This document shows positions 1 through 64,000 of a stretch of 64,000 nucleotides of DNA, piece by piece. Within the stretch, counting starts at the first letter, position 1; each line of letters starts with the position of its first letter. The stretch spans positions 67,636 to 131,635 of the forward strand of contig DATEAH010000005.1 of the NCBI GenBank assembly GCA_035288465.1, read 5' to 3'. The position numbers and the translations under genes are program-made. The notes beneath the pieces were generated by a model, which was given only the letters and a program-made list of their open reading frames with translations, was not told the origin of the DNA and made no database searches. The DNA comes from Patescibacteria group bacterium (GTDB lineage: Bacteria; Patescibacteriota; UBA1384; DATEAH01).

Positions 1-417
1 GTAGAGGACTCGGAGTGGCGAGGCCCGCCCTCTGCCCTTAACAATCCCTCTCCCGGCACGCCAAAAGTGAATTTTTCATTCAGTGGAACAGTCCTTCCGA
101 AAACGGAGTTTCGGCTTTCCACGAATTCCAAAATCCACTTTTTGATACAAATAATTCCTAGGTTTTTAAAATTAAATTTGCCTGTTAGAAGTTGGTACTG
201 ATTCGGAGCCTGAAAACATTGGAAATTGATAAATTTAATAAGCGACAAGCTCGATTTAAAAGAAAAACGTAAATACCAGAGTGTCTGACAGATCAGCAAA
301 TTTAATTTTTCTGAGCGTGGCAGGGGATGGAGTCGTAGAGGTAAGGGGATGGCCTTTGCAACTTCGAATCCCCTTATCTTTACAAAAAATAAGTATCTTT
401 TACCCTCACAAAAATAA

Positions 418-522
418 TATAAGAACCTCTCGCTTCGCTCGAGAACCTTGTTGCGTGCTTGCGCTACCCCTTCGGGTCTGCGGCTTCGCCTTGCAAGCGA
501 TGCAATAAAAAAGTCACCATCG
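418..522. repeat. GC-rich structured repeat copy 1 (about 95 nt, 90% identical to copy at 3738-3842)
   Basis: Direct sequence comparison: ataagaacctctcg...gcaataaaaaag shared by both copies; internal inverted repeats (tctcg...cgaga; ttattgc...gcaataa); GC-rich in AT-rich intergenic DNA. Confidence 0.8.
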
Positions 523-632
523 AGGCGACAAAAAAATATTACAAAACTTGACAAAGTTTGACACAATTTGCTACAATATAAATATCATAAGAGAGAAACG
601 AACTTGCAACTGCGTGCTGCAAGCAACGCCTC

Positions 633-1160
633 TCATTTTTTATACTCTAATTTTTCCTTTTCATACTCAAGAAAAGTCTTATACGATTGAAAATCTTTTA
701 ATAAAGAAGATTGTGCTTTTAGATTTGGGATAATAATTCTTCGCAATTTTCTTTTTGAGATCAAGTATTTATAAAGGCAACGAAAATCTCCATCTCCCGA
801 GACAATTACCGCTTTATCGTAATTGTTGTATTCGATCGCGGCGGAATATAAAACCAATTCAGCATCAATATTTCCTTTTGGTTTGCCTAAATTATCTTTG
901 GTGGTTGGTTTAAAAATTAGTTTATACCCGCAAGATTGAAGCTGTTGATACATTTTTGATTGTTCTTTAATATAGCCGATAAAAAGGAAAGCTTTTGAAA
1001 CACGGAATTTGTCAGTTAGATAAATTCTGAATTTTTTAAAATCGAGCCGCCAACCTTTATAAATTTTCTTCCCCTTTTTATTAAAAAGGTCTTTATTCGT
1101 CCCAAGATTTAAGTTTTGGCTATCAATGAAAGCATAAATTATGGGAAATCTTTTTTTCAT
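633..1160 (-). CDS. NYN-domain (LabA/PIN-like) predicted ribonuclease
   Basis: 175 aa; FIDSQN...SGDGDF motif pattern of NYN/DUF88 family; RBS ggaga upstream of ATG. Confidence 0.6.
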   Translation of the reverse strand: MKKRFPIIYAFIDSQNLNLGTNKDLFNKKGKKIYKGWRLDFKKFRIYLTDKFRVSKAFLFIGYIKEQSKMYQQLQSCGYKLIFKPTTKDNLGKPKGNIDAELVLYSAAIEYNNYDKAVIVSGDGDFRCLYKYLISKRKLRRIIIPNLKAQSSLLKDFQSYKTFLEYEKEKLEYKK

Positions 1161-1270
1161 ATTTTTTCTCCAGCTTTAATCCTACTCCAAAATCAGCCGA
1201 AAAGCAATGTTATTTTTTGACAAAAGAGCTTATTTTTTGTAAAATAAAGTGGCTCAAAAAGGAGATGAGA

Positions 1271-1858
1271 AATGTGGGCATCCTGAACAGGTTGTTTGGC
1301 GGTTCAAATCCTTTAGATCAAAGAGTTAAACAGATCGCCGATGAATTGGGTAGAAAATGCCGAGAATATCTTCAACAGCACCAGATTAACCCACAAACAG
1401 AAGCAATTAATATTGGTACTGCTTGTGGAATTATAAGAAAAGCCCATCACCCCGCACAATTTACTGATATTGCTTTTGACCTAATGACTTATCCTTCGGA
1501 AGTAGCTTATGGAATTGTAAATTATTTTGACTATTTTACCCCACAGCTCGGATTTATCCCGGTTGGCACGATAATGGTTGCTTTATCAAAAATTGAATCG
1601 TTGTATCCGGGAGGCGTAATAATCCGGCTATCATTTGCCAAAGAAAATCCAGAACTTATGGAGGTTATTGAGTCAAAAGAAGAAAGAATCAAAAGAGCCG
1701 GCAAAATAATTGCGGTTGGCATCCTTTTTACTCAAGAAACTCTCCGAGGAGCAAGGACAATGTACAAAAATAATGTCTTTGATCCATTGGTTCAAGCGGC
1801 AACCATCGAAGAATTGCGGAATTTTGACCCAGAAGTTGCTAGCGCAATTATCAGTTAA
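1271..1858 (+). CDS. hypothetical protein
   Basis: ORF 1217-1858; start moved to ATG 1271 preceded by aaaggag RBS; no recognizable domain. Confidence 0.5.
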   Translation, partial: NVGILNRLFGGSNPLDQRVKQIADELGRKCREYLQQHQINPQTEAINIGTACGIIRKAHHPAQFTDIAFDLMTYPSEVAYGIVNYFDYFTPQLGFIPVGTIMVALSKIESLYPGGVIIRLSFAKENPELMEVIESKEERIKRAGKIIAVGILFTQETLRGARTMYKNNVFDPLVQAATIEELRNFDPEVASAIIS

Positions 1859-1895
1859 GCCCTAAGAGGCTTCGCCCTTTCAGGGCTTTTTTTAT
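1859..1895 (+). terminator. rho-independent terminator (plus strand)
   Basis: gggcttcgccctttcagggc hairpin then TTTTTTT. Confidence 0.6.
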
Positions 1896-1936
1896 AATAA
1901 AAAAACCCGTTGGGGGTGGTGAGACCCGAAACGGGT
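1896..1936 (-). terminator. rho-independent terminator (minus strand)
   Basis: cccgtttcgggtctcaccacccccaacggg hairpin followed by T-run on minus strand. Confidence 0.6.
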
Positions 1937-1958
1937 GGATAATAAAGAAAAGTTGAAA

Positions 1959-2978
1959 TTAGATGCCGAGGATTAGTTTGGCTTGATTAATAAGATCTTG
2001 AGTTAGTGATATTGGCTTGAGTTGATATGCTTTCTCGAGATTGCCGAGAGCTTCCTTGATCATTGCCTTATCTTGAGTTAAAACTCCGAGTCGAAATTGT
2101 GAACGACCATATCTCATATAGATATCGGGTGTTTTTTTATAATTTTCAACATAAGATTTACAGTAAACATTTATCAATTGGTATCGAGAAATATTATATT
2201 TATTGAAGCTTTCTTCGAGGTCTTTTAAGTGTTGTTTGATACTATCAGGTACCCCTACGAAGGGATCCCAATTAAAAGTTTTTTCTTCTTGAATATATAA
2301 TTCATCTGCTTCCATGCTTATTTCAAGAAACCATATATTAATAAGACACCCTATTACTGTTAAATCTTGTGGATCTGATATCTTAGAAAATTGTTGTTTA
2401 AATGATGCGAATGCCTCAGATCCAACATCTCGATAACTAGTAAGCTTAGCTTCATCTAGCTTGCGTTGACAAGCGACACAAAGAGAAATCATCTTTACAA
2501 CTTCTGTAGTCTCTTTGGGGTGAGAGAAAACTCCTTCATCTATAATTATTTTTTCGGTTGCAGCTGAATCAGCAAGATATTGTTGGCTAAAGTCTGGATC
2601 TTTAGAGAATAAAAAAGACTTGGCATCCCAGACTTCATTTTTTTCATTATTGGCCAAATATATCGACGCAGAAAGAGTATAAGCCATTACTTTTTTTCCT
2701 AAAGCATTAGAAATTTTCGCCGACCATCTTATTAATTCAAAATCTTCATTGAATTCTATATCATTTTCTTTGTCTTCTTTCTCTAAAATATTTAACATAT
2801 TTACGGCATCTATATATTTCCCTTCATCAAAATATCCCTTCATAAGAGCTAGTGAAATAATTCTGGACATTTCGTAATCTGATACTACAAACTTATCTTC
2901 GGCATAAATTATGTTGGAGAATACTAATATTAATAGGACAAAGAGTGCGAGGAAAATGCTGCGTGGCGCTTGTTTCAC
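1959..2978 (-). CDS. secreted hypothetical protein (signal peptide)
   Basis: 339 aa; N-terminal hydrophobic signal MKQAPRSIFLALFVLLILVFSNIIYA; gaggtga RBS. Confidence 0.6.
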   Translation of the reverse strand: MKQAPRSIFLALFVLLILVFSNIIYAEDKFVVSDYEMSRIISLALMKGYFDEGKYIDAVNMLNILEKEDKENDIEFNEDFELIRWSAKISNALGKKVMAYTLSASIYLANNEKNEVWDAKSFLFSKDPDFSQQYLADSAATEKIIIDEGVFSHPKETTEVVKMISLCVACQRKLDEAKLTSYRDVGSEAFASFKQQFSKISDPQDLTVIGCLINIWFLEISMEADELYIQEEKTFNWDPFVGVPDSIKQHLKDLEESFNKYNISRYQLINVYCKSYVENYKKTPDIYMRYGRSQFRLGVLTQDKAMIKEALGNLEKAYQLKPISLTQDLINQAKLILGI

Positions 2979-3128
2979 TTGTCTTCACCTCGGGTTGGTA
3001 AGGTACAAGGCGCTTGGGTCTTGCCTTTTGTTCAATTGACATTATTTTAGCTTTATTGCCTAAAATTGTCAAGAAAAAACCCACCTTAGGTTTGGTACCC
3101 CTGGGTGGGCAAAAAAATAGTGACAAGG

Positions 3129-3659
3129 TTATTCGGTGGCAGAAGCCAAGATGTTAATGCCACCGACTAATGGTAGTTGGAGACAATTGTTTGGAATTTG
3201 ATAATTCTTCTTGACAATTATGGCTGAAATTGCACCTTCGTGCGACGCAGTCAGCCAATAAGGTTCTTCCCCAATGGGAATGCGAGCATCATACAATGGT
3301 TGAATCCAATATTGTCCGCCAGCAAACGCATAAACAGCGACGTCATGCTGATCAGGATTAACATTAAAGGTTCGCCCCTCAACTACTTTGACAATTGGTT
3401 CGTAAATGTTAGTATCATCAACATGGACATTGCCATAATAGGCTTGGGTGCCGTCGATAATGATTTCGGGTTGATCTGAGGGTGTGTGCGATATTGGCGA
3501 AATACTGATTTTGTATATCGGCAATAAGGTAATTTCCCTAACTGACGAATTACTATAAACATAACCGACACTATAACCGCGTTGCTCCGAAGATGCGCAA
3601 CCGGCAACGAAGATAGTGATTAGTGCCAAAATGGCGAGCACAGCCAACACGTGTTTCAT
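3129..3659 (-). CDS. hypothetical lipoprotein
   Basis: Start at MKHVLAVLAILALITIFVAGC (lipobox VAGC) with gagagga RBS; ORF track gives longer 3129-3698. Confidence 0.6.
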   Translation of the reverse strand: MKHVLAVLAILALITIFVAGCASSEQRGYSVGYVYSNSSVREITLLPIYKISISPISHTPSDQPEIIIDGTQAYYGNVHVDDTNIYEPIVKVVEGRTFNVNPDQHDVAVYAFAGGQYWIQPLYDARIPIGEEPYWLTASHEGAISAIIVKKNYQIPNNCLQLPLVGGINILASATE

Positions 3660-3707
3660 CTGGATCTCGTCCTCTCGGGGTAGGTTGTTAATGTTCAAAT
3701 TAGTTAA

Positions 3708-3736
3708 ATTTTACACTTATAGTATAATTTTGTCAA
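3708..3736 (-). promoter_or_regulatory. sigma70-like promoter TTGACA-17-TAAAAT for lipoprotein gene
   Basis: Minus-strand TTGACAaaattatactataagtgTAAAAT about 40 nt upstream of start codon. Confidence 0.5.
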
Positions 3737-3737
3737 T

Positions 3738-3842
3738 AAGAACCTCTCGCTTTGCACGAGAACCTTATTGCTTCGCTTACGCGCTACCCTTTCGGACTGC
3801 GGCTTCGCCTTGTAAACGACGCAATAAAAAAGCCGCACTTGG
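3738..3842. repeat. GC-rich structured repeat copy 2
   Basis: About 90% identity to 418-522; abuts the -35 box of the lipoprotein promoter. Confidence 0.8.
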
Positions 3843-3883
3843 GCTGGATGAGCCGGGCGCGGCATTTGAAAATGGAATAATTA

Positions 3884-4501
3884 TTATCCCAAATCTATAT
3901 CGTCTTCGGGATCAAAACCCTCAAATAAACGCTCAAAGATCGCAGCTTCCTCTGATGACAGATTGTTGATTTGAGCAATATCAATACCATAATTAGCGAG
4001 AACCTCCCGAATCGTCGGCAAGAAAAGATCGCTAGCCTGATCAAGTTTATCCTTAAGTTCTGGCGTCATGGCCTCGGCGGGAATATGAACCATAATACTT
4101 CCCCATGGGGCACTGACCAAAAGAGAAATAACTGACTTTACCCTAATCCCCAAATCTTCCATTGTTTTGACAGTCTCACTCTCTCGACCTTCGAGCAATT
4201 TATTTTCAATCTGGCCTAAGAAACTAAAGACTTCCTTAATATCTTCAAGATGAGCGTATTCATCCGGATGTTCGCGACAATAAACCTTAAAGTCATCAAT
4301 CATTTTGCTTTTTTCGCGATTAAACATCGCGTTAGTTATCCCGCCGGTAATCATTCCATTAAATAATTCGGAAATCATTGGATGTTGTCGCCAAGCATTT
4401 GCTCGTTGTTCGACAAAAATTTCAATGCAGACACAGATCTCTTCGTAGGTCAAGCTGATCGTCTCCTTTGGGGTGATATACTGAAAAAACAGATATATCA
4501 T
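3884..4501 (-). CDS. hypothetical protein
   Basis: 205 aa ORF, no recognizable motif. Confidence 0.5.
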   Translation of the reverse strand: MIYLFFQYITPKETISLTYEEICVCIEIFVEQRANAWRQHPMISELFNGMITGGITNAMFNREKSKMIDDFKVYCREHPDEYAHLEDIKEVFSFLGQIENKLLEGRESETVKTMEDLGIRVKSVISLLVSAPWGSIMVHIPAEAMTPELKDKLDQASDLFLPTIREVLANYGIDIAQINNLSSEEAAIFERLFEGFDPEDDIDLG

Positions 4502-4603
4502 ACTTTTTTGATTAAATAAAGTCAGGAAAAAAAGAGGCGGTGCAAATTTTGTAATTTGAACTGCCTCGGGCAGAAAAAGATTAGAAATTAATTATTAAGT
4601 TGG

Positions 4604-5296
4604 TTATGTAGCGACAGTTGGCTCTGGAACTTCCGGTTCGGCTGGAATTTCTGGTTCAAATTGTTCATAGCCTAGTTGCTGACAAACTTTGATTATGTAT
4701 TGGAGGTTCTCTAATTTACCGCCATTTTGCTCGAAGTATTCCAAACGCACTGCTGGCGACGTTACAATAATATCTTGTCCAAAACCACCCGTTAGAAGAT
4801 GATAACGCCACTCACCCATATTGATTTCGCAACGTTCCGGATTATCAAATTCCTTATTGTCACAGGCATCGCTATAGAAAGTGAACCGGCCTGAATATTC
4901 AAGTCCCACAAATCCTTGAGCAATCTTGATCGCTTCCTCAAATTTCATCCCGAAATCATGGCCTACCTGGCTAAAGGAGACAAAATCCGGCCACATCCTG
5001 TCAACTGCAATAGCATAATAATTCGCTGGCTTGTAATTCTGTGTATCTGCATCATATCCACCTTCAATTATCGGGCTATCCGTATGGTTAAAACGAGCAA
5101 TTTGTAATCCTGTTCCAACAACGACTCTTCCGGTATCAATTAAGTCTTGTGGAGCTTCAAGATAAGCATTAAACCAGCGTTGATTTCTTCGAGCCTCTTT
5201 CCAGCCGATTACCACCGCGTTAATGACCGTGCAAACTGCGTTCTTTAGTCGCATGTGATCTGGAAACTTGAAAAACAGTTCTTCGGTTGCGCTCAT
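4604..5296 (-). CDS. hypothetical protein
   Basis: 230 aa ORF with aaggagg RBS; acidic Pro/Glu-rich C-terminal tail; locally elevated GC. Confidence 0.55.
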   Translation of the reverse strand: MSATEELFFKFPDHMRLKNAVCTVINAVVIGWKEARRNQRWFNAYLEAPQDLIDTGRVVVGTGLQIARFNHTDSPIIEGGYDADTQNYKPANYYAIAVDRMWPDFVSFSQVGHDFGMKFEEAIKIAQGFVGLEYSGRFTFYSDACDNKEFDNPERCEINMGEWRYHLLTGGFGQDIIVTSPAVRLEYFEQNGGKLENLQYIIKVCQQLGYEQFEPEIPAEPEVPEPTVAT

Positions 5297-5380
5297 ACTA
5301 GCTGACCTCCTTGCCTTTCTTGGATTGTCTGTATTTTACAACAGAAAATTTTACTTGTCAATAATTAACTATACAAAGGG

Positions 5381-5409
5381 TTTACAAATGACAAAAAAAT
5401 GTGTATAAT
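5381..5409 (+). promoter_or_regulatory. sigma70-like promoter TTTACA-17-TATAAT for typA
   Basis: -10 ends 8 nt before ATG 5418, implying a leaderless or near-leaderless mRNA. Confidence 0.5.
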
Positions 5410-5417
5410 AACAAAGT

Positions 5418-7238
5418 ATGGAATTAAGAAATATTGCAATTATTGCCCATGTTGATCACGGCAAAACGACTTTGGTTGACGGGCTCTTAAAACAATCGAA
5501 CACCTTTCGAGATAATGAGGCAGAAATGTCTCAGGATTTAATTATGGACTCAAATGATCAAGAAAGGGAACGCGGGATTACCATTTTAGCTAAAAATACG
5601 GCGGTGCATTACAAAGATGTCAAAATCAATATTATTGATACACCCGGACATGCTGATTTTGGTGGTGAAGTGGAACGCACTTTGAATATGGCAGACGGGG
5701 CGATTTTGCTAATTGATGCCCAGGAAGGACCGATGCCCCAGACCAAATTTGTTCTCAAAAAAGCTTTGGAAATTGGCTTAAAATTAATTGTGGTAATTAA
5801 TAAAATCGACAAGCGCGATGTCCAAGTGGCAAACACCCTTAATAAAACTTATGATTTATTTTTAGATCTGGCGACTCATGAATCTCAACTGGATTTTCCG
5901 GTTTATTTTTGTATTAGCCGTGAAGGCAAAGCTTGGGATGAATTGCCCCAGGATTGCCAAGAAGCGGCGGATTTGACGCCAATTTTTAAAGCAATTCTAA
6001 AATATATCCCAGCTCCTGATACAGATAGCAATAAACCTTTCCAAATGCAGGTGACTAATTTGGATTGGGATAATTTTCAAGGCAAATATGCGGTTGGTAG
6101 AATTACGAATGGTAAAACTGAGGAAAAACTCGCGGTTTCAATTGTAAATTCCGAGGGGGTTTTAGGAACTGCTCGGATTGAAAAAATTTATGTCAACCAG
6201 GGCTTAAAAAAAGTTGAAGTAAAAAAGGCGGAGGCTGGCAATATTGTGGCTATTACCGGAATACCGAATGCTAATATCGGCGACACGATTGCGGATTCTA
6301 AAAATCCAATCGCCCTGCCGCCAATTAAAATCGAAGAGCCAACTTTGAAAATGGCGATTTCGGCTAACACCTCGCCTTTTGCCGGTCTGGAAGGCGAATT
6401 TGTGACCAGCCGTCAAATTTTAGAACGAATTAAAAAAGAGCTGCAAACCAATATTTCCTTAAAGCTCGAAGAAAATGGGACCGAATTTATTTTGTCTGGC
6501 CGCGGAGAATTACATTTGTCGGTTTTTATCGAAACTTTACGGCGTGAAGGTTTTGAACTTCAAGTGAAAAAACCACAGGTTATCACCAAAGGAATTGACG
6601 GCACAATCTCGGAACCGGTTGAAGAATTAACGATCGATGTTGATTGCGATAAAATTGGGGTTGTTAAAGCCGAAGTTGGTAAAAGAAAAGGTATTTTACT
6701 TTCTCATGACCAAAACAGTGATGGGACAACCCGTTTGGTGTACGAAATTACCACCAGAGGTTTATTGGGCTTGAGAAACCAGTTGCTGAGAATTACTCGC
6801 GGCACGGCAACTTTGAATTCGATTTTTCTTCGTTTTCAGCCTGCTGGCGCTGAGCTGCCGAAACTTCGAAACGGGGTTTTGATTGCTTCGGCTGGCGGAA
6901 AGGCGGTTGCATATGGAATAAATATCGCACAAGGTCGCGGCATGACCATAATTGAACCTAATGCCCAAGTATACGCGGGACAAATTATTGGTTTAAATAA
7001 TCGTGGCGAAGATCTTGAAATTAATGTCACCAAAGAAAAACAAAAAACCAATATTCGTTCTTCGACTTCTGATATCGCGGTTATTTTAACCCCGCCAACC
7101 CTTTTGTCGCTCGAACAATGTTTGGATTTTTTGGAAAACGATGAATTTTTGGAAGTAACACCGAAGAATTTGCGGCTTCGAAAAATAATTTTAGACGCAG
7201 TATCGCGCGCAAAAGCCAAAAAAGTGAACTCAAATTAA
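5418..7238 (+). CDS. typA: translational GTPase TypA/BipA
   Basis: 606 aa; [13 protein letters not shown]1 motif, [13 protein letters not shown]; full-length BipA architecture. Confidence 0.95.
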
Positions 7239-7246
7239 TTTTTTAA

Positions 7247-7783
7247 TCAACCTTTGCCAAGAGTTTTTTGGCCAGGTTTCCAGCCAGCCGGACTCATTTC
7301 GCCGGTTTGTAGGGCTTTGAGAACTCGCAAAATTTCGGTCACACTTCTGCCAACATTATTATCGGAAACTAAAATATAACGAATGATTCCTTTGGGATCA
7401 ATGATAAAAGTGCCTCTTGAGGAAATTCCGGAGGCTAAATCTATTTCATATTTTTGAATGGCTTCTTTGTTGATATCTGATAAGAGCGGGAATTTTATAT
7501 CGCCTAGTTGTCTTGACCATTCCTGATGGGCATAAACGCTGTCGACACTGACTCCTAAAATTTCCGTGTGGCTATCTGCGAATTCCTGATATTTTTTATT
7601 CAGAGCGATAATTTCCGTCGGACAGACAAAACTAAAATCCAAGGGATAAAAAAAGAGAATTACCCACTTTTTACGATAATCTTTTAAGTTGTATTTCTTG
7701 ATATGGTTGGCTTTGAAACCTTCAAGAATAATATTGGGGGCTTTTTGACCAAGTTTAATCATTTTTTTCCTTTCTTTTGCCAC
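7247..7783 (-). CDS. peroxiredoxin (AhpC/TSA family)
   Basis: 178 aa; FFYPLDFSFVCPTE peroxidatic-cysteine motif. Confidence 0.9.
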   Translation of the reverse strand: MAKERKKMIKLGQKAPNIILEGFKANHIKKYNLKDYRKKWVILFFYPLDFSFVCPTEIIALNKKYQEFADSHTEILGVSVDSVYAHQEWSRQLGDIKFPLLSDINKEAIQKYEIDLASGISSRGTFIIDPKGIIRYILVSDNNVGRSVTEILRVLKALQTGEMSPAGWKPGQKTLGKG

Positions 7784-7797
7784 GAGATGGCGAAGTA

Positions 7798-7990
7798 TGG
7801 CTGAGCCATTTTTCGTGGCTCCGGGACAGGGATTCGAAGGGCTAAAGCCCGTCTCAACGCAGTCGTGGTATTTTTATTTCACGATTTGTGTAATAATTTC
7901 AGCATAAATAATTTTGTGGTTTGCGCAACGGGGTTCTCGCCAGATCACGGACAACTCAAAATCTTCCTATAAAACTGAAAAATTTTGAGT
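7798..7990 (-). mobile_element. putative miniature tRNA-linked element A (between tRNA-Gln and peroxiredoxin gene)
   Basis: Contains terminator-like hairpin, gaacccNNNgcg block, AT-rich block, conserved hairpin gggctttagccc (7839-7850) and a 23-nt duplicate of the tRNA-Gln 3' end (7816-7838). Confidence 0.4.
7816..7838 (-). repeat. duplicate of tRNA-Gln 3' end (T-loop to CCA), 1 mismatch
   Basis: ttcgaatccctgtcccggagcca vs tRNA tccgaatccctatcccggagcca at 7991-8013; lacks T-stem 5' strand so not a tRNA. Confidence 0.85.
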
Positions 7991-8064
7991 TGGCTCCGGG
8001 ATAGGGATTCGGACCCCAATTTTCAGGACCAAAACCTGACGTCCTGCCATTAGACGATCCCGGA
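7991..8064 (-). tRNA. tRNA-Gln (anticodon TTG), CCA encoded
   Basis: Hand-folded cloverleaf: acceptor tccggga/tcccgga, D-stem gtct/ggac, anticodon stem tcagg/cctga, loop ttTTGgt, T-arm tgggg-tccgaat-cccta. Confidence 0.85.
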
Positions 8065-8130
8065 ATCTGCTTTAATTCTATCACAAATTATGCTTATTTA
8101 AAATAAAATCACCCAATTTGGGTGATTTTG

Positions 8131-8151
8131 TATATCTTGAGTGGATAATAA
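8131..8151 (+). repeat. 21-bp direct repeat identical to rnpB 3' end (copy distal to rnpB)
   Basis: atatcttgagtggataataag identical to 9165-9185; both copies preceded by a GC hairpin plus gatttt. Confidence 0.85.
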
Positions 8152-8187
8152 GATGAATTAATAATATAATACAACCAGGAGGAAATA

Positions 8188-9108
8188 ATGAATGGACCAG
8201 AAATATTTTCGGAATCAAATGGAGAACATGATCACAACGAATTTTCTAATATTCCAATAGACCCAGAAATTTCAGAGGAAAATACTAAAGCCCGAGAACT
8301 TACAAGTTTAACGATAGACTTTTTGCATAATGCTCACATTTCTAAAGAAAAAAGAGGTAATCCAGAGCTACAAGATGCAACTTTAATGAGATTATTCCAA
8401 GACCAGTCCTGGCGTCTCAGAGTTAATAAAGCAACCCAGAAAGCAGATCAAGAGTGGCAAAAGACAGCCAAAACTTTTACAGTCGCGAGAGAGTTGTCGC
8501 GAGAAGCACCCTTTGTTACTCCGTCGTTTGCTTGTCCTTCGCCATTTGTTGAATTGTTAGCTGATTATGATCAGGGCTTAGAAATTGCTAAACTTAAAGA
8601 AAATTCACCATTGGAAAGTTGGCTAGAAGCTTATATTCGCGAAAGACCGGTTAAATTTTATAATCCTTCTCATAGTCTTGCATCTCCTGATCTTATTGCA
8701 CTTAGACGTGAAGGAAAATCGGCAGTAATAGTTGCCGTTGGCGAAGCGAAAAGAGGTTATCTCGGTGTCGGGGAAAGACCTTCTCAATCTAGGGATCGCA
8801 GAGAGGGATTGCCACAATTTAGAAAAATACTTAGAGATCTCCCTAAAAGAGTTAAACTTCTCAATTCTAATCTTTCTTCCATGAGAGAAAAAAGGCCATT
8901 TCTAAAAGAAATTGATGAATTTGCGGTTGCAGGTTTAACCGAATTGAAAAAATATTTAATAGTCCCATTTGATGTCGCTACTCCTCGTGAAGACATGAAA
9001 ATTCGAGGTCTTGAGCCTTGGGAAAGAGATGAAATGAGTTTTTCACGCCAAGAATTGGCTTACCTTTCATTGTTATTAGTGCGTCAATCAAAAATAAAAA
9101 AACAATAA
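8188..9108 (+). CDS. hypothetical protein (cargo of the segment bounded by rnpB 3' end repeats)
   Basis: 306 aa; strong aggagg RBS; no recombinase or other recognizable motifs. Confidence 0.6.
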   Translation: MNGPEIFSESNGEHDHNEFSNIPIDPEISEENTKARELTSLTIDFLHNAHISKEKRGNPELQDATLMRLFQDQSWRLRVNKATQKADQEWQKTAKTFTVARELSREAPFVTPSFACPSPFVELLADYDQGLEIAKLKENSPLESWLEAYIRERPVKFYNPSHSLASPDLIALRREGKSAVIVAVGEAKRGYLGVGERPSQSRDRREGLPQFRKILRDLPKRVKLLNSNLSSMREKRPFLKEIDEFAVAGLTELKKYLIVPFDVATPREDMKIRGLEPWERDEMSFSRQELAYLSLLLVRQSKIKKQ

Positions 9109-9126
9109 GATCTAAATCAAAAATTA

Positions 9127-9160
9127 TAATTTAAAAAATCGTCCTAAACTGGGACGATTT
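9127..9160. terminator. bidirectional rho-independent terminator
   Basis: aaaaaatcgtcctaaactgggacgattttt: hairpin flanked by A-run and T-run, between convergent ORF 8188-9108 and rnpB. Confidence 0.6.
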
Positions 9161-9164
9161 TTAA

Positions 9165-9540
9165 ATATCTTGAGTGGATAATAAGCCGAGTTTTGTTCCG
9201 CCAATTGGCGGAAGATAATCATCTATCTTTGCGGTGGGTCCCAAAATGTCCAAAACGAGCAGCTTCATTACCATATGGTGACATTTCAGTCCATTCCACC
9301 TTGCACCGGATAGGGTTTACCACTTTCCGATGTTACCATTGGAAAGAGAGGCTTCTTAGGTCCTCACTTTTCACCCTTACCACGCCTCATCGGCGGGCGG
9401 TTTAGTTTCTGTGACACTTTCCCTCGTTCGCACGGCCCTTCATCCCCAAATGTTAATCTGAAGGGTGCGGGGTATCCTGCTCTGTGGTGCTCGGACTTTC
9501 CTCTCCACCTCATCGGTGGAGCGATTATCTAATCCACTCA
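9165..9540 (-). ncRNA. rnpB: RNase P RNA (bacterial type A)
   Basis: Minus strand contains GAGGAAAGTCCGagCaCC (P4 5' strand) and ACAaAACtCGGCTTAT (P4 3' strand); P1 helix gtcttgagtggat/atccactcaaga; length about 375 nt. Confidence 0.85.
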
Positions 9541-9544
9541 AGAC

Positions 9545-9573
9545 AGCCTAATTTTACCAAATAAAGCCTATTT
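9545..9573 (-). promoter_or_regulatory. sigma70-like promoter TTGACA-17-TAAAAT for rnpB (inside uvrA 3' end)
   Basis: TTGACAaaataggctttatttggTAAAAT, -10 ends about 5-7 nt before P1. Confidence 0.55.
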
Positions 9574-9575
9574 TG

Positions 9576-12446
9576 TCAAGTATTTTTCAAGAGTTTTTTG
9601 AGGTATTGGCCGGTGTAGGATTTGGCCACTTTGGAAACCGCTTCAGGGGAACCGGTGGCTGTCACATAGCCGCCTTTTTCGCCACCTTCTGGGCCTAAAT
9701 CTATTAGCCAGTCGGCAGCTTTAATGACATCCATATTATGTTCGACGACTAAAACTGAATTTCCCATCTCCACTAAGCGATCTAAAACACCCATTAATTT
9801 GGTAATATCTTCAAAATGCAAACCAGTGGTAGGTTCGTCTAAAATATACAGGGTTGAACCGGTGGCTTTGCGCGATAATTCCGTGGCTAATTTAACCCGC
9901 TGCGCTTCCCCACCAGACAAGGTAATTGCCGATTGTCCCAAATGAATATAGCCTAAACCAACGTCGTCTAAAATTTTTAATTTTTCTCGAACTTGGGGAA
10001 TATTTTCAAAAAATCCAAGAGCCTCAACCACCGTCATTTCCAAAACATCCGCAATAGTTTTGCCTCGAAAATGGATTTCCAAAGCTTCTTTGTTGTATCT
10101 TTTGCCTTTACATTCTTCGCAGGTGATCCAAATATCGGGTAAAAAATGCATTTCAATTTTTATCTGACCTTCGCCATGGCAAGTCTCACATCTGCCGCCC
10201 TTAACATTAAAGGAAAAACGACCGGCACGATATCCTCTAAGTTTCGCTTCTGGAGTTGAGGCAAAAAGTTCGCGAATTGGTGTAAACAAACCGGTGTAGG
10301 TAGCCGGATTTGAACGAGGAGTGCGGCCAATCGGCGATTGATCAATCATAATGACTTTGTTGAGATATTCAAGGCCGCGAATTTCTTGGTGTTTGCCGGG
10401 CGCGACTCTTGAACGATGGAATTTTTTCGCCAAGGCTTTGGCTAAAATTTCACAAATCAAGGTTGATTTTCCCGATCCAGAAACGCCAGTAACACAAGTT
10501 AGTAAACCTATTGGAATTTTAACATTGATCTTTTTGAGATTAAATTCTTCGGCACCAATAATTTCCAAAAATTTATGATTAGGTTGGCGGCGTTTTTCAG
10601 GGATGGGGTTGGCTTTTTTACCAGATAAATATTGGCCAGTAATTGATTTAGGATTTTTTGAAATTTGGCTGACGGTGCCTTGAGCAATAATTTTTCCACC
10701 TAAATCGCCGGCTCCAGGTCCAATATCAAAAATATAATCGGCAGCTATTATAGTTTCCATATCATGTTCAACTACAATCACGCTATTGCCTAAATCACGC
10801 AAATCCTTGAGAGTTTTGAGCAATCTGCTGACATCGCGCTGGTGCAAACCAATCGAAGGCTCATCTAAAATATAAACGACGCCGACTAAACCAGAACCAA
10901 TTTGCGTGGCAAGCCGGATTCGCTGCGCTTCCCCACCAGCCAGAGTGGCAACATTACGATTTAAGGTTAAATAGGATAAACCGACATTTTCCAAAAATTT
11001 TAAACGCGCTTTAATTTCTTTTAATATCTGGTTGGCAATAATTTTATTTTTTTCGCTTAATTTCGCGTCAAGTTTTTTAAAAAATTCAATTAGTTTTTCG
11101 ACAGATAATTGCGCCACTTCAATAATTGATTTATCGGCCAAAGTGATAGCTAGGGCTTCGGGTTTTAAGCGCTGACCATGGCAAGTTGGACAAATTTTTT
11201 CTACCATATATTTTCTAATTTCCGAGCGAATAAAATCTGAGTCAGTTTCCATATATCGACGCTGAAGATTAGGAACAACACCTTCAAAATTTGTCACATA
11301 TTCTCGAACGGATCCGGCACCGGATGAGACTTGATAAACCTCGTTGCCGGTACCATATAAAACCAAATTCAGGGTCTTGCCGCTTAATTCTCGAACCGGG
11401 ACATTAACGGAAAATTTATGTACAACGGCGACCTTATCTAAAATTCTTTGAAACCAAGTAGAATGGGAAACAGTTCTGACCCATGGCCGAATGGCGCCCT
11501 CAGCCAAGGTTAAATTTTTGTTGGGAATTACCAAATTTGGTTCAACCTCTAATTTTGTCCCTAATCCTTGGCAATCCGGACATGCGCCATGTGGGGAATT
11601 AAAAGAAAAAAGCCGAGGCTGAATTTCTGGCAAACTAATCCCACAATCAGGACAGGCAAAATGTTCAGAAAAAATTATATCTCGGTCATTTTCAAAATCA
11701 TGAATATAAATAATGCCATCACCCAGATCTAAAGCTGTTTCCACCGATCCTGAGAGCCTGGTTTTATCTAAACCCTTAGATAACATCAAGCGGTCCACTA
11801 CGACTTCGATTGAATGTTTTTTATTTTTATCCAATTTTGGGACTTGCGATAAATCGTAAACTGATTTGTCAACCCGGACCCGCACAAAACCGGCTTTAGC
11901 AATTTCTTCAAAAACCTTTTTGTGCTCGCCTTTTTGGTCTAAAATAATCGGCGATAAAATCATCACTTTTTTTTCGGGTTTTTTAGATTTGGCAATTAAG
12001 TTGGCAATTTGTTTGACAATTTGGGTTGGGGTTTGGCTTTGTATGGGTTTGCCACAATTTGGACAATGCGGTTCGCCGATTCTGGCAAATAATAAGCGCA
12101 GATAATCATAAATTTCGGTAATGGTGCCGACCGTGGAACGAGGATTTTTAGAGGCTGATTTTTGGTCAATGGAAATAGCCGGAGACAAACCTTCAATGTA
12201 ATCCACATCTGGTTTTTCCATCACCCCTAAAAATTGTCGCGCATATGAAGATAAACTCTCGACATAACGGCGCTGGCCTTCGGCATAAATTGTATCAAAA
12301 GCTAAAGATGATTTTCCAGACCCGGATAACCCGGTAAAAACGACTAATTTATCTCTGGGAATTTCCAAACTGATATTTTTTAAATTATGTTCACGAGCAC
12401 CAATTATTTTAATTTTTCCGCCAGCAAATTTTGGAGTTTTTGGCAT
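9576..12446 (-). CDS. uvrA: excinuclease ABC subunit A
   Basis: 956 aa; two ABC ATPase modules ([18 protein letters not shown]), zinc-finger cysteines, LSGGE signature motifs. Confidence 0.97.
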
Positions 12447-12671
12447 CTTGAAGCCTTTCTATGAGTTCAAATTTATAATATTATAATAATATGTCAAAAA
12501 TATATACCAATGAACAATTATATCACGAATGTCAAGAGAATAAAAGTGTTATAAATTGCGTTTTTGAAAATTAAAATTTATTTTTTGGAATTTTTAAATC
12601 ATTTGATATATAATAGAGTTAAATTATCAGCTTTAATATAAAGAGTTTAATTAAATAGATTGGAGTCTATT

Positions 12672-13097
12672 ATGGCAATGTTCGATCAAAACAAACCGGT
12701 GACCAAGAAGGTCTCGGAAACGGTTGTCGGCGTGGATGTGAATTTAACTGGTAATTTGAAAAGTGACGGCGACATCCAAATTAACGGTAAGGTTAAAGGA
12801 GAAGTGGACACCAAAAGCGATTTATTTATTGGTGACCAAGCAGTCATTGAAGGTTCAATCAAGGGCAAAAATGTGGTTGTCACTGGACAGGTGCGTGGAA
12901 ATTTACAGGCTTTGGAAGATTTGGAAATCTCGCCGACTGGTAAAGTTTTTGGCGATTTAGTGACCAAAAATTTAATTGTGAAAAAAGGCGCTTCTTTTAC
13001 CGGCAAAAGTACGATGGGCGAAAACGGCAAAAAAGAATTAAAACCAATTTATGAATTAGAAGAACTCAAAGCTAAGGACCATATAAAGAATTCATAA
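12672..13097 (+). CDS. bactofilin (CcmA/DUF583) cytoskeletal protein
   Basis: Repetitive beta-helical sequence GNLKSDGDIQINGKVKGEV...; start taken at ATG 12672 after ggag RBS (ORF track starts at TTG 12660). Confidence 0.75.
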   Translation: MAMFDQNKPVTKKVSETVVGVDVNLTGNLKSDGDIQINGKVKGEVDTKSDLFIGDQAVIEGSIKGKNVVVTGQVRGNLQALEDLEISPTGKVFGDLVTKNLIVKKGASFTGKSTMGENGKKELKPIYELEELKAKDHIKNS

Positions 13098-13103
13098 ATT
13101 AAA

Positions 13104-13919
13104 ATGTACTATTTTGTTTTAGAGCAAGCGAAAAATCGTTGGCAAGCCGGTTTTCAAAATCGCATCGCAGCCTTTTTGGATGATTTGCAGATTGTGGGTG
13201 AAATTGCGAAGGCAAATCCAATTCAAAAAGTCGAAGAACTCTGCCAGCTCGGTTTGAAAAAAGGGTATCATACGATTGTGATTATTGGCACCGACACCAC
13301 TATCAGCACTTTGGCCGCTCTGATTGCTAAACAAGGTGCCACTTTGGGAATTGTGCCGATTGATCCGGAAAGCAGTTTTTACAATTTAATTGGCTGCACA
13401 AATTGGGAACAAGCCTGCCTCGCATTGCCAAAAAGAAGGGTTGCCACTTTTGACATGGGACAAGCTGGGGCAGAACGATTTTTTTTAACCTATGTTAAAA
13501 TTGCCCCTGATAAGGCTAAAAAACCATCGCAAGTTTTGTTGGAGATTGCGGACTTTAAAGCTGAGGTACCGGCTTTAAGTATGACCGTGGCAAATGGTCC
13601 TTTGGGAGATGCTGATTCTGAATTAATGCGCCAAGGTTTTTCGGATAGTCTCTTGGATATCTATGTCACCACTCAAGTTGGCCAAACCAATAGTTCAATT
13701 ATCTCCTCAATCTTCAAAACAGAACAAAAAACCACCTTTTCAAGCTTATTTCACGCCGATAGATTTAGAGTTTCGGGCCTGGAACAAATTTTAAATGTTT
13801 TGGGACCTGACGATAGAATTTTGACGAAAACTCCAATCGAATTTTCAATCGTTCCGAGCGCGATTAAAGTAATTATTAAAAAATCATCTGGGGTAAAGGC
13901 TCCAGTGAAACATCAATAA
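13104..13919 (+). CDS. hypothetical protein (weak resemblance to lipid/NAD kinase catalytic fold)
   Basis: 271 aa; VIIGTDTTIS region weakly like GGDG(T) kinases; low confidence annotation. Confidence 0.35.
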   Translation: MYYFVLEQAKNRWQAGFQNRIAAFLDDLQIVGEIAKANPIQKVEELCQLGLKKGYHTIVIIGTDTTISTLAALIAKQGATLGIVPIDPESSFYNLIGCTNWEQACLALPKRRVATFDMGQAGAERFFLTYVKIAPDKAKKPSQVLLEIADFKAEVPALSMTVANGPLGDADSELMRQGFSDSLLDIYVTTQVGQTNSSIISSIFKTEQKTTFSSLFHADRFRVSGLEQILNVLGPDDRILTKTPIEFSIVPSAIKVIIKKSSGVKAPVKHQ

Positions 13920-13978
13920 GGTTAAGGCTTGATTATTTTGCTTTCCTATTATATAATATAAAAACATAGGAGGTTTCG

Positions 13979-14494
13979 ATTAAGAAAAGATTAATCTCAA
14001 ATTGGCAAATCCAATCCCCCAAAGTGCGTTTGGTTGATGAAAATGGTGAGTTTGTGGGAATTTTAGAGCGCGATAAGGCGATTTTTTTTGCCAAAGACCG
14101 CGGTTTTGACTTGGCGATCGTGGCTGAAAATGCTAATCCACCAGTGGCCAAATTAATTGATTTTGGTAAGTACCAGTATGAACAGGAAAAAATTGCCCGC
14201 AAACAAAGAAAAGGTAAAACAGGTGAATTAAAAGAAATTCGAATTGGCTTTAAAATTTCCGAGCACGATTTGGACATCAAGATCAAACGGGCGGAAAAAT
14301 TTATTGTCAAAGGCCATCGCGTTCGCGTAAATTTAAGGCTCAGGGGACGGGAAATGCAATTTCAACCCAGAGCTTATGAAATGCTGGCAAAATTTGCCGA
14401 AAAATTAGCAAAAATTAGCACCATTGAATCCCCAGCCAGCAAAGAACGCAATCAATTTAACATCTTGTTAAAACCGGCCAAAAGCCAAAACTAA
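13979..14494 (+). CDS. infC: translation initiation factor IF-3 (ATT start codon)
   Basis: IF-3 N- and C-domain motifs (VRLVDENGE..., KEIRIGFKISEHDL); in-frame ATT at 13979 6 nt after AGGAGG; ORF track begins at internal 14024. Confidence 0.9.
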   Translation: MKKRLISNWQIQSPKVRLVDENGEFVGILERDKAIFFAKDRGFDLAIVAENANPPVAKLIDFGKYQYEQEKIARKQRKGKTGELKEIRIGFKISEHDLDIKIKRAEKFIVKGHRVRVNLRLRGREMQFQPRAYEMLAKFAEKLAKISTIESPASKERNQFNILLKPAKSQN

Positions 14495-14560
14495 AAAGAT
14501 TATAAAATTTAAATTTGAAAATATTTATTTTGATATTGATGAATAATTTGAAGGAATGAA

Positions 14561-14758
14561 ATGAAGTTAAAAACACATCGAGGATTAGCAAAAAGAATTA
14601 AAAAAACTAAAACTGGCAAGATTAAACGCAGATCAGCCTTTATTTCGCATTTATTAAGTAAAAAATCAGCGGCTCGCAAACGCCGACATGCTGTGTCACA
14701 AGACGTAAGCATGGCAGATCGAAAAGTGGTGAGAAAATTAGTCCCATATAATAAATAA
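14561..14758 (+). CDS. rpmI: 50S ribosomal protein L35
   Basis: 65 aa highly basic, [16 protein letters not shown]...KRRH pattern; aaggaa RBS; follows infC. Confidence 0.85.
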
Positions 14759-14870
14759 GATTAAAAATAAAATTGAAAAAATTAAAGATGCAGAGTAAAA
14801 ATTAAAAATCTAATAGTATTTTTATCTTTTCTCTCTAATCTTTTATTTTGAACGACCAAAGGGAGTAAAT

Positions 14871-15218
14871 ATGCCAAGAATCAAGCGCGGCGTAATGGTT
14901 CGAAAAAGACATAAAAAAATTAAAAAGCTGACCAAGGGTTACATGAAAACCCGCCAGGCTTCAATTAAAAAAGCCAAAGAGGCGGTGGTGAAGGCTGGAC
15001 AACACGCCTATCGAGATCGCCGAGGCAAGAAAAGATTAATGCGCCGACTTTGGATTAGCCAATTAAATGCCTATTTGAAAGCCAACGAGATTAGTTATTC
15101 AAAATTTATGGGTCTTTTGAAAAAGAATAAAATTGAACTTAATCGAAAAATTTTAGCCGAACTCGCCCAAAATGAATCCGGGATTCTTAAGAAAATTATT
15201 GAAGAAGTCAAAAGTTAA
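14871..15218 (+). CDS. rplT: 50S ribosomal protein L20
   Basis: MPRIKRGVMVRKRHKK...; classic infC-rpmI-rplT order. Confidence 0.95.
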   Translation: MPRIKRGVMVRKRHKKIKKLTKGYMKTRQASIKKAKEAVVKAGQHAYRDRRGKKRLMRRLWISQLNAYLKANEISYSKFMGLLKKNKIELNRKILAELAQNESGILKKIIEEVKS

Positions 15219-16750
15219 TACATGTTTTGGTCTTTGGGACGATATTGGAGAGCCTCAGCTAAATGTTGAGGGTGAATTTGAGTACTATTTTCTAAATCGG
15301 CAATGGTTCTGGCTAATTTTAAAACCCGATGATATGCTCGAGCAGATAAATTAAGTTGCATAGCGGCATTTTTAAGTAAATTCTGCGATTTTTCGTCCAA
15401 TTGGCAGAATTTTTTTATATCTTGAACTTTCATTTCTGAATTGGTGAGGATTTTTAAATCTGAAAAGCGAGTGCGTTGTCTATCTCTGGCTGATTCAACC
15501 CGTTTTCTAATTTTGGCAGATTCTTCGGAAACTTTTTCCGAGGTTAATTTTTCTAATTTTACCGCGGGGATTTCAATATGAATATCGATTCGATCTACGA
15601 GAGGCCCTGAGATTTTTTTCTGATAATGCATAATTTGGCTTGGTCCACAAACGCATTGCCTTTTGGGATCATTTAAATAACCACACGGGCATGGATTCAT
15701 GGCGGCCACTAAGGTAAAATGGGCGGGAAATTGCAGGGTTCCTAGGGCCCTGGAAATGGTAATGATTCGATCTTCCAAGGGTTGCCTGAGAGCTTCTAAA
15801 ACTGCCCGGCCAAATTCTGGCAATTCATCTAAAAACAAAACTCCTTTGTGCGCTAAAGTGACTTCACCTGGTCGAGGATGTGCGCCACCACCCACCAAAG
15901 AGATGTTAGAAGCAGTATGGTGAGGCGAGCGAAATGGCCTAGAAGAAATTAATGGTGAATCATATGGCAAAATTCCTGCCACCGAATAAATTTTGGTGAT
16001 TTCTAATGATTCTTCGGGGGTCATTTTGGGCATAATCGAAGGCATGGCCCGTGCCAGTAAGGTTTTGCCAGATCCTGGCGGTCCAGACATTAAGACATTA
16101 TGTGCGCCAGCGGCGGCGACTTCTAAAGCGCGCTTGGCTTGTTCTTGGCCAGCGATATAGGCCATATCAAAATCATATAATTCATCCTTATCTAAAGTTA
16201 ATTTACCGGCAGATTTGATTTTGGAAATCTGTTTTTCCATTTTAAGATGATATATGAGTTGTTTAAGACTTGAAACTGGATACAAATCTAGGCCAGCCAC
16301 TAATTCGGCTTCGGCTAAATTTGATTCCGGCAGATAAATTTTTTGAATGCTTGATTTTTTGGCCATTAAAGCCATGGGTAAAATCCCAGAAATCCGGCGC
16401 AATTTGCCATCTAATGATAATTCACCCAAAAATAAATTCTCGTGCGAATTTAAAAAAGTCGGGATTTGCTCTGAGGCTGCTAAAATCCCAACTGCAATCG
16501 CTAAATCAAAAGCTGGTCCAGATTTTGGCAAATCAGCCGGCGCTAAATTTACTGTTAACCGACGATCCGCCATTTTGGCTGATGAATTCTTGATCGCCGC
16601 TCGGACTCGCTCTTTTGATTCTTCAACGGCTTTGTCTGGTAAACCAACCATATTAAAAGCAGGTAAACCAGAAGAGATATCGGCTTCGACCTCAATTGGT
16701 AAAGCTTCGAGTCCAACCACTGATGCGGCTAAGATCTTTGCCACAGCCAT
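15215..16750 (-). CDS. comM: Mg-chelatase-like AAA+ ATPase ComM/YifB
   Basis: 511 aa; N-terminal Lon-like domain, Walker A GPPGSGKT, C-terminal conserved cysteines. Confidence 0.9.
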   Translation of the reverse strand: MAVAKILAASVVGLEALPIEVEADISSGLPAFNMVGLPDKAVEESKERVRAAIKNSSAKMADRRLTVNLAPADLPKSGPAFDLAIAVGILAASEQIPTFLNSHENLFLGELSLDGKLRRISGILPMALMAKKSSIQKIYLPESNLAEAELVAGLDLYPVSSLKQLIYHLKMEKQISKIKSAGKLTLDKDELYDFDMAYIAGQEQAKRALEVAAAGAHNVLMSGPPGSGKTLLARAMPSIMPKMTPEESLEITKIYSVAGILPYDSPLISSRPFRSPHHTASNISLVGGGAHPRPGEVTLAHKGVLFLDELPEFGRAVLEALRQPLEDRIITISRALGTLQFPAHFTLVAAMNPCPCGYLNDPKRQCVCGPSQIMHYQKKISGPLVDRIDIHIEIPAVKLEKLTSEKVSEESAKIRKRVESARDRQRTRFSDLKILTNSEMKVQDIKKFCQLDEKSQNLLKNAAMQLNLSARAYHRVLKLARTIADLENSTQIHPQHLAEALQYRPKDQNMY

Positions 16751-16802
16751 ATTTTCTCCTAATCTTTTAGCTCTGTTTTATCTTAACTATATTCTACCAC
16801 AA

Positions 16803-16860
16803 ATTTGAAATTGTTATTTAAAAAAGCCGTGACAGGGTATTGATCTCGAAGGATCAGTTC
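16803..16860 (-). terminator. rho-independent terminator with nested hairpin
   Basis: Minus strand aagccgttgcacggaactgatccttcgagatcaataccctgtcacggcttttttaaa. Confidence 0.5.
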
Positions 16861-16881
16861 CGTGCAACGGCTTGAAAAAAA

Positions 16882-17262
16882 TTAGTACGAACCTCCTCTT
16901 TCAATGTATGGGAGCGAAGATTTTCCAATTTTATTATTGGCAAAACTTGTAAAAACCCTCCAACCTCCGTGACTGCGTAAATGCGCAACCTGAATTCTTG
17001 AATTGAGCCCATTCCATCTTTCGGCAAAGGGGTAGGCGGCAACTTGATCTTCAAAAAGCTGGATGTCTCCAGCCCTCAATAATCCCAGGGCGGCAAATGC
17101 CACATCTGTCCGAAAACAACCTAATTCTTCAGGATAGGTGGGAAAACGACGCAACCAAAATATGGCTTTCCTTCTAATAATTCTTGGGGCAAAATAGCAT
17201 AGGGTAATAAGAATCCATCTTTTAAATTCCACAATCATGCCACTCTTGCTGACTTTCCACAT
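16882..17262 (-). CDS. hypothetical protein
   Basis: 126 aa ORF co-oriented with pyrG, 7-nt gap from upstream ORF. Confidence 0.45.
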   Translation of the reverse strand: MWKVSKSGMIVEFKRWILITLCYFAPRIIRRKAIFWLRRFPTYPEELGCFRTDVAFAALGLLRAGDIQLFEDQVAAYPFAERWNGLNSRIQVAHLRSHGGWRVFTSFANNKIGKSSLPYIERGGSY

Positions 17263-17268
17263 TGACGA

Positions 17269-17934
17269 TCACGCCCCTTTGTCCTTTAGGATGGTGGTAA
17301 TTTCTTCATCTGAGAGACCTAACGATTTACCCATCCCTAGAGTGCAAGCCTTCCAAATATGACCTGAGGCCATTCCTTTCAACCTGGCAGTAATTATCTT
17401 TCTTCCCTCTTCTCGCCTTGTTGTAATCTGGCAGAGATAAATGGCATATGTGAATGCGCAATGGTTAATTGAATGGGGATGTCCTCCCTCACGATGAAGC
17501 CTTGTGTACCTTTCCTTGTATTTATCTGCCAAAAAGTTATAAATGCGTTCCTGATCTTCTGGAGATGTCCTTTCCCGCCAGACTTCAAGACCCGCTAAAT
17601 GAAGCTCCTGCTCTAAGAAATAGTCGCTGTCTTTGCCCAGCCAGGGCAAATAATCATTCCCCATACACATAAAGGGAAGATCCGGGTAAACCTTCACTCT
17701 ACCTTCGATATGGTCTAAACCCGCATCTGTAGTTAGAAATCTGCTTACCTCCGGGTCAAGCCTAAATGGTGGGGAAAGTACAATGATATCTTGACCCCAA
17801 TCATCAAATCCGGTAGGTCCGGCTTTACGCACAAGAATGTCTTGCAGGCTTTGCATATTCCACACCTCACCTGGTTCGAGATGTCGTCCCAAGAGTACTA
17901 AAGATATTTTATTATAATTTATAGCAATTGTCAA
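17269..17934 (-). CDS. hypothetical protein
   Basis: 221 aa; start overlaps pyrG stop region; elevated GC; no recognizable motif. Confidence 0.5.
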   Translation of the reverse strand: MTIAINYNKISLVLLGRHLEPGEVWNMQSLQDILVRKAGPTGFDDWGQDIIVLSPPFRLDPEVSRFLTTDAGLDHIEGRVKVYPDLPFMCMGNDYLPWLGKDSDYFLEQELHLAGLEVWRERTSPEDQERIYNFLADKYKERYTRLHREGGHPHSINHCAFTYAIYLCQITTRREEGRKIITARLKGMASGHIWKACTLGMGKSLGLSDEEITTILKDKGA

Positions 17935-17937
17935 GAG

Positions 17938-19539
17938 TTAATCTCTATTTTTTATCGCCGCTCCAATAAAACCCAAAAATAATGGATGAGGTTTAATTGG
18001 TCTTGATTTGAATTCGGGATGGGCTTGGGTAGCAACGAAATAGGGATGATTCGCCAACTCAATAAATTCGACTAATTTTTTATCAGGTGAGTTGCCGGAA
18101 AAAATTAAGCCATTTTTTTGTAAAATTTGATGATATTCCGGATTAACTTCATAACGATGTCGATGCCTTTCTGCGATTTGATTTTTTCCGTATAATTTTC
18201 TGATCTTAGAATCTGGTTTTAAAATTGCCGGATACGAGCCCAAACGCATCGTGCCGCCCATTGACTTAATTTTTAATTGCTCTGGTAAATATTCGATAAC
18301 TGGATACTTAGTTTTTGGGTTAAACTCGGTGGAGTTTGCATCATGCAATTTACACATATTTCGAGCAAATTCGATTACAGCAACCTGCAAACCCAAACAT
18401 AAACCCAAAAAAGGAATTTTATTTTCACGGGCAAATTGAATCGCTTTGACCTTACCTTCGATGCCACGAATCCCAAAACCTCCAGGCACTAAAATGCCAT
18501 CAACTTTAGATAATATTTTATTAATTTTAAGGGTATTTTCGCTATCTACCCCGATAATATTTATTTTCGTTTGGTAAGCTATGCCGGCATGACGCAAAGC
18601 TTCCACCACGGAAATATAGGCGTCAGGATGATCTAAATATTTTCCAACCATAGCAATATTAATCGTTTTTTTAACATCGTGACATTTTTTGACAATTTGC
18701 CGCCAATCATTAAGGTTAGGTTTTTTAAATCTTAATTTAAATTTTTTAGCCACTTGCCGAGCTAATCCGGCTTTGGCTAAATTTAAAGGAATTTCATAAA
18801 GTGAATTGGCATTTATTGCTTCAATGACATTTTTTTCATCAACATCACAAAAAAGAGCAATTTTTTTACGGATTGAATCACTTAATTTTTCCTTACATCT
18901 AACGACTAAAAGACCGGCTTGAATGCCATCGCTGCGTAAAAGTTGAACGCTTTGCTGAATCGGCTTGGTTTTGGCTTCTTCAGACGGATAAATATAAACA
19001 ATTTTTACCACATGAATATATAAAACATTTTCTTCGCCGACGTCATGACGAAACTGGCGGGCAGCTTCGATAAAAGGCAAACCTTCGATGTCACCAATCG
19101 TGCCACCAATTTCACAAATTAAAAAATCCGCCTGAGATTTTTGGGCGGCTAATTTGATGCGACGTTTAATTTCCTCGGTAACATGAGGAATAATTTGGAT
19201 GGTGCTGCCCAAAAAATCACCATGCCGTTCTTTTTCGGTAACAGCGGAATAAATAATTCCCGTAGTAAAATTTGAAAGTTGCGATAAATTTTCGCCAACA
19301 AACCTTTCATAATGACCTAAATCCAAATCGGTTTCGGTACCATCTTCGGTCACAAAAACCTCACCATGTTGAAAAGGATTCATGGTGCCAGCATCCTTAT
19401 TTAAGTACGGATCAACTTTTAGCATTCCAACTTTGAAACCTGATTTTTTTAACAATAACCCTAACGATGCTGCCGTAATCCCCTTACCAATACCGGAAAC
19501 AATGCCGCCGGTAATAAAAATATACTTAGTTTTGGACAA
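17938..19539 (-). CDS. pyrG: CTP synthase
   Basis: 533 aa; N-terminal synthetase domain (IFITGGVVSGLGKG-like) plus C-terminal glutamine amidotransferase (GLCLG, HRHRYEVN). Confidence 0.95.
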   Translation of the reverse strand: MSKTKYIFITGGIVSGIGKGITAASLGLLLKKSGFKVGMLKVDPYLNKDAGTMNPFQHGEVFVTEDGTETDLDLGHYERFVGENLSQLSNFTTGIIYSAVTEKERHGDFLGSTIQIIPHVTEEIKRRIKLAAQKSQADFLICEIGGTIGDIEGLPFIEAARQFRHDVGEENVLYIHVVKIVYIYPSEEAKTKPIQQSVQLLRSDGIQAGLLVVRCKEKLSDSIRKKIALFCDVDEKNVIEAINANSLYEIPLNLAKAGLARQVAKKFKLRFKKPNLNDWRQIVKKCHDVKKTINIAMVGKYLDHPDAYISVVEALRHAGIAYQTKINIIGVDSENTLKINKILSKVDGILVPGGFGIRGIEGKVKAIQFARENKIPFLGLCLGLQVAVIEFARNMCKLHDANSTEFNPKTKYPVIEYLPEQLKIKSMGGTMRLGSYPAILKPDSKIRKLYGKNQIAERHRHRYEVNPEYHQILQKNGLIFSGNSPDKKLVEFIELANHPYFVATQAHPEFKSRPIKPHPLFLGFIGAAIKNRD

Positions 19540-20455
19540 TTGTGGCTCCTCCTGCCCCTCTTTTTAAAAATTTGTTTATTGCAATTTCTGCATTTTGGAC
19601 ATTTTCTATCCAGATAATATTTTTATCTCGACGAAACCATGTCATTTGCCTACGGGCGAAGTTTCTGGTTCGAGTTTTAGCAGTTTGTAAGGCTTCTTCA
19701 AGACTTATATTCCTGCGAACATATTCACCTATTTCCCGATATACTAAACCTGATATGGCCGGTAAATTAAAGTCATATCCGGCTTTATATAATTTTTGAA
19801 CTTCCTCAACCAATCCCTTTTTAACCATTTCGTCTAACCGCTGATTTATCTTTTCATATAATTTTTCCCGCGAGACTTTGACGCCAATTTTTAAAATCCG
19901 ATAACATGGTTTATCGGCAGTCTTAAGTTTTGAAAACTTCTTGCCAGAGGTTATGCATACTTCCAAGGCGCGAATTAGACGCCGTTTATTTTTTAAATCA
20001 ATCTTGCCAAAAGTATCCGGGTCTTTAATTTTGAGTAATTTTTGTAAAGCTGCGAGCGATTTTTTGGCTAATTTGAGGCGTAATTTTGAATCCAAGCTAA
20101 TGGGTGGAAGCTTAAAATTATAACAAACCGCATCAATATATAAACCGGTGCCGCCAACCATAAAGGGTAATTTACCTTTTTTATGGATTTGATTTATGGT
20201 TTTTTGGGCTAATTTTTGAAAATCAGCTACGGAAAATTCTTGATCTGGTTTGATAATATCTAACAGATAGTGCGGGACAACTTGTTGTTCTTTTTTTGAA
20301 GGCTTGGCGGTTCCGATGTCCATTTTTTCATAAATGGTCCTCGAATCTGCAGAAATTATTTCACCATTAAATTTTTTGGCAAGGTGAATTGCCCAAGAAG
20401 TTTTACCCGAGGCGGTTGGTCCTAAAATTACAATTAACGGTTTTTCGATAGTCAT
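19526..20455 (-). CDS. miaA: tRNA dimethylallyltransferase
   Basis: 309 aa; P-loop ILGPTASGKT, DSRTIYEKMDIGTAKP. Confidence 0.9.
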   Translation of the reverse strand: MTIEKPLIVILGPTASGKTSWAIHLAKKFNGEIISADSRTIYEKMDIGTAKPSKKEQQVVPHYLLDIIKPDQEFSVADFQKLAQKTINQIHKKGKLPFMVGGTGLYIDAVCYNFKLPPISLDSKLRLKLAKKSLAALQKLLKIKDPDTFGKIDLKNKRRLIRALEVCITSGKKFSKLKTADKPCYRILKIGVKVSREKLYEKINQRLDEMVKKGLVEEVQKLYKAGYDFNLPAISGLVYREIGEYVRRNISLEEALQTAKTRTRNFARRQMTWFRRDKNIIWIENVQNAEIAINKFLKRGAGGATIVQN

Positions 20456-20613
20456 TTATCTTTATAAACCTTTTTGTAAAACATCCGCTAAAATTATAAA
20501 ACCACCGGTTTTTGATAACCAGGCAAGCGTGATAAAAGCTGAAAAAAGCAAAATCACAATTAATCCGGCCATTATTTTATCGCGCCTTGAAGATAACATT
20601 ATTACTCCTTAAA

Positions 20614-20817
20614 TTATTTTTTAGGTTTATTTTTGGCTTTATTTTTTTCCGCCATTTCCGCTTTCATTTTCCAAACTTCAAATAAGCCAGCGCCCTCAAC
20701 TGGCATTTTTTTACGATGTTTTACCTCTCTTTTTTCGGCTTTGGTCTTGCCTTTCCAGTCTTCATAATTTAGCGCATCAAGATCATTAATTGATTGATTT
20801 CGAACTGGTTTGAACAT
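20614..20817 (-). CDS. small basic hypothetical protein
   Basis: 67 aa Lys-rich ORF. Confidence 0.35.
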   Translation of the reverse strand: MFKPVRNQSINDLDALNYEDWKGKTKAEKREVKHRKKMPVEGAGLFEVWKMKAEMAEKNKAKNKPKK

Positions 20818-20862
20818 TTAAATTTCTCCTACTTCAAAATCCAAAAACCTAAAATAGATATA

Positions 20863-21066
20863 TTATCTTTCGACTAAAAAGGCGATTTTGACATTAGCTT
20901 TAAATTCGGTGATTTTATTATCCTGAATAGTCGCGTTTTGTCCAACGACATCAACACCGGTAATATTTCTAATGGTTTTTGCGGCTTGATCAACCGCGTG
21001 CTTGGCGGCATCTTCCCAGCTGGTTTCGGAAGTGCCAATTAGTTCGACAATTTTTACAACGGCCAT
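20863..21066 (-). CDS. dodecin (flavin-binding) family protein
   Basis: 67 aa; VKIVELIGTSETSWEDAAKHAVDQA...VKIAF pattern typical of dodecins. Confidence 0.7.
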   Translation of the reverse strand: MAVVKIVELIGTSETSWEDAAKHAVDQAAKTIRNITGVDVVGQNATIQDNKITEFKANVKIAFLVER

Positions 21067-21078
21067 AATTCTCCTTTA

Positions 21079-21984
21079 TTATTTTAAAAATTTGTAAACT
21101 GAATGAGCGGCGATGGCGCCCTCTGCCATTGAAGGCAAAATCTGCCAAAATTGCTCAGAACCGGTAGTAATATCACCGGCCGCCCAAACGCCTTTAAGGT
21201 TGGTCGCACCACCCGGGTCAATCACAATAAAACCTTGTTCGTCTAATTTAATGCCTAAATTTTTCGCTAAAGTGGCATTTGGGGTTGAGCCGATTTCAAT
21301 AAAAACACCATCAACTTTGAGATCTTTTTGGGCAGTCGGGCTTTGCAAACTCAAACTTTCAACCACCTCTTTGCCGTTAATTTTGGTCGTTTTGGTAGAA
21401 AGAATAATTTCAACATTTTTTCGAGCTTTGATTTTATCTTGCCAATAAGGTTCCGCACGCAATTTATCCTCAGCTTCAATAATATAAACTTTTGGACAAA
21501 TGTCAGCTAATAAATTTGCCGAGGCTAAACCGGCATCGCCACCACCAATCACAGCGACAATACGATCTTTAAAAAAGCGGCCATCACAAGTGGGGCAATA
21601 ACTGACGCCCCGACCCAAAAGTTCTTCCTCGCCTGGCACACCTAATTTGCGGCGTTCCATACCAGTAGTTAAAATTACGGTTTTAGTGGGGATTTTTTCA
21701 GCTTGTTCGGTTTCGACTTCAAAACCAGTCTCGGTTTTTTTAATCTTAGTAACTTTGTCGTTTTTCATCTCCACGCCCAATTTTTTAATCTGGGCAATAA
21801 TTTTCGAGGCTAACTCAGCCCCTGAGATTTTTTCAAAACCTGGATAATTTTCGATCTCATAGGCATTTTCCATTGCCCCACCAGAGGCGACACAAATTAA
21901 TAAAGTTTTTAAATCGTATCTGGCGGCATAAAGAGCGGCGGCTAAGCCGGCTGGTCCCCCACCAACAATAATCAAATCATACAT
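21079..21984 (-). CDS. trxB: thioredoxin-disulfide reductase
   Basis: MYDLIIVGGGPAG FAD motif, CPTCDG redox-active disulfide, second GGGD NADPH motif; start at MYDL after gaaggaga RBS. Confidence 0.9.
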   Translation of the reverse strand: MYDLIIVGGGPAGLAAALYAARYDLKTLLICVASGGAMENAYEIENYPGFEKISGAELASKIIAQIKKLGVEMKNDKVTKIKKTETGFEVETEQAEKIPTKTVILTTGMERRKLGVPGEEELLGRGVSYCPTCDGRFFKDRIVAVIGGGDAGLASANLLADICPKVYIIEAEDKLRAEPYWQDKIKARKNVEIILSTKTTKINGKEVVESLSLQSPTAQKDLKVDGVFIEIGSTPNATLAKNLGIKLDEQGFIVIDPGGATNLKGVWAAGDITTGSEQFWQILPSMAEGAIAAHSVYKFLK

Positions 21985-22194
21985 GTTATCTCCTTCTAGT
22001 CGCAAATCCGAAATTCGAATATCTAAATCATAAATAAGTTACAATTTTTAATATCTAATTTTCAAATTTTTGGGTACTTATTACATAGAATCTTATAACC
22101 ATATTTATCATACCAAATTCTGAGGACAAAAAAAGCCCCGTACCTTGGGAAAAGCACGGGGTCAACCGCAAACGAGAAATATTGAAATAATTAA

Positions 22195-22653
22195 TTAATG
22201 TTGACGAGTGGCTCGATGCTGACCTTTTTGATATTGCGTATAATCATAAAGGGCTTCAAAGAATTGTTGAAGTTTGTCAAAATCTTGAACTATAATAACC
22301 TGATTGGTTATAATGCTTGAACATAACCCTCTTAACATTTTCATTTCTTCCCGAAACGCATCCTGTCCAGAAAAAGTCTCAACACCATCACTTGCCTGCA
22401 AGTCATCCCGGGCACCTTTAGCCAATAAATAATTTGGCTCATTCTTAAAATGCCGAGTATGAATCCTTAGGGTTTCAATATCTTCAATCTCTTGAACAAC
22501 AGAATTTAGAAATTCTTGAGCTCTGCCAATTGCCCAAAGAGTTTTTTGATCACGGTTGCCCCTTTCAATATTAACTAAGGCAGTTTTCACCCTAATTGTT
22601 AACAATGCCGTAATGGAAATCATCTCTCTATTAACAAGTTGGTCAGTCGCCAA
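22195..22653 (-). CDS. hypothetical protein
   Basis: 152 aa ORF, last gene of GC-elevated cluster. Confidence 0.45.
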   Translation of the reverse strand: MATDQLVNREMISITALLTIRVKTALVNIERGNRDQKTLWAIGRAQEFLNSVVQEIEDIETLRIHTRHFKNEPNYLLAKGARDDLQASDGVETFSGQDAFREEMKMLRGLCSSIITNQVIIVQDFDKLQQFFEALYDYTQYQKGQHRATRQH

Positions 22654-22705
22654 TCAGATCACCCCTTTTCTTGATGTAGATTTGAATAACAATCTTTGTC
22701 CAAAA

Positions 22706-23752
22706 TTAATCGTCCCATTCGGGAGGATAAGGAAAAGTGTCTAAATCGTAACCGACCTCCACCAAATCACGATCAATAGCTCTTTTAATACCGGTTTTGG
22801 CTTCAAAATCTAATTGGGCAGCCAGGCGCCGGTGAATGGCTGGCCAATCCTCTCTTGGCAAATACTTCTCGGTTGACCAAGCAAAGTCAGTCCAAGGATT
22901 ATCTCGCATCCGCTTTAAATATCCTGCTAAATCTAAGGTTTCGAAATAGGCGCCATAAAGATGCAAGCTAGTTGAAAGTCCATTCATCTCGCCCGGTACA
23001 ATTTGAATTCCCAAGGCATTCGTGAGCCTAATTGCCCATAACCTTTGGTATTCCGACAAAGCATACATATTCATAGGCCAGCCATTGAAAAGATCATGGG
23101 ACCGAAATATTATGACCCAAACTAGATTATAGGTTTCTTCTTCACAATTCGGATCCTGCAAAAGCCGGAATTGGATCATTTGCAGACAGGGGGCATCTTC
23201 AGAAAAGTTATCAATTTGTGGAATCCAAGTATGCAGCATGTAGTCGCGACCAAAACGATGTTTTGACATCCAGTCTTTTTGCATTTTCTCAATCATTAAC
23301 TTGTCTTGCGATTCAAAATATGTCGTGGCCGGTAAAACAACTTGTACCTCTCTTTCTAAGCGCTGATGGTAAGAATAATCCCAATAAGCTTCCTTTTCAT
23401 CCTCTTCGGTTCTAATGGTAATATCTTTCACCCAGCCATCATGAACTCCAAAACAAACCTCATCTCGATAAACTAACAAACCCTCGGGGGCATCACAACA
23501 ACCAAAGCTATGCAATCTCGGTTCATTAAGCGGCTTTCGGATTGTGTAACCCATGCACGCATCAAATCCGAGCGGAAAGCCTTCTTGATGTTTGGGGGTC
23601 CGTTCCCTTGATCCCAAAAACCAGCAAGCTAAACAAAGTTTGTGCCAGACTTCAGGGACATAATCTCCAACAATACCGATGAACGGGAGCGTACCTTGTT
23701 GTGGTAATTGTGTTAAGTCTTCGATAAGAGCGCGTTCTTGCTGATTCGCCAT
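22706..23752 (-). CDS. divergent thymidylate-synthase-superfamily enzyme (ThyA-like fold, function uncertain)
   Basis: 349 aa from MANQQ; ThyA-like GFPL motif, active-site region DAPCLQMIQF (PCL instead of PCH) and FRSHDLFNGWPMNMYAL matching ThyA [19 protein letters not shown]. Confidence 0.7.
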   Translation of the reverse strand: MANQQERALIEDLTQLPQQGTLPFIGIVGDYVPEVWHKLCLACWFLGSRERTPKHQEGFPLGFDACMGYTIRKPLNEPRLHSFGCCDAPEGLLVYRDEVCFGVHDGWVKDITIRTEEDEKEAYWDYSYHQRLEREVQVVLPATTYFESQDKLMIEKMQKDWMSKHRFGRDYMLHTWIPQIDNFSEDAPCLQMIQFRLLQDPNCEEETYNLVWVIIFRSHDLFNGWPMNMYALSEYQRLWAIRLTNALGIQIVPGEMNGLSTSLHLYGAYFETLDLAGYLKRMRDNPWTDFAWSTEKYLPREDWPAIHRRLAAQLDFEAKTGIKRAIDRDLVEVGYDLDTFPYPPEWDD

Positions 23753-23798
23753 TACTGATCGACCTCCTCGGGTTTTGCGCGGAGTTATAGATGGGATT

Positions 23799-24170
23799 TC
23801 AACGGCAGTACGGGCTATCGCGCCAACCGGCTTCAATATTCTGAATTTCTGATTTAATATCCTCAACCACATCCATTCCACTGGCTTGTAATGCAGCTAC
23901 CATTTCTCTGGTAAAAAACACGCAATCTATTTTCCCATTAACTAATGCCTGATAACTCGTTTCTGTTTCTCGAGGTGGTTTGGGAATAGGACTGACAACA
24001 AAAAATATATTTGCCCGCTCTGCTGGCCGCAGCCCAAACATTAAACCTAATTCTTGGATTTGACTAATTTCTACCGGAGTTAATAGCTCTTGAGCCGCCT
24101 CATCGATAACTAACATTTCTCTGACTTCAAGTTGGTAAGGAAAAAATTCAGGTGAATCTTTAGTTGCCAT
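23799..24170 (-). CDS. hypothetical protein
   Basis: 123 aa ORF between dCMP deaminase and TS-like gene. Confidence 0.5.
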   Translation of the reverse strand: MATKDSPEFFPYQLEVREMLVIDEAAQELLTPVEISQIQELGLMFGLRPAERANIFFVVSPIPKPPRETETSYQALVNGKIDCVFFTREMVAALQASGMDVVEDIKSEIQNIEAGWRDSPYCR

Positions 24171-24184
24171 GGGTACCGACCTCC

Positions 24185-24724
24185 TTAAATAACCTTGCGG
24201 GTTGTTTTGGTTTCATAATTATATTGTTCGACGGCAATATTTGATTCCATCGCCAGTTGGATCGCAAGCTCAAAATCGGTTTTTTCTTCTCCTTTTTCAG
24301 CCTCATCAACTCTTTTAACCCGAGCATATTCTTGGGCAAATACAATCCTTTTTACCCCATAAGCGGCTTGCCTTTTCATGCATTGAGTGCAACATAATCT
24401 CGAAATATACAAAGTGCTACCATCAAATTCACTTCGCGAACGAGAAAGCGTGGCGTTGTCTTCAGCGTGCAAACCCCTACAAGCGTTTCCATGCTTTTTT
24501 GCACAACCAACATGAGGATTATTACAATGCGGATGATCAGGCAATGGTCCATTATAGCCGGTATCAATAATATGATGATTGGGATTGGCATAAACGCAGG
24601 CGACCCGATTATTAATACAGACTGGTCTTTTTGCAAATATAGCCACAATATCCATAAAGGTTTCGTCCCAAGACGGACGTTCGGGTTCGAAAATATCTTC
24701 TTGGTCTTTGTCCACTCGACTCAC
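24185..24724 (-). CDS. dCMP deaminase (ComEB-like zinc deaminase)
   Basis: HAEDNA zinc-binding motif and CCTQC (PCxxC-type) motif; probable GTG start, a second in-frame GTG at 24715 has a better-spaced gggagg RBS. Confidence 0.8.
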   Translation of the reverse strand: MSRVDKDQEDIFEPERPSWDETFMDIVAIFAKRPVCINNRVACVYANPNHHIIDTGYNGPLPDHPHCNNPHVGCAKKHGNACRGLHAEDNATLSRSRSEFDGSTLYISRLCCTQCMKRQAAYGVKRIVFAQEYARVKRVDEAEKGEEKTDFELAIQLAMESNIAVEQYNYETKTTRKVI

Positions 24725-25018
24725 CTCCCGGAGAGTAACCAGCCAAATAAAATCGTTTCAGCTACAACAGCAATTACAACCGCGCCAACTATAATTAATA
24801 TCCCCACCAACCCCATGACAAGTTTGTTCAGCCCTCGAACCATCATTCGCTCATCTCCTTGTTAAGGAACTCACTTATAAAAAATAGAGTTTAAGCCCAT
24901 TTGAATTTGGGTAAACCCTCCTTAATTTTTATCTTACATTTTCAGTAATTAATTGCAAGTGGATAAATTTATTTCACCTCTGTATTTTGACCATAAAATT
25001 TGCTATAATCATAGCTAA

Positions 25019-25091
25019 GCCCCTGTAGCTCAATGGATAGAGCGCTTCGCTTCGGACGAAGAGGTTGCGGGTTCGACTCCTGCCAGGGGCG
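25019..25091 (+). tRNA. tRNA-Arg (anticodon TCG)
   Basis: Hand-folded: acceptor gcccctg/caggggc, anticodon stem cttcg/cgaag, loop ctTCGga, T-arm gcggg-ttcgact-cctgc. Confidence 0.85.
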
Positions 25092-25094
25092 AGT

Positions 25095-25166
25095 GGGCCT
25101 GTAGCTCAGTGGTAGAGCATCTGCCTCTTAAGCAGAGTGTCGAGGGTTCGATCCCCTCCAGGCCCT
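25095..25166 (+). tRNA. tRNA-Lys (anticodon CTT)
   Basis: acceptor gggcctg/caggccc, anticodon stem tctgc/gcaga, loop ctCTTaa, T-arm gaggg-ttcgatc-ccctc. Confidence 0.85.
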
Positions 25167-25259
25167 TTTCCGGAAAGAAAACTCTTTTGAGGTTTTTTTC
25201 GGAAAATGGCTTGTGGTGGTAAGAACCCACAGGCGATAAATAAACAATTGAGTAAAAAG

Positions 25260-25288
25260 TTGATATTTTAGCAAAGACTTAATATAAA
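25260..25288 (+). promoter_or_regulatory. sigma70-like promoter TTGATA-17-TATAAA inside element C
   Basis: ttgatattttagcaaagacttaatataaa; 30-nt block nearly identical to element B (47338-47366). Confidence 0.45.
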
Positions 25289-25323
25289 TCAAAATGTTGT
25301 TGCATCGGGACGGGGTTTACCCC

Positions 25324-25343
25324 TTCGATCCCCTCCAGGCCCT
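25324..25343 (+). repeat. exact duplicate of tRNA-Lys 3' end (T-loop to discriminator)
   Basis: ttcgatcccctccaggccct identical to 25147-25166. Confidence 0.9.
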
Positions 25344-25437
25344 ATAATCAAAAGCGCTCTTTTTGAGAGGTTTGCGATTATTGCTTGGAAGATGCGAGAA
25401 GCCGTTAGCGGCAAGGTAAAAACCAAAAATAAGGTAG

Positions 25438-25698
25438 TTATTTAACAACAACCTTGTAGATTTTAACGAAGACCCAAGTAGCAATATAACCGGCAATAAA
25501 AGCGGAAACCAGTCCGAGAAGCAGTTTACCAAACGACATGGTGGTCGTATCCCAAATAATACTTAGATTGACTCCGTGAAACCATGTTTGAAAGATAGAC
25601 CGGCTAATGTCGGGCAACAACCAAACTAATAAGCCGCAAAAAAGCGAGACCAAGGTTAAAAATGTTGCCACCGCCAAAGGCGTTTTCTTGGTGTCCAT
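25438..25698 (-). CDS. small membrane protein
   Basis: Start MDTKKTP after gggaggg RBS; two predicted TM helices. Confidence 0.5.
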   Translation of the reverse strand: MDTKKTPLAVATFLTLVSLFCGLLVWLLPDISRSIFQTWFHGVNLSIIWDTTTMSFGKLLLGLVSAFIAGYIATWVFVKIYKVVVK

Positions 25699-25739
25699 AA
25701 ACCCTCCCACTAATTAATTTATTTTTTAGCTAATTTTAT

Positions 25740-26120
25740 TTAAATTAGTTTACCCAAGACAACGATAGCAAAAAGAACTATCGCGTTGATTATTGTCAAA
25801 ACGGTTAAATTCGGAGTGGGTACCTTTTTTATTTTTCGGTCAATTATTAAAACCGCGATTATCCCATCAAGAACAAAAAGTCCCATTTTTATCCAGAACA
25901 GAATATTACCCTTAAGTTCTTCCGCTTCCTGAAAATAAAGCACCAACCCGGTTGCCAAGAGCCAACCGGCGGCAATTGTACCTGTCAATCGCATCATCTG
26001 AAAAATTTTGAGCCGTTCCTGACTTACTCCCTCCTTGATATTAAGTAAAACAGAAAAAACAACAACACCGATAATTACTCCGGCACCAACGATGTGCAGG
26101 ATAAGAAACAATGCGTGCAT
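25740..26120 (-). CDS. small membrane protein
   Basis: Start MHALFLILHIVGAG after agaggt RBS; multiple TM helices. Confidence 0.5.
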   Translation of the reverse strand: MHALFLILHIVGAGVIIGVVVFSVLLNIKEGVSQERLKIFQMMRLTGTIAAGWLLATGLVLYFQEAEELKGNILFWIKMGLFVLDGIIAVLIIDRKIKKVPTPNLTVLTIINAIVLFAIVVLGKLI

Positions 26121-26235
26121 ATTACCTCTTTGTTTAATTATATCAAAATCCGAGGTAAGGTTCAAACGAGCATATTAAACCTGAGGTTTTTTGTGGTATT
26201 ATTAAGATATAATCATATATTAAAAAAGGAGAAAT

Positions 26236-27039
26236 GTGGAGACAAAATTGACTCCGTTTGATAAATTGCTTGATTTGACCGGCAAAACAGCGATTGTTAC
26301 CGGCGGAGCGATGGGAATAGGTTTAGGAATCACCGCGCGTTTGGCTGAGGCAGGAGCCTCTGTTTTAATTGCGGATTTGGACGAAAACGCCGCTAATAAA
26401 AGTGCTCAGGGCTTAAGCACACAAGGATTCAAAGTTAGGGTAGTTAAAACCGATGTTTCGAACGAAACCGAGGTTAACAAAATGGTTCAAACTGCTGTTC
26501 AGGATTTTGGTGGTCTCGATATTATCATCAACAATGCCGGCATTTACCCCCAGATGCCGCTTGCCAAAATGACTAAGGAAGATTTCGATCGAGTTGTTGC
26601 CGTTAATTTGCGCGGAGTTTTTTTATGCACGGAAGCAGCCTCAAAACAGATGATTTCCCAAGGCCGGGGCGGTAAAATTATTAACATTACTTCAATAGAT
26701 GCTTTACATCCGTCGATGGTTGGTCTTGCCCATTACGACGCTTCCAAGCATGGTGTCTGGGGCTTTACTAAAAATGCGGCCCTTGAACTTTCTCAACATA
26801 AAATTTGGGTTAACGCCATCGCACCGGGCGGTATTACAACCCCCGGGGTTTCTAAAATGCCGCCAGCGCCAGGCGTTGATATGAAAAAATTTATGGCGGC
26901 TTTTCTGGCGAAAATCCCGATGCACCGCATGGGAGACCCTGACGACATCGGCAAAGTTGCTTTGTTTTTGGCTTCGGACATGTCCTCGTATCTGACTGGC
27001 GAGCAAATCGTGGTTGACGGCGGCGTGTTATTAAGTTGA
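26236..27039 (+). CDS. SDR-family oxidoreductase
   Basis: TGGAMGIG Rossmann motif, NNAG, catalytic YxxxK (YDASK). Confidence 0.85.
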   Translation: METKLTPFDKLLDLTGKTAIVTGGAMGIGLGITARLAEAGASVLIADLDENAANKSAQGLSTQGFKVRVVKTDVSNETEVNKMVQTAVQDFGGLDIIINNAGIYPQMPLAKMTKEDFDRVVAVNLRGVFLCTEAASKQMISQGRGGKIINITSIDALHPSMVGLAHYDASKHGVWGFTKNAALELSQHKIWVNAIAPGGITTPGVSKMPPAPGVDMKKFMAAFLAKIPMHRMGDPDDIGKVALFLASDMSSYLTGEQIVVDGGVLLS

Positions 27040-27226
27040 TTTTAGTAAAATGATAAATATATTAATCGCAAAAGGGGGAATATCCGATTGTATGAATGCC
27101 CGAATGTCCCTGATTGAAAATACTATCCAAGCCAAAAATCTCTGATTTTTGAAAAAGAGCGACACCAAATCGGAATAAAATTAATTCTTTGAATTAATTT
27201 ATTGATAACGGAGATTACCGCGATGT

Positions 27227-27309
27227 GCCCGCGTGGCGAAATGGCAGACGCGCTAGGTTTAGGACCTAGTGAGCGAAAGCTCATGGGGGTTCAAGTCCCT
27301 CCGCGGGCA
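27227..27309 (+). tRNA. tRNA-Leu (anticodon TAG), class II with long variable arm
   Basis: acceptor gcccgcg/cgcgggc, anticodon stem gctagg/cctagt, loop ttTAGga, variable arm tgagcgaaagctcat. Confidence 0.85.
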
Positions 27310-27311
27310 GA

Positions 27312-27345
27312 GACCAAAAATCCTCCAAATTAGGAGGATTTTTTA
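27312..27345 (+). terminator. rho-independent terminator after tRNA-Leu
   Basis: aaaaatcctccaaattaggaggatttttt. Confidence 0.6.
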
Positions 27346-27491
27346 ATATTACCCTATAAAATTTTCTATCGTAACGATTAGAGGGCGGGATTGTGGGGAT
27401 CGACCCCACAAAAAAAGGCGAAAACCTACTGACAATTCAAATAGGCTTTCGCCAAAAATAACAAATGAAAATAAATCAAATAAACTCAAAG

Positions 27492-28367
27492 TTACGAACG
27501 AATAAAGTTCCGGCTAATTTCTTGCCACAAGCTAATATCCAAAGAAGTATCTTTGGGCAATCTAACCGGAATATCGGCTCGTGTAATCGGTTTGACATCA
27601 AGGTTGGTTTTTTGAGCTAATTCAAAAACTGATTTTCTTTCTTGAGCAATATGGATAATTGAGGGTCGACCAGATTCATACAAGTAATCTCTTACAAACT
27701 CATAATCATCAACTGCCAAAGCAATTTCTGGGCCAATTTGATCAACATAGCCTGCCGAAGTCCACATATCTGTTGGTGCTTGAGGATGTTCAAAGGGAAC
27801 CGGCTTGAATGAAGTTCTAATAATCAAATAATTACGTGAGTTGTTGTGATTCGAAAATATCTTTTCGCCCATTAACTTAGTTTCAGCATAATAATTAATA
27901 GGATTAGGGCAATCTTTTTCAGAATACAACCCGCGCTTGCCATCATAATCGGACGGATAATCTCGCTCCCCATCAAAAACATAATCGGTAGAAATGTAAA
28001 CGAAATAACATTCAGCTCCTCGCGCCGCTCTGATTTCGGCAGCTATCCTCGAAAGAATATTCGTACCTCTAACATTAATCTTATGGCAAAGTTCTCGATC
28101 TTTTTCAGCACCGGCAACATCTGTAAAAGCAGCTAAATGCAAAACGACATCGGGCCGGAATAGACAAAATACATTTCTCACTTGATCAATATCACAAATA
28201 TCCATGATTTGAAATTCAGCTGCAGGAAATTCGCCTATGCAATTACTATCAATTTCGACAACATCGGTCAACATTAGTTTGTGACTATCAAGCCGATAAA
28301 CCAACTTTGAAGCCAAAAGACCGGCTGCGCCAGTAACGAGGATCTTGGACGGTTTTGGGATTCTCAT
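27492..28367 (-). CDS. rmlD: dTDP-4-dehydrorhamnose reductase
   Basis: ILVTGAAGLLASKL Rossmann N-terminus and STDYVFDG motif. Confidence 0.8.
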   Translation of the reverse strand: MRIPKPSKILVTGAAGLLASKLVYRLDSHKLMLTDVVEIDSNCIGEFPAAEFQIMDICDIDQVRNVFCLFRPDVVLHLAAFTDVAGAEKDRELCHKINVRGTNILSRIAAEIRAARGAECYFVYISTDYVFDGERDYPSDYDGKRGLYSEKDCPNPINYYAETKLMGEKIFSNHNNSRNYLIIRTSFKPVPFEHPQAPTDMWTSAGYVDQIGPEIALAVDDYEFVRDYLYESGRPSIIHIAQERKSVFELAQKTNLDVKPITRADIPVRLPKDTSLDISLWQEISRNFIRS

Positions 28368-28888
28368 CGGTTCTCGACCTCCAGGAAGGGATATTGGTCA
28401 TAGGGGATGGGATGTTCGTCGGGCTTTGTTGGATTATATATATGACTGACGTAGTAATTCAAGACGCAAGGTTTGTTGTATAGGGGTGTAAAACCATGAT
28501 ACCAACCGGGTGGGATAACAACAATTCCCGGTTTTAGGTCACCAATATAATATTCAAGATACCAATTAAGCTCTAATAATTCGGATTTGGTACGGCGACC
28601 ACTACCATCCAATCTGAAAACTACTATTTTAGCGTTTCCATGGCTCACGCGCATACAATCTGTTTGCAACTTGTGAAGGTGCCAGGCCCTCTTAACCCCA
28701 AAAGCAGTTTTGCTTTCGTTGGATTGTCCTGAGTTTTTATCAAAATAGATGTTGTTCCGGTCAAGTGGCGCATATACATTATAAATTCCGTAGCCACGAT
28801 CATCCATCTTAATATCTTCGGGTTGATAATAAAATACCTGCGGTTTTATAATGGTTCGATCCAGAGTAGGATCCAACAACTCAACCAT
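28364..28888 (-). CDS. rmlC: dTDP-4-dehydrorhamnose 3,5-epimerase (cupin)
   Basis: 174 aa cupin with RmlC-like AWHLHKLQ...KIVVFRLDGSG region; overlaps rmlD start by 4 nt. Confidence 0.6.
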   Translation of the reverse strand: MVELLDPTLDRTIIKPQVFYYQPEDIKMDDRGYGIYNVYAPLDRNNIYFDKNSGQSNESKTAFGVKRAWHLHKLQTDCMRVSHGNAKIVVFRLDGSGRRTKSELLELNWYLEYYIGDLKPGIVVIPPGWYHGFTPLYNKPCVLNYYVSHIYNPTKPDEHPIPYDQYPFLEVENR

Positions 28889-28996
28889 CTCCTTGAGATA
28901 TGATTCTGGGACTGAAAATATTATATCAGAAAGTTTGATAAAATCAAAGATAAGGCATAAAAATGCCTCTTCTTCTTTATATCTTAAGGTCTAAGA

Positions 28997-29131
28997 TTAT
29001 TTTTTATCTTTTTTTTGACAGCCACACTGACAGCCCTTGTCACAGGTACAGCATTTACAGCAAATGCCCGGTTCGCAAGAACATTCACAGTCTTTGTCAA
29101 TTGGCATAGTACATTTTTTACATTTTGCCAT
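28997..29131 (-). CDS. cysteine-rich 44-aa protein (metallothionein-like)
   Basis: Not in ORF track (<60 aa). MAKCKKCTMPIDKDCECSCEPGICCKCCTCDKGCQCGCQKKDKK: 14 Cys/44; aaggaag RBS 5 nt before ATG. Confidence 0.5.
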   Translation of the reverse strand: MAKCKKCTMPIDKDCECSCEPGICCKCCTCDKGCQCGCQKKDKK

Positions 29132-29156
29132 TAAGCTTCCTTTCATTATATTAATA

Positions 29157-30251
29157 TTAATTTTTAAAATTTTTGGAAGAGGGGGCGGTTTTTGTGGGTG
29201 TAGGAGCAGGGGTAGCTGGGGCGGGCGTGGCAGAAGCTGGCGTGGCAGTTGGACTGATACCTTTTAAGAAAAAAGAAATTATAATCATCACCACACATAT
29301 TCCAAAAATAATTGCCAACTCAATAATTTTTCGGTTATTAATTTCGTTAAAAATGTTGCGAATTAAGGGATCAATAATTTTGGCGATTAATTTGCTTTCT
29401 TTAGTATCAGAAACTGAAGTAAGACTAGGGATAAACCGATAAATTAAATTTGCAGTTGAACTTAAAATTAGCAATAACCCAGAAGGAATCATAATTGGTA
29501 TTGACAACCAGCGGAAAAAAGATCGCCAAGAAACTCGAGCCATCAACCCAATCACAAATAGAAATAAAATTAACAAAAAACTTAAACTATAGAAAACGAT
29601 TCGAAAAACTAAATACCATGAACCACCTTTTGCCCAAAATAATGCCGTACCACTCGTGGCAGTGGGCTGAAAGGAATAAGTAAATGAATCATTTAATTTG
29701 GAATTTTCGGTTTGAAATTGGCTTATAAATTCAGTTTTTAAATCAGCAAAAGACTTGCCAGAAATTCGGCATTCAAGTCCATTTTCGCTAAAGATATTAT
29801 AATTTGTAACTTGGGCTTGAGTACATACCGGTAAACTCGGATATTTAGCTTCTAAGCCCTGGAAGAAAAAATCTTCAAAACTTTTAGTCAATTCACTTGA
29901 GGCAAGATTAATTTCAAATTTGTCAGTTTTGCCATAAAGCCAAGCATAAGAACTATCAATATTTTTTTCTATTTCAGATTGGAGCAGTTCGGGCTTGATG
30001 TCTTTTTTAACAAAATCAATCAGGCGGTCGAATTGCGCCGCTTCTTTTGGATCTTTAGTTTCAACTTTGAGCAACTCTAAAAAGCTGGGGATGGTTTTGG
30101 TTAAATTAGTATAAAAATTAGCTTTTCTAAGTTCCTTTTTAACAAAATTGGCATTTAAAAAAGTGGCTTTAAAATTTACCATATAAATTACGACTGAAAA
30201 AATTAAAACCACTAAAAATGCTAAAAAAAACCCTAAACACGAGTGGCGCAT
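29157..30251 (-). CDS. membrane protein with Pro/Thr/Ala-rich C-terminal tail
   Basis: 364 aa; N-terminal TM, multiple C-terminal TM helices, tail TATPASATPAPATPAPTPTKTAPS. Confidence 0.55.
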   Translation of the reverse strand: MRHSCLGFFLAFLVVLIFSVVIYMVNFKATFLNANFVKKELRKANFYTNLTKTIPSFLELLKVETKDPKEAAQFDRLIDFVKKDIKPELLQSEIEKNIDSSYAWLYGKTDKFEINLASSELTKSFEDFFFQGLEAKYPSLPVCTQAQVTNYNIFSENGLECRISGKSFADLKTEFISQFQTENSKLNDSFTYSFQPTATSGTALFWAKGGSWYLVFRIVFYSLSFLLILFLFVIGLMARVSWRSFFRWLSIPIMIPSGLLLILSSTANLIYRFIPSLTSVSDTKESKLIAKIIDPLIRNIFNEINNRKIIELAIIFGICVVMIIISFFLKGISPTATPASATPAPATPAPTPTKTAPSSKNFKN

Positions 30252-30349
30252 TGTCCTCCTTTAATTTTTAAAATAGATTCGAGACAATTTTATTATAACT
30301 AATATGAAGGGCAAAAAAAAGAGCCCGAAAAGGTAAAAAATGAATTACC

Positions 30350-30778
30350 CTAACGGGCTGGAGATAGGTTTGGAATCTCATTAAAATTAAAATCTTCGGG
30401 AAGATCTTCAGCAAGAACAGGCTCACCATTTGCATCGAGAATGATTTGGCTGGCAAGATGATATTTTTCTTCGATTTTCCGGCGAATTGAAACGAGTTGT
30501 CCGGGAGTGAGTTTTTCGATAATTTCGAGGGGATATAGATGTTGAACTGGAACTAAACCAAAGTGATTCATAATCACTTTCCATGATTCATGGTCTAAAC
30601 CTTCACGAATAACATCCCATGGTCTTGAACCACCAACGTCATGGGATCCACTCCATTGTTTCCCCTGATGTCCAAAATCAACGGCAAATCTTTCCATTTT
30701 GGAGGTAAATTTATCTGGTTGTTCATATTCGATTGAAAAACAACCAATAGTAACCCGGCGCTCAACCGATGCTACCAA
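30350..30778 (-). CDS. hypothetical protein
   Basis: 142 aa ORF. Confidence 0.45.
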   Translation of the reverse strand: MVASVERRVTIGCFSIEYEQPDKFTSKMERFAVDFGHQGKQWSGSHDVGGSRPWDVIREGLDHESWKVIMNHFGLVPVQHLYPLEIIEKLTPGQLVSIRRKIEEKYHLASQIILDANGEPVLAEDLPEDFNFNEIPNLSPAR

Positions 30779-30842
30779 GTTGCTGACTCCTTTCCGAAAA
30801 TACCGTTTGGTTGGGATTCGCGACTTATTAAATTTTACCTCG

Positions 30843-30882
30843 AAACTTAAAAAAAGTAAATAAAAAAAGCCCGTTAGGAGTC
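30843..30882. terminator. bidirectional rho-independent terminator
   Basis: aaaaaaagcccgttaggagtcaaaagcacagggttttcccctaacgggttttt. Confidence 0.55.
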
Positions 30883-30927
30883 AAAAGCACAGGGTTTTCC
30901 CCTAACGGGTTTTTAAAATCGCGAAAA

Positions 30928-32055
30928 TTATGATGGCTGATAATTTGTGGTCCAAGAAATATTACCGTACCAACCACCATTTTCCGTGGCTTTCATTTGT
31001 TCATAGCTCGATTCATGCAAGCGATAAATATAAATTCCTGAAGGGGCGAGCATTGCCAAATCTCGAGGGTTGGTCTTTGGACACCAACACACATCAGTAA
31101 TTCTTTCATTAACCTTTATGATTTGGTTTTCAAGCCAGGTGTCACAATTCACCAGATATAATTTGCGAGGATTGGCAATAATTCGATTCCCAAAATACAT
31201 TACTACTTTTGCATCAGGCGAAAGATAAATTCGGTCAATATCACCATTATTAATCACTAAGTGTGGCTGAGCTGGTGCGGATTGAGCATTAACTACAAAA
31301 GCGCCAATATTATTAACCTTAAAGAGAAGCTGTTCGCCACTTGGAAGCCATTGCAGACATAATGGTTCAAATTCAATGAAACTGTCTCCCTGACAAATCA
31401 GGCGAGGATCAGCACCGTTAGCCCCAATGATCATAATCTGGTAATGGTTTTCCGAGGTCCAACGTACAAAAGCGATTTGGGTAGCATCCGGAGAAAAGAC
31501 TGGAAATTGATCAGTGCAGTTTTCATCAGATTGATAAAATCGTTCAGTTTCAGAACTGAGTCGATATCGATAAAGACCATCATTTTCTACTCCATAAATT
31601 AGCAAATCTTCCTTAGGTGACCAAGATCCCGGAGTCGCATTATAAAAAACGACTTGATCTTGACCATGATCGTCTACCACCGCCAAATAGTGAAAATCGT
31701 CGCCGACTCGACACATATAGGACAAAAGCTTGGATGATGGCGACCAGGACATAAAGGCTTCTGGAGCAACATTGCTCATCACTAATCCTAACCAAGGTTC
31801 ACCACTAGCTTTGTAAAGCATCATGGAGGTTGAGGCAAAATTTGAGGAAGATACATTATAAGCTATAAATCCAACAGGCAAAGGCTTGAGCTTTGGTCCC
31901 AAATAGTGAGGATCATTATTTGAATCATTAGTGACACTACCACAGCCTATTAACATAAAGCCCAGAAACAAGAAAATCACCAACCAAAGCACAAATCTGA
32001 AAATCTTTGCAGTTTGCAGTTTCATCTCGAGCACCTCCTTGAGGTCTTTTTTCAA
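30928..32055 (-). CDS. periplasmic beta-propeller protein (TolB/PD40-like repeats)
   Basis: 375 aa; N-terminal TM/signal; repeated SPD(A/G)... PD40-like motifs. Confidence 0.6.
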   Translation of the reverse strand: MKKDLKEVLEMKLQTAKIFRFVLWLVIFLFLGFMLIGCGSVTNDSNNDPHYLGPKLKPLPVGFIAYNVSSSNFASTSMMLYKASGEPWLGLVMSNVAPEAFMSWSPSSKLLSYMCRVGDDFHYLAVVDDHGQDQVVFYNATPGSWSPKEDLLIYGVENDGLYRYRLSSETERFYQSDENCTDQFPVFSPDATQIAFVRWTSENHYQIMIIGANGADPRLICQGDSFIEFEPLCLQWLPSGEQLLFKVNNIGAFVVNAQSAPAQPHLVINNGDIDRIYLSPDAKVVMYFGNRIIANPRKLYLVNCDTWLENQIIKVNERITDVCWCPKTNPRDLAMLAPSGIYIYRLHESSYEQMKATENGGWYGNISWTTNYQPS

Positions 32056-32217
32056 TTTATTAAAGAACGGGAATTCATTATCTAATATTGGGTTAAATAT
32101 AGTCTTTAATAATCAATTTGTCAAGTTGTTTTGGAAAATAAAAGATCAATAATGGGTTGTTCATAATATTGGTTTGAGATTTTTAAATAATAGTTTATAC
32201 TGGGTTTAGGAGGAATT

Positions 32218-32622
32218 ATGGAAGAAGCTAAAAAAATCATTTTAATTGTTGAAGACGAGCCTTCTTTGTTAAACGTACTCGAGGAAAAATTTACTAAAGA
32301 AGGTTTTGAGGTGATGAGGGCCGCTGATGGCCAAGAAGGCTTGGACAAATTTGGACAAAAAACACCAGACTTGGTTTTACTAGACATTATTATGCCGATT
32401 ATGAATGGAATTGAGATGTTAACTAAGATGCGCGAAATGCCAAAAGGTAATCAAATTCCCGTGATCTTATTAACCAACCTGACGAGTCCGCCAGAGCCAT
32501 CTTTTCGAAAAATAATTGGCGAATCGTCAGAATATTTGGTCAAAAGTGACTGGAAACTTGACGACGTTGTTGAAAAAGTTAAAAATAAATTGGCCAAAGA
32601 TAATTTGCCAACTCAAAAATAA
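32218..32622 (+). CDS. single-domain response regulator (CheY-like receiver)
   Basis: KIILIVEDEP...LLDIIMP...K receiver motifs (phospho-acceptor Asp context). Confidence 0.85.
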   Translation: MEEAKKIILIVEDEPSLLNVLEEKFTKEGFEVMRAADGQEGLDKFGQKTPDLVLLDIIMPIMNGIEMLTKMREMPKGNQIPVILLTNLTSPPEPSFRKIIGESSEYLVKSDWKLDDVVEKVKNKLAKDNLPTQK

Positions 32623-32638
32623 TTTCAAAATTCAATTT

Positions 32639-34204
32639 TTAGGTCAAATTTCTTGTACCCTCTTTTTCTTTCATCCCAGAAAGCGGCAAACTGACATAAA
32701 AAGTGGCGCCTTTATTTTGTTTTGATTTAAACCAAGTCTTGCCACCGACCTGATCTAAAATCGCTTTCATCAAATATAAACCTAAGCCGGCACCTTGGGT
32801 GCTTCGCTCTTTGATATTATCAGCTCTAAATAATTTATTATAAACATTGGCCTGCTGTTTTTTGGGAATCCCATAACCATTATCAGCCACTCTAATTAAA
32901 ACATTGGTTTTATCTTCTTTAATAGTAATACTGACTTTCCCTTTATTTGGAGTATATTTAATCGCGTTAGTAATTAAATTTTGCAGAATGACGCGGACAA
33001 TTTTTTCATCGGCATTAATTTTTGGCAAGCCTTTTTCATATATTTGCTTAATATTTAATTTCTTTTCAGCAATTTTTGGACCTAATTCATCAAGAACTGA
33101 TTTAGCAATTAAAGGAAAATCTACAGGCACGGGTTTGATGATCAAAGTGCCCATTTCAATTCGTGAAACATTTAACAAACCATTCACCAAAGCGATCATT
33201 CTTTCATTGCTGTTATAAATTTCCTGAAGATAATTTTGTTGGTTATCGGTTATTTTGCCCGCATCGCCGGCCATTAATAATTCAGCATACCACTTAACCG
33301 AAGAAAGTGGGGTGCGAAGCTGGTGGGACGCTAAAGAGACAAATTCAGTTTTTGCCCGATCGATTTCTCTTTCTTTGGTGACATCTCGCAAAACTACCAC
33401 ACAGCCGGTTACCAAACCTAATTTATTTTTAAGAGGAGCGGCTGATCCCGAAACTGGAATCCGATTTTTGTCTTGACGAATTAAAACTGTCTGATTAGGA
33501 GCGTCAATAATTTCACCACTGGTTAATGAATTTTTAATGAATTGGTCGCAAATTGCTTCATCAATTTCATTAATTAATTTAATAATTTCTTGATATTGCT
33601 TGCCAATCGCTTGATCGGCGGTGTATCCGGTCACTTTTTCGGCAACCCGGTTAAACATCGTAATTTTTAAATCCCGATCAAGCGTAAAAACCCCGTCACC
33701 AATGCTGTGCAAAATCGCATCGGTTTTTTCTTTTTCTTTGGTAATATAGCTTACCGTATCTTTAAGCTCAACAGTTCTTTCCTTAACTTTTCTTTGCAAA
33801 TTATTGGTATTTTCTCGCCGTTCGTTGTCTAATTCCTTTAAATCATCAATCATTAAATTTAGAGTGACAATAAATTCGGTAAATTCATCTTTGATATTAG
33901 GTACTTCAATTCGACTGCTAAAATCTCCTCGGATGGCTTTTTCCATTATAGGAATTATTTTTGCCAATCGATTCTGGGCATACTTTTTTTGATTCTCTTT
34001 CTCCAGATGTAATTTATCAATCATTGAATTTATTGCTAAAATAAACTCGGAATCTGGATTAGAATTATCAAGTTCGGACAATTTTTCCGAAAAATCACCT
34101 TGAGAAATTTTCTTAAGAATTGGTAAAATCGCTTGGATTTGGTTTTGGTGATTTTGGCCAAGATTGTTAGCGGTTTCTTTTTTATTTTTTGAGAACAAAA
34201 ACAT
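32639..34204 (-). CDS. sensor histidine kinase with PAS domain
   Basis: H-box SHQLRTPLSSV, G-boxes DNGYGIP / GAGLGL, PAS-like segment. Confidence 0.85.
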   Translation of the reverse strand: MFLFSKNKKETANNLGQNHQNQIQAILPILKKISQGDFSEKLSELDNSNPDSEFILAINSMIDKLHLEKENQKKYAQNRLAKIIPIMEKAIRGDFSSRIEVPNIKDEFTEFIVTLNLMIDDLKELDNERRENTNNLQRKVKERTVELKDTVSYITKEKEKTDAILHSIGDGVFTLDRDLKITMFNRVAEKVTGYTADQAIGKQYQEIIKLINEIDEAICDQFIKNSLTSGEIIDAPNQTVLIRQDKNRIPVSGSAAPLKNKLGLVTGCVVVLRDVTKEREIDRAKTEFVSLASHQLRTPLSSVKWYAELLMAGDAGKITDNQQNYLQEIYNSNERMIALVNGLLNVSRIEMGTLIIKPVPVDFPLIAKSVLDELGPKIAEKKLNIKQIYEKGLPKINADEKIVRVILQNLITNAIKYTPNKGKVSITIKEDKTNVLIRVADNGYGIPKKQQANVYNKLFRADNIKERSTQGAGLGLYLMKAILDQVGGKTWFKSKQNKGATFYVSLPLSGMKEKEGTRNLT

Positions 34205-34258
34205 ATCAGCCTGTGTTTAACCGGTTAAATTAAATTTGATGGTTTTTATTTTTAATAA

Positions 34259-34699
34259 TTAGCGCGTGACTGAAATCGTAACATTATTTTCCGCATCAGG
34301 TGCAGAAATTGTTACCCTCCCATTTGCAGTTTTAACAATTTCGTAGCCGGCGCCATTAGTCGAGACCCCTTGGGGATCGGTAGGAATTGAGGTTAAATAA
34401 ACTTCATTGGTGGTCAAAACTGACAAATCAATCAAGCCAGTGCAGGTTCCGCCTGATTTGCAAATTTCTGTGTTGACTGCGGTAATTGAAGCTGGTAAAT
34501 TGCCATTGTTATCCAGAGAATACTGATAAACGGCGTTGAGAACGGTGTTGACGTTCGTCCATCTTTGGGCATTTCTGGAGTCTGCTAATTGTTTGCCAGG
34601 ATTAATAGCAACAATGACAATTGCCGCTAAAATGGCAATAATAGCAATCACCAATAAAATCTCCAAAAGAGTGAAGCCTTTTTTTGAAAACTGATACAT
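34259..34699 (-). CDS. type IV pilin (major pilin candidate)
   Basis: Start [27 protein letters not shown] (prepilin cleavage/methylation motif) after aggagg RBS; ORF track extends to 34768. Confidence 0.8.
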
Positions 34700-34743
34700 T
34701 GATACCTCCTTGTTATATTTTAATTTTATTATAACATATTTGT

Positions 34744-35151
34744 TTAAAAATTTGCTACCTCCAGCCATGAGGTAAGATGAATTTGTGGAGAAATGGTATC
34801 AAGAGTAACTCGGACTTTTTTTATAACTGACTTAACCGTACCAGTCGCGGTCACGGTTCGATTTTGACCAGATTGTATGGTGACAGTATAATTACACGTT
34901 CCCGGGCCTAAAATTAAACTACCAGAGCCTTCATACGAAGTGGCGTCTCTAATTTTTTGTAAACCTTCCTCAGCACAGGCGTTGGCTAATGATTTGGCCT
35001 GACCAGATTGCTCTTTGGAAAAACTAGTCCTTGAGCTTCCTAAGCCGAGCAAAATTAAGGAAATTGCCACCGATAAACTCACGGCGCCGGCAATTAAAAC
35101 ACTAATTAGGGTGATATAGCCTGAAAATTTTACTTTACAATTAGATTTCAT
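34744..35151 (-). CDS. pilus-associated minor pilin-like protein
   Basis: 135 aa, N-terminal hydrophobic segment, in pilin gene array. Confidence 0.45.
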
Positions 35152-35163
35152 TTAATCCCCATT

Positions 35164-35700
35164 TTATCTTAAACTGGCGCTGGTATAAAAAGTTTTATGA
35201 TAATCATATTCATTTCTCGAATTATTATTAACATAACTAATAGTCATTTGAATTCTAATAATGTCTTTAGTGCCGGTTCTGGTAAGATTTTGAAAGGTTA
35301 AATTTGAAATTGTAATTCGTGATGATATTAAGGAAACTGGCGCTAAGTTTCCCTCTTTAATCCTCAAAATTCCCGAAGATTGATCAAAAATTGTGGGACT
35401 TTTGCTAACATCTGGCACATTTAAAGATAAGGTGGGAGACGAAATCCCTTGGTTGGGAGAATTAATTCCGGCTGAGTTGCGAATAGTTTGGGAAATAATT
35501 TGCATTGCTTGCGAACCTTGCTCTTCGACCTCAGCCATGGTTTGATTTTTGATTCGAGATTCTAAGGTTAAAGAAATAAAGATTGAAATAGCCAAAAGTA
35601 ATAGAGAAGCTAAACTCGTATAAAGTAATAATTCAATCATGGTAAAACCAGCCTTAAAGCTTGTTTTTGGGGCAGATTTTAGAGATTGATTATTTTTCAT
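35164..35700 (-). CDS. prepilin-type N-terminal cleavage/methylation domain protein (minor pilin)
   Basis: KAGFTMIELLLYTSLASLLL motif. Confidence 0.7.
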   Translation of the reverse strand: MKNNQSLKSAPKTSFKAGFTMIELLLYTSLASLLLLAISIFISLTLESRIKNQTMAEVEEQGSQAMQIISQTIRNSAGINSPNQGISSPTLSLNVPDVSKSPTIFDQSSGILRIKEGNLAPVSLISSRITISNLTFQNLTRTGTKDIIRIQMTISYVNNNSRNEYDYHKTFYTSASLR

Positions 35701-35726
35701 TAATTTAGACTCCTAAAACTTACTCG

Positions 35727-37520
35727 TTAAAAAATACTCCAAGCAAAATCATACCAAAAATCTAAAACTGCGGAACCATTGGTGCCGTGTTGGCTAAATG
35801 CATCGCCTGCAGGTGCGGCATAAAAAGCATTATTAGCGCCATCCCAAACCAATGAATATAAATCTAAATTAGAATCTGCTAACAAAACCATAATATCATC
35901 GGTATCAGTTTCTGAAATCATTCGCACACTTGAGACATCACCCAAAGAATATGGCGCCGTATTGATCGCGGTTGAGGTTAAATCCCAAGTATTTGTGGCG
36001 GGATTATAAGTTTTAAATTTAGGGGCATAATTTCCAGATAACTCAGAAAAAACTATTAATGCTAAGCTGGCGCTAACCGGTTCAAAACCAGGTTGATAAT
36101 TTCGGGAAATTCTAAGATCTGCTGAGGTGGTGATTCGACCATTAGTGGTAGCGGTTAATAAAGGGGTATAATTAGCCCGGTAACAATTAATTTGAACATT
36201 TCGTGTCGTAGAATCTTTGTCGCAGGCGAGAAAATAATCTGCTCCGGGTTGACCAATAATTGAAACTGGTCCGACGGCACCAGGTTGTGTTGGGCTAACT
36301 GCCGCAGTTGCCCAGCCTCCCCCACCACTTCCATTGGCGGTAAAAACATTAACACTTAATCGTTTATTAGAGGAGTTGCTGGTATAAACTAAACCACCTT
36401 TAGTGTTATTATTTGGGCTCCAATCAAAATCAACAACCCGGTTGGAATTCAAATTTGATCGACTAGGATGGGTAGTAAAAAGGGTCCAACTATCTTGAAC
36501 ATAGCTTGAACCATTAAAATATTGAGTGGTAATAATTTTCGCTTGGTCATAAATTGCCAACATCACTTCGTTTGAACTTGGTCGATTCTTCAAAACAATA
36601 TAATTAGGCCTCGCCGTCGCCGCACCAATTAATTGACAGGAAATACTTGAAGCTGACCAGGAAATCCCATTCCAAATCTTGAACTTGGGAATATTAGTAT
36701 TATCAGTATATACCACCATAAAATCACCGTTTGACAAATATGCACCATCAAAATTCTGGACGTCCAAAAAGGTGTTTGCAGACCAGCTTGATAAAAGATT
36801 TACATTTCCCCAACCAGTCCCATTAAAAACCTGAGCGTAAATAAATTGAGTGGTACTATTAAAGTGACGAGAAACTAAAATTTTCTCATTTCTGGTCGCC
36901 GAGGCAAAAATTCGAGCGGCTCGCAAAGCCTTATTAGCAGTTGCCAAATCAATATCAGCAGCCGCGGTCGCAGCCCCCCAAATACCAGAATTAGCATCAA
37001 AAGTTTTATACATAATTGTATCTGCAGTTGTACCACCATCTCCATAAACCAAAAAACCGCCTTTTTTGTTTTGTATCGTTTTTTGCCAATTAGTCAGATA
37101 GGTTACCAAAGAAATGGTACCTGGACGCTGCAAATTTTGCGGCCAGGTGACAGTTGAGGTGATCTGCTTTCGATTGACATCAACGGTTGAGATGGCGATT
37201 TGACGAGTAAAAATATCTGTCACATCTTGAGTTCCAGAAAAAGTCCAAACATTTGCCGAGATTGCCAAACCATGATTTCCATCAGTTAAATTTGTAAAAT
37301 TGGCATTTCTAATGTTTCTTGTCGCTTCCAAGCCTTCTTCGGCTAAATCTGCGGCACGTGCTTTTTGGCCCGCGATCATGGTAGTTTGTTTACCGTAAAT
37401 AATCGTCCCGACAAGAGTGGCGGTGATTAGTGAAAATAAGGCGGCTGACAATAAAGCTTCAATTAGCGAAAAACCAGTTGAAGATTGTTTGTTATAAATT
37501 AGGAAAAATAATTTAGTCAT
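35727..37520 (-). CDS. large prepilin-domain protein (597 aa minor pilin / tip-associated candidate)
   Basis: N-terminal GFSLIEALLSAALFSLI prepilin motif followed by long Ser/Thr/Asn-rich region. Confidence 0.65.
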   Translation of the reverse strand: MTKLFFLIYNKQSSTGFSLIEALLSAALFSLITATLVGTIIYGKQTTMIAGQKARAADLAEEGLEATRNIRNANFTNLTDGNHGLAISANVWTFSGTQDVTDIFTRQIAISTVDVNRKQITSTVTWPQNLQRPGTISLVTYLTNWQKTIQNKKGGFLVYGDGGTTADTIMYKTFDANSGIWGAATAAADIDLATANKALRAARIFASATRNEKILVSRHFNSTTQFIYAQVFNGTGWGNVNLLSSWSANTFLDVQNFDGAYLSNGDFMVVYTDNTNIPKFKIWNGISWSASSISCQLIGAATARPNYIVLKNRPSSNEVMLAIYDQAKIITTQYFNGSSYVQDSWTLFTTHPSRSNLNSNRVVDFDWSPNNNTKGGLVYTSNSSNKRLSVNVFTANGSGGGGWATAAVSPTQPGAVGPVSIIGQPGADYFLACDKDSTTRNVQINCYRANYTPLLTATTNGRITTSADLRISRNYQPGFEPVSASLALIVFSELSGNYAPKFKTYNPATNTWDLTSTAINTAPYSLGDVSSVRMISETDTDDIMVLLADSNLDLYSLVWDGANNAFYAAPAGDAFSQHGTNGSAVLDFWYDFAWSIF

Positions 37521-37522
37521 TT

Positions 37523-37981
37523 TTAATAACTTACCATGCCTTTTTCGTTTAATATAATCGTTCTCGTATTATTAGAGGTGGACAAAATAATATTACCAAT
37601 ATTGATTGGAAAGCCGGTTAATTTATCAAAAACTACTTCGGTGGCATTTCCTGAACAGCTGATGGTCGAGGGCAATTCAAAAACTTCATCAAAACTGCTC
37701 TCGCGTCCAAGGTAATTGTTACCTTTAAAAAGCACCAAACTTCCAATTTGCGCTTTAAATCCCCAGCTTGAATCACCTTCGCCAGATCTAGATAAAGCTT
37801 GGGCACGACGCAAGGTTTGGGCGGTGATTTCAGCGGCAATATCCAAATCATTTTTTACCTGAAAAGATTGAAAAATGGGAGCTGTTAAACCAACCATAAC
37901 GGCAAAAACCGAAATGGCTAATAAAACTTCCAAAAGAGTAAAACCCAAGCGATTTTTAGTTTTTCGATGATCTCTTTTCAT
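37523..37981 (-). CDS. prepilin-type pseudopilin
   Basis: LGFTLLEVLLAISVFAVMVGL motif. Confidence 0.7.
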   Translation of the reverse strand: MKRDHRKTKNRLGFTLLEVLLAISVFAVMVGLTAPIFQSFQVKNDLDIAAEITAQTLRRAQALSRSGEGDSSWGFKAQIGSLVLFKGNNYLGRESSFDEVFELPSTISCSGNATEVVFDKLTGFPINIGNIILSTSNNTRTIILNEKGMVSY

Positions 37982-38013
37982 AAATCTATCAGCTTCTATT
38001 ATTAGTTCATTAT

Positions 38014-39120
38014 TTATTTGTTCATGCCGCCGATTAAACTATAAATTGGCATAATTACCGATAAAGCAATTAATAAAACTACCACCCAAACGATAATGAG
38101 CAGCACTGGCTCTAAAATAATGGCTAAATTTTTGGTGGTAAGATTAATTTTTTCTTCATAAATTTTACCAATTTTTAACAAAACATCTGATAAATTTCCG
38201 GACTGTTCTCCGGCGACAATCATTTGCTGTAAAGGGTTTGATATTAAATTATTAATCTTGGGAAGATTGGCAAAAGTTTTTTTAAAAGAATTGCCTTCAG
38301 CAATACTAACTTCAAAATACCCATAAAGTTTTTTAAAAGCCCGAAAAGTCGCCACCCCCTTCAAAGAACTCAAAGCATCACTTATCGGTAAACCTGCCTC
38401 TAATAAATTTCCCAAGATATAACCAAACCGAGAAATTTCAATTTCTAAAATTAATCTTTTGGTGCCAGGCAATCTAAATAATAACCCTTGACCTAAATGT
38501 TTGGTTTTGGAATTAAAAAATAAAAAATAGACTAAAAAAATTGTAAATAGTAAAAAAAATGGGACAACATAAATACCATATTGACCTAAAAATTCGCCTA
38601 GCGCAATTAAAGCCCTAGTGGTGATTGGCAAATCAATTCTTAATTGTTTAAAAACCGAGGCTAATTTTGGTAAAATAAACCAAGCGATCCCGGTTCCAAC
38701 TACTAACGCCATAAGTAATATCAAGATTGGGTACATGGTCGCGGAATAAATTTGTGATTTGAAAATTCGATCTTTGCGACGTTCCTCGACAATCATTTTT
38801 AAATTTTCAGCTAAACGACCAGATTGTTCACCAACCCGCACCAAAGAAATAATATAGTCTGGAAATATTTTTAATTTAGCTAAGGCCCGCCAAAGTGCGG
38901 AACCGGAATTTATTTCTTCTTCAAGGTCAGTCATAATTTTCAACATTTTAGCAGTTTTGGTTTCAGATTTGACCGCTTCAATCGCTTGAATCATGGTCAT
39001 GCCAGAAGTCAAAAGCATGGCTAAATTTTCAATAAAATAATCTTTTTCTTGACGAAAACCGATATTAAAAGGCGAACGAGAACGTTTTTGTGGAGGTTTT
39101 TTGGTAGCAGTTTGATTCAT
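38014..39120 (-). CDS. pilC: type IV pilus platform protein PilC (GspF family)
   Basis: 368 aa with two GspF-type repeats and three TM segments. Confidence 0.85.
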   Translation of the reverse strand: MNQTATKKPPQKRSRSPFNIGFRQEKDYFIENLAMLLTSGMTMIQAIEAVKSETKTAKMLKIMTDLEEEINSGSALWRALAKLKIFPDYIISLVRVGEQSGRLAENLKMIVEERRKDRIFKSQIYSATMYPILILLMALVVGTGIAWFILPKLASVFKQLRIDLPITTRALIALGEFLGQYGIYVVPFFLLFTIFLVYFLFFNSKTKHLGQGLLFRLPGTKRLILEIEISRFGYILGNLLEAGLPISDALSSLKGVATFRAFKKLYGYFEVSIAEGNSFKKTFANLPKINNLISNPLQQMIVAGEQSGNLSDVLLKIGKIYEEKINLTTKNLAIILEPVLLIIVWVVVLLIALSVIMPIYSLIGGMNK

Positions 39121-39126
39121 ATAATT

Positions 39127-40773
39127 TTATCCTTCGGGCGAAGCAACCCTGAGCAATTCTTCTAAAGTGGTGAGTCCAAATTTGACTTTTTGAATACCAT
39201 CTTCAAACATAGATTTGTGCCCCTGAGTTCGAGCTAAGGCTTGAATTTGATTTGAAGAAGGATTTTTCAAAATCAAGCTATTTAATTCGCCAGAGTTTGG
39301 GATTAATTCAAAAATTGCCGTTCGTCCCTTAAAGCCGGTTTGGTTACAACTTGCACAACCCTTGCCCTCATAAAGGGTTTGATTCTCTTGAAAATATTTT
39401 TCAGCATTTGGAAGAATTTTTTTAAGGCTGGCTAATTTGACATTTTTTGAGTGACGACAACTTGGACAAATCTGGCGTACCAATCTTTGGGCAACCACTA
39501 ATTCCAAAGTCGAGGCCAAGAGAAATGGCTCAATACCCATATCTAAAAGTCTCGGAATTGCGGTCGAAGCATCATTGGCGTGAAAACTTGAAAGTAATAA
39601 GTGTCCTGTTAAAGCGGCATTAACGGCAATTTCGGCAGTTTCACGATCTCTAATTTCGCCAACCAAAATAATATCTGGATCTTGCCTGATAATTGAACGC
39701 AAACCTTTCGCAAAAGTTAAATTAGTCCGAGGATTGATTTGAATTTGACTGGTACCGACAATTCGATATTCAACTGGTTCTTCGATAGTGGTAATATTCA
39801 CTTCAGTGGCATTTAATATTTTGAGCAAAGCATATAAACTGGTAGTCTTACCAGAACCGGTCGGACCAGTGGCTAAAATCATCCCAAAAGGTTTTTTGGC
39901 AATTTTTTTTACTAATTCCTGATCAGTCGGAGAAAGTCCTATATCTTCTAAGGTAAAACTCCTCACATATTGGGAAAGTAAACGAATCGCTACGGTTTCT
40001 CCATCCAGGGTTGGCACGACCGAAATTCTCATATCAATTATTTCTGATTTATGAATAAGACGCATGGTGCCGTCTTGCGCCGCGTAATGTTCGTCGATTT
40101 GCATATTAGAGGAAACTTTGATGCGGTTTAAAATATTTTCATAAATTAATTTAGGTAATCTGCCCGCTTCTCTTAAAACACCGTCAATGCGAAATCTAAT
40201 AACTGCTTCTTTGCTTTGCGGTTCAAAATGGATATCTGAGGCTCTAAAAATCAAAGCATCTTCAATAATCGCTTGAATGATTTCTGGAGCGATTCTTTTT
40301 TCTGAAGCGATAATTTCGCTAAAACGAGTTTTAAGAGGCGCCTTATAGTGGATAAAGGCAGTTTCAATTTCTTCACCAAAAGCATAAGCTAATATAATTT
40401 TTTTATCTTTGAAAATTGTCTTTGTTTTCTCATCTAAAATCTGACTTGGATAATCTGTGGCTAAAATAACTTGATCTTCAGTTTCTTTAAACAACAAAAG
40501 GTGTAATTTTTTGGCAATTTCTTTGGGTATTCGCAAAACTTGTTCGCGAGTCGGTTGATAATAATTTAAATCCGCAAAAGCGACCTTATATTGCTCAGCG
40601 ATCGCTTGACCCAGGATAGCTTTACTAATAATACCGGTATTTAATAAATATTCAATCACTGAAACACGATTGAGTTTATGATTTTTTTCAGCTTGCTTGA
40701 GATCTTCTTTGGTAATATATTTTTCGCTTAAAAGGATTTCTTTGATCTTTTCTTCAAGAATTCCTAATTTCAT
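39127..40773 (-). CDS. pilB: type IV pilus assembly ATPase PilB (GspE family)
   Basis: Walker A GPTGSGKTT, Asp box, His box, tetracysteine motif CxxC...CxxC. Confidence 0.9.
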   Translation of the reverse strand: MKLGILEEKIKEILLSEKYITKEDLKQAEKNHKLNRVSVIEYLLNTGIISKAILGQAIAEQYKVAFADLNYYQPTREQVLRIPKEIAKKLHLLLFKETEDQVILATDYPSQILDEKTKTIFKDKKIILAYAFGEEIETAFIHYKAPLKTRFSEIIASEKRIAPEIIQAIIEDALIFRASDIHFEPQSKEAVIRFRIDGVLREAGRLPKLIYENILNRIKVSSNMQIDEHYAAQDGTMRLIHKSEIIDMRISVVPTLDGETVAIRLLSQYVRSFTLEDIGLSPTDQELVKKIAKKPFGMILATGPTGSGKTTSLYALLKILNATEVNITTIEEPVEYRIVGTSQIQINPRTNLTFAKGLRSIIRQDPDIILVGEIRDRETAEIAVNAALTGHLLLSSFHANDASTAIPRLLDMGIEPFLLASTLELVVAQRLVRQICPSCRHSKNVKLASLKKILPNAEKYFQENQTLYEGKGCASCNQTGFKGRTAIFELIPNSGELNSLILKNPSSNQIQALARTQGHKSMFEDGIQKVKFGLTTLEELLRVASPEG

Positions 40774-40806
40774 TTCCCTCCTTTGAAATTAGAACTGGCG
40801 GTATTT

Positions 40807-41190
40807 TTATTTTTTGAAAAAATCCTGAACGTGTTTAACAATTTCCACAATCGGCACATCAGATTTAATATAATATTCATTTGCGCCTAAATCTTTGGCT
40901 TTTTGAATATCTTCTTCTTGACTTAAATTCGAAAGAGCAATAATTGGGGTCTGGTTATGCATCACTTTTAATTTTTCCATCACCTCATATCCATCCATAT
41001 CAGGCATAATTAAATCTAAAACAATTAAATCAAAATTTTCTTTTTCTAATATTTGCATGGCTTTAATGCCATTATCTACAGACACAATTTTAAAACCCGC
41101 ATCTGATAATTTTAATTCAAGAGCTCTGGCTAAGGATTTTTCATCATCAGCCACAAGGATTTTTTTATAAATTGCTTTTGGGACAGCCAT
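40807..41190 (-). CDS. single-domain response regulator (CheY/PilH-like)
   Basis: KILVADDEKS...LDLIMPDMDGYE...K receiver motifs. Confidence 0.85.
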   Translation of the reverse strand: MAVPKAIYKKILVADDEKSLARALELKLSDAGFKIVSVDNGIKAMQILEKENFDLIVLDLIMPDMDGYEVMEKLKVMHNQTPIIALSNLSQEEDIQKAKDLGANEYYIKSDVPIVEIVKHVQDFFKK

Positions 41191-41285
41191 AAAAGCCTTT
41201 CCAAAATGATAAATTCATTTTCAATATTAAAAACTAATCGCCGATTAATAATGGCTAATTATATTTGAATGTTATTTCAAGATTA

Positions 41286-41603
41286 TTATAAAATCTTAAT
41301 CCAACCGTCAACTGCATTGACTAAAATTTTATCACCACTTCGAATTGCCAGGGTGGCATTTCTGGTGCCAACCAAACAAGGGATATCTTTTTCTTTGGAA
41401 ATAATCGCCGCATGTGAAGTCAAGCCGCTTTCATCAGTAATAATGGCGCCGGCTTTTTTAAGCGTGGAGGCAATACCAGGATTAATCGAGTGGGCGACAA
41501 AAATCTCACCTTTTTTAAAACCTGTTAAATCAGCTTTGGTGCCAATAATTTTTGCAATCCCAGTATATTTGCCTGGATTTGCGACTATTCCCTTAATTGT
41601 CAT
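41286..41603 (-). CDS. stand-alone PEP-utilizing enzyme mobile (phosphohistidine) domain protein
   Basis: 105 aa; ITDESGLTSHAAIISKEKDIPCLVG matches PEP-utilizers GGxTSHAAI phospho-His motif. Confidence 0.7.
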   Translation of the reverse strand: MTIKGIVANPGKYTGIAKIIGTKADLTGFKKGEIFVAHSINPGIASTLKKAGAIITDESGLTSHAAIISKEKDIPCLVGTRNATLAIRSGDKILVNAVDGWIKIL

Positions 41604-41698
41604 CGCATCCCCTTTGTAATTTGATTATACCACAAATTATACTAAAAATAAAAAAGAGGCGATAGGCAATTCCGGCGGAAAATAATTTCCAACTAGAA

Positions 41699-42211
41699 TT
41701 AGCCGTGCCTCTGGCTAAAAGATCGGGGTGGTGGTTGGTTATAGGTGATGAAAACACAAATTGCTTCCACAATTGAAAATGGCCAATCCTCACCAGAACA
41801 AATGATTGATCCTTGATGGTTGTGCTTATCTTCAATTAAGCAATGCAAACTTGCGCTTGGTCCCATCTTAAAAGTCATTAAATATTCTGCCTCAGCTGGG
41901 TTTTGGCAAATCTTGGCGCCTTTGCTGCGCAAATATTGTTCGAAGGAAAGCCTTGCTTGATTGACGCCACATGAGTATGTTGTGCTATTAATATGGAAGG
42001 TCCTGTTTGTAACCTTAATGGAGATTGTAATTTCATCAATAAAAATACGGATAAAGATAAAGAAAGCTAAAAGAGCTAAAATTGTTAAAGGGATTATTGG
42101 CGATAATTTAAAACCGTTAAGATAGGCTGAGGTAATTTTTCCCGCAACAACAACAATAAATAATAAGCTCGCCGATGTTAATATCCATCTTATGATTTGG
42201 CACTTATTCAA
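41699..42211 (-). CDS. membrane protein
   Basis: 170 aa, two N-terminal TM helices. Confidence 0.5.
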   Translation of the reverse strand: MNKCQIIRWILTSASLLFIVVVAGKITSAYLNGFKLSPIIPLTILALLAFFIFIRIFIDEITISIKVTNRTFHINSTTYSCGVNQARLSFEQYLRSKGAKICQNPAEAEYLMTFKMGPSASLHCLIEDKHNHQGSIICSGEDWPFSIVEAICVFITYNQPPPRSFSQRHG

Positions 42212-42311
42212 GAGGTTAACCCTCCTTCATGAGTTCTGGAAAAACCAAACCAATATTTCGATTATATTCTACTTTTAACTAAAAATCAAAACCCAAATTA
42301 ACAGCCAGAAT

Positions 42312-43241
42312 TTAACAGCCAGAATCTACTCTTAAAAGAGGGCTATTTATTTTTTCTTCATAATTTAAGATCGTGGTAATATTTTTATTTTCAATTGTCG
42401 TCAATAACGAATTTGAATAGCTCGTATTTACACTATACCAATTCTGTTGGGCAAAATAACATTGTAAATCTTTATGAACAAAAGCTCGGCCATGTCTGGC
42501 ATATATTTCATTTCTGGCGACTTTTAGCAACCAAGGGGTTAAATTAATTAATTCAGATTCTGAAATTATTCGCGTATTTGAATCACTAATCACATAATTA
42601 TTCGTGGGAGTAGTTCCAGATTTAGTAGCTGACGAAGTTGATTGAGAGGAGTTAGTCGGAGGAGTCAGATCATAATCATAATCGGTACTGGCAGTAAATT
42701 GACCAAGTTGTAAAGAAAGCTTAATATTGACCTTGCTGGTGGCGTTATTTTTTTCAAAATTTAAATAAGCTTGAAAATCTTTTTCTTCAATCCTTATCCG
42801 GGCTGCGCCGCCACCCGTAGAATATCCGCGGCTACCCAAACCCCATTTTTGGTCAGAGGCTAAAAGCATATAATGATAATAAACTTGAGTCAGACTATCG
42901 GTGGTTTCCATTGTTTTTTCAATACTTTCATTAGTACCGGTTCCCTTTTCGGATTTAGTAACAACTGAAGCTGGATATTTTAGAGCCTCTTCGAGATTTT
43001 GCAAAGTTTGGGAACTATTCTGGGTCGTGGTGGTAGTGGGTGTGCTGGTCTTTTTTAATTTAGCGGCTAAGTATCGCCAACCGAAAAATCCGCCAACTCC
43101 CAATAAGATTAGAGCAAAAACAATTATTAAAATAATAATCAACAGCGTCTTGCTGCCTTTATTTGGCGCAGGTGTTGATGGTGTGGGCGAAGCAGGCACT
43201 GGAGACGGTTTTGGTGTAGATTCAGTTTTAGAATCTACCAT
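42312..43241 (-). CDS. YARHG-domain membrane-anchored protein
   Basis: N-terminal TM; C-terminal ...RNEIYARHGRAF... YARHG motif. Confidence 0.7.
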   Translation of the reverse strand: MVDSKTESTPKPSPVPASPTPSTPAPNKGSKTLLIIILIIVFALILLGVGGFFGWRYLAAKLKKTSTPTTTTTQNSSQTLQNLEEALKYPASVVTKSEKGTGTNESIEKTMETTDSLTQVYYHYMLLASDQKWGLGSRGYSTGGGAARIRIEEKDFQAYLNFEKNNATSKVNIKLSLQLGQFTASTDYDYDLTPPTNSSQSTSSATKSGTTPTNNYVISDSNTRIISESELINLTPWLLKVARNEIYARHGRAFVHKDLQCYFAQQNWYSVNTSYSNSLLTTIENKNITTILNYEEKINSPLLRVDSGC

Positions 43242-43321
43242 TTCCCCTCCTTTTTTAACGCTAAAATTCTTGCGATAACTTTATCATACCATATTAAGAA
43301 TAATATTTAACCTATTTATAT

Positions 43322-43729
43322 TTAATTTATTATATTTTTCAGAAAAAATTTCAAATCTAAACTAGTTTTTTGCGTAAGATCATATTGAGCGATTTTTGAA
43401 ATATCAATCCAGCTAAAATCTGCTCCCTCTTTTAAAGTCATGGCTGATTTCGCCAAATCACTTTCAACATAAAAAACATAACGATAAGTATTAAATTCTT
43501 TGTTTAAATAATCTCGAACTGGTTTGATTTGTTCAGTCTGGATATTGATACCTAATTCTTCTTTTAATTCACGAATAAAACAATCTTTTGGTGATTCTGA
43601 TTTTTGGTTTAAACCACCAAAAAAAGCCCATTTTCCAGGATTAAATTTAGTTTTAAAATCCCTTTGGTGTAAAAGGATGGTTTTGTTTTTCGGATTATAT
43701 AAAAACCCGCCGGCCCAAAATTTTTCCAT
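43322..43729 (-). CDS. NUDIX hydrolase
   Basis: Nudix box GGLNQKSESPKDCFIRELKEELGI. Confidence 0.85.
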   Translation of the reverse strand: MEKFWAGGFLYNPKNKTILLHQRDFKTKFNPGKWAFFGGLNQKSESPKDCFIRELKEELGINIQTEQIKPVRDYLNKEFNTYRYVFYVESDLAKSAMTLKEGADFSWIDISKIAQYDLTQKTSLDLKFFLKNIIN

Positions 43730-43864
43730 AATTCCATTTTAACCAAAAAATCAATCAATCTCAAATATTAAAGTCTTGATTTTAAACATTAATCATATTA
43801 CAGCCATAATCAGCGTGTAAAAAATACAACGCGAAAGATAAGCCCTGGAGGTGAGTCCTATTTT

Positions 43865-44236
43865 TTATTTCTCGAAAGGTTCTTTAATAATTTTTTTGGC
43901 TTCTTCAACGCCTTTGCGGGCGGCTTCGCCAACTTCCTCGGCACCCTCTTTAGCGGTGCTGCCAATAGCCGTTACAGCTTTTTTAGAAACCTCCTCAACC
44001 GCTTCTTCGGTAGTTTTTCCCGAACCCTCCAAAGCCTTTACGACCCCAACAAAAACCCCTTTAACGCCTTCGGTAACATCAACTACACCCTCTTTGCCAA
44101 GATCAATAATGGCGCCAAAAATATCGCCAATGTCATGCGTGCCTTCTTTGACAATGTCGGCGGTGGTTTTCATTAAAGCTTCTGAGACTTCGCCAGTCCC
44201 CTCAACTGAACTTTTTAAAATCTCTTTTAAATCCAT
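43865..44236 (-). CDS. hypothetical Ala/Glu/Lys-rich repetitive protein
   Basis: 123 aa; aaggagg RBS; the overlapping plus-strand ORF 43851-44324 lacks RBS. Confidence 0.5.
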   Translation of the reverse strand: MDLKEILKSSVEGTGEVSEALMKTTADIVKEGTHDIGDIFGAIIDLGKEGVVDVTEGVKGVFVGVVKALEGSGKTTEEAVEEVSKKAVTAIGSTAKEGAEEVGEAARKGVEEAKKIIKEPFEK

Positions 44237-44312
44237 TTTCCTCCTTAAAATTATTTTTTTATTTCAAGATATTTCTGTGCTTAAAAAACTTATCCTTCGA
44301 AATCTTGGCAAA

Positions 44313-44390
44313 TGGGGTGGCTGATGGGATTTGAACCCACGATTTCCAGTACCACAAACTGGCGCTTTAGACCGCTAAGCTACAGCCACC
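44313..44390 (-). tRNA. tRNA-His (anticodon GTG) with encoded G-1 and CCA
   Basis: g-gtggctg/cagccac-c-cca, anticodon stem ccagt/actgg, loop ttGTGgt. Confidence 0.85.
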
Positions 44391-44395
44391 ATATT

Positions 44396-44947
44396 TTATT
44401 TCACAATGCTGACTTCTATAGAATCGTCGAGAAAATGATGCGGATTTGAATCATATTTTTCTGATTTTCTAACTTCATTCAAATAATCTTTCATGACATG
44501 GCTTTCAGATTGGGCTCTTGAGGCTAAAATAATTGAACCTGGGTGTAATTTTTTTTCTAACATTTTTAGATATGTTGAATTTTCTTCGGGGTTAGCATCC
44601 AAAAAAACCAAATCAAATTTAATATCCATGACGGGTAAAGTTTCTAAAATATCGCCAGAAATAACCTCAACAATATGATCTAATTCGGCGGATCTAACTG
44701 TTTGCATTAATATTTGGATGGCATGAAAATTGCTCTCCGCGGCAAACAAATGACCATCTTCGGGCATTGCCGCCGCTAAAAATAAACTGGCATAGCCAAT
44801 ACCGGCGCCAATATCTAAAACATTTTTAGGTTGATTTTTTTGCACGGTTTCGCCCAAAAAGATGGCCTCTTCGCGGCTAATAATGGGAATTCTTTGCATG
44901 GCGGCTTCTTCTTCTAATTTGCTGATTAAATATTCATATGTTTGCAT
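44396..44947 (-). CDS. SAM-dependent O-methyltransferase (class I)
   Basis: VLDIGAGIGYASLFLA motif I; start at MQTYEY after AGGAGG RBS; ORF track's longer version overlaps tRNA-Arg. Confidence 0.8.
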   Translation of the reverse strand: MQTYEYLISKLEEEAAMQRIPIISREEAIFLGETVQKNQPKNVLDIGAGIGYASLFLAAAMPEDGHLFAAESNFHAIQILMQTVRSAELDHIVEVISGDILETLPVMDIKFDLVFLDANPEENSTYLKMLEKKLHPGSIILASRAQSESHVMKDYLNEVRKSEKYDSNPHHFLDDSIEVSIVK

Positions 44948-44967
44948 TTTGCCTCCTAATATTGGCT

Positions 44968-45043
44968 TGGCACCCTCGGCCAGAATCGAACTGGCAACCT
45001 CCACCTTAGAAGGGTGTTGCTCTATCCGTTGAGCTACGAGGGC
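44968..45043 (-). tRNA. tRNA-Arg (anticodon TCT), CCA encoded
   Basis: acceptor gccctcg/cgagggt (G1-U72), anticodon loop ctTCTaa, T-arm ttgcc-agttcga... Confidence 0.8.
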
Positions 45044-45143
45044 ACAATTTTCAATACCTAAATCAAGCATATTATAACACAAAATAGAAGTGATTTAAAC
45101 TTTTATTTTGAGTTTATATTTTTAAAAAAGAGCTAAATTGTTT

Positions 45144-46199
45144 TTAGAGTCCGGCTTCAAGTTTTTTACGGCGATGAATCAAATACCAAAGCAAAAAGCC
45201 CAAAATTGCTACTCCGGCTAAGCCAAAAAATGCTAAATAAATTGGATCTGTCCAATTTATTTGGTCAATAGATAAACCATTGGTGGACGTGGATTTTTTC
45301 GTGCTACTTTTAGCTAGGGTAATTTCGGCTTCGTTGGAGTTAACTGATTCTTTAGTGCCTTTGTAGGCTCGAACCATATAAGTATATTTTATATCTGTGG
45401 TTACATTAGAATTAATAAAATTAGTAATAGCAGATGTGGTTTGTGCAACTTGCTTAAAATCTTTAACCTCGCCGCCTTTGCGAAAAACTCGATAACCATC
45501 AACATTGGTGGTGACAGATTTTGTCCAAGAAATTTTTGCCGCGGTTTTTGAGTCTGAGGTGATTTTTTCGGCTCTGACGGCGGTTGGAGCTTTAATGGTG
45601 GTGGTAGTATTGGCAGCGGGTGAAGCCCCAGCATTAGTAGAAGTATCGACACCAGTTGGAGTATCATCAGCATCAGCAGGCGCAGCAGGCGGCGTGGTAT
45701 CAATTCCAAAAGTTTTAAAACCAAAGTCTTTATCATTATCAACAGTTGAATCCCAATAAGCGTGGCCATTGACGTATTTATTACTATCAGTATATGACCA
45801 TTGCGTGTTTGTGGTTGAAGCATTTAAATAAATACTGTAAGTTTGTCCAGGAACAACATCAATATTGGTGATATCAAAACTATTCCAACCATTAATAGCG
45901 GCTTGGCCAAACATTTGCGTCAAAACCGTACCCGCTTCACCCGAACGAACATATAGATCGAGGGTACCAACAGCATTTGTGATATAGACCACAACCATGG
46001 TTAATTTTTCCATGGTGGGTTTAAAAGTTTGCCCGATCCGCTGATGGCTTTTAATTGCCAATGAGCCATCTGAACTGGTCACTTCATGACTTTGATCTAA
46101 GGTACCATCAGCCGCCTGAAGCGTCCCGCTTGAGGCAAAAACCAAGGTAAAAATCGCAAAACTAACCAAGATATTAAAAATCTTTTTAATCTTGAACAT
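45144..46199 (-). CDS. secreted surface protein with fibronectin-III-like domain and C-terminal TM anchor
   Basis: Signal peptide, FN3-like segment (ISWTKS...GYRVFR...YTYMVRAY), C-terminal hydrophobic helix plus RRKK. Confidence 0.6.
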   Translation of the reverse strand: MFKIKKIFNILVSFAIFTLVFASSGTLQAADGTLDQSHEVTSSDGSLAIKSHQRIGQTFKPTMEKLTMVVVYITNAVGTLDLYVRSGEAGTVLTQMFGQAAINGWNSFDITNIDVVPGQTYSIYLNASTTNTQWSYTDSNKYVNGHAYWDSTVDNDKDFGFKTFGIDTTPPAAPADADDTPTGVDTSTNAGASPAANTTTTIKAPTAVRAEKITSDSKTAAKISWTKSVTTNVDGYRVFRKGGEVKDFKQVAQTTSAITNFINSNVTTDIKYTYMVRAYKGTKESVNSNEAEITLAKSSTKKSTSTNGLSIDQINWTDPIYLAFFGLAGVAILGFLLWYLIHRRKKLEAGL

Positions 46200-46301
46200 T
46201 CCCCCTCCTTTTAGAATTAGGTTATAGGTTTCAGGTTCGAGGTTTTAGTTAAAATTAGAAGCTATCACATAGAAGCTATAACCTATTTTATTATTTAAAA
46301 T

Positions 46302-46646
46302 TTAAAAACCATTTGGCAATAAAATCCAGATAAATCTATTATACCCAAGGACTGCTGATAATACAATTAGAAGTCCGGCTTCGACAATAACTACTCCCCA
46401 CAACCAAGTACGATTTTCTAATTTTTTATAATAGATTAAAGAAAGCATCACAAAAATTGTTAAACTGCCGACCAGCATGAGTGAACCCATTGTCATATCA
46501 AAGGTTTTGGGGCTTGCGATCCAAGTGGCTTGTGGATTTCTGATTTTAGCGTATTCATATTCCAAAAAACTGCTACCGAGCCAAAAAAATCCTGCTGCCA
46601 AGATTAAAAGTAATAAATTATTTAGATGTTTGATGTTTTTTTTCAT
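46302..46646 (-). CDS. membrane protein
   Basis: 114 aa, 3-4 TM helices. Confidence 0.5.
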   Translation of the reverse strand: MKKNIKHLNNLLLLILAAGFFWLGSSFLEYEYAKIRNPQATWIASPKTFDMTMGSLMLVGSLTIFVMLSLIYYKKLENRTWLWGVVIVEAGLLIVLSAVLGYNRFIWILLPNGF

Positions 46647-47266
46647 TTATTTGATACTTCTTTTATCACCCCATATTTGGCAATTTTTTGATGATTTCTT
46701 TCTGCCCACCAAATATCACCATATGACCAATGCCAATACTCACTTGGATAATTTGATAAACCAGCCTTAGCCAATGCTGTAAACATTATTTTCCGATTAT
46801 TTTGAAGATACACCGGCAATTTAGATTGAATGGATTTGGCATTTTCTTGATAAGATAATTTTGAGCTTTTCATCGGTACTTTTCGGTCATTCTTCCACAA
46901 CCTCAAATCTACGGCTCCACCAGTCATATGGCCGGAGGCATATTTGCCATCAGCGGGGGCAACATATTTTTCAACTTCTTTGATAATTCTTTTTTCTGAC
47001 CATTTGGGATATTTTTTAGTAAATTTACAGATAAAGTCTTTAAAAATTTTTCTTTGAACATATTGTGGCCGCCACGCATCACCAATAATAAAGGTCATTC
47101 CGTTTGGTAAAAATTTTTCTGCTTTTTGCAACATTTTAGCAACAGTTTTTCTTAAATATGCGGTTTTTTCTTTTTTCATTCTTGAAGCATCTAAATCAAT
47201 CACAAAATTAGGACATAATTTTTTAAGATTAACCAAAGGCTCATTTGATTCAATAATTTTTATCAT
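46643..47266 (-). CDS. D-Ala-D-Ala dipeptidase (VanX-like, peptidase M15)
   Basis: DAWRP, SGHMTGGAVDL, EYWHW motifs of VanX family. Confidence 0.8.
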   Translation of the reverse strand: MIKIIESNEPLVNLKKLCPNFVIDLDASRMKKEKTAYLRKTVAKMLQKAEKFLPNGMTFIIGDAWRPQYVQRKIFKDFICKFTKKYPKWSEKRIIKEVEKYVAPADGKYASGHMTGGAVDLRLWKNDRKVPMKSSKLSYQENAKSIQSKLPVYLQNNRKIMFTALAKAGLSNYPSEYWHWSYGDIWWAERNHQKIAKYGVIKEVSNK

Positions 47267-47282
47267 TAGGGTAATAACTTCT

Positions 47283-47450
47283 AGTGGGTAACGAGAGTCG
47301 AAGGGCTGAAGCCCGTCTCAACGCAATTGAATTAAAATTTATTTAATGTTTTTGCTAAAATATCACGTTGATTTTAATAAGTGACTAACGCTTCGGGTTC
47401 GACACACTTACTTATTTCTTTTTGCCGTTTTTAGACGGTACAAAGAAATA
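47283..47450 (-). mobile_element. putative miniature tRNA-linked element B (downstream of tRNA-Trp, upstream of vanX-like gene)
   Basis: Terminator-like hairpin, gaacccgaagcg block, promoter-like block, conserved hairpin gggcttcagccc, 20-nt duplicate of tRNA-Trp 3' end (47283-47302, 2 mismatches). Confidence 0.4.
47338..47366 (-). promoter_or_regulatory. sigma70-like promoter GTGATA-17-AATAAA inside element B
   Basis: Minus-strand gtgatattttagcaaaaacattaaataaa; would transcribe hairpin + tRNA-end copy + vanX-like gene. Confidence 0.4.
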
Positions 47451-47522
47451 AGCGGGTAACGGGAGTCGAACCCGTGTCTTCAGCTTGGAAAGCTGACATA
47501 ATAACCACTATACGATACCCGC
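47451..47522 (-). tRNA. tRNA-Trp (anticodon CCA), no encoded CCA end
   Basis: acceptor gcgggta/tacccgc, anticodon stem cagct/agctg, loop ttCCAag, T-arm acggg-ttcgact-cccgt. Confidence 0.85.
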
Positions 47523-47526
47523 AAAC

Positions 47527-47603
47527 TGGTCGGGGTGGTGAGATTTGAACTCACGATCTCCACGTCCCAAACGTGGCGCCTTAAGCCACTAGGCCACACC
47601 CCG
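47527..47603 (-). tRNA. tRNA-Pro (anticodon TGG), CCA encoded
   Basis: acceptor cggggtg/caccccg, anticodon stem ccacg/cgtgg, loop ttTGGga. Confidence 0.85.
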
Positions 47604-47697
47604 TTAAAAATTCAAATTATAAATTCAAAATAATATTCGAACTTCGAATTTATTTAATTATACTTGAAAATTGACAAAAAATCCAGATTAATTTAAA

Positions 47698-48450
47698 TTA
47701 AACTTCGCGCATTTTAGCAACTGGTTTTTTATATAAGCCGCGAATCAAATTCCATCTCACCACTTTTAAAGCCCATAAAAAGCGAATGCCATCACGAATC
47801 GGATTCACTGTGCCTTTGGTTCTCGCAAACCAGTCAACCGGGACTTCAGCAATTTGGTATCCTAGAAATTTGGCGATCGTTAAAATTTCAATATCAAAAC
47901 TAAAACGGGCAAAGGTTTGCCTGGGAAATATCTCTTGCGCGGCTTTGGCGGAAAATAGTTTAAAGCCGCACTGCGAATCTTTTATTTTTAAACCAGTAAA
48001 AATCTTAAAAAAGAAATTCAAAAACCGACCACCCAAAATGCGGTATAAGGGTTGTTTTTTCTTTAAATGTCCCTCTTCTAAATATCTCGAGCCAATCATC
48101 ACCTCAAATTTGTCTTTGTAGGCTAATAATTTTTCCACTTGTTCAATTGGGGTGGCATTGTCGGCATCAGCAAATAAACGCCAATCACCTGTCGCCTTGA
48201 GCATGCCAGTTTTAACAGCAAAACCTTTGCCATGATTTTTATCTTGAATAATTGCCTGACAAAAATCCTTGCCGGCAGTTAATTTTTGTAAAACCTCGGC
48301 AGTATTATCTGGGCTACCATCATCAACAAAAATTAATTCCACGGAATAATCTTGCGAGGTGGCAAATTTTTCAAAAACAGCCCATGTCGTTTCTAAATTT
48401 TTCGCTTCTTTATAACAAGGAATTATAATTGATAAAAAAGGTTTATTCAT
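47698..48450 (-). CDS. GT2-family glycosyltransferase (polyprenyl-phosphate sugar transferase-like)
   Basis: LSIIIPCYKEAKNL, DDGSPD, DADN motifs. Confidence 0.85.
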   Translation of the reverse strand: MNKPFLSIIIPCYKEAKNLETTWAVFEKFATSQDYSVELIFVDDGSPDNTAEVLQKLTAGKDFCQAIIQDKNHGKGFAVKTGMLKATGDWRLFADADNATPIEQVEKLLAYKDKFEVMIGSRYLEEGHLKKKQPLYRILGGRFLNFFFKIFTGLKIKDSQCGFKLFSAKAAQEIFPRQTFARFSFDIEILTIAKFLGYQIAEVPVDWFARTKGTVNPIRDGIRFLWALKVVRWNLIRGLYKKPVAKMREV

Positions 48451-48465
48451 TTTTCTCCACTCTAT

Positions 48466-50667
48466 TTATTTCAAATCATAGACTAAAATCGAATCACCAA
48501 TCACCGCCGTCGGTTTAATATTATCCAAATATGAATAATCTGGTTGATTTTCTTTTGGTCCAAAATATTTTGACATCTGATAAAAAGTTGCGGAAACTGC
48601 CAACCAGCCCTTGGTTTCTCCAAATTTAGAATGCCACTCAACTGCACCCGGAATATAATATGTTGGTACGCCACCGCCAAAATAATCAACTTTAATTTCA
48701 GAAATATGATTTTCTTTCGTATATTCGGCTAAGCGTTTAAGATCTTGGCCCCAATCTAAGTTAGAATCTACCAAAATTTGATGTTTTTTTAAGCCCAAAA
48801 CCAGTCTAATTTCATTAAAATATCCCATATAATGCGGATAAGTAAAAGCAGTTTCCAATAATAGCCATACACTCAAACCAGAAACGGCAAATGTTCTCCA
48901 GCTAATTTTAGAAATTAAGACTGGTCGGACAAATCTGCCAATCAAGAGATATAAAAATGGTAAGGTTGGAATCAAATGCCTAATGCCGATATTTAAATTA
49001 CCATTAATGGAAACGGCAAAATATATTATTGGCATCACCAAAAACAATACTAAGTTCCAAGCATCTTCGCGCCGTTCGTCAGGAGAAATTAGACTACTTT
49101 TTCTCTTTATTAATCCAATGATTATTCCCGCAAAAGAGGCAAAAAGCAAAATCAAAACTGGCAAAGATTCTTTGAATAAGAAAGCAAGTGGAAAGTATAA
49201 CTTAAAGCCCATTTGCGAAAACTTACCCAGCAAAAAGGCGGTGTGACCTCCTTCGGCGTGGGCAAAAACCATTATAAACCCTAATAAATAATGTCCAAAG
49301 GCTGAGACAACCGGAATGCCAGCTAAAGTTTTCAAGAAATGGTTAAAAGGCGCTTGGCCGACAGTTGGCAAGGAAACATCGATTAAATGTTTTTCGACGT
49401 CGAGCGGAGTTCGCCAATAAAAGGCAAGATACACCAACCAAACCAAAACAAAGCCGATTACCACAATTTGTATTAACGCCCACATTTGCTTGCCAAAAAA
49501 TGCCCAAAATTTTTGGTCTTTGCGCATTAAAATTACCCAAAAAATTAAATAAACCCCCATCATTGGGATTAATAAAAAGGCGGAATATTTTAGTAATTGC
49601 GCCACCCCAAAAATCAAGCCGGCGATAATTAAATTTTTCCGAGTTGCGTGACGTAAGTAGCGATCATAAAAGAATATTCCGGCCAAAAAAGCCAATGTCG
49701 CGGCAATATCAGTCGTCACCCAATGGCCATGAGCTAAAATATTTGGACTTAATATATATAGGAATAGGACAAATAAGCTTGTTCTGGTGCCGTATAATTT
49801 TTTAGCCCAAATAAATACCAGCCAACCCACTAAAAGCGTTAATAAAATCATGGGAATTCTTGACCAAAACAGAATAAAATCTGCGGAATTGCCAGCTCGA
49901 TACAAGAATTGCCAGCCTGCTTCCCACTGATTAGCGTCTTTCCAGCTCCAATCATCAAAAAAGTTATTCAGCTTTACAAAGGTTAACGGCAGGGCCGCAA
50001 AGGCTTTAGACAATGGTGGATGTTCAGGATTTAAGCGCATGTCCTGTTTTTCGAGATAACCATAGCCGGCGGGAATATGAGCAATTTCATCCACAATACC
50101 TGAATCATTTTTAGAAACAACTAAAGAAACCGTGAACATAACCAATAACATTAGCATTGCCACTAAATATACATTTTGGTCTTTGCGCACTTTTGCCAAA
50201 GATTCAGGATTAATTTTGTAGGTCCAAAATTTATTCGCCAGAAAATTCCAAATCAAAACTGCTAAAGTCGCCACCAACAAAGCTGATAATTGTGCTAAGG
50301 CTGTTTGGCTAAAAATCATGCCGGCCGCTGGTCTAATAATCATAAAAACCAAAGTGTTAAAAATTAAACCCACAACACTGACAGCGATAAATCTGCCAAA
50401 ATAAATCGCGCCGACCGTGCGTTTATCTTCAGCTTCCAAGCCGGCTTTGTATTCCTTGCGAAAAGTCCACAAACTATTCCAAATAAAACTATTGGTCACT
50501 GCCACCGCAAAAGAAATGACCTTGGCAAAAACCTCATTCGAGGCAAAATAAGAGGTCAAATGCGTCAATAGAAAAAAGATTAGCCAATCGACTAAAGTGT
50601 TCGAAACGCCCACCACGGCAAATTTTAGAAATTGAATAAAATTGTCTTTTTCTAATAATTTCATCAC
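48466..50667 (-). CDS. GtrA-like domain fused to GT39/GT83-type (ArnT/PMT-like) membrane glycosyltransferase
   Basis: N-terminal GtrA motif (FLKFAVVGVSNTLVDWLIFFLL), about 14 further TM helices. Confidence 0.7.
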   Translation of the reverse strand: MMKLLEKDNFIQFLKFAVVGVSNTLVDWLIFFLLTHLTSYFASNEVFAKVISFAVAVTNSFIWNSLWTFRKEYKAGLEAEDKRTVGAIYFGRFIAVSVVGLIFNTLVFMIIRPAAGMIFSQTALAQLSALLVATLAVLIWNFLANKFWTYKINPESLAKVRKDQNVYLVAMLMLLVMFTVSLVVSKNDSGIVDEIAHIPAGYGYLEKQDMRLNPEHPPLSKAFAALPLTFVKLNNFFDDWSWKDANQWEAGWQFLYRAGNSADFILFWSRIPMILLTLLVGWLVFIWAKKLYGTRTSLFVLFLYILSPNILAHGHWVTTDIAATLAFLAGIFFYDRYLRHATRKNLIIAGLIFGVAQLLKYSAFLLIPMMGVYLIFWVILMRKDQKFWAFFGKQMWALIQIVVIGFVLVWLVYLAFYWRTPLDVEKHLIDVSLPTVGQAPFNHFLKTLAGIPVVSAFGHYLLGFIMVFAHAEGGHTAFLLGKFSQMGFKLYFPLAFLFKESLPVLILLFASFAGIIIGLIKRKSSLISPDERREDAWNLVLFLVMPIIYFAVSINGNLNIGIRHLIPTLPFLYLLIGRFVRPVLISKISWRTFAVSGLSVWLLLETAFTYPHYMGYFNEIRLVLGLKKHQILVDSNLDWGQDLKRLAEYTKENHISEIKVDYFGGGVPTYYIPGAVEWHSKFGETKGWLAVSATFYQMSKYFGPKENQPDYSYLDNIKPTAVIGDSILVYDLK

Positions 50668-50739
50668 CCTCCTTAAATAGCACCTTTTTATAATAAAGTC
50701 ATCTTATTCATTTTATCAAATTATTATCAATTTTAAAAA

Positions 50740-52371
50740 TTATCGGGAAGCCGGATTTGCCGTTTTAGCGACGGTGTCTTTTGGTGTTACCCAAAAACCT
50801 AAGTATTTGCCAATCATTAATCGAGTTTGAGCTTCAATAGCCGGTAGAGAACCAAAAATAACCGCAGAAATGGGAATTAAAAACCATTGCAAAACCATTT
50901 CAATATATTTAGCCGGTGAATAATGCCTTGGCCGAGGTGGTAATAACAAGGTGGAAATTGTGGCGGAAATAATAATACCGGCCCAAGTCAACATCAATAA
51001 ATATCTGGCGAAAATTGGCAAATTATGACCCAAAACATCGGTTCGAAATTCGGGGTGGAAAACAAAAGGGAACCAAATCGTAAAAGCAATCAGCAAAGAA
51101 GCGGTCGCCCAATTAATATGCCCCTCAATCATGCGAAAAATCTGCACCAATTTTTCCCATCTCGGGATATCTTTATGACGGTGTGATTCTCTAACAAAAT
51201 AAGGAAAATGTTCAATTCCCCAAGCCCAGCGTCTTTTTTGAAGATATTGATTTTTTAACGACAGCCACCAATTTTTTCCTAAAACTGCGTCCATATAAAC
51301 CGGACAGGAAATTGGCACCGTTTGATGATCGCCAGCATATTTGAAAAAGGCGCGATAATATTGCCTTGAATCCTCAGAAACAATGGTTTTATCCCAAAAA
51401 TTAATATCTTTTAAAGTCCGCCAACTCATCGCTTGTGAGGAAAAATTGACCATTCGATAAGGCCGGGTCGATTCAATCATTTGCCAAAAACTGCTTGAAA
51501 ATGCCACCAAACGGTTAATCGAGGGCACTTGCCAAATATTGTTGGAATATAAAGGAATTGGTTGGAAACTGCGAAAACGGCGTTTGGGATGAATAATATA
51601 TTTATAAGTCAAACAGGAGAAATATTTCGGATGGACTCGGGTATCAGCATCAAAATTAGAAACTAAAATGTTTTCATCGGCAATTTTTTGCGAGCTCAAA
51701 TATTTTTTTAAAATTCCGGCGGCCCAACTCGAATTAGCACCCTTGCCCTTGAGCTCGCCGACAATATCGGCAGGATGATAGGTAATCATAAATTTATGCA
51801 TTTTCCCGCCAAATTCTTCTTGCAAGGCTTTGGCTTTTGGGTGGATTTCTTCGCCTTCTCTTTCTTCCATGGCCACGACCACAATTAAACGATTATTTGG
51901 CCACTCAGCATTGAGATAAGAATTAATTGAAGCTGACAAAACCTGCAACGGTTCTTTGAAGGTTGGTAAAATTACGACTTGGAATATTTTTTCCCAATCT
52001 AAAAAGCCAATTTTGAGGGCTTTTTTAGCTTTGCGAATTTCAATAGCTAATCTTTTTCTTTCAAAATAGCCTGCTTTTTCTTTTTGTTCTATTAAACTCC
52101 ATAAATAAAGTTTGGGATTTTTCTTAAGTTTTTTCATACGTGTTATCCAATTAACGCGACAATCCCGTTTAATTCGTAAATACCCTGAAATCAAATAACC
52201 GCCAAAAATAATGGCACGGACCAGCCAGTAAAAATCAAAAATAATCACAAAAATTGCGATCCAAGTCGGATATGTGGCGGCAATAATGATTGGGGCGATT
52301 AGGACTAACCAGGAAATTGTCCCCGGGATATAATCCAAAAAGCGGGTTTTATAATAGAGATAATTGATCAT
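50740..52371 (-). CDS. membrane-bound processive GT2 glycosyltransferase (cellulose/chitin-synthase-like)
   Basis: DAD motif (FDADTRV) and QxxRW motif (QKRRWAWG) between TM segments. Confidence 0.7.
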   Translation of the reverse strand: MINYLYYKTRFLDYIPGTISWLVLIAPIIIAATYPTWIAIFVIIFDFYWLVRAIIFGGYLISGYLRIKRDCRVNWITRMKKLKKNPKLYLWSLIEQKEKAGYFERKRLAIEIRKAKKALKIGFLDWEKIFQVVILPTFKEPLQVLSASINSYLNAEWPNNRLIVVVAMEEREGEEIHPKAKALQEEFGGKMHKFMITYHPADIVGELKGKGANSSWAAGILKKYLSSQKIADENILVSNFDADTRVHPKYFSCLTYKYIIHPKRRFRSFQPIPLYSNNIWQVPSINRLVAFSSSFWQMIESTRPYRMVNFSSQAMSWRTLKDINFWDKTIVSEDSRQYYRAFFKYAGDHQTVPISCPVYMDAVLGKNWWLSLKNQYLQKRRWAWGIEHFPYFVRESHRHKDIPRWEKLVQIFRMIEGHINWATASLLIAFTIWFPFVFHPEFRTDVLGHNLPIFARYLLMLTWAGIIISATISTLLLPPRPRHYSPAKYIEMVLQWFLIPISAVIFGSLPAIEAQTRLMIGKYLGFWVTPKDTVAKTANPASR

Positions 52372-52740
52372 TTAAAAACCTTGAGAAAGATAAAATCTAA
52401 TTAGTTCTAAAGTTAAAATTTCAATAAATGTAATAATTAAAATCAAAAAATAGCTTGCCATTTTTTCCCGAAGATAAGCTTTTTGCGCCAAATATAAATT
52501 CATCATTAAAACCAAAGTGTTAAAAATTGGCAGTAAATATAAAGTATAATTGGCTAACAAGCGGTTGGTAATCAGCGGCGAATAAATTTGGCCAATTGCG
52601 CGCATTTTCCAAATCCACAAAATCCAAATCACCACTAGCATGGCTAAATTTGCCAAATTAATTGACAAAATTACTTTATTTTTCCAAAAAGAAAAGGATC
52701 TTTTGGGAAGAATTTGATTTAATAAACTGGTAAAATCCAT
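52372..52740 (-). CDS. small membrane protein
   Basis: 122 aa, 4 TM helices, abuts previous gene. Confidence 0.5.
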   Translation of the reverse strand: MDFTSLLNQILPKRSFSFWKNKVILSINLANLAMLVVIWILWIWKMRAIGQIYSPLITNRLLANYTLYLLPIFNTLVLMMNLYLAQKAYLREKMASYFLILIITFIEILTLELIRFYLSQGF

Positions 52741-52751
52741 TTTTATTTCCT

Positions 52752-52823
52752 AGCCGTCTCCCGGATTTGAACCGGGGACCTTCACTTTACGAAAGTGCTG
52801 CTCTACCGCTGAGCTAAGACGGC
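52752..52823 (-). tRNA. tRNA-Thr (anticodon CGT)
   Basis: acceptor gccgtct/agacggc, anticodon loop ttCGTaa, T-arm ccccg-gttcaaa-tccgg; no CCA. Confidence 0.8.
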
Positions 52824-52872
52824 AAAATCTGAGTAATTTCAATCTTATTTTAGCACTTTTTGGCAATCTTCA

Positions 52873-52931
52873 CAATTTAAAAAGCGGGATACCGGGATCG
52901 AACTGGCGCCTCCACCTTACCTGCCCGCCAT
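52873..52931 (-). repeat. degenerate tandem copy of tRNA-Gly 3' half immediately downstream of tRNA-Gly
   Basis: gtggaggcgccagttcgatcccggtatcccgct vs tRNA-Gly aagaggtcgccggttcgaatccggtctaccgct; preceded by GGCGCC palindrome; cannot fold into full cloverleaf. Confidence 0.7.
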
Positions 52932-53003
52932 CGATAGAATGAGCGGTAGACCGGATTCGAACCGGCGACCTCTTCCTTGGGAAGGAAGCATTCTGCCACT
53001 GAA
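52932..53003 (-). tRNA. tRNA-Gly (anticodon CCC)
   Basis: acceptor gcggtag/ctaccgc, anticodon stem cttcc/ggaag, loop ttCCCaa, T-arm cgccg-gttcgaa-tccgg. Confidence 0.85.
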
Positions 53004-53170
53004 CTACTACCGCACTTCTTATATATTAGCAAATTCAAGGCTAATAAAAAAGGAAGGCCATACTCGGATGATGCGGGGGTGATAGCAAAAATCTGCTATC
53101 CATCTTCCGAACACGGCCTTTTCGCCTGTTGGTAGGGTTTTCTGCTGGTTGGGATGGGTTGGGTCGCGGT

Positions 53171-53497
53171 CTATCGGATGAGTGGTTCGACGGACAACTT
53201 GATCCCGGTGCGTTCCTGGCCATCAATGACCAGATTAGCGAAAGCCGGCCGGCAGATCAAGTCAATCCCTGAGGGAGCCAAGTAGCCGCGCGCGACAGCG
53301 ATCGCCTTAACGGCCTGATTCAAGGCGCCGGCGCCGATGGACATGATTTCTGCCCGACCCTTTTCACGGATGGTACCGGCGATTGCGCCAGCGACTAAAT
53401 TGGTATTGGACTTGCTCGAGACCTTGAGGATGCCGTTTGACATTTGCCGCGGGGACGACGATGACTTTACTGCACTCGGTGCAACAGATCCTGCCAT
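53171..53497 (-). CDS. spoVS: SpoVS-family protein (stage V sporulation protein S homolog)
   Basis: ILKVSSKSNTNLVAGAIAGTIREKGRAEIMSIGAGALNQAVKAIAVARGYLAPSGIDLICRPAF...GIKLSVEP closely parallels SpoVS; start may be internal Met 53443; GC about 58%. Confidence 0.8.
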   Translation of the reverse strand: MAGSVAPSAVKSSSSPRQMSNGILKVSSKSNTNLVAGAIAGTIREKGRAEIMSIGAGALNQAVKAIAVARGYLAPSGIDLICRPAFANLVIDGQERTGIKLSVEPLIR

Positions 53498-53595
53498 TTC
53501 TGCGACTCTCCCTTCAGTTGTGTGGCGGGTTTTGCGACTGGTTTGTGGCTGTCCCCCAGGCTGAAGTCAGCAGAAAATCCCTTGAAACTGCTTTA

Positions 53596-53624
53596 TTTAT
53601 AGCAAAAAACTCTGGAAATGTCAA
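53596..53624 (-). promoter_or_regulatory. consensus sigma70 promoter TTGACA-17-TATAAA upstream of spoVS
   Basis: Minus-strand ttgacatttccagagttttttgctataaa in AT-rich DNA immediately before GC-rich leader. Confidence 0.5.
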
Positions 53625-53693
53625 GATTAAATTAAAAAATACCCTAAATAAAGGGTAAAAAATCATTTAAATCTTGATAAAAAAATATATAAA

Positions 53694-54290
53694 TTAAAAC
53701 GAACGGGCAATAGTTACGATAATAAAAATTCCGGTGGCATTGAGGAAAAAAGACAGTAGCAAGAATTGCCAATTTTTCATTTTGGAGATTCCTAAAATGC
53801 CAATTCCCATTTCGTCTGGCATTGGCGAAGCAATAATTGCAGCACCAATTAAAGGAGTAAACCATGCAAAATAAGGGGTATTAAATATTTTAAAAAGATA
53901 TGATCCTTTAATTTTTTCAAAAAATGGTTTCAACTCCCCAAAAATTTTATCTTTAAAAAAACGAAAGATTAAATAGTCACCAATTACCGCACCAGTTCCA
54001 GTTAATATTGCAACTTCGAAAGGATTTAATATATCAGCCAAATTATACAAAATCACCATTGCCGGTGCAACCGTAAAGGTAGAGACGAAAAACATCCCAG
54101 TAATAACTGCTCCGAAATACCCCATTTCCCCAATTTTTTCAATAATATTTTTAATCAAATCAGATTCGGCAAAATAAAATAAGAGAAATATACTAATAAC
54201 CAACAAGGTTGTATTTTTATATTGCCAACCCTGATAAGTTTTAACAGGATAGTCAATAATTTCTTTTATTTTCTGGCGATATTCAGCCAT
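53694..54290 (-). CDS. membrane protein
   Basis: 198 aa, 5-6 TM helices. Confidence 0.5.
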   Translation of the reverse strand: MAEYRQKIKEIIDYPVKTYQGWQYKNTTLLVISIFLLFYFAESDLIKNIIEKIGEMGYFGAVITGMFFVSTFTVAPAMVILYNLADILNPFEVAILTGTGAVIGDYLIFRFFKDKIFGELKPFFEKIKGSYLFKIFNTPYFAWFTPLIGAAIIASPMPDEMGIGILGISKMKNWQFLLLSFFLNATGIFIIVTIARSF

Positions 54291-54397
54291 TTTCCCTCAC
54301 TCTTTCTTGATTTAATTTTATCAAAGACAAGACATAAAATAAAGCCAAATCATATTTACAAATACGAATTTTATGGTAAAATAAGATTACAAATCAT

Positions 54398-54472
54398 GGG
54401 GCCGTGGTGTAGCCTGGTTAACACGCGAGCTTGTCAAGCTTGAGATCGCCAGTTCAAATCTGGTCGGCCCCG
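54398..54472 (+). tRNA. tRNA-Asp (anticodon GTC)
   Basis: acceptor ggggccg/cggcccc, D-stem gtgt/acac, anticodon stem cgagc/gcttg, loop ttGTCaa. Confidence 0.85.
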
Positions 54473-54550
54473 GTTTTAAAATCTTTCTTTCGAAAGATTT
54501 TTCTTTATTTTAAGAGTAAATTTTGATAAAATAGAACAAGGGATTAAAAA

Positions 54551-55435
54551 ATGAAAAGAAAAATTATTTTAATTTGCGACACCAAAAATGAAATTGATGA
54601 CCAGTTTGCGATCGCCTATGCTTTAAAATCTCCCGAGATTAATCTTTTAGGCATAGTGGCTAGCCAAAACAATCGCAAGCAAGGCAAAAAATCGCTGGAA
54701 ACAAATTACCTTGAAGCTAAAAATATTATTAAATTGGCGAAGGCGAAAATTCCAGTTTTTAGGGGCGCTAATTCCCCACTAAATTTAGCAGATAAGCCTA
54801 AAAATTCCGAGGGGTTAATTTTTATTATTCGAGAAATCACTAAAAACCCACAAAAAATAGATTTGGTTTGCACTGGTCCTGCCACTGAATTAGCGAGTTT
54901 AATCCTAAAACGACCAGACTTAGTAAAAAAATGTCGCATGATTTGGTTGGGTGGTTTTAAAAATCAAAAGGAAGCTGAAAAATTTAAATGTCGAGAGGAA
55001 AATTTTTTGGGCGATATTAAAGCTGCAAAAATTTTGTTTGAGACTGAAGCAAATTTAATTATTATACCAGCATGGGGAACAGCTGATGATTTGGTCTTAC
55101 AATCGAAGAATTTGAGCGAAGAGTTAAAATCACAAAAATCGCCTCTTGCAAATTATTTAGGAGAAATTATTGATAATAATTGGACGAAACCCAAAATTAT
55201 TAGTAAAATTTTACCACACGTACTAAAAAGATTTTGGGTATTTTTTGACTTAGCCGCCGTGGCGGTGAGTAAAAATTATGGGATAGTTTCTCAACAAAAA
55301 ATTCCAGCTCCTAAAATTCGAAAAAATCAATTTATTTTTCCAAAAAACAACAAATTTAAAATTACGATTATTGATAAAATTGACGCGCCAGCGATTTTGA
55401 CGCAAGTGAAAAAATACTTGCTTGGCGGAAATTAA
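54551..55435 (+). CDS. nucleoside hydrolase (IU-NH family)
   Basis: N-terminal DTKNEIDDQFAIAYAL aspartate cluster. Confidence 0.75.
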   Translation: MKRKIILICDTKNEIDDQFAIAYALKSPEINLLGIVASQNNRKQGKKSLETNYLEAKNIIKLAKAKIPVFRGANSPLNLADKPKNSEGLIFIIREITKNPQKIDLVCTGPATELASLILKRPDLVKKCRMIWLGGFKNQKEAEKFKCREENFLGDIKAAKILFETEANLIIIPAWGTADDLVLQSKNLSEELKSQKSPLANYLGEIIDNNWTKPKIISKILPHVLKRFWVFFDLAAVAVSKNYGIVSQQKIPAPKIRKNQFIFPKNNKFKITIIDKIDAPAILTQVKKYLLGGN

Positions 55436-55988
55436 AATTAAACCAAAGGAGAAAATGAAAACCAAAGATAATAGCAAATTAGCTTTTGTCGATATTGAAA
55501 CTACTGGTCTTGACAGACACAAACACGAAATTATCGAAATCGGTTTATTGATAGTCAATCCTGAAAATTTTGAGATTTTAGAAACCTGGCATAAAAGAAT
55601 TAAACCTTATAATTTGCGCGGCGCAGATCCGGTCGCTTTGCGAATTAATCATTTCGACCCGAAAATTTGGGAAAAAGCTTCAGAACCCCGAGCGGCCCTG
55701 GAAGAATTTTCTCGCAAAACCCGCGATAGTTATTTGGTCTCACATAATATTTCTTTTGACCGACCATTTTTAGAAGATCATTTTCGACGCTGGCAAATTC
55801 CGGTACGCTGGCATTACCATAGTTTAGACACAATCTCATTTGCTTACTGCAAATTGCAGGATCTGGAAAGTTTAAAATTATCCAGATTGGCTGAGAGGCT
55901 CGGAATTGTTCAAGAAAAAGAACACGCCGCGCTTGACGACGTGATGACTTGTTATCGGGTTTTTCGAAAATTAGTTGAGGAAAATTAA
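55422..55988 (+). CDS. DnaQ-like 3'-5' exonuclease (DEDDh)
   Basis: FVDIETTGL Exo I motif, YLVSHNISFDRPFL Exo II, HAALDD Exo III. Confidence 0.8.
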   Translation: MAEIKIKPKEKMKTKDNSKLAFVDIETTGLDRHKHEIIEIGLLIVNPENFEILETWHKRIKPYNLRGADPVALRINHFDPKIWEKASEPRAALEEFSRKTRDSYLVSHNISFDRPFLEDHFRRWQIPVRWHYHSLDTISFAYCKLQDLESLKLSRLAERLGIVQEKEHAALDDVMTCYRVFRKLVEEN

Positions 55989-56013
55989 TTATAATTTGTA
56001 TAAAAAATCATTA

Positions 56014-57072
56014 TTATTTTACAAAACGCCAAATTCTCGTTTTCTTTTTAACATTTTCAAACCAAACATTTATAGCGTCATTAATCTTGCCTTTGCGCTC
56101 GGTCAGCATCACCACATGATAGGCATGCTTACTTTTGCAAACCACAATTTCGTTAGTGCCCATTTTGCCAATTTTATCATTACATTCTGTGCCTAATTTG
56201 GCAGCGACATCTTTCATATATACCCAGCCCAAATCGCCACCCTTATCTTTGGAATTGACATCTTCAGAGTATTTTGTGGCTAAAGTGGCAAAGTTATTAT
56301 TTTTGCTCGCATCGGCTCTAAAGGCTTCAGCTTTTGCTGATAAAGCATCCTTGGTTTTTTTATCAGCTTTATCTGGAATCTGAAGTAGGATTTGCTTGAG
56401 GTTAACTTTTAAGGGTATTTCTTCATTTAATTTCTCACGCAATAAACGATCACGAATTAAGCTTTTAAAATATTGGATGTCAAAACCCCACAATTCCTCA
56501 AGAAGTTTGGTGACTTTATCTTCGCCACCTTCTCCAACGACTAATTGTTGATAAGTATCTTCAACTTCTTTGTCGGTGACTTTAATGCCATATTTGGCAG
56601 CTTCACGTTTGTAAATTTCTTGGTTAATCATATCTTCGAGTGCCGCCGCTTTATAATCTTGGCTTGGTTTTTGTTTGGTTTTTTCATAATAATGTTCCAA
56701 ATATCCCAATCTGATATTATAATCTTTGAGTAAAATTGGGTTAGCGCCCACGGTTGCGGCTGGATATGGCACAATTTTTTGCGCCCATTTTGCGGCTGTA
56801 TTATTCCAATGGTACTTATATAATCCAATTCCAAAAACTACCACTAAAATTATAAAAACTGCCACAATTCCAATCACAATACTCCAAATTAAACGTTTGC
56901 GAAAAGTATGAACATCTTTTGAACCAGTAAAAATAGTTTTAAAGGATTTAAAAAAGTTTTTGAAAAAGTTCAAAAATCCGAACCAAATTCGAGCAAATAT
57001 TGAAAGTAAAGACTTAGGTTTTTTAGTTTCATTTGGCTCTTCGGCATGATAAGATACAAAACCATTTGACAT
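56014..57072 (-). CDS. membrane-anchored parvulin-type peptidyl-prolyl isomerase (PrsA/SurA-like)
   Basis: N-terminal TM; C-terminal rotamase region KGGDLGWVYMKDV...KSKHAYHVVML. Confidence 0.7.
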   Translation of the reverse strand: MSNGFVSYHAEEPNETKKPKSLLSIFARIWFGFLNFFKNFFKSFKTIFTGSKDVHTFRKRLIWSIVIGIVAVFIILVVVFGIGLYKYHWNNTAAKWAQKIVPYPAATVGANPILLKDYNIRLGYLEHYYEKTKQKPSQDYKAAALEDMINQEIYKREAAKYGIKVTDKEVEDTYQQLVVGEGGEDKVTKLLEELWGFDIQYFKSLIRDRLLREKLNEEIPLKVNLKQILLQIPDKADKKTKDALSAKAEAFRADASKNNNFATLATKYSEDVNSKDKGGDLGWVYMKDVAAKLGTECNDKIGKMGTNEIVVCKSKHAYHVVMLTERKGKINDAINVWFENVKKKTRIWRFVK

Positions 57073-57093
57073 AAAACTCCTTATTTAATCTCT

Positions 57094-57876
57094 CTAAAAT
57101 ACAGTATACCATTTTAAAGTCGCAAGTATAAGGGCAAAAATAATGATGAAAATTATAATAAATTCAGCAATATCACGATTTTTTAATTCTTTTTTAGCTT
57201 TTAACAGCAACAAACCCGAAAAAGTATAAAAGACTAAAATTAATATGATACTTTGAGTGGCAAAACTGGCTGGCCAAAATGATAACACGACAAAAACTTC
57301 GAGCATGACTAAACCGAGCAGAGAAACAAAAGGTAAAATAAAATCTGAAAAAACATTTGTCGCCCAAAATAAATAATAAAAAAGCCCAAGGCTGATTATT
57401 AAAATTAAAACCATGCTAAACCAAAGGGCTAAGCCGAAATTAAAATAAATGCTATAAATTACCCAAAAATCTAAAAATGCCGCGAGATTTAAAACAAAAA
57501 ATAAAAAATTAAAAACTAATATATTTTTGGGATCTTTGGGCCTTTCGAGGGGAATTTTTTTATAATTTATAAAAAAGAGTAAGTTGGCAATAATACCCAA
57601 AAAAATCACAATTTGTCTTAAAAGTCCGGAAGCTTCAAAAAATAGGAAAAAAACCACGCCAAAAATTAAGAGTAGGGGCAGGATTAATTTTTTCATTTTG
57701 AGCCGTTTGCGCCTAATAAGATCCGGGCCCAAAATCCAAAAAATTGCGAGGATAAAACCAATGGAAATTGGAATCAAGATTGCCCAAAAAAATTGTTGCT
57801 TAAAATATAAAGCTTCAAAAAAACCAAAAAGAACAAGGATGAAAACTGTAATTTTAATTTTATCGGCAAAGTTCAT
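57094..57876 (-). CDS. polytopic membrane protein
   Basis: 260 aa, about 8 TM helices. Confidence 0.5.
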   Translation of the reverse strand: MNFADKIKITVFILVLFGFFEALYFKQQFFWAILIPISIGFILAIFWILGPDLIRRKRLKMKKLILPLLLIFGVVFFLFFEASGLLRQIVIFLGIIANLLFFINYKKIPLERPKDPKNILVFNFLFFVLNLAAFLDFWVIYSIYFNFGLALWFSMVLILIISLGLFYYLFWATNVFSDFILPFVSLLGLVMLEVFVVLSFWPASFATQSIILILVFYTFSGLLLLKAKKELKNRDIAEFIIIFIIIFALILATLKWYTVF

Positions 57877-57881
57877 TTGGT

Positions 57882-59294
57882 TTACTCCCCTGAGCTCGAA
57901 CTGCTCGAAGAGGTGATTGATTGAAAATCTGCGCCTAAAATTATGATGATATCGGCTTGGGTGGTCGAGGCTGGATTTTGTTGGGAAACTTGAGCAGAAA
58001 TTAATTGCTGCAGTAATTTAAGCGTGGCGGGCTTGGCGCCAGAGGTATAATCGATTATTTTAGTAGTTGAGGTTTTTTCGGCATTAGTAACATTAATAAT
58101 ATTTAGGCCTTCTTTTTTGAGCAAATTGGCGGTAGTGGTAGCCAGACCCACTGTCGTAGAGCCATTTTTAACTTCAATTTTTGCCGCTTCGGATTCGACA
58201 TTACCTGTTTCAAAAATATTCTTGGCAATCAATTGAATTTGATCATAATCGCCAATGCCCGCTTTTGGAATTAAAACAAACATGCCATTATATGTTGCCG
58301 ATTTCAAAACACCCTTGGTGCTATTATCAAACACCTTGTTGATTATTTTGCTTCGATCAATATTTTTGGTAAGTGTGACTAAGCGCTCAACTTCCTTAAA
58401 GCTCAAATCTGTAGTGAAATGCTGATCAATTATTTTGAGTAATTTAATAATTTTTCCAACATCAAAAAATGACAATTTAACCGCTTTATCTTTAATCGCG
58501 GTTAAAACCTGCTGCTGCCTTTTAGCGCGGTCAAAATCAGAACTAGTTTCTCTGGAACGGGCATACTTTAGGGCTAAGGAGCCGCTCATATGTTGCTGGC
58601 CTTTAGAAATTTTTAAAGTTTGGTAACCATAATTATCTGTTGGATAATAGGGATCGTAAAGATTTTTTTCAACATAAATATCGATACCGCCCAACTCATC
58701 AACAATATTTTCAAAACCGACAAAATCCATTTTAATATAATAATGGATGGGCAAATCAGTCACATCTGTAATAGTTTGTTTCAAATATTCATAACCATTT
58801 TCTGGCGCCTTAGCAATTAATAAACTATGTTTGGTAGTGGAATTTTTAGCATTATTGGCTTTCTCCTTACCTAGGGCATAAACAGAATTAATTTTTACAT
58901 AAGAACTTGTGCCCGGAGCTTTGACATATAAATCTCGGGGGATAGAAATTAAAGCCGCTTTATTTTCAGAGGGTTTAATTGATAAAATCATAATTGTATC
59001 GGTTAATTCTGGCCCCTGATGACCCGAACCTGGCATGCCCAGCAAGAGCACGTTTACCCGATCAGCGTCTTCACCATTAAGTTTCGCATCAGATTTGCCA
59101 GTCACTCGAGAGATTAAATTTAAAAATGGTGATTTTGATGCTGAACCTTGGTTGAAAAAATTAAAAATTGAGGAAATTCCAAAAGCCGCTAGCCAAGCAA
59201 TTAGAATAATCCCAAAAATTACCGAAGTCCAAATTAAAGCTTTTTTAGCTTTTTTGGGTTTTTGTTTTGGTCCAAGATTCATATGGTTAAGCAA
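57882..59294 (-). CDS. LytR-CpsA-Psr (LCP) family cell-envelope phosphotransferase
   Basis: N-terminal TM; VNVLLLGMPG...TDTIMILSI...ISIPRDLYV LCP core motifs. Confidence 0.8.
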   Translation of the reverse strand: MLNHMNLGPKQKPKKAKKALIWTSVIFGIILIAWLAAFGISSIFNFFNQGSASKSPFLNLISRVTGKSDAKLNGEDADRVNVLLLGMPGSGHQGPELTDTIMILSIKPSENKAALISIPRDLYVKAPGTSSYVKINSVYALGKEKANNAKNSTTKHSLLIAKAPENGYEYLKQTITDVTDLPIHYYIKMDFVGFENIVDELGGIDIYVEKNLYDPYYPTDNYGYQTLKISKGQQHMSGSLALKYARSRETSSDFDRAKRQQQVLTAIKDKAVKLSFFDVGKIIKLLKIIDQHFTTDLSFKEVERLVTLTKNIDRSKIINKVFDNSTKGVLKSATYNGMFVLIPKAGIGDYDQIQLIAKNIFETGNVESEAAKIEVKNGSTTVGLATTTANLLKKEGLNIINVTNAEKTSTTKIIDYTSGAKPATLKLLQQLISAQVSQQNPASTTQADIIIILGADFQSITSSSSSSSGE

Positions 59295-59408
59295 ATTACC
59301 TCATATTATTTAAAAATTAAAAGATCTTTTTTAACAAAGATTGGTTTTACATTCATTTTTAATTATATGGCACGAGGCTTAATTAGTCAATAAAATTGTA
59401 GAATTTGA

Positions 59409-59807
59409 TTATTTAAGTTTAAAATTGTAAAAAGGCAAGACTTGGCGATTTTTAGAAAATTTGTGGTTTTTAAACTTAATAAATCCAGCCTGGGTCATTT
59501 TGAGAATATTTTTTTCGTTTTTGATGCCGATAATTGGGATTTTTAGGCTTTCAGCCAAAGCATTTGCACAAGAAATTCCAACCCTCAAACCCGTGAAAGA
59601 ACCGGGTCCGTGGTTAACAATAATGGTTTTGAGATCTTTGAGATTGACTTTGTTTTTTGATAATAGCTGGTCGATTCTAATTAATAAATTTTCTGATTTT
59701 TTTTCAGAATGCCATTTTAAAACTTTTTGAATTTTTTTCGGCCAAAAAAGGCAAATTGCCAAATTTGGTCCGGCAGTATCAATTGCCAAAATCATAATTT
59801 TCCTCAC
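59409..59807 (-). CDS. tsaB: tRNA t6A biosynthesis protein TsaB (truncated YeaZ-type, N-terminal domain only)
   Basis: ILAIDTAGPNLAICLF...GPGSFTGLRVGISCANALA; only 132 aa. Confidence 0.7.
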   Translation of the reverse strand: MRKIMILAIDTAGPNLAICLFWPKKIQKVLKWHSEKKSENLLIRIDQLLSKNKVNLKDLKTIIVNHGPGSFTGLRVGISCANALAESLKIPIIGIKNEKNILKMTQAGFIKFKNHKFSKNRQVLPFYNFKLK

Positions 59808-60264
59808 TTAAAACAATTTTTCGGCGATTTTCGTCAAGATATTCAAAGTTGAACCATTTCGTGTTTGAAGGTAAAATATGTTTAATTTTTTCTGGCCATT
59901 CTATCACCACCAAATTTTCGGGCGTAAAATATTCTTGGAGTTCTTTTTCGAAAACAGGATCAACTCCCCTTAACCGATATAAATCAATATGAATTAGATT
60001 TTTAGCTGCAAGATGCTTACTGCTAACTCGGTATTCTTTTATTAATATAAAGGTCGGGCTAGTGATTGGTTTTTTAATTCCCAATCCCCTAGCCAATCCT
60101 TGTACAAAACAGGTTTTACCACTCCCTAAATCTCCAGCCAATGCTAAAACTTGCCCATTTTCACGGGCTAGTTTTTTGGCAAATTTTTTGGCAAATTCCT
60201 GGGTATATTTAGCGGAATTAGAAATTTTTTGCAATTTTATTTCTCCAAATTTGAAATCCGACAA
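59779..60264 (-). CDS. tsaE: tRNA t6A biosynthesis ATPase TsaE
   Basis: LAGDLGSGKTCFVQGLARGLGI P-loop; overlaps tsaB start. Confidence 0.8.
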   Translation of the reverse strand: MSDFKFGEIKLQKISNSAKYTQEFAKKFAKKLARENGQVLALAGDLGSGKTCFVQGLARGLGIKKPITSPTFILIKEYRVSSKHLAAKNLIHIDLYRLRGVDPVFEKELQEYFTPENLVVIEWPEKIKHILPSNTKWFNFEYLDENRRKIVLSEENYDFGN

Positions 60265-62278
60265 AAATAATTAATAAGCTGGAACCTGCAATGGCCAAGA
60301 TCCAGCCTAAATTTGAAATTGCACCATTAGATTTTACCCTATTATCAGTCCCAATTGCAAGATCTGAAGGTGCGGCTTTGGCAGTTTTCGCCCCGAGTAA
60401 TGAATTTTGATTAGTTTCCCCGGTTTTTTCTTTTGTATTTTTACCTTGAACATTTAAAATAATTTTAATATCAGCTAAAAATCTGGGCATTAACCTAAAA
60501 CCAGCCGAGGTTTTGGAAATTATGCCGGTGATTTGAACCCAATCTCCTTTTTGCATTTTTGGCTTTTTAAAGCCAGCTGAAGTTGAAATATAAATTCGAA
60601 CTTTTCCTGAGCCATCATCTATATAAAAAGTATTGCCTGATGATGAAATAATCTTACCCTTAATTTGGACTAATTGTCCTGAATATTCTCCCACATCACC
60701 TGATTTAATATTTTTCGCCGCCGGAGTACCAAAAGAACCAAGAATAATAATATCGCCAGGTTCGCGAATTTTAATGCGTTTTTCCCCACCAGATTCGGAA
60801 ATTTCACCTGAGACCCTAATTTTATCGCCAATTTTTAAATTGGGAAAAAGTTTTTTAGAAAAATAAATTTGAATTCCTGAAGTTTCGTCTTGAAGATAAA
60901 AATATAATTTAGAAAAAGTGCCCGGCAAAACTGTGACTAATCCTTCAACTAAGATCGGTTTGCCTTTGGCTAATTTTTTAGCATTTAAAATCGTGGAGAT
61001 GGTTGGGACGGTTTGGATTTCCTGAATGATATTCTTAGCATTTGGAGTAATTTTTGTCGTCCAAAACCAACTTGTTCCAGATTTTGCCCAACTTTGGCCT
61101 TCAGGAGCTAAAACGTATTTTGCCGATGACGAAGCTTGGCCAAAATTAGGCCATAATAATCTGGCAACATCACCCGAATCATTTAGGGAAATTTTGGTTT
61201 CTTTTTTGTAAAAAACTAGAAAACGACCAGGCAAAATTTGGGTATTGTCGGGAATTAAAAATGGCGTGCTCCCGCCCTCGCCATCATCCAAATACCAACC
61301 AGAAAGATCAATGGTTTTTGTGCCGGAATTATATAATTCAATAAACTCATCATCTGTATCAGTGGCTGGGTGGGGCAAAATTTCAGATATTATGACATTA
61401 TATATAGGAATAAAGAAAGTGCCAAAAGAAATTTGATTAGAAATACTAATTTTTTTAGGCTCAAGGGCAATGGTTTTAATGGTCAGATAATATGTTTGAC
61501 CAGGATCTAAATCTGAAAGTAGATATTGGGTTTGGTCAAGATTATCAATTGTGATAATAAGACTAGTTGGTCCGGTGGAAGAAGTAGCTTGCAAGATTTG
61601 GTATTGGAAAAAGTTTGCATCAAGACTCTTTGTCCAATTTAGTTTTGCGGAATTACCAGTAATTTCCGCGGCTTCATCCAAATTGACTGGTGCGGTTCCC
61701 GGTGATGGATTTGCCTCATCTATAAAATCCATCGCAAAATCATCAGAATCTTCATTGACTGGCATCCTTGTTAAAGAATGTCCTGTGGGAACGCCTGGGT
61801 GGGGATCAAAACAAGTATCAGGGGTTGGGCAATATTCTTTTTCCCATACCACCATATCAATTTCTAAATTTGCACTATCCTTTAAAATCACTAAATCGCC
61901 GGTGTTAGAAAGACTAAGTGGGGAATTTTCAAAGTCTGGGGTAAAATGATATAAATTTTCAAAACCATTTTTCTTCCTGGCAATTGTTAAAAATTTGTGA
62001 GCACCAATTTTTACTCCCGCCGGAAAAATAAAAGTCTCGGACAAATCTGTTAATTTCCAGTTCTCAAGATTAATATCTGTTGAGAGCGGATTAAAAATTT
62101 CGAGCCACTCCTCATCAGCATCTGTGCCCGGAGTATCATAAAAAACCTCAGAAATTAACAAGTGACCAGCACTCGAGTTTTGGGCTTGGGCTTTAGAATT
62201 TTGAGGAAAAACTAAAAATACTAAAATAAAGATTAAAATTAGCCCAAAAAAATTAAATTGAGTTCGCTTTTTGAGCAT
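60218..62278 (-). CDS. secreted surface protein with two lamin-tail domains and C-terminal TM anchor
   Basis: Signal peptide; LLISEVFYDTPGTDADEEWLEIFN and VIISEILPHPATDTDDEFIELYN LTD signatures; C-terminal hydrophobic helix. Confidence 0.65.
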   Translation of the reverse strand: MLKKRTQFNFFGLILIFILVFLVFPQNSKAQAQNSSAGHLLISEVFYDTPGTDADEEWLEIFNPLSTDINLENWKLTDLSETFIFPAGVKIGAHKFLTIARKKNGFENLYHFTPDFENSPLSLSNTGDLVILKDSANLEIDMVVWEKEYCPTPDTCFDPHPGVPTGHSLTRMPVNEDSDDFAMDFIDEANPSPGTAPVNLDEAAEITGNSAKLNWTKSLDANFFQYQILQATSSTGPTSLIITIDNLDQTQYLLSDLDPGQTYYLTIKTIALEPKKISISNQISFGTFFIPIYNVIISEILPHPATDTDDEFIELYNSGTKTIDLSGWYLDDGEGGSTPFLIPDNTQILPGRFLVFYKKETKISLNDSGDVARLLWPNFGQASSSAKYVLAPEGQSWAKSGTSWFWTTKITPNAKNIIQEIQTVPTISTILNAKKLAKGKPILVEGLVTVLPGTFSKLYFYLQDETSGIQIYFSKKLFPNLKIGDKIRVSGEISESGGEKRIKIREPGDIIILGSFGTPAAKNIKSGDVGEYSGQLVQIKGKIISSSGNTFYIDDGSGKVRIYISTSAGFKKPKMQKGDWVQITGIISKTSAGFRLMPRFLADIKIILNVQGKNTKEKTGETNQNSLLGAKTAKAAPSDLAIGTDNRVKSNGAISNLGWILAIAGSSLLIIFVGFQIWRNKIAKNF

Positions 62279-62370
62279 TTTCTCCTTGGTGGGAAAATAA
62301 AATCAATAATTAATCTAATTATACCACGCCAAATTAATAGTTAAAAGTTTTTAAAATTTGTTAAAATCTA

Positions 62371-62399
62371 TTGACAAATTAGATTATTTTTGATATAAT
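62371..62399 (+). promoter_or_regulatory. perfect-consensus sigma70 promoter TTGACA-17-TATAAT
   Basis: ttgacaaattagattatttttgatataat directly upstream of GC-rich transcription unit. Confidence 0.55.
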
Positions 62400-62469
62400 G
62401 TGAAAATTGCGAAAGCAAGGCCGAAAATCCGCCTTTCGGTGGATGATTCTGCTGCAAAGGGGTGTTGTA

Positions 62470-63786
62470 ATGTCTAGGTTGTATCCGGTTGTTCTGCTAG
62501 TGCTGGTTGTCTCCGTCTTCTCTGGCTGCGGAGGTAGCAATGAGAGTCTGATTCCACCAGTTGGTGGACAGGTTGTCACCACGCCACCGACCGGCCGCGT
62601 CATCGCCTTTGGCGAGGTTGCGAACCTTGCCCGCGGCACGACCATGCACCTCCGGCTGAACCGACAGGGAACAGAGGTACGCGAGTACGAGGTGGCGTTC
62701 CTGTCAACGTTCACACAAGGTCCGGATCACCTCATTGTCTGCCAGACCCCCGCCAGCTTGGCGGTGGGAGCCGGGGATTCCGGATCCCCTCTGATGACGT
62801 CCGATGATCAACTCGCTGGCGCGCTGGCTTTTGGCTGGGACGGCGATGACCACCGGTTCATGGCCCGGTCCATCGACGACATGCTCCGGCTTACCCCGGC
62901 GTCACCCGATCGCGGGATTACATTCAAGGAGCAGGAGATCCCGCTGTCCTATTTCCTGCAAGGAGTCTCTATCCCCACCCTTCAACGGCTAGCAACCCTG
63001 GATCGGACAGGGGTGTCTGACAAGTTCCAGATAATCCCTACGAATCCAGGGAGCAACCGACTGGCTACCTCGGTGCCCATGCCAGGTCAGTCAATCTCGG
63101 TGAATTACATCACCGGACCGCTGGTGACCGGCGGAGCAGTCGGGACCATCACCCATCAAACAGGTGATGACCAGTGGCTGATCTTCGGCCATCAGCTGGA
63201 CAACTTCGGTGAAAGGGCGTTGCCGGTTTCTCTCGCGTCGATGGACGTGATGGTCGAGACGACCTTCGGGTCGTTTAAGCAAGCTCATCCACTCAACCAG
63301 CCAATCGGAACTCTAGTCGAGGACCGGATGTACGGCTGTCGCGTTGACCCTAACCGAAACCCCGAGACGTTCCCGGTGACGGTTCGAGTCAACTACAACG
63401 ACAAGACCGAGAAGTACATCCATCAGGTCGCTGCCGACAAGAGCAGTGGTGTTGAGTTGTACTTCATCTTGGTCGGCATCCTGGCACCACTCGACCAGGT
63501 CTTCAATAAGTATGGACCTGGTACGGCCGAGGGCACATTGATTCTTCGTCTCCAGGGCGCAGGCACACAAACCTACGAAATCACCGTGCCCGAGCCGGCC
63601 ATCGACTACGGCGGCGACGAAGGTTACTACGAGGAGAATCCTTCTCCTCCGTATGTGTCGGATCTTTCCTTGGGTGTCGCGGAGGTGGTGATGACGAAGA
63701 TCTTTGACCTTGCACGGTACCATCCAGGTGTTTCTTTCGCCCGGGTGGAACTCAACGTCACACTCCACGACTTCAAGCCGACATAA
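62470..63786 (+). CDS. GC-rich lipoprotein with trypsin-like serine-protease signature
   Basis: Start MSRLYPVVLLVLVVSVFSGCGG (lipobox) after aaagggg RBS; GAGDSGSPLM resembles S1 GDSGGP catalytic-Ser motif; about 58% GC vs about 35% background. Confidence 0.55.
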   Translation: MSRLYPVVLLVLVVSVFSGCGGSNESLIPPVGGQVVTTPPTGRVIAFGEVANLARGTTMHLRLNRQGTEVREYEVAFLSTFTQGPDHLIVCQTPASLAVGAGDSGSPLMTSDDQLAGALAFGWDGDDHRFMARSIDDMLRLTPASPDRGITFKEQEIPLSYFLQGVSIPTLQRLATLDRTGVSDKFQIIPTNPGSNRLATSVPMPGQSISVNYITGPLVTGGAVGTITHQTGDDQWLIFGHQLDNFGERALPVSLASMDVMVETTFGSFKQAHPLNQPIGTLVEDRMYGCRVDPNRNPETFPVTVRVNYNDKTEKYIHQVAADKSSGVELYFILVGILAPLDQVFNKYGPGTAEGTLILRLQGAGTQTYEITVPEPAIDYGGDEGYYEENPSPPYVSDLSLGVAEVVMTKIFDLARYHPGVSFARVELNVTLHDFKPT

Positions 63787-64000
63787 TCACCGAGAAGGGA
63801 GGAAAACGCTTGCACGGTCAGAAGATCAGATTCTGCCGAGCTGCATGGAAAAGGCTGACAAGGGCGATTATCACCCACCAGCCCATCGAGGTCATCCTCA
63901 CGCGGCTTGCCGAGAAAGATCGAGCCGTGAAAGAAGCGGCGATTTGGTGCAGACGGCACCACGCCCATCCCGGCCTGACCATGTCACGGCTCCGAATCGC

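Follow-up and report, generated by a model that had tools for sequence, protein, structure and literature searches.

The locus described here raises the question why a complete tRNA-Lys(CTT) gene is followed, at a short distance, by a second and exact copy of its own 3' end. It lies in a 64-kb stretch of DNA, referred to in its full length as the window, from a groundwater Patescibacteria (CPR) bacterium, whose TypA protein is at most 70% identical to that of any species representative, the nearest of these being CPR2/Berkelbacteria-like MAGs. The initial annotation had read the displaced copy, together with a hairpin and a promoter-like sequence in front of it, as a gene for a stand-alone RNA of 60-80 nt.

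The duplicated segment, TTCGATCCCCTCCAGGCCCT, comprises tRNA-Lys from T54 to the discriminator base and occurs exactly twice in the window, both times on the plus strand, as the initial annotation had noticed; in 100 shuffles no match was obtained even when up to 3 mismatches were allowed. The two copies are separated by 157 bp, corresponding to a copy-to-copy period of 177 nt (Table 1). The upstream copy is an integral part of a tRNA-Lys gene that does not encode CCA and forms a pair with tRNA-Arg(TCG), while neither ARAGORN nor Rfam recognises a tRNA at 25290-25345, the region of the displaced copy. The insert between the copies contains no credible open reading frame, and no co-oriented gene follows the second copy, as had been stated, the downstream genes beginning with that of a DUF5676 protein being convergent. 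The 441-bp region around the Lys unit was retrieved in 14 contigs of JGI, ENA and Logan assemblies derived from different samples and assemblers. It is exact in 13 of them, and the fourteenth, which begins inside the region, is 100% identical along its whole length; tRNA-Lys, the 157-nt insert, both copies and the 177-nt spacing are present in all 14. Since the locus is identical in at least 14 contigs of independent assemblies, it is not an assembly artefact, and the presence of the duplicate in such assemblies, the lack of which the initial annotation had listed as part of a refutation, is thereby established. The contigs of this population are all identical to each other, with zero within-population variation.

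Table 1. Features of the tRNA-Lys unit and of its two relatives in the 64-kb window
Feature	Position	Strand	Basis
tRNA-Gln(TTG) unit: tRNA 7991-8064, insert 152 bp, hairpin motif 7853-7834, displaced copy 7838-7816	7816..8064	-	
tRNA-Arg(TCG), first gene of the Arg-Lys pair	25019..25091	+	ARAGORN; Rfam 69.8 bits
tRNA-Lys(CTT), CCA not encoded; read as attL-type junction	25095..25166	+	ARAGORN; Rfam 74.2 bits
Repeat copy 1, T54 to discriminator base of tRNA-Lys	25147..25166	+	repeat search
Long A/T-flanked terminator-type hairpin directly 3' of tRNA-Lys	25167..25205	+	RNAfold
GAACCC box hairpin GGCTTGTGG-TGGTAAGAAC-CCACAGGC, start of the shared module	25208..25234	+	alignments
Conserved AT-rich block, promoter-like by sequence on either strand: TTGATA-17-TATAAA (+, 25260-25288), TTGATT-16-(TG)C-TAAAAT (-, 25292 to 25265)	25260..25292	.	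sequence, promoter scan
Conserved right end TTGC-ATCGGG-AC-GGGG-TTTA-CCCC	25300..25323	+	motif, alignments
10-bp imperfect palindrome with AC bulge	25304..25329	+	RNAalifold; -9.5 kcal/mol
GGGG-TTTA-CCCC hairpin, core of the palindrome	25312..25323	+	RNAalifold
Repeat copy 2, displaced tRNA-Lys 3' fragment; read as attR-type junction	25324..25343	+	repeat search
Weak hairpin CGCTC-TTTTT-GAGAG after copy 2, not called as terminator	25355..25369	+	sequence, scan
DUF5676 gene	25438..25698	-	
tRNA-Gly(TCC) unit: tRNA 47451-47522, insert 148 bp, hairpin motif 47317-47298, displaced copy 47302-47283	47283..47522	-	

The arrangement is not confined to tRNA-Lys. A motif covering the hairpin region, GACGGGNTTTANCCCTTCGA, has three matches in the window, at 25309 (+), 7834-7853 (-) and 47298-47317 (-, with 1 mismatch), as compared to 0.09 expected by chance, and all three are located downstream of a tRNA gene. 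The family with a third member, which the initial annotation had postulated, thus exists and comprises units at tRNA-Lys, tRNA-Gln(TTG) and tRNA-Gly(TCC). Their inserts are gene-less and 148-157 bp long in all three cases. The displaced fragment is identical to the end of its own tRNA gene in 20/20 positions at Lys, 21/23 at Gln (TTCGAATCCCTGTCCCGGAGCCA, encoded CCA included) and 18/20 at Gly (TTCGACTCTCGTTACCCACT); each copy starts with T54 and ends with the last encoded base of the tRNA. CCA appears in the copy only at Gln, the one gene of the three that encodes it, and the copies therefore derive from the gene and not from mature tRNA. One of the two mismatches in the Gly copy breaks the acceptor pairing with the 5' strand of tRNA-Gly. 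Behind the displaced copy a co-oriented protein gene follows at two of the loci, that of a peroxiredoxin after ~57 nt at Gln and that of an M15 dipeptidase after ~17 nt at Gly.

The three units share a common layout which consists, in the direction of the tRNA, of a terminator-type hairpin, the GAACCC box, the AT-rich block, the conserved end and the tRNA copy. Conservation is distributed unevenly over these parts. The tRNA-proximal side of the inserts, with the hairpin directly after the tRNA, is locus-specific and not conserved among the units, and across the ~115-nt module their mutual identity amounts to only 56-61%. The AT-rich block is near-identical between Lys and Gly (TGATATTTTAGCAAARAC.TTAA.ATAAAT) and represents the best-conserved internal part between these two. 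The last 25 nt of the module are ~80-95% identical as judged by eye from the alignment, and the consensus TTGC-RTYGRG-AC-GGGS-TTYA-SCCC, which is not tRNA sequence, is found directly upstream of the displaced copy in all three units. The GGGG-TTTA-CCCC hairpin, correctly described in the initial annotation, constitutes the core of a larger palindrome in this right end, the 3' arm of which takes in the first 6 nt of the displaced copy (TTCGAT at Lys, TTCGAN in the family). Long-range RNA pairing of the box with the flank of the hairpin was rejected, as it is not conserved in the three-way alignment. That the GAACCC box might represent each tRNA's 3' end in an older, degenerate form was likewise discarded, as no diagonal signal was obtained at Lys or Gln; at Gly the box shows a modest and tentative match of CGTTAGTCACTTATT versus CGTTACCCGCTTATT which is reached by 27 of 3000 shuffles.

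Nothing that was found demonstrates that the three units function as small-RNA genes. The plus-strand promoter postulated in the AT-rich block is present as a sequence and agrees with TTGACA/TATAAT in 5/6 and 5/6 positions (counted by hand), but it lacks the final T of the -10 hexamer and is not called by the promoter scan. The scan calls the minus-strand TTGATT-16-TAAAAT with TG in the same block; the extended -10 on this strand reads TGCTAAAAT in Lys and Gly and TGTAATAAT in Gln. Judged by its sequence, the block would be no poorer as an extended -10 of the minus strand than as a plus-strand promoter. The terminator assumed to follow the second copy could not be confirmed, since the scan finds no terminator-like site there. 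No family of Rfam matches the unit at either the gathering or a permissive threshold, and the putative RNAs of ~54 nt fold no better than shuffled sequences (z between +0.97 and -1.43), the hairpins alone reaching -8 to -9.5 kcal/mol with z of -0.7 to -1.8. The CCUCC tract, to which attention had been drawn as part of the RNA, is peculiar to tRNA-Lys and not a feature of the family. Moreover, the Gln and Gly copies are followed by co-oriented protein genes, so that to stand alone as an RNA is not characteristic of the family; because the same two copies have drifted by 2 mismatches each, tRNA identity is likewise not maintained. Given the weak and ambiguous promoter, the lacking terminator and Rfam match, the ordinary folding and the gene context of the paralogues, we consider the stand-alone RNA unsupported.

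A more general version of this idea would regard each unit as a working expression module, whose promoter drives a short RNA or a 5' leader composed of a hairpin handle and a mimic of the neighbouring tRNA 3' end. Its product would be a stand-alone sRNA at Lys and the leader of the downstream gene at Gln and Gly. The position of TTGATA-17-TATAAA ~35 nt upstream of the hairpin and the outstanding conservation of the AT-rich block between Lys and Gly are compatible with such a module, although the critical final T is missing and the block scores as a minus-strand promoter as well. The outer stem of the hairpin contains G.U pairs which would become C.A mismatches on the opposite strand; they work on the plus strand only and favour a structure specific for this strand. 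In the palindrome 29 of 30 cells are paired and two pairs covary in a compensatory manner, but 65 of 500 shuffles reach that value, which with three sequences is not significant, and neither a terminator nor an Rfam match nor an unusual folding z-score adds to it. The inserts at Gln and Gly provide the only intergenic space in which the promoters of the peroxiredoxin and M15 peptidase genes could reside, and the Lys copy has remained 20/20 identical despite a diverged flank. Against this stand the drift of the Gln and Gly copies and the absence of the module both in a syntenic relative and in related CPR loci totalling 0.8-1.4 Mb. Altogether, we regard an expression module as unlikely.

The anatomy of the units fits att junctions of tRNA-targeting integrative DNA better than a stand-alone RNA. 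Genomic islands and prophages split a tRNA gene and restore it with a copy of their own, so that two direct repeats remain, one in the regenerated gene and one as the displaced 3' fragment (PMC4383910). In accordance with this, the tRNA-3' repeat lies downstream and in the same orientation at Lys, Gln and Gly. In all three copies it extends from the T-loop, the classic crossover position of integrases, to the end of the gene, and in all three units a shared sequence in the position of an element end adjoins the displaced fragment. The unit is, in addition, flanked by intact att-like repeats with no genes, and hence no recombination genes, between them, as found in cis-mobilizable elements (CIMEs). 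The three inserts resemble stripped-down traces of mobile DNA that at one time had entered tRNA genes, and with a probability of roughly 55% we interpret the displaced tRNA-Lys end as the attR-type junction of a T-loop-targeting integrative element that has left a gene-less, CIME-like remnant. The conserved right end with its palindrome presumably represents the recombinase-binding end of this element.

The sequences behind the two Lys copies provide a further clue. Over ~50 nt these flanks are weakly homologous (with an alignment score of 26, which 20 of 3000 shuffles attain) and have a CTC-TTTT-GAG core and a terminal GCTTG in common, while the 20-mer itself is identical; the weak hairpin after copy 2 resembles the core after copy 1. 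Such a likeness past the 20-mer might also stem from a local, non-mobile event, namely a tandem duplication of the tRNA 3' end and its flank by slippage or unequal crossover with subsequent decay. This origin is improbable, as it explains neither why three different tRNAs share a non-tRNA module of ~110 nt with a conserved palindromic end nor why every copy starts at T54. Under the integration reading, both the flank homology and the identical 20-mer are expected if the element brought the tail of a tRNA together with the flank of a diverged relative; the 20-mer would have been kept by selection on the tRNA and the flank would have been free to diverge. The mismatches in the Gln and Gly copies are, likewise, expected of decaying fragments. 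As to which of the copies is native, the T-loop of the tRNA-Gln gene now reads TCCGAAT (C55) and that of the displaced copy is the canonical TTCGAAT, an indication that the distal copy is ancestral. In the integration reading tRNA-Lys would be a regenerated gene whose last 20 nt were supplied by the element, although this assignment, like the integration itself, is inferred from the arrangement of the repeats.

Based on these data we propose the following scenario for the origin of the units. An incoming element, organised as a conserved arm with the palindrome, the T-loop to 3' end of tRNA-Lys, and a flank with a terminator, would have recombined with the chromosomal tRNA-Lys gene in its T-loop. 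Thereby the tail and the terminator flank of the element would now complete and terminate tRNA-Lys (attL-type), and the native tail would have been pushed 177 bp downstream, beside the conserved arm of the element (attR-type). The 157 bp remaining of the element would be composed of ~50 nt of carried-in flank and a ~108-nt arm that ends with the palindrome at the crossover point. Recombinase and cargo would have been lost, leaving behind the gene-less, att-flanked remnant. Diverged relatives with Gln- and Gly-specific tails might have integrated in the same manner, and presumably earlier, because each of their displaced copies has accumulated two substitutions in its decay. At the latter two loci the host genes downstream may by now use the outward-facing AT-rich block as their promoter.

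Several observations do not agree with a simple form of this scenario. According to Pfam scans and precomputed annotations, covering nearly all genes, a recombinase of any kind, be it an integrase, a transposase or another, is missing both between the repeats and from the rest of the 64-kb window, the genes of which belong to housekeeping, type IV pilus and cell envelope functions. Left of T54 the displaced Lys copy reads ACCCC, unlike the T-stem 5' strand GAGGG, whereas a simple inverted core-site model predicts likeness; generally, this position of the displaced copies is occupied by the small palindrome instead of a half-site resembling the T-stem. If a recombinase was involved, it need not have been a classical tyrosine integrase with T-stem core sites. 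Furthermore, three independent decays to 148-157 bp with one layout are not expected from random deletion, and an extra assumption is needed, namely that selection has retained a terminator at one side and a promoter at the other, or else that the element had been miniature from the outset. Selection for terminator and promoter leaves the Lys unit, which has no downstream gene, unexplained.

A parent element carrying the conserved end was not found in viral, genome and metagenome collections, which miss most contigs of this organism. In the viral collection the motif scan yielded only one chance match, apparently inside a coding sequence, and in the genome collection 0 matches; the single match in the metagenome collection is the Gln locus of the same strain, and the negative result there is a weak one, as this collection returned one of many known motif-carrying contigs of the organism. 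The exact tRNA-Lys 20-mer is absent from the viral contigs, and comparison of the inserts with phage and plasmid collections by BLAST yielded nothing but AT-rich chance matches. When the module was represented by a covariance model and by an nhmmer profile, only the three copies were detected in 84 kb of this genome (the window plus 20 kb), the additional 20 kb containing no further copy; the same models found no members in the 0.8-1.4 Mb of related CPR loci. Two viral contigs do contain tRNA fragments of the appropriate kind. In one (L116) the 3' half of tRNA-Gly(TCC) lies upstream of a tyrosine integrase gene at a distance of 48 nt, the other (L118) carries a tRNA fragment beginning at T54, and attP sites for the tRNA-Gly(TCC) type therefore exist. 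The tRNA-Gly fragment of L116 also bears on the C-to-T change in the displaced Gly copy, for which a compensatory pairing with GAGA upstream had been considered; this was abandoned, since CTCTCG is a natural tRNA-Gly variant, found in L116 together with a matching T-stem.

A comparison with related genomes was possible for the Lys locus. A contig of a relative (L102), whose DUF5676 protein is 87% identical, displays the same order of SDR gene, small ORF, DUF5676 gene and convergent tRNA-Lys(CTT), and there the insert, the duplicate and the module are missing. The 60 nt after its tRNA-Lys are unrelated to either flank, so that it does not constitute a clean empty site; beyond them, the contig becomes homologous to the window again from GCTTGGAA onwards, a sequence located downstream of copy 2. 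Syntenic relatives for the Gln and Gly loci were not found, the closest peroxiredoxin (66%) and M15 peptidases (71-76%) being located in other contexts.

The missing insert in L102, the equal size and layout of the three units, the perfect Lys repeats and the conserved terminal palindrome could also be taken to indicate a miniature non-autonomous element that is still mobile, consisting of att sites only in a MITE-like manner and moved in trans by a recombinase which another part of the genome or a helper encodes. Excision of such an element would leave an empty junction, with a complete tRNA-Lys ending in CCAGGCCCT joined to ATAATCAAAAGC / ATAATCAAAAGCGC, and a circle with the junction ...GGGGTTTACCCC-TTCGATCCCCTCCAGGCCCT-TTTCCGGAAAG. 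However, each unit is specific to a different tRNA and the units can therefore not be copies of one another, their modules are only distantly alike, and the site is occupied in 14 of 14 contigs from many samples, no empty-site variant having been retrieved. A circle of 177 bp is, moreover, a poor substrate for recombination. Mobility at present thus appears rather unlikely, slightly more so than an expression module.

In the guide RNAs of Cas12 and TnpB a handle is directly followed by target-identical sequence. The hairpin followed by 20-23 nt identical to a tRNA gene resembles this design, and one might envisage a crRNA- or omega-RNA-like transcript that directs a nuclease or recombinase to the tRNA gene; its sense-oriented guide would pair with the template DNA strand. 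The window contains, however, no cas, tnpB, iscB or IS110-type gene, no second repeat follows the 20-mer as it would a spacer, and the only transposase nearby is a Y1_Tnp encoded outside the window, ~18 kb to the left of it. Such a homing guide is the least probable of the explanations considered here. Hardly more credible, and slightly less so than a local duplication, is the wider notion that all three units are live short-RNA genes whose products act as programmable guides or mimics, steering a recombinase or nuclease to the segment between T-loop and 3' end of the tRNA or titrating a factor that binds tRNA 3' ends. A connection of the units with the Y1_Tnp (IS200/RAYT-like) was dismissed, because its terminal repeats GGGGGACGGTTCTC are confined to the surroundings of its own gene, do not occur in the window and have no more than a 7-mer in common with the module.

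Among known systems, the integration reading has close counterparts in islands and prophages that use a tyrosine integrase and target the T-loop of tRNA genes, as described by Williams' sublocation II, e.g. mycobacteriophage Ms6 (PMC1762012), and by the Islander concept (PMC4383910). Their attL and attR sites likewise exhibit a same-orientation 3' repeat from the T-loop to the gene end, with a regenerated gene and a displaced fragment. They differ from the units described here in that the latter have 148-157 bp between the repeats, neither integrase nor cargo, and the palindrome in place of a T-stem-like half-site left of the crossover. The ssrA islands of Dehalococcoides contain a 20-bp direct repeat that starts midway through the T-loop and is preceded by a conserved 15-bp element motif not aligning with the gene (PMC3146451). 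Common to both systems are the 20-bp repeat of the 3' end from the T-loop, an element-derived motif upstream of every displaced repeat and closely spaced repeat arrays; the Dehalococcoides islands are, however, kilobases long, possess a serine-recombinase module, target tmRNA and belong to another lineage (PMC3146451). CIMEs are decayed ICEs or IMEs which have kept attL and attR and lost the genes for integration and transfer (PMC5704250). The units share with them the att-flanked structure without genes for recombination. Described CIMEs are typically kilobase-sized and occur in tandem with live ICEs, whereas the remnants considered here measure ~0.15 kb and have no visible partner element, their mobilisation being putative.

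Two further systems resemble the units in part. The Correia elements of Neisseria are also ~150 bp long, intergenic and AT-rich and offer possible promoters to their neighbours, but they are characterised by terminal inverted repeats, a TA duplication and hundreds of near-identical copies; here, no terminal inverted repeats are present and a 20-nt tRNA-specific repeat is found in three diverged copies. The split tRNA genes of Nanoarchaeum include separate 3' fragments with promoter-like sequence and a GC-rich element in front of them, as does the Lys unit. These 3' halves start at position 38. In contrast, the fragment described here begins at position 54, the upstream tRNA-Lys is complete and a complementary 5' partner does not exist.

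That direct repeats of a tRNA tail mark integration is textbook knowledge. New is the extreme reduction to ~0.15 kb without genes and the presence of three diverged paralogues with a palindromic end, for which no parent element is known, within 64 kb of a CPR genome. If our interpretation is true, the tRNA genes of streamlined CPR bacteria have repeatedly been struck by T-loop-targeting integrative DNA, which was then pared down to ~150 bp, and what remains is a terminator, a possible promoter and a recombinase-binding end. Such footprints could trace past traffic of mobile elements in organisms for which almost no integrative elements or temperate phages are known, and they may have rewired the transcription of genes beside tRNAs. 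With the conserved palindrome, a concrete motif is at hand by which the parent elements and their recombinase may be searched for. Should the units be expressed, the combination of hairpin and tRNA tail would be a much more unusual object, and a function as guide or mimic would imply RNA-guided targeting of tRNA genes in CPR bacteria. Two Berkelbacteria loci contain tRNA-tail-like copies 126-193 nt downstream of tRNA-Trp and tRNA-Ala, and closely spaced tRNA-tail fragments may be a more general phenomenon in the CPR.

The viral contig L116 (IMG/VR UViG_3300022538_000288) carries the 3′ half of a tRNA-Gly(TCC), which starts at the anticodon stem and includes the 3′ end, and the gene of a tyrosine integrase (282 aa) begins 48 nt downstream of it, while a ParB-like gene is located on its opposite side. 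This arrangement is a textbook attP. Within the window, the insert behind tRNA-Gly(TCC) contains the sequence CGTTAGTCACTTATT, which is similar to the end of this tRNA plus the first bases downstream (CGTTACCCGCTTATT); its score was reached by 27 of 3000 shuffles. CGTTAGTCACTTATT may represent a second, older displaced fragment of the tRNA 3′ end, which would imply more than one integration at the tRNA-Gly(TCC) locus. The coordinates of these and the following features are compiled in the table.

Positions of the described features in the window and in related contigs
Feature	Location	Strand	Remark
tRNA-Gln(TTG)	window 7991-8064	-	T-loop TCCGAAT, non-canonical
dCMP deaminase, 123-aa ORF, thymidylate-synthase-like protein	window 22706-24724	-	adjoins the tRNA-Arg/tRNA-Lys pair, just upstream
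CGTTAGTCACTTATT	window 47377-47391	-	inside the tRNA-Gly(TCC) insert
tRNA-like minihelix, 47 nt	window 52883-52929	-	GCGGGCAGGTAAGGTGGAGGCGCCAGTTCGATCCCGGTATCCCGCT
tRNA-Gly(CCC)	window 52941-53013	-	11 nt upstream of the minihelix
Right end with raised GC content	window 62200-64000		
Single long ORF	window 62407-63786	+	459 aa from first TTG start
Region with a 215-aa Y1_Tnp (IS200/RAYT-like) gene	L107 18300-19200		same genome, ~18 kb past the window's left end
tRNA-Trp locus with tRNA-tail-like sequence downstream	L037 13400-13700		Berkelbacteria
tRNA-Ala locus with tRNA-tail-like sequence downstream	L039 7998-8220		Berkelbacteria
attP region	L116 1300-2270		viral contig

At the tRNA-Gln(TTG) locus, the T-loop of the displaced copy, which lies 152 bp downstream, reads TTCGAAT, the canonical form. 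In the tRNA gene itself a C replaces the U/pseudouridine usual at position 55, and its Rfam score of 55.2 bits is the lowest of the window's tRNAs.

The minihelix behind tRNA-Gly(CCC) combines an acceptor-like stem with a T-arm-like hairpin; the D and anticodon arms are absent. Its top local match among tRNA tails is that of its own upstream tRNA-Gly(CCC), with a score of 34 against a background of 10-20. Neither ARAGORN nor Rfam recognized the minihelix, and its fold is unremarkable. A TAAGGT spacer motif is common to the minihelix and a 53-nt tRNA-like fragment (CCCTGCAGAAGTTAAGGTATTGGTTCCGGGTTCTAGACCCGAATGTCCCTCCA) on the reverse strand of L102, a contig of a related species (Logan SRR22388013), where this fragment follows a partial tRNA-Lys(CTT) with zero spacer, contains a T-arm-like hairpin and terminates in CCA. 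In Berkelbacteria, tail-like copies were found 126-193 nt downstream of the tRNA-Trp (L037) and tRNA-Ala (L039) genes. Fragments of tRNA 3′ ends at close spacing may be widespread among CPR genomes. At the L037 locus, a minihelix-like fragment also occupies positions +25 to +65, and the motif CGAGACGGGG precedes the distal tail-like copy by 45 nt.

The thymidylate-synthase-like protein (348-391 aa) encoded in the cluster with the dCMP deaminase is strongly diverged, its Pfam match (E = 6e-4) lying below the gathering cutoff. The cluster could constitute a nucleotide-modification module rather than serve plain thymidylate synthesis.

At the right end of the window, the GC content rises from ~0.35 to 0.46-0.58, and this segment is compositionally foreign DNA. 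Its single long ORF corresponds to a 447-aa gene in other contigs of the same organism (L109 8493-9836), for which Pfam returned zero matches. In L107, a further contig of this organism, inverted copies of GGGGGACGGTTCTC lie on both sides of the Y1_Tnp gene, duplicated on one of them. Its neighbours are DUF433/DUF5615 toxin-antitoxin genes, a LexA-methyltransferase fusion and a NucS-like gene, and the region has the appearance of a mobile or defence islet.

Follow-up and report, generated by a model that had tools for sequence, protein, structure and literature searches.

What is a conserved hairpin doing directly beside a detached copy of a tRNA 3' end? The question arises from a 64,000-nt stretch of DNA, analysed here as a whole and referred to as the window, which is chromosomal DNA of a Patescibacteria MAG; it contains RNase P RNA and a TypA that matches an entry for a ‘Patescibacteria group bacterium’ at 100% identity and proteins of Candidatus Nealsonbacteria at ~80%. 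According to the original prediction, a hairpin with a common core occurs here in three copies, each abutting position T54 of a tRNA 3' strand, a compensatory change in its stem implies selection on structure, and the hairpin is neither a known terminator nor an att arm.

Architecture of the three tRNA loci

The pattern GACGGGSTTYASCCCTTCGA has exactly three matches in the window, in line with the prediction, and none across 100 shuffles; the motif consensus is GAC-GGGS-TTYA-SCCC-TTCGA, of which zero chance occurrences are expected in the window. The hairpin does abut T54 of a tRNA 3' copy in all three loci: each motif copy adjoins a duplicate of the 3' end of its own tRNA, from T54 to the end of the gene, this end being the encoded CCA in the case of Gln and N73 in the other two. 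When tRNA identities were assigned with ARAGORN and the Rfam tRNA model, the names of the Gln and Lys copies stood and the copy that had been ascribed to tRNA-Trp turned out to belong to tRNA-Gly(TCC). Such a downstream 3' copy accompanies 3 of the 11 tRNAs in the window. The copies had been treated as free-standing. They are located 148–157 nt downstream of the cognate intact tRNA (157 nt for Lys), and therefore mark the right end of a small insertion, so that each is the right direct repeat of a unit of ~150 bp.

Alignment from the tRNA end to the copy revealed one block plan common to all three loci (Table 1). A terminator-like hairpin (block B, 32–38 nt) is followed by an inverted copy of the tRNA 3' end (C, 30 nt), an AT-rich promoter-like block (D, 63–66 nt) and a hairpin module of 23 nt (E-F), with the displaced tRNA end (G) beyond it; no ORF lies within the 148–157-bp intervals. 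Conservation differs strongly from block to block, pairwise identities among the three loci being 38–47% in B, 51–56% in C, 56–64% in D and 74–96% in E-F. The last value is the highest of all, which makes the hairpin module the conserved end of the insertion. Its consensus is TGCGTTGAGAC-GGGS-TTYA-SCCC, and it is G+C-rich in a genome of 37% G+C. At the Lys locus the conserved module begins at 25301, so the start that had been proposed for it, 25298, was 2–3 nt early.

The direct repeats that flank the insertions measure 23 bp at the Gln locus (91% identity), 20 bp at the Lys locus (100%) and 20 bp at the Gly locus (90%), and their start-to-start spacings are 175, 177 and 168 nt. All four differences between repeat copies are transitions. 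Those of the Gly copy weaken the pairing with the tRNA 5' strand, producing a G52.U62 wobble and a C2.A71 mismatch, which identifies the downstream repeat copy as the non-functional one. The tRNA-Gln gene itself has an unusual T-loop, TCCGAAT, with C at position 55, as against the canonical TTCGAAT of its downstream copy; tRNA-Pro(CGG) of a related contig (GCA_041642995.1) likewise combines a T-loop of this kind, TCCGATT, with a downstream 3' copy.

Block C, which went unmentioned in the original prediction, repeats the tRNA 3' end imperfectly and in inverted orientation. It terminates in GAACCC, and at the Gly locus its GTCGAACCCG is the exact reverse complement of CGGGTTCGAC in tRNA-Gly. Owing to this block, tRNA-end sequence is present three times per locus, in the order direct-inverted-direct. 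At each of the three loci the tRNA 3' end, the trailer (B) and block C together fold as a long hairpin; the energies are -45.4 (Lys), -35.5 and -32.4 kcal/mol, the z-scores -5.3 (Lys), -7.0 and -3.9, and none of 200 shuffles was equally stable. Of the 11 window tRNAs, these three alone show extensive base pairing between 3' end and trailer together with a significant z, the other eight being without it. The own C block fits far better than those of the other loci for Lys (-45.4 against -33) and Gly, but not for Gln.

Table 1. Location of the features at the three loci and of related elements; positions refer to the window unless another contig is named
Locus	Feature	Position (strand)	Remarks
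Lys	Intact tRNA-Lys(CTT)	25095..25166 (+)	Found by ARAGORN and Rfam
Lys	Left direct repeat	25147-25166 (+)	Last 20 nt of tRNA-Lys(CTT)
Lys	Block B	25167..25204 (+)	Terminator-like trailer hairpin from the tRNA end; sequence not conserved between loci
Lys	Block C	25205..25234 (+)	tRNA-Lys 3' end, copied imperfectly and inverted (…GAACCC)
Lys	Block D	25235..25300 (+)	AT-rich; contains conserved TGATATTTTAGCAAA
Lys	Extended -10 promoter-like site in D	25275..25261 (-)	TTTGCTAAAATATCA; toward tRNA, antisense
Lys	Block E-F	25301..25323 (+)	Conserved terminal module, TGCATCGGGAC-GGGG-TTTA-CCCC
Lys	Core hairpin	25312-25323	
Lys	Extended bulged stem	25304-25329	
Lys	Match to GACGGGSTTYASCCCTTCGA	25309..25328 (+)	
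Lys	Block G	25324..25343 (+)	Displaced tRNA-Lys T54-N73, 20/20 identical; right direct repeat
Lys	Blocks E-F and G together	25301-25343 (+)	TGCATCGGGAC-GGGG-TTTA-CCCC-TTCGATCCCCTCCAGGCCCT
Gln	Intact tRNA-Gln(TTG)	7991..8064 (-)	Encoded CCA; T-loop TCCGAAT
Gln	Insertion, blocks B to D	7862..7990 (-)	B 7955-7990, C 7925-7954, D 7862-7924
Gln	Extended -10 promoter-like site in D	7885-7901 (+)	Variant TTTGTGTAATAATTTCA; toward tRNA, antisense
Gln	Block E-F	7839..7861 (-)	TGCGTTGAGAC-GGGC-TTTA-GCCC
Gln	Extended stem	7858..7833	
Gln	Match to GACGGGSTTYASCCCTTCGA	7853..7834 (-)	
Gln	Block G	7816..7838 (-)	tRNA-Gln T54-to-CCA copy of 23 nt; differs from the gene by 2 transitions
Gly	Intact tRNA-Gly(TCC)	47451..47522 (-)	Anticodon loop TTTCCAA
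Gly	Insertion, blocks B to D	47326..47450 (-)	B 47419-47450, C 47389-47418, D 47326-47388
Gly	Extended -10 promoter-like site in D	47351-47365 (+)	TTTGCTAAAATATCA; toward tRNA, antisense
Gly	Block E-F	47303..47325 (-)	TGCGTTGAGAC-GGGC-TTCA-GCCC
Gly	Extended stem	47322..47297	
Gly	Match to GACGGGSTTYASCCCTTCGA	47317..47298 (-)	
Gly	Block G	47283..47302 (-)	tRNA-Gly T54-N73 copy, 20 nt, 2 transitions relative to the gene
	215-aa Y1_Tnp (IS200-like/RAYT-type HUH) gene	L044 20226-20873	~8 kb outside the window, to its left
	Top-strand oligonucleotide		TTGAGACGGGCTTTAGCCCTTCGAAT; candidate recombinase or Y1/RAYT substrate

Pairing and folding of the terminal hairpin

The fourth stem pair is, as had been noticed, C-G in the Gln and Gly copies and G-C in the Lys copy. 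The 4-bp stem that had been described is present, and a longer one was missed: RNAalifold lengthens it to 10 bp with a bulge, (G/A)TTGAG-AC-GGGS-TTYA-SCCC-TTCGA(N). Here the bases (G/A)TTGAG of the element (with TCGGG for TTGAG in the Lys copy) pair with TTCGA(N) of the tRNA copy, and AC is bulged out; the partners of the element thus include the five bases with which the copied T-loop begins. Standard pairs fill 29 of the 30 pair cells of this stem, as compared with 40–63% when the 3' partners are slid by 1–3 columns. All five substitutions in paired columns that are specific to the Lys copy retain pairing. Besides the change from C-G to G-C, they comprise two one-sided changes that the original prediction did not contain, U.G to C-G and A-U to G.U, and a change from G to A opposite base 59 of the T-loop, a T in Lys. 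The presence of G.U pairs makes the stem specific to the tRNA-sense strand.

In a simulation, six random substitutions left all 10 pairs intact in 2.7% of trials (p ~0.027), for an extended stem that was chosen from the same three sequences after the data had been seen. The covariation signal is weak, as 54 of 500 column shuffles match the observed score of the three sequences. Folding energies are ordinary over stretches of 47–50 nt (z = +0.27, +1.07 and -1.48), and the hairpin is the minimum-energy fold of the Gly copy alone; for Gln and Lys, that fold pairs GGG with the T-stem CCC. The compensatory change does preserve the hairpin, and constraint on it is plausible, but one such pair among three related copies does not establish the selection that had been implied. 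The whole pattern, seen in three copies only, is suggestive of selection on stem structure, and templated correction of a quasi-palindrome could yield the same pairing without function.

Promoter-like sites, neighbouring genes and searches for relatives

The conserved part of block D is an extended -10 promoter-like site (TGCTAAAAT) on the strand opposite to the tRNA. The sense strand of the Lys block D carries a weaker TTGATA-17-TATAAA, ~10 nt upstream of E-F. A similar TGCTATAAT lies upstream of real tRNA-Arg/Lys genes, and TGCTAAAAT is also found upstream of a tRNA-like sequence in a relative. No intrinsic terminator was called at E-F in any of the three loci, the stem being followed by TTCGA and not by a T run, so this part of the original prediction held. 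With Rfam 15, the gathering score is passed in the window by tRNAs and RNase P alone, and none of the families matched at E <= 10 is common to the three loci. We rejected a conserved small ORF spanning E-F-G on account of an in-frame stop in the Gly copy, and a primer-binding site or retro-copy of a mature tRNA on account of the missing CCA in the Lys and Gly copies. A locus-specific inverted duplication was dismissed as the source of block D, which is common to the loci.

We have scanned 30 ORFs of the window, including all of ~250 aa or more, for Pfam domains. They are either housekeeping genes or without a Pfam match, and no integrase, transposase, cas-like, tnpB-like or iscB-like gene was found among them. 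Genes in the same direction start 17–50 nt past the copy at the Gln locus (AhpC) and the Gly locus (M15 peptidase); the Lys locus has no same-direction gene downstream. Divergent from tRNA-Gln is a 306-aa ORF (8188-9108, plus strand), which has no Pfam domain and matched only itself among 5.8 billion proteins. The Y1_Tnp gene outside the window (Table 1) is flanked by inverted GGGGGACGGTTCTC repeats, one upstream and two downstream. These repeats are unrelated to the insertion and not dispersed in the window, and a tie between the two was rejected. A Y1_Tnp gene of 215 aa is also encoded in the relative with the 80%-identical TypA (L068/L069, ~21260).

The strict motif has no match in viral contigs. 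Among 185,579 species genomes (one per species) the loose motif has 30 matches, all of them due to chance and lying inside coding regions of high-G+C genomes; metagenome contigs yielded one identical Gln locus of the same organism and one chance match. An nhmmer profile and the covariance model R1 recovered the known copies only from the window and ~300 kb of fetched loci, and blastn against phage and plasmid records detected no relative of the insertion. A search for attP with exact tRNA 3' ends in viral contigs gave no match for Gln and none for Lys, and the matches to the Gly 3' end proved to be complete phage tRNA-Gly genes and not att sites. Altogether, neither a full-length relative nor an attP was found in the viral, genome and metagenome collections or in the phage and plasmid records. 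Population contigs showed no variation and no insert-free allele at the Gln locus (n=10) or the Gly locus (n=4). The contigs of relatives around homologues of TypA (84% and 80% identical) and of the M15 peptidase (72–76% identical) are not syntenic at the tRNA loci.

Proposed integration and alternative readings

We propose, with a probability of about 0.4, that the insertions represent a fossil or miniature tRNA-gene-targeting integrative element and that the hairpin is the element-side arm of an attR-like junction. The hairpin is read in this way because the layout is the signature of integration into tRNA genes and because gene-less att remnants are known. The exclusion of an att arm was the weak point of the original prediction, as the hairpin occupies the position of an attR-type arm. 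Integration into a tRNA gene would leave behind a regenerated tRNA, the element DNA and a displaced copy of the segment from T54 to the 3' end; the hairpin would adjoin T54 because this is where element DNA (the ‘P arm’) would join the displaced target fragment. The junction stem, possibly together with the inverted tRNA-end copy, would represent past or present recombinase recognition architecture, and the conservation of E-F would reflect the requirements of mobility. Observed at the loci are the repeats, the pattern of pairing, the common arrangement of blocks and the different degrees to which the blocks are conserved; recombination as the origin of the insertions, and the part of the hairpin in it, we infer. 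The three copies are most likely immobile fossils now.

What defines tRNA-integrated elements is a regenerated tRNA accompanied by a displaced 3' fragment, and about half of those catalogued have their crossover in the T-stem region (PMC4383910). As in these genomic islands and prophages with tyrosine-integrase att sites (Islander), an intact, regenerated tRNA is followed at all three loci by a cognate fragment in the same orientation, which runs from T54 in the T-loop to the 3' end and abuts element DNA (PMC4383910). The islands span kilobases and carry an integrase, whereas the insertions of 148–157 bp contain no gene and no ORF; unlike the islands, related inserts reside at three different tRNAs, and the half-site at the T-loop is a hairpin instead of a mirror of the T-stem. 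CIMEs, cis-mobilizable elements that arose by decay of ICEs or IMEs and have kept attL and attR but lost their genes (PMC5704250), offer a further parallel, since here, too, att-like direct repeats flank an interval with no genes between them, including those for integration and transfer. CIMEs are, however, irregular and usually of kilobase size, and the compact plan of constant size in our loci suggests a defined unit.

Several points speak against integration. No recombinase gene is found nearby (30 scanned window ORFs), the left end in block B has no sequence conservation, and the GCCC/CCCC beside the T-loop is no inverted repeat of the T-stem 3' strand, unlike in a classical core site. 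Each of the three related elements would need an attP matching its own tRNA, the collections contain no relative or attP, and the 10 + 4 population contigs show no presence/absence polymorphism. The hairpin is predicted to be thermodynamically unexceptional. To our knowledge, 148–157 bp is far below the size of any described integrative element, and it is very small for a double-stranded circle. The tiny constant size, one conserved end, the three tRNAs, the inverted copy and the lack of a recombinase or a full-length relative do not fit a routine remnant, and leave room for readings in which the hairpin functions as RNA, is a quasi-palindrome, ends a single-strand transposon or belongs to a strand that folds.

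If the hairpin acted as an RNA element, transcripts from an internal promoter would start a few bases upstream of TTGCGTTGAGAC, and the 5' structure would stabilise the downstream message or sequester the orphan tRNA 3' fragment, keeping it from interfering with tRNA processing. The stem depends on G.U pairs and hence exists on the tRNA-sense strand only, a TTGATA-17-TATAAA-like site is at hand on that strand ~10 nt upstream of the module, and the AhpC and M15 peptidase genes, 17–50 nt downstream and in the same direction, would be severed from their upstream promoters by the terminator-like hairpin of the insertion. However, the promoter scan did not call the sense site, and the extended -10 on the opposite strand fits better; the Lys locus has no same-direction gene downstream, yet shows pair-preserving changes in its hairpin; and there is neither an Rfam match nor, in two of the three copies, a minimum-energy RNA fold that corresponds to the hairpin. 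We consider an RNA role rather unlikely. It is likewise doubtful that the hairpin is a functionless quasi-palindrome, left at a rearrangement junction, for example by fold-back repair or as a decayed T-arm whose loop has been shortened, in which the paired change arose through templated intra-strand correction or by chance. Against such a relic, conservation in the E-F module far exceeds that of the remaining blocks, the module has stayed G+C-rich despite the AT-rich genome, and two more one-sided changes retain pairing (p ~0.03). In its favour are the small number of copies, just three, the 54 of 500 shuffles that reach the covariation score and folding z-scores near zero, as well as the resemblance of TTGAGAC-GGG to a variable loop plus T-stem 5' strand (tRNA-Gly GAAGACACGGG, tRNA-Asp TTGAGATC) and the occurrence of other tRNA-derived debris in this genome and in a relative, in one case with a hairpin in place of a single strand of a tRNA stem.

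Under single-strand transposition, the insertion would be the end of a derivative of an HUH/Y1 transposon of the IS200/IS605 type, with a subterminal hairpin whose 5'-flanking guide bases TTGAG pair with a cleavage or target pentanucleotide TTCGA in the T-loop. The layout of guide, hairpin and target and the strand specificity agree with this, the insertion has a hairpin close to either end, in blocks B and F, and a RAYT-like Y1_Tnp gene is located ~8 kb past the left end of the window, with another in a relative. Against this, the IS200/IS605 family makes no target duplication, in contrast to the repeats of 20–23 bp found here; the hairpin at the left end is not conserved, the GGGGGACGGTTCTC repeats of the Y1 gene are unrelated and not dispersed in the window, and insertion 3' of TTCGA would split the tRNA. 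We regard an origin of this kind as improbable; assignment to an IS200/IS605 element or PATE was rejected because the left hairpins are 38–47% identical, the repeats measure 20–23 bp and the left flanks differ. MITEs and IS200/IS605-derived PATEs do resemble the insertions in their size of ~150 bp, AT-rich core, near-end hairpins, non-coding nature and presence in several copies per genome. They create a short fixed target duplication, or none, unlike the repeats described here, which are bounded by tRNA landmarks, and unlike the insertions, in which one end only is conserved. A MITE was rejected, as the sole inverted pair, block C versus block G, is tRNA-specific and imperfect and the repeats are 20–23 bp long. 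Very improbable is a guide-RNA-like unit made up of E-F and the tRNA copy, with an AT-rich promoter leader, a 23-nt hairpin handle and a tRNA-matching spacer of 20–23 nt, for which the homing guides of CRISPR-associated transposons, which also match tRNAs, provide a comparison. It is the format alone that fits: a handle with a 4-bp stem and a 4-nt loop directly precedes a target-matching segment of 20–23 nt, and one conserved handle is followed by three different ‘spacers’. The scanned ORFs include no cas, tnpB or iscB-like gene, no repeat array exists, the target is only ~150 nt away, and the ‘spacer’ ends exactly at the end of the tRNA gene, as an att-type repeat would. A CRISPR repeat-spacer unit proper was rejected, with a single unit per locus and no cas/tnpB domains in the 30 scanned ORFs.

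Att sites that recombine as a folded single strand are known from the integron attC and the CTX-phi attP(+) hairpin. Like these, the insertions have an imperfect inverted copy of the target within the element near the junction, by which one strand may mimic the target duplex; in both cases the fold is confined to one strand, and integration is open to units of very small size. No core of the IntI/Xer type was recognised here, unlike in attC and CTX-phi, and the base before TT is C, as opposed to G in attC R'. The unit of ~170 nt, which consists of the tRNA 3' piece, the trailer hairpin, the inverted tRNA-end copy, the AT-rich block and the E-F hairpin, might be a complete gene-less mobile element that integrates as a folded single strand with the help of a host recombinase acting in trans. 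We consider this distinctly unlikely. The long imperfect hairpin would then mimic the target tRNA gene at its duplex 3' end, the terminal stem would pair with the universal TTCGA of the T-loop, and the tRNA would be regenerated upon insertion, which would amount to a CTX-phi/attC-like mechanism operating at tRNA genes in the ultra-small genomes of Patescibacteria.

Tentatively, and in keeping with integration as the preferred reading, the insertion is best filed as a miniature form of tRNA-gene-targeting integrative DNA. If the three copies are fossils of ordinary integrative elements, they are of interest for annotation only, as a lineage-specific repeat that comes with orphan tRNA 3' fragments in a Patescibacteria genome, and would escape tools for which an integrase gene between the repeats is a requirement. 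If the ~150-bp unit were itself mobile, no smaller element that targets tRNA genes and regenerates them would be known, and the unit would bear both on the way in which a recombinase could be steered to many tRNA genes via the universal T-loop and on the persistence of mobile DNA in genomes nearly without mobile-element genes. The order of the tRNA-end copies, direct-inverted-direct, offers a concrete feature that can be tested.

Other tRNA-derived sequences were found in this genome and in those of its relatives. One relative has four tRNAs without downstream 3' copies. In another, on the GCA_041642995.1 contig (L047), the last 17 bases of tRNA-Pro(CGG) (1975-2047, minus strand) are copied 80 nt downstream (1880-1900); no hairpin abuts this copy, and a decayed tRNA-like fragment is located between gene and copy. 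The same contig holds the 5' part of a pseudo-tRNA-Lys (5456-5520, plus strand), in which a TCCGCCGGCTGGCGGA hairpin replaces the 5' strand of the anticodon stem; it lies ~85 nt upstream of an intact tRNA-Lys(TTT), within which the contig ends. In the window, a 46-nt pseudo-tRNA-Gly (52883-52928, minus strand) between tRNA-Gly(CCC) and tRNA-Thr(CGT) has kept its acceptor strands and T-arm, with the D and anticodon arms deleted, and a T-arm-like hairpin, GTGGGGATCGACCCCAC (27393-27409, plus strand), is situated ~85 nt 3' of tRNA-Leu(TAG), past the terminator of that gene.

Follow-up and report, generated by a model that had tools for sequence, protein, structure and literature searches.

Three paralogous gene-less elements ending in copies of the adjacent tRNA 3' end in a Patescibacteria genome

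The tRNA-Gly(UCC) locus and its two counterparts

The DNA studied here is a 64-kb window, meaning the whole stretch that was analysed, on contig DATEAH010000005.1 of a candidate-phyla-radiation bacterium (Patescibacteria). At the locus under study, a tRNA pair on the minus strand is followed by a VanX-like ORF whose stop overlaps the start of a 114-aa ORF at 46302-46646 (Table 1). A sequence-only reading had taken the second tRNA of the pair for tRNA-Trp, but its anticodon loop is TT-TCC-AA in the ARAGORN call, it has a 67-bit match to the Rfam tRNA family, and its syntenic orthologues in related contigs (L071-L074, L088, L089) are likewise called tRNA-Gly(tcc), which identifies it as tRNA-Gly(UCC). 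The same reading had placed the end of this tRNA at 47451, a copy of that end at 47283-47302 and the VanX-like start codon 16 nt beyond the copy, and all three positions hold on the minus strand. The two direct repeats are spaced 168 nt start to start, the copy is immediately preceded by TGCGTTGAGACGGGCTTCAGCCC, and the gap between the copy and the ATG is AGAAGTTATTACCCTA. The VanX-like ORF cannot extend N-terminally in frame across the copy, since an in-frame TGA lies inside GTTGAGAC.

The interval between the repeats belongs to a family of three paralogous gene-less elements of ~150 bp, which lie 3' of tRNA-Gln, tRNA-Lys and tRNA-Gly(UCC) in the window. The sequence-only reading had described the Gln and Gly copies as one type of mini-element that lies past a tRNA and closes with a repeat of its 3' end, and our analysis bears this out and adds the third copy at tRNA-Lys(CUU). 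From the tRNA outward, the order of parts is identical in all three: a long hairpin adjoining the tRNA end, then a GAACCC..GCG block, next the block TGATATTTTAGCAAA, after it a 28-nt right-end motif (TGCRTYGRGAC-GGGS-TTYA-SCCC-TTCGA), and last a tail of 15-18 nt that matches the 3' end of the element's own tRNA fully or almost fully and stops exactly where the tRNA gene ends. At the Gly locus, the order given earlier (AT hairpin, block, GTGATA..AATAAA, hairpin, tRNA-end copy) is likewise present in every part.

Table 1. Coordinates of the features at the three element-bearing tRNA loci, in window positions
Feature	Position	Strand	Basis or remark
tRNA-Pro(UGG), first of the Pro-Gly tRNA pair	47527..47603	-	ARAGORN; Rfam 68.5 bits
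tRNA-Gly(UCC), CCA not encoded	47451..47522	-	ARAGORN anticodon tcc; Rfam 67.3 bits; syntenic orthologues
Left direct repeat, T-loop to last base of tRNA-Gly, TTCGACTCCCGTTACCCGCT	47451..47470	-	Repeat search; sequence check
Long AT-rich hairpin adjoining tRNA-Gly end	47411..47452	-	Inverted repeat, 18-nt arms, 89% complementary; folds
Block GTCGAACCCGAAGCG with GAACCC..GCG core	47389..47403	-	Alignments
Conserved block TGATATTTTAGCAAA, Gly element	47351..47365	unassigned	Identical 15-mer in Lys element; promoter scan
Right-end motif TGCGTTGAGAC-GGGC-TTCA-GCCC-TTCGA, Gly element	47298..47325	-	Hairpin at 47303-47314
Right direct repeat (tail) TTCGACTCTCGTTACCCACT, Gly element	47283..47302	-	18/20 against tRNA-Gly end
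Peptidase_M15/VanX-like ORF, flank and not element	46643..47266	-	ATG 47266-47264
tRNA-Gln(UUG), CCA encoded	7991..8064	-	Unusual T-loop TCCGAAT; left repeat 7991-8013
Gln element copy	7816..7990	-	Hairpin arms reported as 7952-7992; GAACCC from 7936
Gln element block TGAAATTATTACACAAA	7885-7901	-	
Gln right-end motif	7834-7861	-	27-nt part 7834-7860 one loop base off Gly motif
Gln tail TTCGAATCCCTGTCCCGGAGCCA, CCA included	7816-7838	-	21/23 identical
tRNA-Lys(CUU), CCA not encoded	25095..25166	+	Left repeat 25147-25166
Lys element copy	25167..25343	+	Hairpin reported as 25166-25205; GAACCC at 25223
Lys element block TGATATTTTAGCAAA	25261-25275	+	
Lys right-end motif TGCATCGGGAC-GGGG-TTTA-CCCC-TTCGA	25301-25328	+	
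Lys tail	25324-25343	+	20/20 against tRNA-Lys end
Predicted opposite-strand promoter in Lys element, TTGATT-16-(TGC)TAAAAT	25292 to 25265	-	Promoter scan

The similarity between elements and tRNA ends is real and far beyond chance. A tail copy is present at only 3 of the 11 tRNAs of the window (Gln, Lys, Gly), the direct repeats match the cognate tRNA end at 20/20 (Lys), 18/20 (Gly) and 21/23 (Gln) positions, and the distance from the tRNA end to the last 16 nt of the copy is near-constant (152-161 nt at the three loci). The repeats begin at T54 and end at the discriminator base (Lys, Gly) or at the encoded CCA (Gln), and full tRNAs are called by both ARAGORN and Rfam at all three loci, leaving the target tRNA intact at the left junction. 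In alignments, the right-end motif is identical at 22-27 of 28 positions between copies, as compared with ~40% in the spacers. The Gln and Gly motifs agree at 27/28, the single loop difference that the sequence-only reading had noted, and the Lys motif is the variant form TGCATCGGGACGGGGTTTACCCCTTCGA. The 27-nt motif has two matches in the window (Gly and Gln) against 0.00 expected in 100 shuffles.

The remaining parts are kept to differing degrees. The left hairpins are unrelated in sequence across the three elements while their position and form are kept, and at tRNA-Gly the stem takes in the last 2 nt of the tRNA. The GAACCC..GCG core is retained in 3/3 elements. In the fold of the right end, the 5' flank of the GC hairpin (TYGRG) can pair with the 3' TTCGA, and TTCGA or TCCGA is also found just before the left junction. 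Within the Gly block, GTCGAACCCG is a perfect inverted repeat (10/10) of the T-arm segment CGGGTTCGAC; this complementarity of GGGTTCGA/TCGAACCC with the T-arm stands, at 10/10 in Gly and as 36-nt arms at 72% in Lys. Reading the GAACCC block as an inverted cognate tRNA end or 5' acceptor strand was rejected, as cognate pairs score no better than non-cognate ones, and the duplex energies of block and tail are no better than with shuffled tails. Two further candidates were also set aside: another repeat of the tRNA end, in decayed form at +71 nt, which looks suggestive in Gly (12/15) and is not significant (z -0.1 to 1.9), and a fossil of tRNA positions 39-53 in the 5' part of the right-end motif (P 0.6-0.8).

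The flanks differ between loci. At tRNA-Gln an AhpC gene is co-oriented with the element, its ATG at 7762 lying 53 nt past the tail, so that the co-orientation of element and gene that had been pointed out for the VanX-like gene extends to a second locus. No co-oriented gene follows the Lys element. The sequence past the Gln tail begins CGAAAAATGGCTCAGCC and that past the Lys tail ATAATCAAAAGCGCTC. A homologue search with the ORF adjoining tRNA-Gln returned only the match to itself.

Related genomes and searches for known families

Our comparison drew on two sister lineages, represented by four contigs (L071-L074) whose GT2 protein is ~70% identical, and on an outgroup at 57% (L088/L089). These relatives keep the order PMT, GT2, tRNA-Pro, tRNA-Gly(UCC) and a homologue (114-121 aa) of the downstream ORF, and at the tRNA-Gly locus, to which the comparison in L071-L074, L088 and L089 applies, the element is absent. 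The element-free relatives begin their first gene 16-30 nt past tRNA-Gly, a gap that could not house a promoter. What occupies the slot past tRNA-Gly(UCC) varies: it is the VanX-like gene here, in L088 an unrelated ORF of 197 aa, and in L071/L073 nothing; to judge from this gene content, the slot acts like a hot spot of recombination. The VanX-like gene, although situated outside the repeats, is missing in the sister lineages too. Contigs of the same species are 99.98-100% identical over the compared stretches; all that cover an element locus carry the element, and neither an empty site nor an excised form was seen among them.

At the lineage-specific base, the Gly tail agrees with the resident tRNA-Gly (GTTACCC, against GTCACCC or GTATCCC in relatives). 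Its two differences from the tRNA are both G:C to A:T, and one would make a C2-A71 mismatch in the acceptor stem. From their sequence, these changes look like decay of a copy that is now unused.

Searches for wider relatives returned little. No full-length relative with the right-end motif was found in species-representative genomes, JGI metagenomes, IMG/VR, phages or plasmids. An exact-motif scan of the species-representative genomes gave 59 matches, essentially all unrelated, mostly in GC-rich taxa and at chance level; one candidate, in an unclassified groundwater bacterium, proved unrelated on reading and has no tRNA nearby. The JGI metagenome matches came from the same species only, and blastn against GenBank phages and PLSDB plasmids gave nothing. 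IMG/VR scans with the motif, the promoter block and the Lys tail gave no match, and those with the Gly and Gln tails found only phage tRNA genes and a few orphan 3' fragments of tRNA-Gly, all of them lacking the motif. One such fragment, running from T-loop to CCA in viral contig L083, shows that the segment occurs alone in a viral genome. Over the element itself, Rfam gave only chance-level miRNA-like matches at E up to 10, and ARAGORN called no tRNA.

Proposed insertion into the tRNA T-loop

Our preferred reading, which we hold at roughly even confidence, is that each unit is a miniature insertion in the T-loop of its tRNA gene, made by att-type site-specific recombination or a closely analogous targeted mechanism. 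The incoming DNA would have brought its own T-loop-to-3'-end tRNA segment together with a hairpin, and at the left junction the tRNA gene would thereby stay whole. Its original 3' end would then have been displaced by ~170 bp and would now lie directly past the right-end motif GGGS-TTYA-SCCC-TTCGA. The blocks, conserved and evenly placed in the three copies, can be read as putative protein-binding or promoter sites of the element arms, and the three copies may be old relatives, each specialised for another tRNA. At tRNA-Gly at least, the insertion would be younger than the split from the sampled relatives. The anatomy, the paralogy of the three copies, their absence from relatives and the bounds of the repeats are direct observations, whereas we infer from the arrangement both this mechanism and its direction, that is, which repeat copy is the original, as well as any present mobility.

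The position of the VanX-like gene bears on this point. Because the first gene of relatives starts 16-30 nt past tRNA-Gly, the 16-nt spacing before the VanX-like start looks like an original tRNA-gene junction, which suggests that the tail fills the place of the original tRNA end. Displacement of the original tRNA end accounts for the tail better than design as a 5' UTR does. Also in favour of insertion are the conserved motif that adjoins the right repeat, the absence from relatives, the decay-like changes and lineage-specific base of the Gly tail, the varying cargo of the slot past tRNA-Gly(UCC) and the lone tRNA-Gly fragment of viral contig L083. Moreover, a repeat that ends at the functional tRNA end is predicted by selection on an element-borne replacement 3' end and not by a target duplication of fixed length. 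The insertion reading implies an empty-site junction in which tRNA-Gly (...GGGTTCGACTC(C/T)CGTTACCC(G/A)CT) would run directly into AGAAGTTATTACCCTAATG, a circle junction that would join ...GGGCTTCAGCCCTTCGA to CTCCCGTTACCCGCTTATTTCTTTG, and empty Gln and Lys sites in relatives, where the tRNA would be followed by what is today the post-tail sequence.

Repeats of tRNA 3' ends normally mark kilobase-sized islands or prophages with an integrase, and the known T-loop integrative elements, with their tyrosine-integrase att sites, are kilobases long and encode one; Williams, in 2002, reportedly treated such 'sublocations'. Here the same footprint bounds gene-less ~150-bp units with fixed spacing of conserved blocks in a tiny CPR genome. 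T-loop-targeting integrative elements include the Dehalococcoides ssrA genomic islands (PMC3146451) and mycobacteriophage Ms6 at tRNA-Ala (PMC1762012). Our elements share with T-loop integrative elements an intact tRNA at one junction, a direct repeat from T-loop to 3' end at the other, a conserved motif just before the repeat, absence in relatives, and a tRNA-adjacent hot spot with lineage-specific cargo. Set against the att-type pattern, the repeat starts in the T-loop, the tRNA is intact and, for tRNA-Gly only, the site is empty in relatives; the recombinase is the missing part. The elements are unlike these systems in being ~150 bp and gene-less, in occupying three tRNAs with cognate ends, and in having no integrase found in ~82 kb. 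The absence of any integrase or other recombinase in the 64-kb window (30 ORFs against Pfam) or its ~18 kb flanks (gene tables) counts against the insertion reading, as do the lack of a full-length relative in the collections scanned, the near-identity of the same-species contigs, and the fact that the sister lineages lack the VanX-like gene even though it is outside the repeats.

Cis-mobilisable elements (CIMEs), a class mentioned in PMC3146451, are attL/attR-bounded remnants of integrative elements without recombination genes. The present units resemble them in their att-like repeat bounds, the lack of a recombinase of their own and a recombinase presumably supplied in trans. The CIMEs described are kilobase-sized deletion derivatives beside a functional element at a single site, whereas here three collinear ~150-bp units occupy three sites with no parent element in view. 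Independent deletions cannot have left three remnants that share one collinear ~150-bp form. Nor can conservative site-specific recombination alone give one family three cognate 3' ends, and a double-stranded circle of ~170 bp would be an awkward substrate for it.

We consider it rather doubtful that the units are living 'miniature integrative elements', each little beyond a gene-less attachment site with arms of ~150 bp in all, specialised for a tRNA and mobilised in trans by a recombinase from elsewhere in the genome, or else products of structure-guided insertion. A miniature integrative element would insert in the T-loop, rebuild the tRNA 3' end and a terminator-like hairpin, and carry a promoter. 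Structure-guided insertion would instead involve cuts at the T-loop and at the foot of the tRNA terminator hairpin, by which the cognate 3' end would be duplicated automatically and the problem of three specificities would be solved. If mobile now or recently, the elements would be an integrase-world counterpart of MITEs and would provide a compact natural example of attachment-site re-targeting between tRNAs. If they are mere scars, they would be no more than the usual trace of earlier integration at tRNA hot spots.

Promoter signals and alternative explanations

The sequence-only reading had proposed GTGATA-17-AATAAA as a sense promoter and the element as the source of the promoter and 5' UTR of the VanX-like gene. 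The former fails the sigma-70 scan, as its -10 hexamer does not end in T. The latter stands in part, as the co-orientation and closeness of the gene agree with it while the scan favours the opposite strand and the Lys copy has no co-oriented gene. Inside the elements, the scan calls promoters on the opposite strand only, in Gly and Lys, and none in Gln. Read on the opposite strand, the TGATATTTTAGCAAA block is TTTGCTAAAAT, a predicted extended -10 promoter; in the Gly element, TGCTAAAAT at 47353-47361 on the plus strand is such a predicted promoter, pointing to the tRNA and away from the VanX-like gene. The extended -10 form is also found upstream of this genome's own tRNA genes, with TGCTAWAAT counted 10 times against 2.65 expected. 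A small opposite-strand RNA that would start at the extended -10 promoter and reach the hairpin was rejected, as the alignment is too poor for any conserved fold.

These signals weigh on the idea of a purpose-built regulatory cassette, in which a promoter and a hairpin/tRNA-end mimic would serve as the 5' leader of the downstream gene, a reading that we regard as unlikely. It would account for the co-oriented genes 16 and 53 nt away and for a right-end motif and tail far better conserved than the spacers; in addition, a hairpin past the tRNA may halt read-through, after which a downstream gene would need a new promoter, and the sense strand of the Lys element holds a reasonable TTGATA-17-TATAAA. 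Yet in none of the three elements does a sense-strand promoter pass the scan, the conserved block of 2/3 copies gives a consensus extended -10 when read on the other strand, no co-oriented gene lies past the Lys copy, no Rfam family matches, and the equivalent gene of relatives sits 16-30 nt past the tRNA without any such cassette. We know of no mechanism with a same-sense tRNA 3'-end copy in a leader. The element is probably neither a promoter nor a leader made for the gene that follows. As a putative by-product, it may have given the VanX-like and AhpC genes back their transcription after insertion severed them from the tRNA promoter. The elements part these two genes from the tRNA genes that they probably once directly followed, and may have rewired their expression.

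A non-autonomous single-strand (HUH/Y1) element of the IS200/IS605 or REP kind, inserting after the T-loop TTCGA and mobilised in trans, is likewise improbable in our estimate. The elements are small, with hairpins near both ends, and the right-end GC hairpin with its TYGRG flank pairing to TTCGA resembles the guide/cleavage-site arrangement of IS608 right ends; TTCGA or TCCGA before the left junction would fit as well. A RAYT-like Y1 transposase gene lies ~8 kb past the left edge of the window (L076 18408-19055), with a match to NCBIfam REP_Tyr_transpos of 77.2 bits, below the cut-off of 80. However, the inverted repeats on either side of this gene (GGGGGACGGTTCTC) do not occur in the window and bear no relation to the element, and the RAYT-like transposase was rejected as the mobilising enzyme, there being no sequence link. 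This family makes no target duplication, which leaves the 15-23 nt cognate repeat unexplained, and one transposase should see similar hairpins at both ends, whereas here the right hairpin is kept and the left hairpins are unrelated between copies. More broadly, our elements are like MITEs, IS200-IS605 palindrome-associated elements and REP-RAYT systems in being small, gene-less and repeated with (sub)terminal hairpins and in having a RAYT-like gene present. They are unlike these systems in that insertion is strictly tRNA-associated and in one orientation, and the left hairpin is not conserved; nor do they fit MITE/DDE transposition, as no terminal inverted repeats were found and the repeat (20 versus 23 nt, or 15 versus 18) has a length set by the tRNA end.

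Local duplication followed by decay, with each unit a partial tandem duplicate or pseudogene of its tRNA and gene conversion keeping the likeness, we judge very unlikely. Partial tRNA copies do occur, since the 3' half of a tRNA-Gly sits 22 nt after tRNA-Gly(CCC) in this genome and L069 has a partial copy after tRNA-Pro(CGG), and the lineage-specific base shared by the Gly tail and the resident tRNA would fit. Against this, the non-tRNA parts are homologous across the three loci, with the Gln and Gly right-end motifs agreeing at 27/28, which independent duplications of three tRNAs cannot produce; a tRNA-like 5' half is absent by both ARAGORN and Rfam, and the apparent extra likeness to the cognate tRNA is not significant. 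Least probable of all is a guide-RNA-like unit, a hairpin scaffold whose 15-20 nt tail is a 3' guide matching the tRNA gene, for although a conserved hairpin, the fixed pentanucleotide TTCGA and a variable 3' segment of guide-like length matching a nearby conserved target recall the tRNA-homing crRNA of type V-K CRISPR transposons and the TnpB omega-RNA, no guide-RNA effector or transposase gene of that kind was found in ~82 kb, the Lys guide would perfectly match its own intact tRNA gene and so be self-targeting, neither a scan-supported sense promoter nor an Rfam match is present, and the tail stands where the original tRNA end is expected. The palindrome GGGCTTCAGCCC is a candidate recombinase-binding site.

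Units downstream of three tRNA genes

The tRNA gene upstream of the VanX-like gene, which the sequence-only reading took for tRNA-Trp, is a tRNA-Gly with anticodon UCC as called by ARAGORN. The anticodon loop had been misread, and the syntenic tRNAs in related contigs, called tRNA-Gly(tcc), also argue against tRNA-Trp. The rest of the earlier sequence description was accurate, including the hairpin, the blocks, the motif, the copy of the tRNA end, and the ATG that follows 16 nt on.

Positions of the features discussed, in the window unless another contig is named
Feature	Position	Strand	Basis or remark
tRNA-Pro(UGG)	47527-47603	-	5' neighbour of tRNA-Gly(UCC)
tRNA-Gly(UCC)	47451-47522	-	ARAGORN; anticodon loop TT-TCC-AA; Rfam tRNA 67.3 bits
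tRNA-Gly 3' end TTCGACTCCCGTTACCCGCT	47451-47470	-	sequence
Hairpin abutting tRNA-Gly end	47411-47452	-	sequence
Block GTCGAACCCGAAGCG, Gly element	47389-47403	-	sequence
Block TGATATTTTAGCAAA, Gly element	47351-47365	-	sequence
Right-end motif TGCGTTGAGACGGGCTTCAGCCCTTCGA, Gly element	47298-47325	-	sequence
Tail TTCGACTCTCGTTACCCACT	47283-47302	-	18/20 identical to tRNA-Gly end; overlaps right-end motif
Peptidase_M15/VanX-like ORF	46643-47266	-	ATG 16 nt past tail
Slot, tRNA-Gly(UCC) to membrane ORF	46302-47266	-	L088 10641-11587; L071 13139-; L073 5304-
tRNA-Gln(UUG)	7991-8064	-	C55
RNase P RNA, bacterial class A	9167-9540	-	175 bits; between UvrA and the hypothetical ORF adjoining tRNA-Gln; ordinary feature
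Spacer holding orphan tRNA-Gly half	52824-52940		117 nt; between tRNA-Gly(CCC) and tRNA-Thr(CGU)
Orphan 3' half of tRNA-Gly	52883-52918	-	22 nt past tRNA-Gly(CCC)
Y1 (HUH) transposase, REP-associated type, 215 aa	L076 18408-19055		18340-19130 incl. flanks; NCBIfam 77.2 bits, cut-off 80
Orphan tRNA-Gly(UCC) fragment, viral contig	L083 1470-1495	-
tRNA-Pro(CGG)	L069 1975-2047	-	C55
Stretch with copy of tRNA-Pro(CGG) 3' end	L069 1860-1975	-
tRNA-Lys(UUU) fragment and GIY-YIG-like frame	L069 5450-5650	+

Two matches, one at tRNA-Gln and one at tRNA-Gly, were found in the window for a 27-nt motif from this gene-less stretch of about 150 bp (0.00 expected), and a relaxed search recovered a third, diverged motif 3' of tRNA-Lys(CUU), TGCATCGGGAC-GGGG-TTTA-CCCC-TTCGA. 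A scripted comparison of the terminal 16 nt of every window tRNA (11 in all) with its own surroundings found a downstream copy of the 3' end only for tRNA-Gln, tRNA-Lys and tRNA-Gly(UCC), at distances of 159, 161 and 152 nt and with 1, 0 and 2 mismatches, respectively. The three units align collinearly, with conserved blocks at constant spacing. The right-end motif, a 28-nt block that overlaps the start of the tail, is 22-27/28 identical between copies, the TGATATTTTAGCAAA..AAATAAA block is identical at 25/29 positions between the Lys and Gly copies, and all three share GAACCC..GCG. Identity in the spacers is about 40%, and the tails differ by locus, each being specific to its tRNA. In addition, the Lys copy shows a compensatory change of the right-end hairpin stem, from GGGC/GCCC to GGGG/CCCC, and RNAalifold lengthens this stem by TYGRG/TTCGA pairing. 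A three-copy profile found no further copies in the window, about 18 kb of flanking genome or the relatives' loci. The units are a real, non-chance and lineage-specific family of three, located at the T-loops of tRNA-Gln, tRNA-Lys and tRNA-Gly(UCC). Independent tRNA duplications would leave the shared non-tRNA blocks unexplained, and several further similarities of the units to their cognate tRNAs were tested with no significant result.

At all three loci, identity to the tRNA starts at the T-stem/T-loop junction (T54) and stops at the gene's final base, which is the discriminator base for Lys and Gly and the CCA for Gln. CCA is encoded in the tRNA-Gln gene and not in the tRNA-Lys or tRNA-Gly genes. 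Mature tRNA is excluded as the source of the copies, because mature tRNA-Lys and tRNA-Gly would have a CCA that their copies lack, and repeat lengths of 20 versus 23 nt counter a fixed-length target-site duplication. Both differences between the Gly tail and the tRNA end are G:C to A:T, one of which would break acceptor pair C2-G71, and these changes fit decay of an unused copy. The lineage-specific base in GTTACCC (GTCACCC or GTATCCC in relatives) is present in both the tRNA-Gly end and the tail, and the rebuilt end therefore suits the tRNA-Gly of this host.

The tRNA-Pro/tRNA-Gly locus in relatives

The names on identical and related proteins place the host in the Patescibacteria (candidate phyla radiation). 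Same-species contigs come from many samples and, where compared, agree at 99.98-100% of positions, in the element as elsewhere; they therefore offer no polymorphism to exploit. Syntenic loci were reached through homologues of the GT2 glycosyltransferase adjoining tRNA-Pro. In two sister lineages (L071/L072 and L073/L074, ~70% protein identity), the order is PMT, GT2, (..), tRNA-Pro, tRNA-Gly(UCC), 121-aa ORF, fn3 ORF, tRNA-Arg(UCU), methyltransferase, tRNA-His. The comparison of this locus across relatives, which the sequence-only reading had suggested, found synteny kept and both the element and the VanX-like gene absent at tRNA-Gly(UCC) in both sister lineages. Their tRNA-Gly ends ...CCCGCTCCA, and the 121-aa ORF begins about 30 nt on. 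In the outgroup (L088/L089, 57%), an unrelated 197-aa ORF lies 16 nt after tRNA-Gly(UCC) and overlaps by 4 nt the homologue (41% identity) of the window's 114-aa ORF. The slot right after tRNA-Gly(UCC) varies between lineages. The first gene in relatives lies 16-30 nt past the tRNA-Gly end, as the VanX-like gene does past the tail, and it is mainly because of this match that we read the tail as the displaced original tRNA-Gly 3' end. The two G:C to A:T differences of the tail and the lineage-specific base it shares with the tRNA also fit this reading.

The slot between tRNA-Gly(UCC) and the 114-121-aa membrane ORF holds the VanX-like gene here and the 197-aa ORF in L088, and is empty in L071 and L073; the two occupying genes each overlap the next ORF by 4 nt (ATGA). 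VanX homologues in other relatives (L065, L067, L069) stand in unrelated contexts. A JGI contig (L070) is identical over positions 360-2179 to window 7581-9400, across the tRNA-Gln element. Its positions 1-359, inside the AhpC gene, are unalignable to window 7247-7580, a pattern pointing to either an assembly chimera or a replacement at strain level.

Origin of the units

The most likely origin of the units, at about even odds, is site-specific insertion of the att type, of which they would be an unusually miniature footprint. A unit of about 150 bp would have inserted in the T-loop of tRNA-Gly and pushed the original 3' end downstream as the tail, each unit being bounded by the 3' end of its own tRNA. 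In mycobacteriophage Ms6, attP and attB are reported to recombine within the T-loop of tRNA-Ala, and altering the attP core is reported to open different tRNA-Ala T-loops to integration (PMC1762012). The window units match such a footprint in anatomy. A viral contig (L083, IMGVR_UViG_3300044606_000144, 179 kb, 32% GC) carries an orphan T-loop-to-CCA fragment of tRNA-Gly(UCC), TTCGACTCTCGTTACCCGCTCCA, with the CTCTCG variant of the window's tail; no right-end motif, tRNA gene or recognisable integrase lies near it. This contig shows that such a segment can occur alone in a virus. Several observations do not fit an att-type insertion. No recombinase was found in the flanks or among the 30 window ORFs scanned, all of them housekeeping. 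Searches of species-representative genomes, JGI metagenome contigs and IMG/VR, and of GenBank phages and PLSDB plasmids, turned up no larger motif-bearing relative; the exact-pattern scans are stringent, and the candidate phyla radiation is under-sampled. The unit would already have been miniature when spreading, because separate deletions at the three loci would not have converged on one collinear 150 bp.

Conservative site-specific recombination leaves unaccounted for how one element's relatives came to sit at three different tRNAs, each with the cognate 3' end. As an alternative, we speculate that insertion was guided by structure, with one cut at the T-loop and the other at the base of the tRNA-abutting hairpin, so that the segment between them is duplicated. 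Hairpins recur within about 6 nt after the Gln and Lys tails, which we count in support of structure-guided insertion. A single-strand element resembling IS200/IS605 or REP is also attractive given the hairpins of the units, their pairing of TYGRG with TTCGA, and the RAYT-like Y1 transposase encoded about 8 kb past the window's left edge (L076, same genome). Elements of that family, however, create no flanking repeat; the left hairpins of the units are unconserved, and the inverted GGGGGACGGTTCTC / GAGAACCGTCCCCC repeats flanking the transposase (the right one duplicated) are unrelated to the element and have no occurrence in the window. A guide-RNA unit, with a hairpin scaffold and a 3' guide matching a tRNA gene, fits in shape only, as it has no effector and no supported sense promoter and would self-target tRNA-Lys.

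Promoters and other tRNA scars

The sequence-only reading proposed that the element may supply the promoter and 5' UTR of the VanX-like gene, with GTGATA-17-AATAAA as a promoter-like block. The -10 hexamer of this sense candidate does not end in the invariant T, and a promoter scan passes it over. Read on the opposite strand, this conserved block is TTTGCTAAAAT, and the sole predicted promoters inside the Gly and Lys elements lie on that strand (TTAAAA-18-TAAAAT and TTGATT-16-TAAAAT, respectively, both with TG); the scan called none inside the Gln element. The window has 10 occurrences of TGCTAWAAT where 2.65 are expected, and at least two of them, upstream of tRNA-Arg/Lys and tRNA-Thr, are evident tRNA promoters. 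The best-supported element promoter therefore faces the tRNA, away from the VanX-like gene. Downstream of the Lys element lies a small convergent ORF and no co-oriented gene. Supplying the VanX-like promoter or 5' UTR is at best a side effect. The element may alter VanX-like and AhpC expression, as a long hairpin separates both from the tRNA promoter, but such an effect would be a by-product of insertion and is not evidence of purpose.

An orphan 3' half of tRNA-Gly, from anticodon loop to 3' end, lies between tRNA-Gly(CCC) and tRNA-Thr(CGU), a gap of 2 nt in outgroup L088 and 1.8 kb in L071. It matches positions 35-71 of the L073 tRNA-Gly(UCC) with 32/36 identity, better than it matches any tRNA of its own genome, and an upstream GCGGGCA is a possible 5' acceptor remnant. 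This half is another type of tRNA-hot-spot scar, without the right-end motif.

The T-loop of tRNA-Gln(UUG) reads TCCGAAT, with C in place of the near-universal U55; the tail of its element has the canonical TTCGAAT. The only other C55 tRNA seen, tRNA-Pro(CGG) of a relative's contig (TCCGATT; L069, GCA_041642995.1, JBGGHL010005247.1), also has a downstream 3'-end copy, which is 17 nt long (GATTCCCGGCGGCCCGA), lies about 80 nt past the tRNA and begins mid T-loop. A GC-rich hairpin between the two holds GATGCGTGAGGTCTGGGTCCGACT, 18/24 identical by eye to tRNA-Pro(CGG) positions ~37-60. The layout is like that of the window elements, with no homology by nhmmer. Elsewhere on this contig, a 5' fragment of tRNA-Lys(UUU) precedes a short frame with a GIY-YIG-like motif (..KIYIGYTRDLLK..) and then an apparently intact tRNA-Lys(UUU) cut by the contig end, which looks like a homing-endonuclease remnant with partial tRNA duplication.

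Follow-up and report, generated by a model that had tools for sequence, protein, structure and literature searches.

We found that a promoter-like block shared by two tRNA-linked elements of a Patescibacteria genome is a conserved part of certain non-coding units located at tRNA 3' ends, which form a small, lineage-specific family. The family has at least three copies in the window (the whole 64-kb stretch of DNA analysed here), situated 3' of tRNA-Lys(ctt), tRNA-Gly(tcc) and tRNA-Gln(ttg) and referred to below as the Lys, Gly and Gln units. We interpret the units, tentatively, as miniature or relic tRNA-integrating elements with an inward-facing promoter, that is, one predicted to read back toward the tRNA.

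Anatomy of the three units

An earlier note had described the block as a 30-nt stretch common to a Trp-linked and a Lys-linked element, with a hairpin and a tRNA-end copy adjoining it. The block is indeed present at both loci: TGATATTTTAGCAAA occurs exactly twice in the window, within a 68-nt match of 75% identity (E = 4e-9, BLAST), and the 14-mer GATATTTTAGCAAA has exact matches in the 64-kb window only at the Gly and Lys sites. The two 29-mers compared agree at 25 of 29 positions, and as this agreement lies within the 68-nt BLAST match, the similarity of the Gly and Lys blocks is not due to chance. The adjoining hairpin and tRNA-end copy are likewise present. Two details required correction: the Lys block had been placed at 25261-25290, one base away from its actual position (Table 1), and the supposed tRNA-Trp is tRNA-Gly(tcc), tRNA-Trp being absent from the 11 tRNAs found in the window with ARAGORN and Rfam. 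Both tRNA-Gly(tcc) and tRNA-Lys(ctt) are the last genes of a pair (tRNA-Pro/tRNA-Gly and tRNA-Arg/tRNA-Lys, respectively), and neither encodes CCA.

We searched the window with the terminal 20 bases of each of its 11 tRNAs; for three of them, the 3' end recurs on the same strand, 168-177 bp downstream. The third of these is tRNA-Gln, where the unit is related to the other two and the block is only partly conserved. The repeat periods of the three units, calculated from the coordinates, are 177, 168 and 175 bp, giving a unit of ~170 bases in which a duplicated tRNA tail of 15-21 nt is separated from the tRNA by ~150 nt of inserted DNA. Tail copies begin in the T-loop and end exactly at the last encoded tRNA base; CCA is found in the tail copy only at tRNA-Gln, the sole gene of the three to encode it.

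In a three-way alignment the units share the same order of parts: the tRNA, a ~40-nt A/T-rich hairpin, a GAACCC...GCG box, an A/T-rich stretch with the block, a core, and the tail copy. The long hairpins are non-homologous among the three units. The GAACCC box is common to all three and lies, in the Gly unit, within an inverted copy of the tRNA 3' end (47392..47409). Pairwise BLAST shows robust homology over a ~70-nt module that extends from the block through the core; in addition to the Lys/Gly match given above, the Gly and Gln units match over 72 nt (75%, E = 3e-8) and the Lys and Gln units over 34 nt (E = 0.004). A 28-nt core, TGCrTyGrGACGGGnTTnAnCCCTTCGA, directly abuts the tRNA 3'-end copy in each unit, and its 20-nt inner pattern has three matches in the window compared with 0.18 expected from shuffles. 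Because the block is only partly conserved in the Gln unit, it is the core, and not the block, that is the best-conserved feature of the family. The view that these are related units and not random scars is thus upheld by three copies with a ~70-nt module and a 28-nt core, each fused to the 3' end of its cognate tRNA.

A profile search found no copies of the unit in the window beyond these three, and no further tRNAs or units are present in the ~8-9 kb beyond each window end. The start codon of an M15 peptidase gene lies 16 nt past the tail copy of the Gly unit, and that of ahpC ~50 nt past the tail copy of the Gln unit; the gene downstream of the Lys unit is convergent.

Table 1. Features of the three tRNA-linked units, with their positions in the window
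Unit	Feature	Position	Strand	Basis
Gly	tRNA-Gly(tcc)	47451..47522	-	ARAGORN; Rfam tRNA, 67.3 bits
Gly	Hairpin, A/T-rich, terminator-like, starting at the last two tRNA bases	47411..47452	-	sequence; RNAfold
Gly	Inverted degenerate copy of tRNA-Gly T-arm and acceptor 3' strand, GTAAGTGTGTCGAACCCG	47392..47409	-	alignment, shuffles
Gly	30-nt block of the earlier note, GTGATATTTTAGCAAAAACATTAAATAAAT	47366->47337	-	sequence
Gly	Extended -10, TGCTAAAAT	47353..47361	+ (antisense to tRNA)	promoter scan; motif census
Gly	Core, TTGCGTTGAGACGGGCTTCAGCCCTTCGA	47298..47326	-	pattern, alignment, fold
Gly	Inner palindrome, GGGC-TTCA-GCCC	47303-47314	-	sequence
Gly	Copy of tRNA-Gly 3' end, T-loop to discriminator, identity to own tRNA 18/20	47283..47302	-	tail search
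Lys	tRNA-Lys(ctt)	25095..25166	+	ARAGORN; Rfam
Lys	Hairpin, A/T-rich, terminator-like	25166..25206	+	sequence; RNAfold
Lys	Promoter-like block, TTGATATTTTAGCAAAGACTTAATATAAATC	25260..25291	+	sequence
Lys	Block of the earlier note, TGATATTTTAGCAAAGACTTAATATAAATC	25262-25291	+	sequence
Lys	Extended -10, TGCTAAAAT	25265..25273	- (antisense to tRNA)	promoter scan; motif census
Lys	Core, TTGCATCGGGACGGGGTTTACCCCTTCGA	25300..25328	+	pattern, alignment, fold
Lys	Inner palindrome, GGGG-TTTA-CCCC	25312-25323	+	sequence
Lys	Exact 20-nt copy of tRNA-Lys 3' end, identity to own tRNA 20/20	25324..25343	+	tail search
Gln	tRNA-Gln(ttg), CCA encoded	7991..8064	-	ARAGORN; Rfam
Gln	Hairpin, A/T-rich, terminator-like	7954..7990	-	sequence; RNAfold
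Gln	Diverged extended -10, TGTAATAAT (TG-T-AATAAT)	7889..7897	+ (antisense)	alignment, sequence
Gln	Core, CTGCGTTGAGACGGGCTTTAGCCCTTCGA	7834..7862	-	pattern, alignment
Gln	Inner palindrome	7839-7850	-	sequence
Gln	Copy of tRNA-Gln 3' end including CCA, identity to own tRNA 19/20	7816..7835	-	tail search

Direction of the predicted promoter and folding of the core

The earlier note had read the block as a promoter on the tRNA strand, with a -35 element, a 17-nt spacer and a -10 hexamer, directed outward. The hexamers TATAAA and AATAAA proposed there as -10 elements, like a further candidate on the tRNA strand, AAATAA, all lack the conserved final T, and a consensus scan called no sigma-70 promoter on this strand in the Lys, Gly or Gln unit. 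The same scan called a promoter antisense to the tRNA in the Gly unit (TTAAAA, 18-nt spacer, TAAAAT) and in the Lys unit (TTGATT, 16-nt spacer, TAAAAT, 25292->25265), both with a TG extension; it made no antisense call in the Gln unit, though TGTAATAAT sits there at the block-homologous position. Read on the opposite strand, the block is TTTGCTAAAAT, an extended -10 motif that marks promoters throughout this genome, and the perfectly conserved 15-mer is TT-TG-C-TAAAAT-ATCA, which is an extended -10 with its immediate flanks. An outward orientation would instead place the conservation on the -35 element and the spacer, which would be unusual.

A census of TGNTAWAAT gave 40 matches in the window, of which 17 fall in the 13% that is non-coding, a strong enrichment. 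Of these 17 intergenic matches, 13 are followed by a gene, tRNA or RNase P RNA on the same strand at a distance of 10-136 nt (the features concerned include RNase P RNA, tRNA-Arg, tRNA-Thr and tRNA-Asp); the Lys-unit and Gly-unit copies belong to the small remainder of "orphans". Given the odd placement of conservation in the outward orientation, the poor -10 hexamers on the tRNA strand and the predictive value of the antisense extended -10 in this genome, the predicted promoter of the unit most likely reads toward the tRNA and not outward. From such an inward promoter, no more than a short transcript terminated at the shared hairpin, or an antisense RNA, would be expected.

RNAalifold, applied to the three core sequences, gave an extended hairpin, rTyGrG-AC-GGGn-TTnA-nCCC-TTCGA, with a 2-nt bulge and two covarying pairs; one exchange in the inner stem, G:C to C:G, is fully compensatory, and the changes in the outer stem are wobble-compatible. 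The 32-nt hairpin segments have ordinary fold energies (z from -0.7 to -2.0) and no consistent strand preference, and a strand-specific stable RNA hairpin was dropped because the energies are ordinary. As judged from three sequences, only the 12-nt palindrome GGGn-TTnA-nCCC is solid, and a site bound by a protein in duplex DNA would explain it equally well. Whole-unit folds computed with RNAfold differ among the three copies. We also rejected a tRNA-like cloverleaf or acceptor stem closing the unit, as 5'-acceptor-like 7-mers pair at 6/7, 5/7 and 6/7 positions but the minimum-free-energy folds disagree. No Rfam family covers the units at the gathering threshold, and matches up to E = 10 are at chance level.

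Distribution, neighbourhood and origin of the module

Ten contigs of the same species from other samples are identical over a 454-nt interval that runs from just upstream of tRNA-Pro into the M15 gene, except for one substitution in one contig. As all 10 strain contigs carry the unit, there is no presence/absence polymorphism within the species, which occurs, for instance, in the metagenomes ERZ27254864 and JGI 3300025313. A syntenic relative (L146) was found via a glycosyltransferase gene (70% identity); its orthologous proteins have 57-70% identity to those of the window. Its tRNA-Pro is identical to that of the window and is accompanied by a tRNA-Gly(tcc), 29 nt beyond which comes an ortholog (57% identity) of the gene at 46302-46646 in the window; L146 lacks at this locus both the unit and the M15 peptidase gene, which together make up the ~800-bp difference between the two. 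The unit is therefore not a fixed feature of the tRNA-Gly locus in this clade; L146 is not a clean empty site, however, since M15 is missing as well and the relative is distant (57-70% protein identity). Relatives reached via the M15 peptidase and AhpC are not syntenic.

Searches of genomes, metagenomes, viral contigs and phages found no copies of the unit outside this species. A 22-base core pattern, scanned against metagenomes with partial coverage that missed same-species JGI contigs in which the pattern is present, returned only the Gln locus of the same organism. A scan of genome contigs with the short GC-rich GACGGGNTTNANCCCTTCGA gave 120 matches, nearly all in high-GC genomes and none with the extended core; we rejected these as unit copies and regard them as chance matches, many of them being one conserved Rhodobacteraceae coding motif. 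Four scans of viral contigs, with the core and with three core-plus-tail junctions, found no copy, and a BLAST search of phage records with the Gly unit gave chance matches only.

tRNA-like fragments of other kinds were also observed in this clade. In a further relative (L122), a different, 82-nt insert lies downstream of tRNA-Pro(cgg) and is followed by a degenerate tail copy, of the 3' half of tRNA-Pro. The window itself contains an internally deleted tRNA-Gly-like fragment at 52883-52929, the acceptor strands of which match tRNA-Gly(ccc) of L146 and not this genome's own tRNA-Gly(ccc). tRNA fragments are evidently common in this lineage, and tRNA gene fragments from integrating elements are a documented class (PMC9897764).

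Pfam scans of open reading frames and the gene tables of overlapping loci indicate that the window encodes ordinary housekeeping and cell-envelope functions. Neither recombinase genes (tyrosine or serine) nor transposase genes were found (Pfam, gene tables) in the 64-kb window or in the ~8-9 kb past each end, and neither the window nor these extensions contain cas, tnpB, iscB or Tn7-like/tns genes or a repeat array. The sole mobile-element gene seen is an IS200-like Y1_Tnp gene, located ~18 kb beyond the left window end (L145, 18408-19055). We rejected a link between the units and this Y1 transposase, and with it an assignment to REP/RAYT or IS200/IS605-derived hairpin elements, as GGGN-TTNA-NCCC is missing from its flanks, where the inverted repeats are all A/T-rich.

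In sequence, the core is similar to tRNA-Gly(tcc) over its variable loop and T-stem, with GAAGACACGGGTTCGAC in the tRNA and TTGAGACGGG[CTTCAGCC]CTTCGAC in the unit. The inverted copy of the tRNA-Gly 3' end, just past the hairpin of the Gly unit, is significant (P < 0.0005, 2000 shuffles), and the corresponding test gave no significance for the Lys and Gln units (P = 0.15 and P = 0.39). Terminal inverted repeats are similarly significant in the Gly unit alone (P = 0.004 and P < 0.0005) and not in the Lys or Gln unit; we accordingly give less weight to terminal inverted repeats, or to a palindrome spanning the whole module, as a general feature of the family. These sequence likenesses suggest that the module may have arisen at a tRNA-Gly locus, its copies at the other two loci being joined to the tail of the tRNA found there. 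An origin by reverse transcription from mature tRNA was discarded, as the Lys and Gly tail copies lack CCA.

Interpretation of the units

In its arrangement, each unit carries the signature of site-specific integration into the tRNA T-loop region, from which we infer the following mechanism. The tRNA would have been kept intact by an insertion that placed new DNA behind it and left its 3' part, from the T-loop to the last encoded base, repeated at the far side. The units would be non-autonomous integrated elements, or uniform relics of such elements, each keeping a replacement tRNA 3' end with a terminator-like hairpin and an extended -10 promoter (TTTGCTAAAAT) predicted to fire back toward the tRNA. 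The conserved 28-nt end, whose 12-nt palindrome abuts the presumed crossover point in TTCGA, would be the recombinase-binding end, and an enzyme supplied in trans would mobilise the units. In tRNA-integrating elements, such as lambda-type phages and islands, the integrase promoter usually faces the tRNA/att site. The 0-2 substitutions in the distal tails would weaken pairing in a tRNA, and these tails therefore fit displaced originals that are no longer under selection.

Taken together, the cognate tail repeat, the uniform size, the drifting distal copy, the conserved end, the att-facing promoter and the absence from L146 lend tentative support to integration. Against it, no recombinase gene was found in the window or the ~8-9 kb past each end, the species shows no presence/absence polymorphism among the 10 strain contigs, and viral contigs yielded no copy; the ~45 nt adjoining the tRNA are non-homologous among the units, whereas in a mobile element one would expect conservation at both ends; the bases of the distal repeat to the left of TTCGA (AGCCC/ACCCC) are not the complement of the T-stem 3' strand, and there is no inverted core-type half-site; and the insert is small, with no integrase gene inside or adjoining it. 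How a matching tail is acquired at each new tRNA has no explanation within the integration model.

The same promoter motif would be put to a different use if the units were a functional host feature and not a mobile scar, which we think unlikely but worth weighing seriously. The extended -10 would then drive an ~85-95-nt transcript through the GGGTTC box, stopping at the hairpin shared with the tRNA, and the product would act as a small antisense RNA, or its transcription would, by interference, keep that of the tRNA operon from running on into the downstream gene. The orientation of the motif and its value as a predictor of promoters in the genome agree with this, as do the conservation peak exactly on TT-TG-C-TAAAAT-ATCA, the CGC-N3-4-GGGTTC common to all three putative transcripts, and hairpins whose A-rich and T-rich arms could terminate in both directions. 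However, these transcripts share little beyond the short box and no common fold, there is no Rfam match and no unit after tRNA-Gly(tcc) in L146, and the tRNA-end copy and the highly conserved core, which would both lie upstream of the promoter, are left unexplained. The outward promoter of the earlier note (TTGATA/GTGATA, 17 nt, TATAAA/AATAAA) is distinctly unlikely. It would start an RNA 8-20 nt upstream of the hairpin, yielding either a small RNA composed of the hairpin and a tRNA 3'-end mimic or a 5' leader for the M15 peptidase or AhpC gene. The -35-like hexamers and their spacing are present, the consensus fold is a hairpin with two covarying pairs, and the Gly and Gln units have a same-strand gene close past the tail (16 nt and ~50 nt) with no other recognisable promoter between that gene and the tRNA. 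The -10 elements nevertheless lack the final T, the tRNA strand has no scan call in any unit (0/3), the Gln unit lacks the -35/spacer block, and the hairpin is of unremarkable stability (z from -0.7 to -2.0) with no consistent strand preference; in the Lys unit, such a promoter would have nothing to drive because the downstream gene is convergent.

If no dedicated recombinase were involved, the units could be decayed partial tRNA duplicates, rearranged and homogenised among loci by gene conversion. This is quite improbable: three different tRNAs decaying independently cannot end up with a 70-nt module in common and, within it, a near-invariant 28-nt core; the constant length of the units points to a defined element; and the inverted-copy signal that is significant in the Gly unit is missing from the Lys and Gln units, even though that signal, the likeness of the core to the tRNA-Gly(tcc) variable loop and T-stem, the separate fragment at 52883-52929 and the degenerate tRNA-Pro copy in L122 would all sit well with such decay. 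We also consider it very improbable that the units are functional, not scars, with the bulged hairpin presenting T-loop sequence together with the 15-21-nt mimic of the cognate tRNA 3' end, either as a small RNA or as a folded single strand; variants of this reading could be an attC-like single-stranded site for tRNA T-loops, or a guide or decoy RNA for the tRNA gene or for enzymes acting on tRNA ends. Type V-K CRISPR-associated transposons use a short tRNA-targeting crRNA as a homing guide, and the geometry here, a hairpin followed by a variable segment that matches its target ~170 bp away, recalls a guide-RNA-like gene in which the scaffold and the 15-21-nt segment would direct an RNA-guided protein in homing or self-targeting. 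That proposal is extremely unlikely, given that cas, tnpB, iscB and Tn7-like genes and a repeat array are all missing from the window and its extensions and that the promoter evidence favours the other strand; self and target would also be indistinguishable, because the same TTCGA precedes both the "guide" and its target.

We compared the units, preferred here as miniature or relic tRNA-integrating elements, with three known systems. They resemble the att scars of tyrosine recombinases that integrate at tRNAs (islands, prophages, Prochlorococcus tycheposons and CIMEs) in that the 3' segment of an intact tRNA recurs downstream as a direct repeat, the identity block runs from the T-loop to the gene end, the distal copy gathers substitutions, and the inserted DNA gives the tRNA a new 3' flank toward which a predicted promoter near the att site points. 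Unlike such scars, they have only ~150 nt between the repeats, with no integrase gene there or nearby; three different tRNAs have a homologous right end and non-homologous left parts; a T-stem-like half-site, expected next to the crossover point, is replaced there by the 12-nt palindrome; and the 10 strain contigs give no evidence of excision or an empty site within the species. Promoter-bearing MITE-like repeats such as the Correia elements of Neisseria are likewise short (~100-170 bp), non-coding, multi-copy and A/T-rich inside, carry a predicted sigma-70-type promoter near genes whose expression could be affected, and are partly palindromic, as is clearest in the Gly unit. Yet terminal inverted repeats are statistically supported in only one of our three units, there is no short target-site duplication but only the 15-21-nt tRNA tail, a ~40-nt hairpin away from the left part of the module, and the units are strictly tied to tRNA 3' ends with a cognate 20-nt repeat. 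We found no similarity of the units to any described MITE-like family. By analogy with integron attC sites and ORF-less cassettes, a conserved imperfect hairpin with a 2-nt bulge may be said to lie directly at a recombination-like junction, and the units adjoin non-coding DNA with a predicted promoter and single genes that appear to vary in location (M15, AhpC); but there is no intI, attI, cassette array or R/L box consensus, and the stability of the fold is nothing out of the ordinary. The likeness to IS ends or integron Pc drawn in the earlier note is likewise no more than an analogy.

We are thus inclined, with due reserve, to see the units as a new form of a known phenomenon, the traces of integration at tRNA 3' ends. 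For annotation, they account for 3' fragments of tRNAs that might otherwise be taken for pseudo-tRNAs or for the att sites of large islands. Should the functional-RNA or recombination-site reading be true, the units would represent a previously undescribed tRNA-coupled system in Patescibacteria. If they are miniature tRNA-integrating elements, the streamlined genomes of Patescibacteria would carry a compact family of mobile or relic elements that remodels tRNA 3' flanks, places orphan promoters there and adjoins genes that change location (the M15 peptidase and possibly AhpC).

Genes adjoining the units

The peptidase gene that adjoins the Gly unit (one of the related ~170-bp repeats lying 3' of tRNA-Lys, tRNA-Gly(tcc) and tRNA-Gln, each ending in a tail copy of the cognate tRNA 3' end) looks as though it has changed place. 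It is absent at the syntenic site in a relative (L146 13035-13139), its context differs in each relative examined, and its final ~25 nt in the window overlap a region homologous to the short intergenic spacer of L146.

In two relatives, A/T-rich segments ~110-170 nt long were observed upstream of the M15 homologs (L122 4310-4500 and L139 3905-4045). Inverted repeats of 11-15 nt border the segments (CCGAGTATGCG/CGCATACTCGG and GCGTGTATGAG/CTCATACACGC). An extended -10-like motif occurs in one segment or both, and neither segment shows sequence similarity to the window units.

The AhpC gene has no close relative, its best non-self match being 66% identical. The next-best matches span planctomycete anammox bacteria, Gracilibacteria and a nanoarchaeon; this scatter over several phyla suggests that the gene was horizontally acquired. 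Beyond the left window end, a run of small ORFs, together with a LexA-methyltransferase fusion and a NucS-like nuclease, precedes the Y1 transposase gene, and a DUF433/DUF5615 pair follows it; the region around this gene may be an integrated element.

Coordinates and strands of the features discussed
Feature	Location	Strand	Remarks
M15 (VanX-like) peptidase gene	window 46643-47266	minus	adjoins Gly unit
tRNA-like fragment, 47 nt (GGCGGGCAGGTAAGGTGGAGGCGCCAGTTCGATCCCGGTATCCCGCT)	window 52883-52929	minus	between tRNA-Gly(ccc) and tRNA-Thr
AhpC peroxiredoxin gene	window 7247-7762	minus	downstream of Gln unit
IS200-like Y1 transposase gene, 215 aa	L145 18408-19055		~18 kb beyond left window end
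tRNA-Pro(cgg) with downstream 3'-end copy	L122 1860-1975	minus	related Patescibacteria MAG GCA_041642995.1
TGNTAWAAT, example sites	window 9551-9559, 25001-9, 52847-55, 54374-82		
TGNTAWAAT, intergenic	window 28936-28944	plus	no nearby same-strand gene
TGNTAWAAT, intergenic	window 41624-41632	minus	no nearby same-strand gene

Partial and duplicated tRNA sequences

The sequence past the Lys tail copy (window 25346-25380, …GCGCTCTTTTTGAGAGGTTTG) is similar to the terminator that follows tRNA-Lys itself (25167-25200, …AAAACTCTTTTGAGGTTTTTTT), and the duplication at this locus may reach past the tRNA end. No similarity between post-tail sequence and tRNA terminator was found at the Gly and Gln loci.

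The tRNA-like fragment retains the acceptor strands and T-arm of a tRNA; the D arm and anticodon arm are missing. Its acceptor 3' strand, TATCCCGCT, matches that of the L146 tRNA-Gly(ccc) and not that of the adjoining functional tRNA-Gly(ccc); the comparison suggests a decayed remnant of an old gene that has since been replaced. In L122, the 3'-end copy of tRNA-Pro(cgg) is 15/16 identical and lies 82 nt past the tRNA, and within those 82 nt is a degenerate duplicate of this tRNA's 3' half, split by ~33 nt. This arrangement is analogous to the window units as a phenomenon but unrelated to them in sequence.

The extended -10 motif

Across the whole window, the dominant recognisable promoter signal of this organism's genome is the extended -10 motif TGNTAWAAT, which precedes RNase P RNA and also several of the tRNAs by 10-25 nt and mostly comes with no good -35. 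Two more intergenic copies, those at 28936-28944 and 41624-41632 that lack a nearby same-strand gene, may mark unannotated small transcripts.
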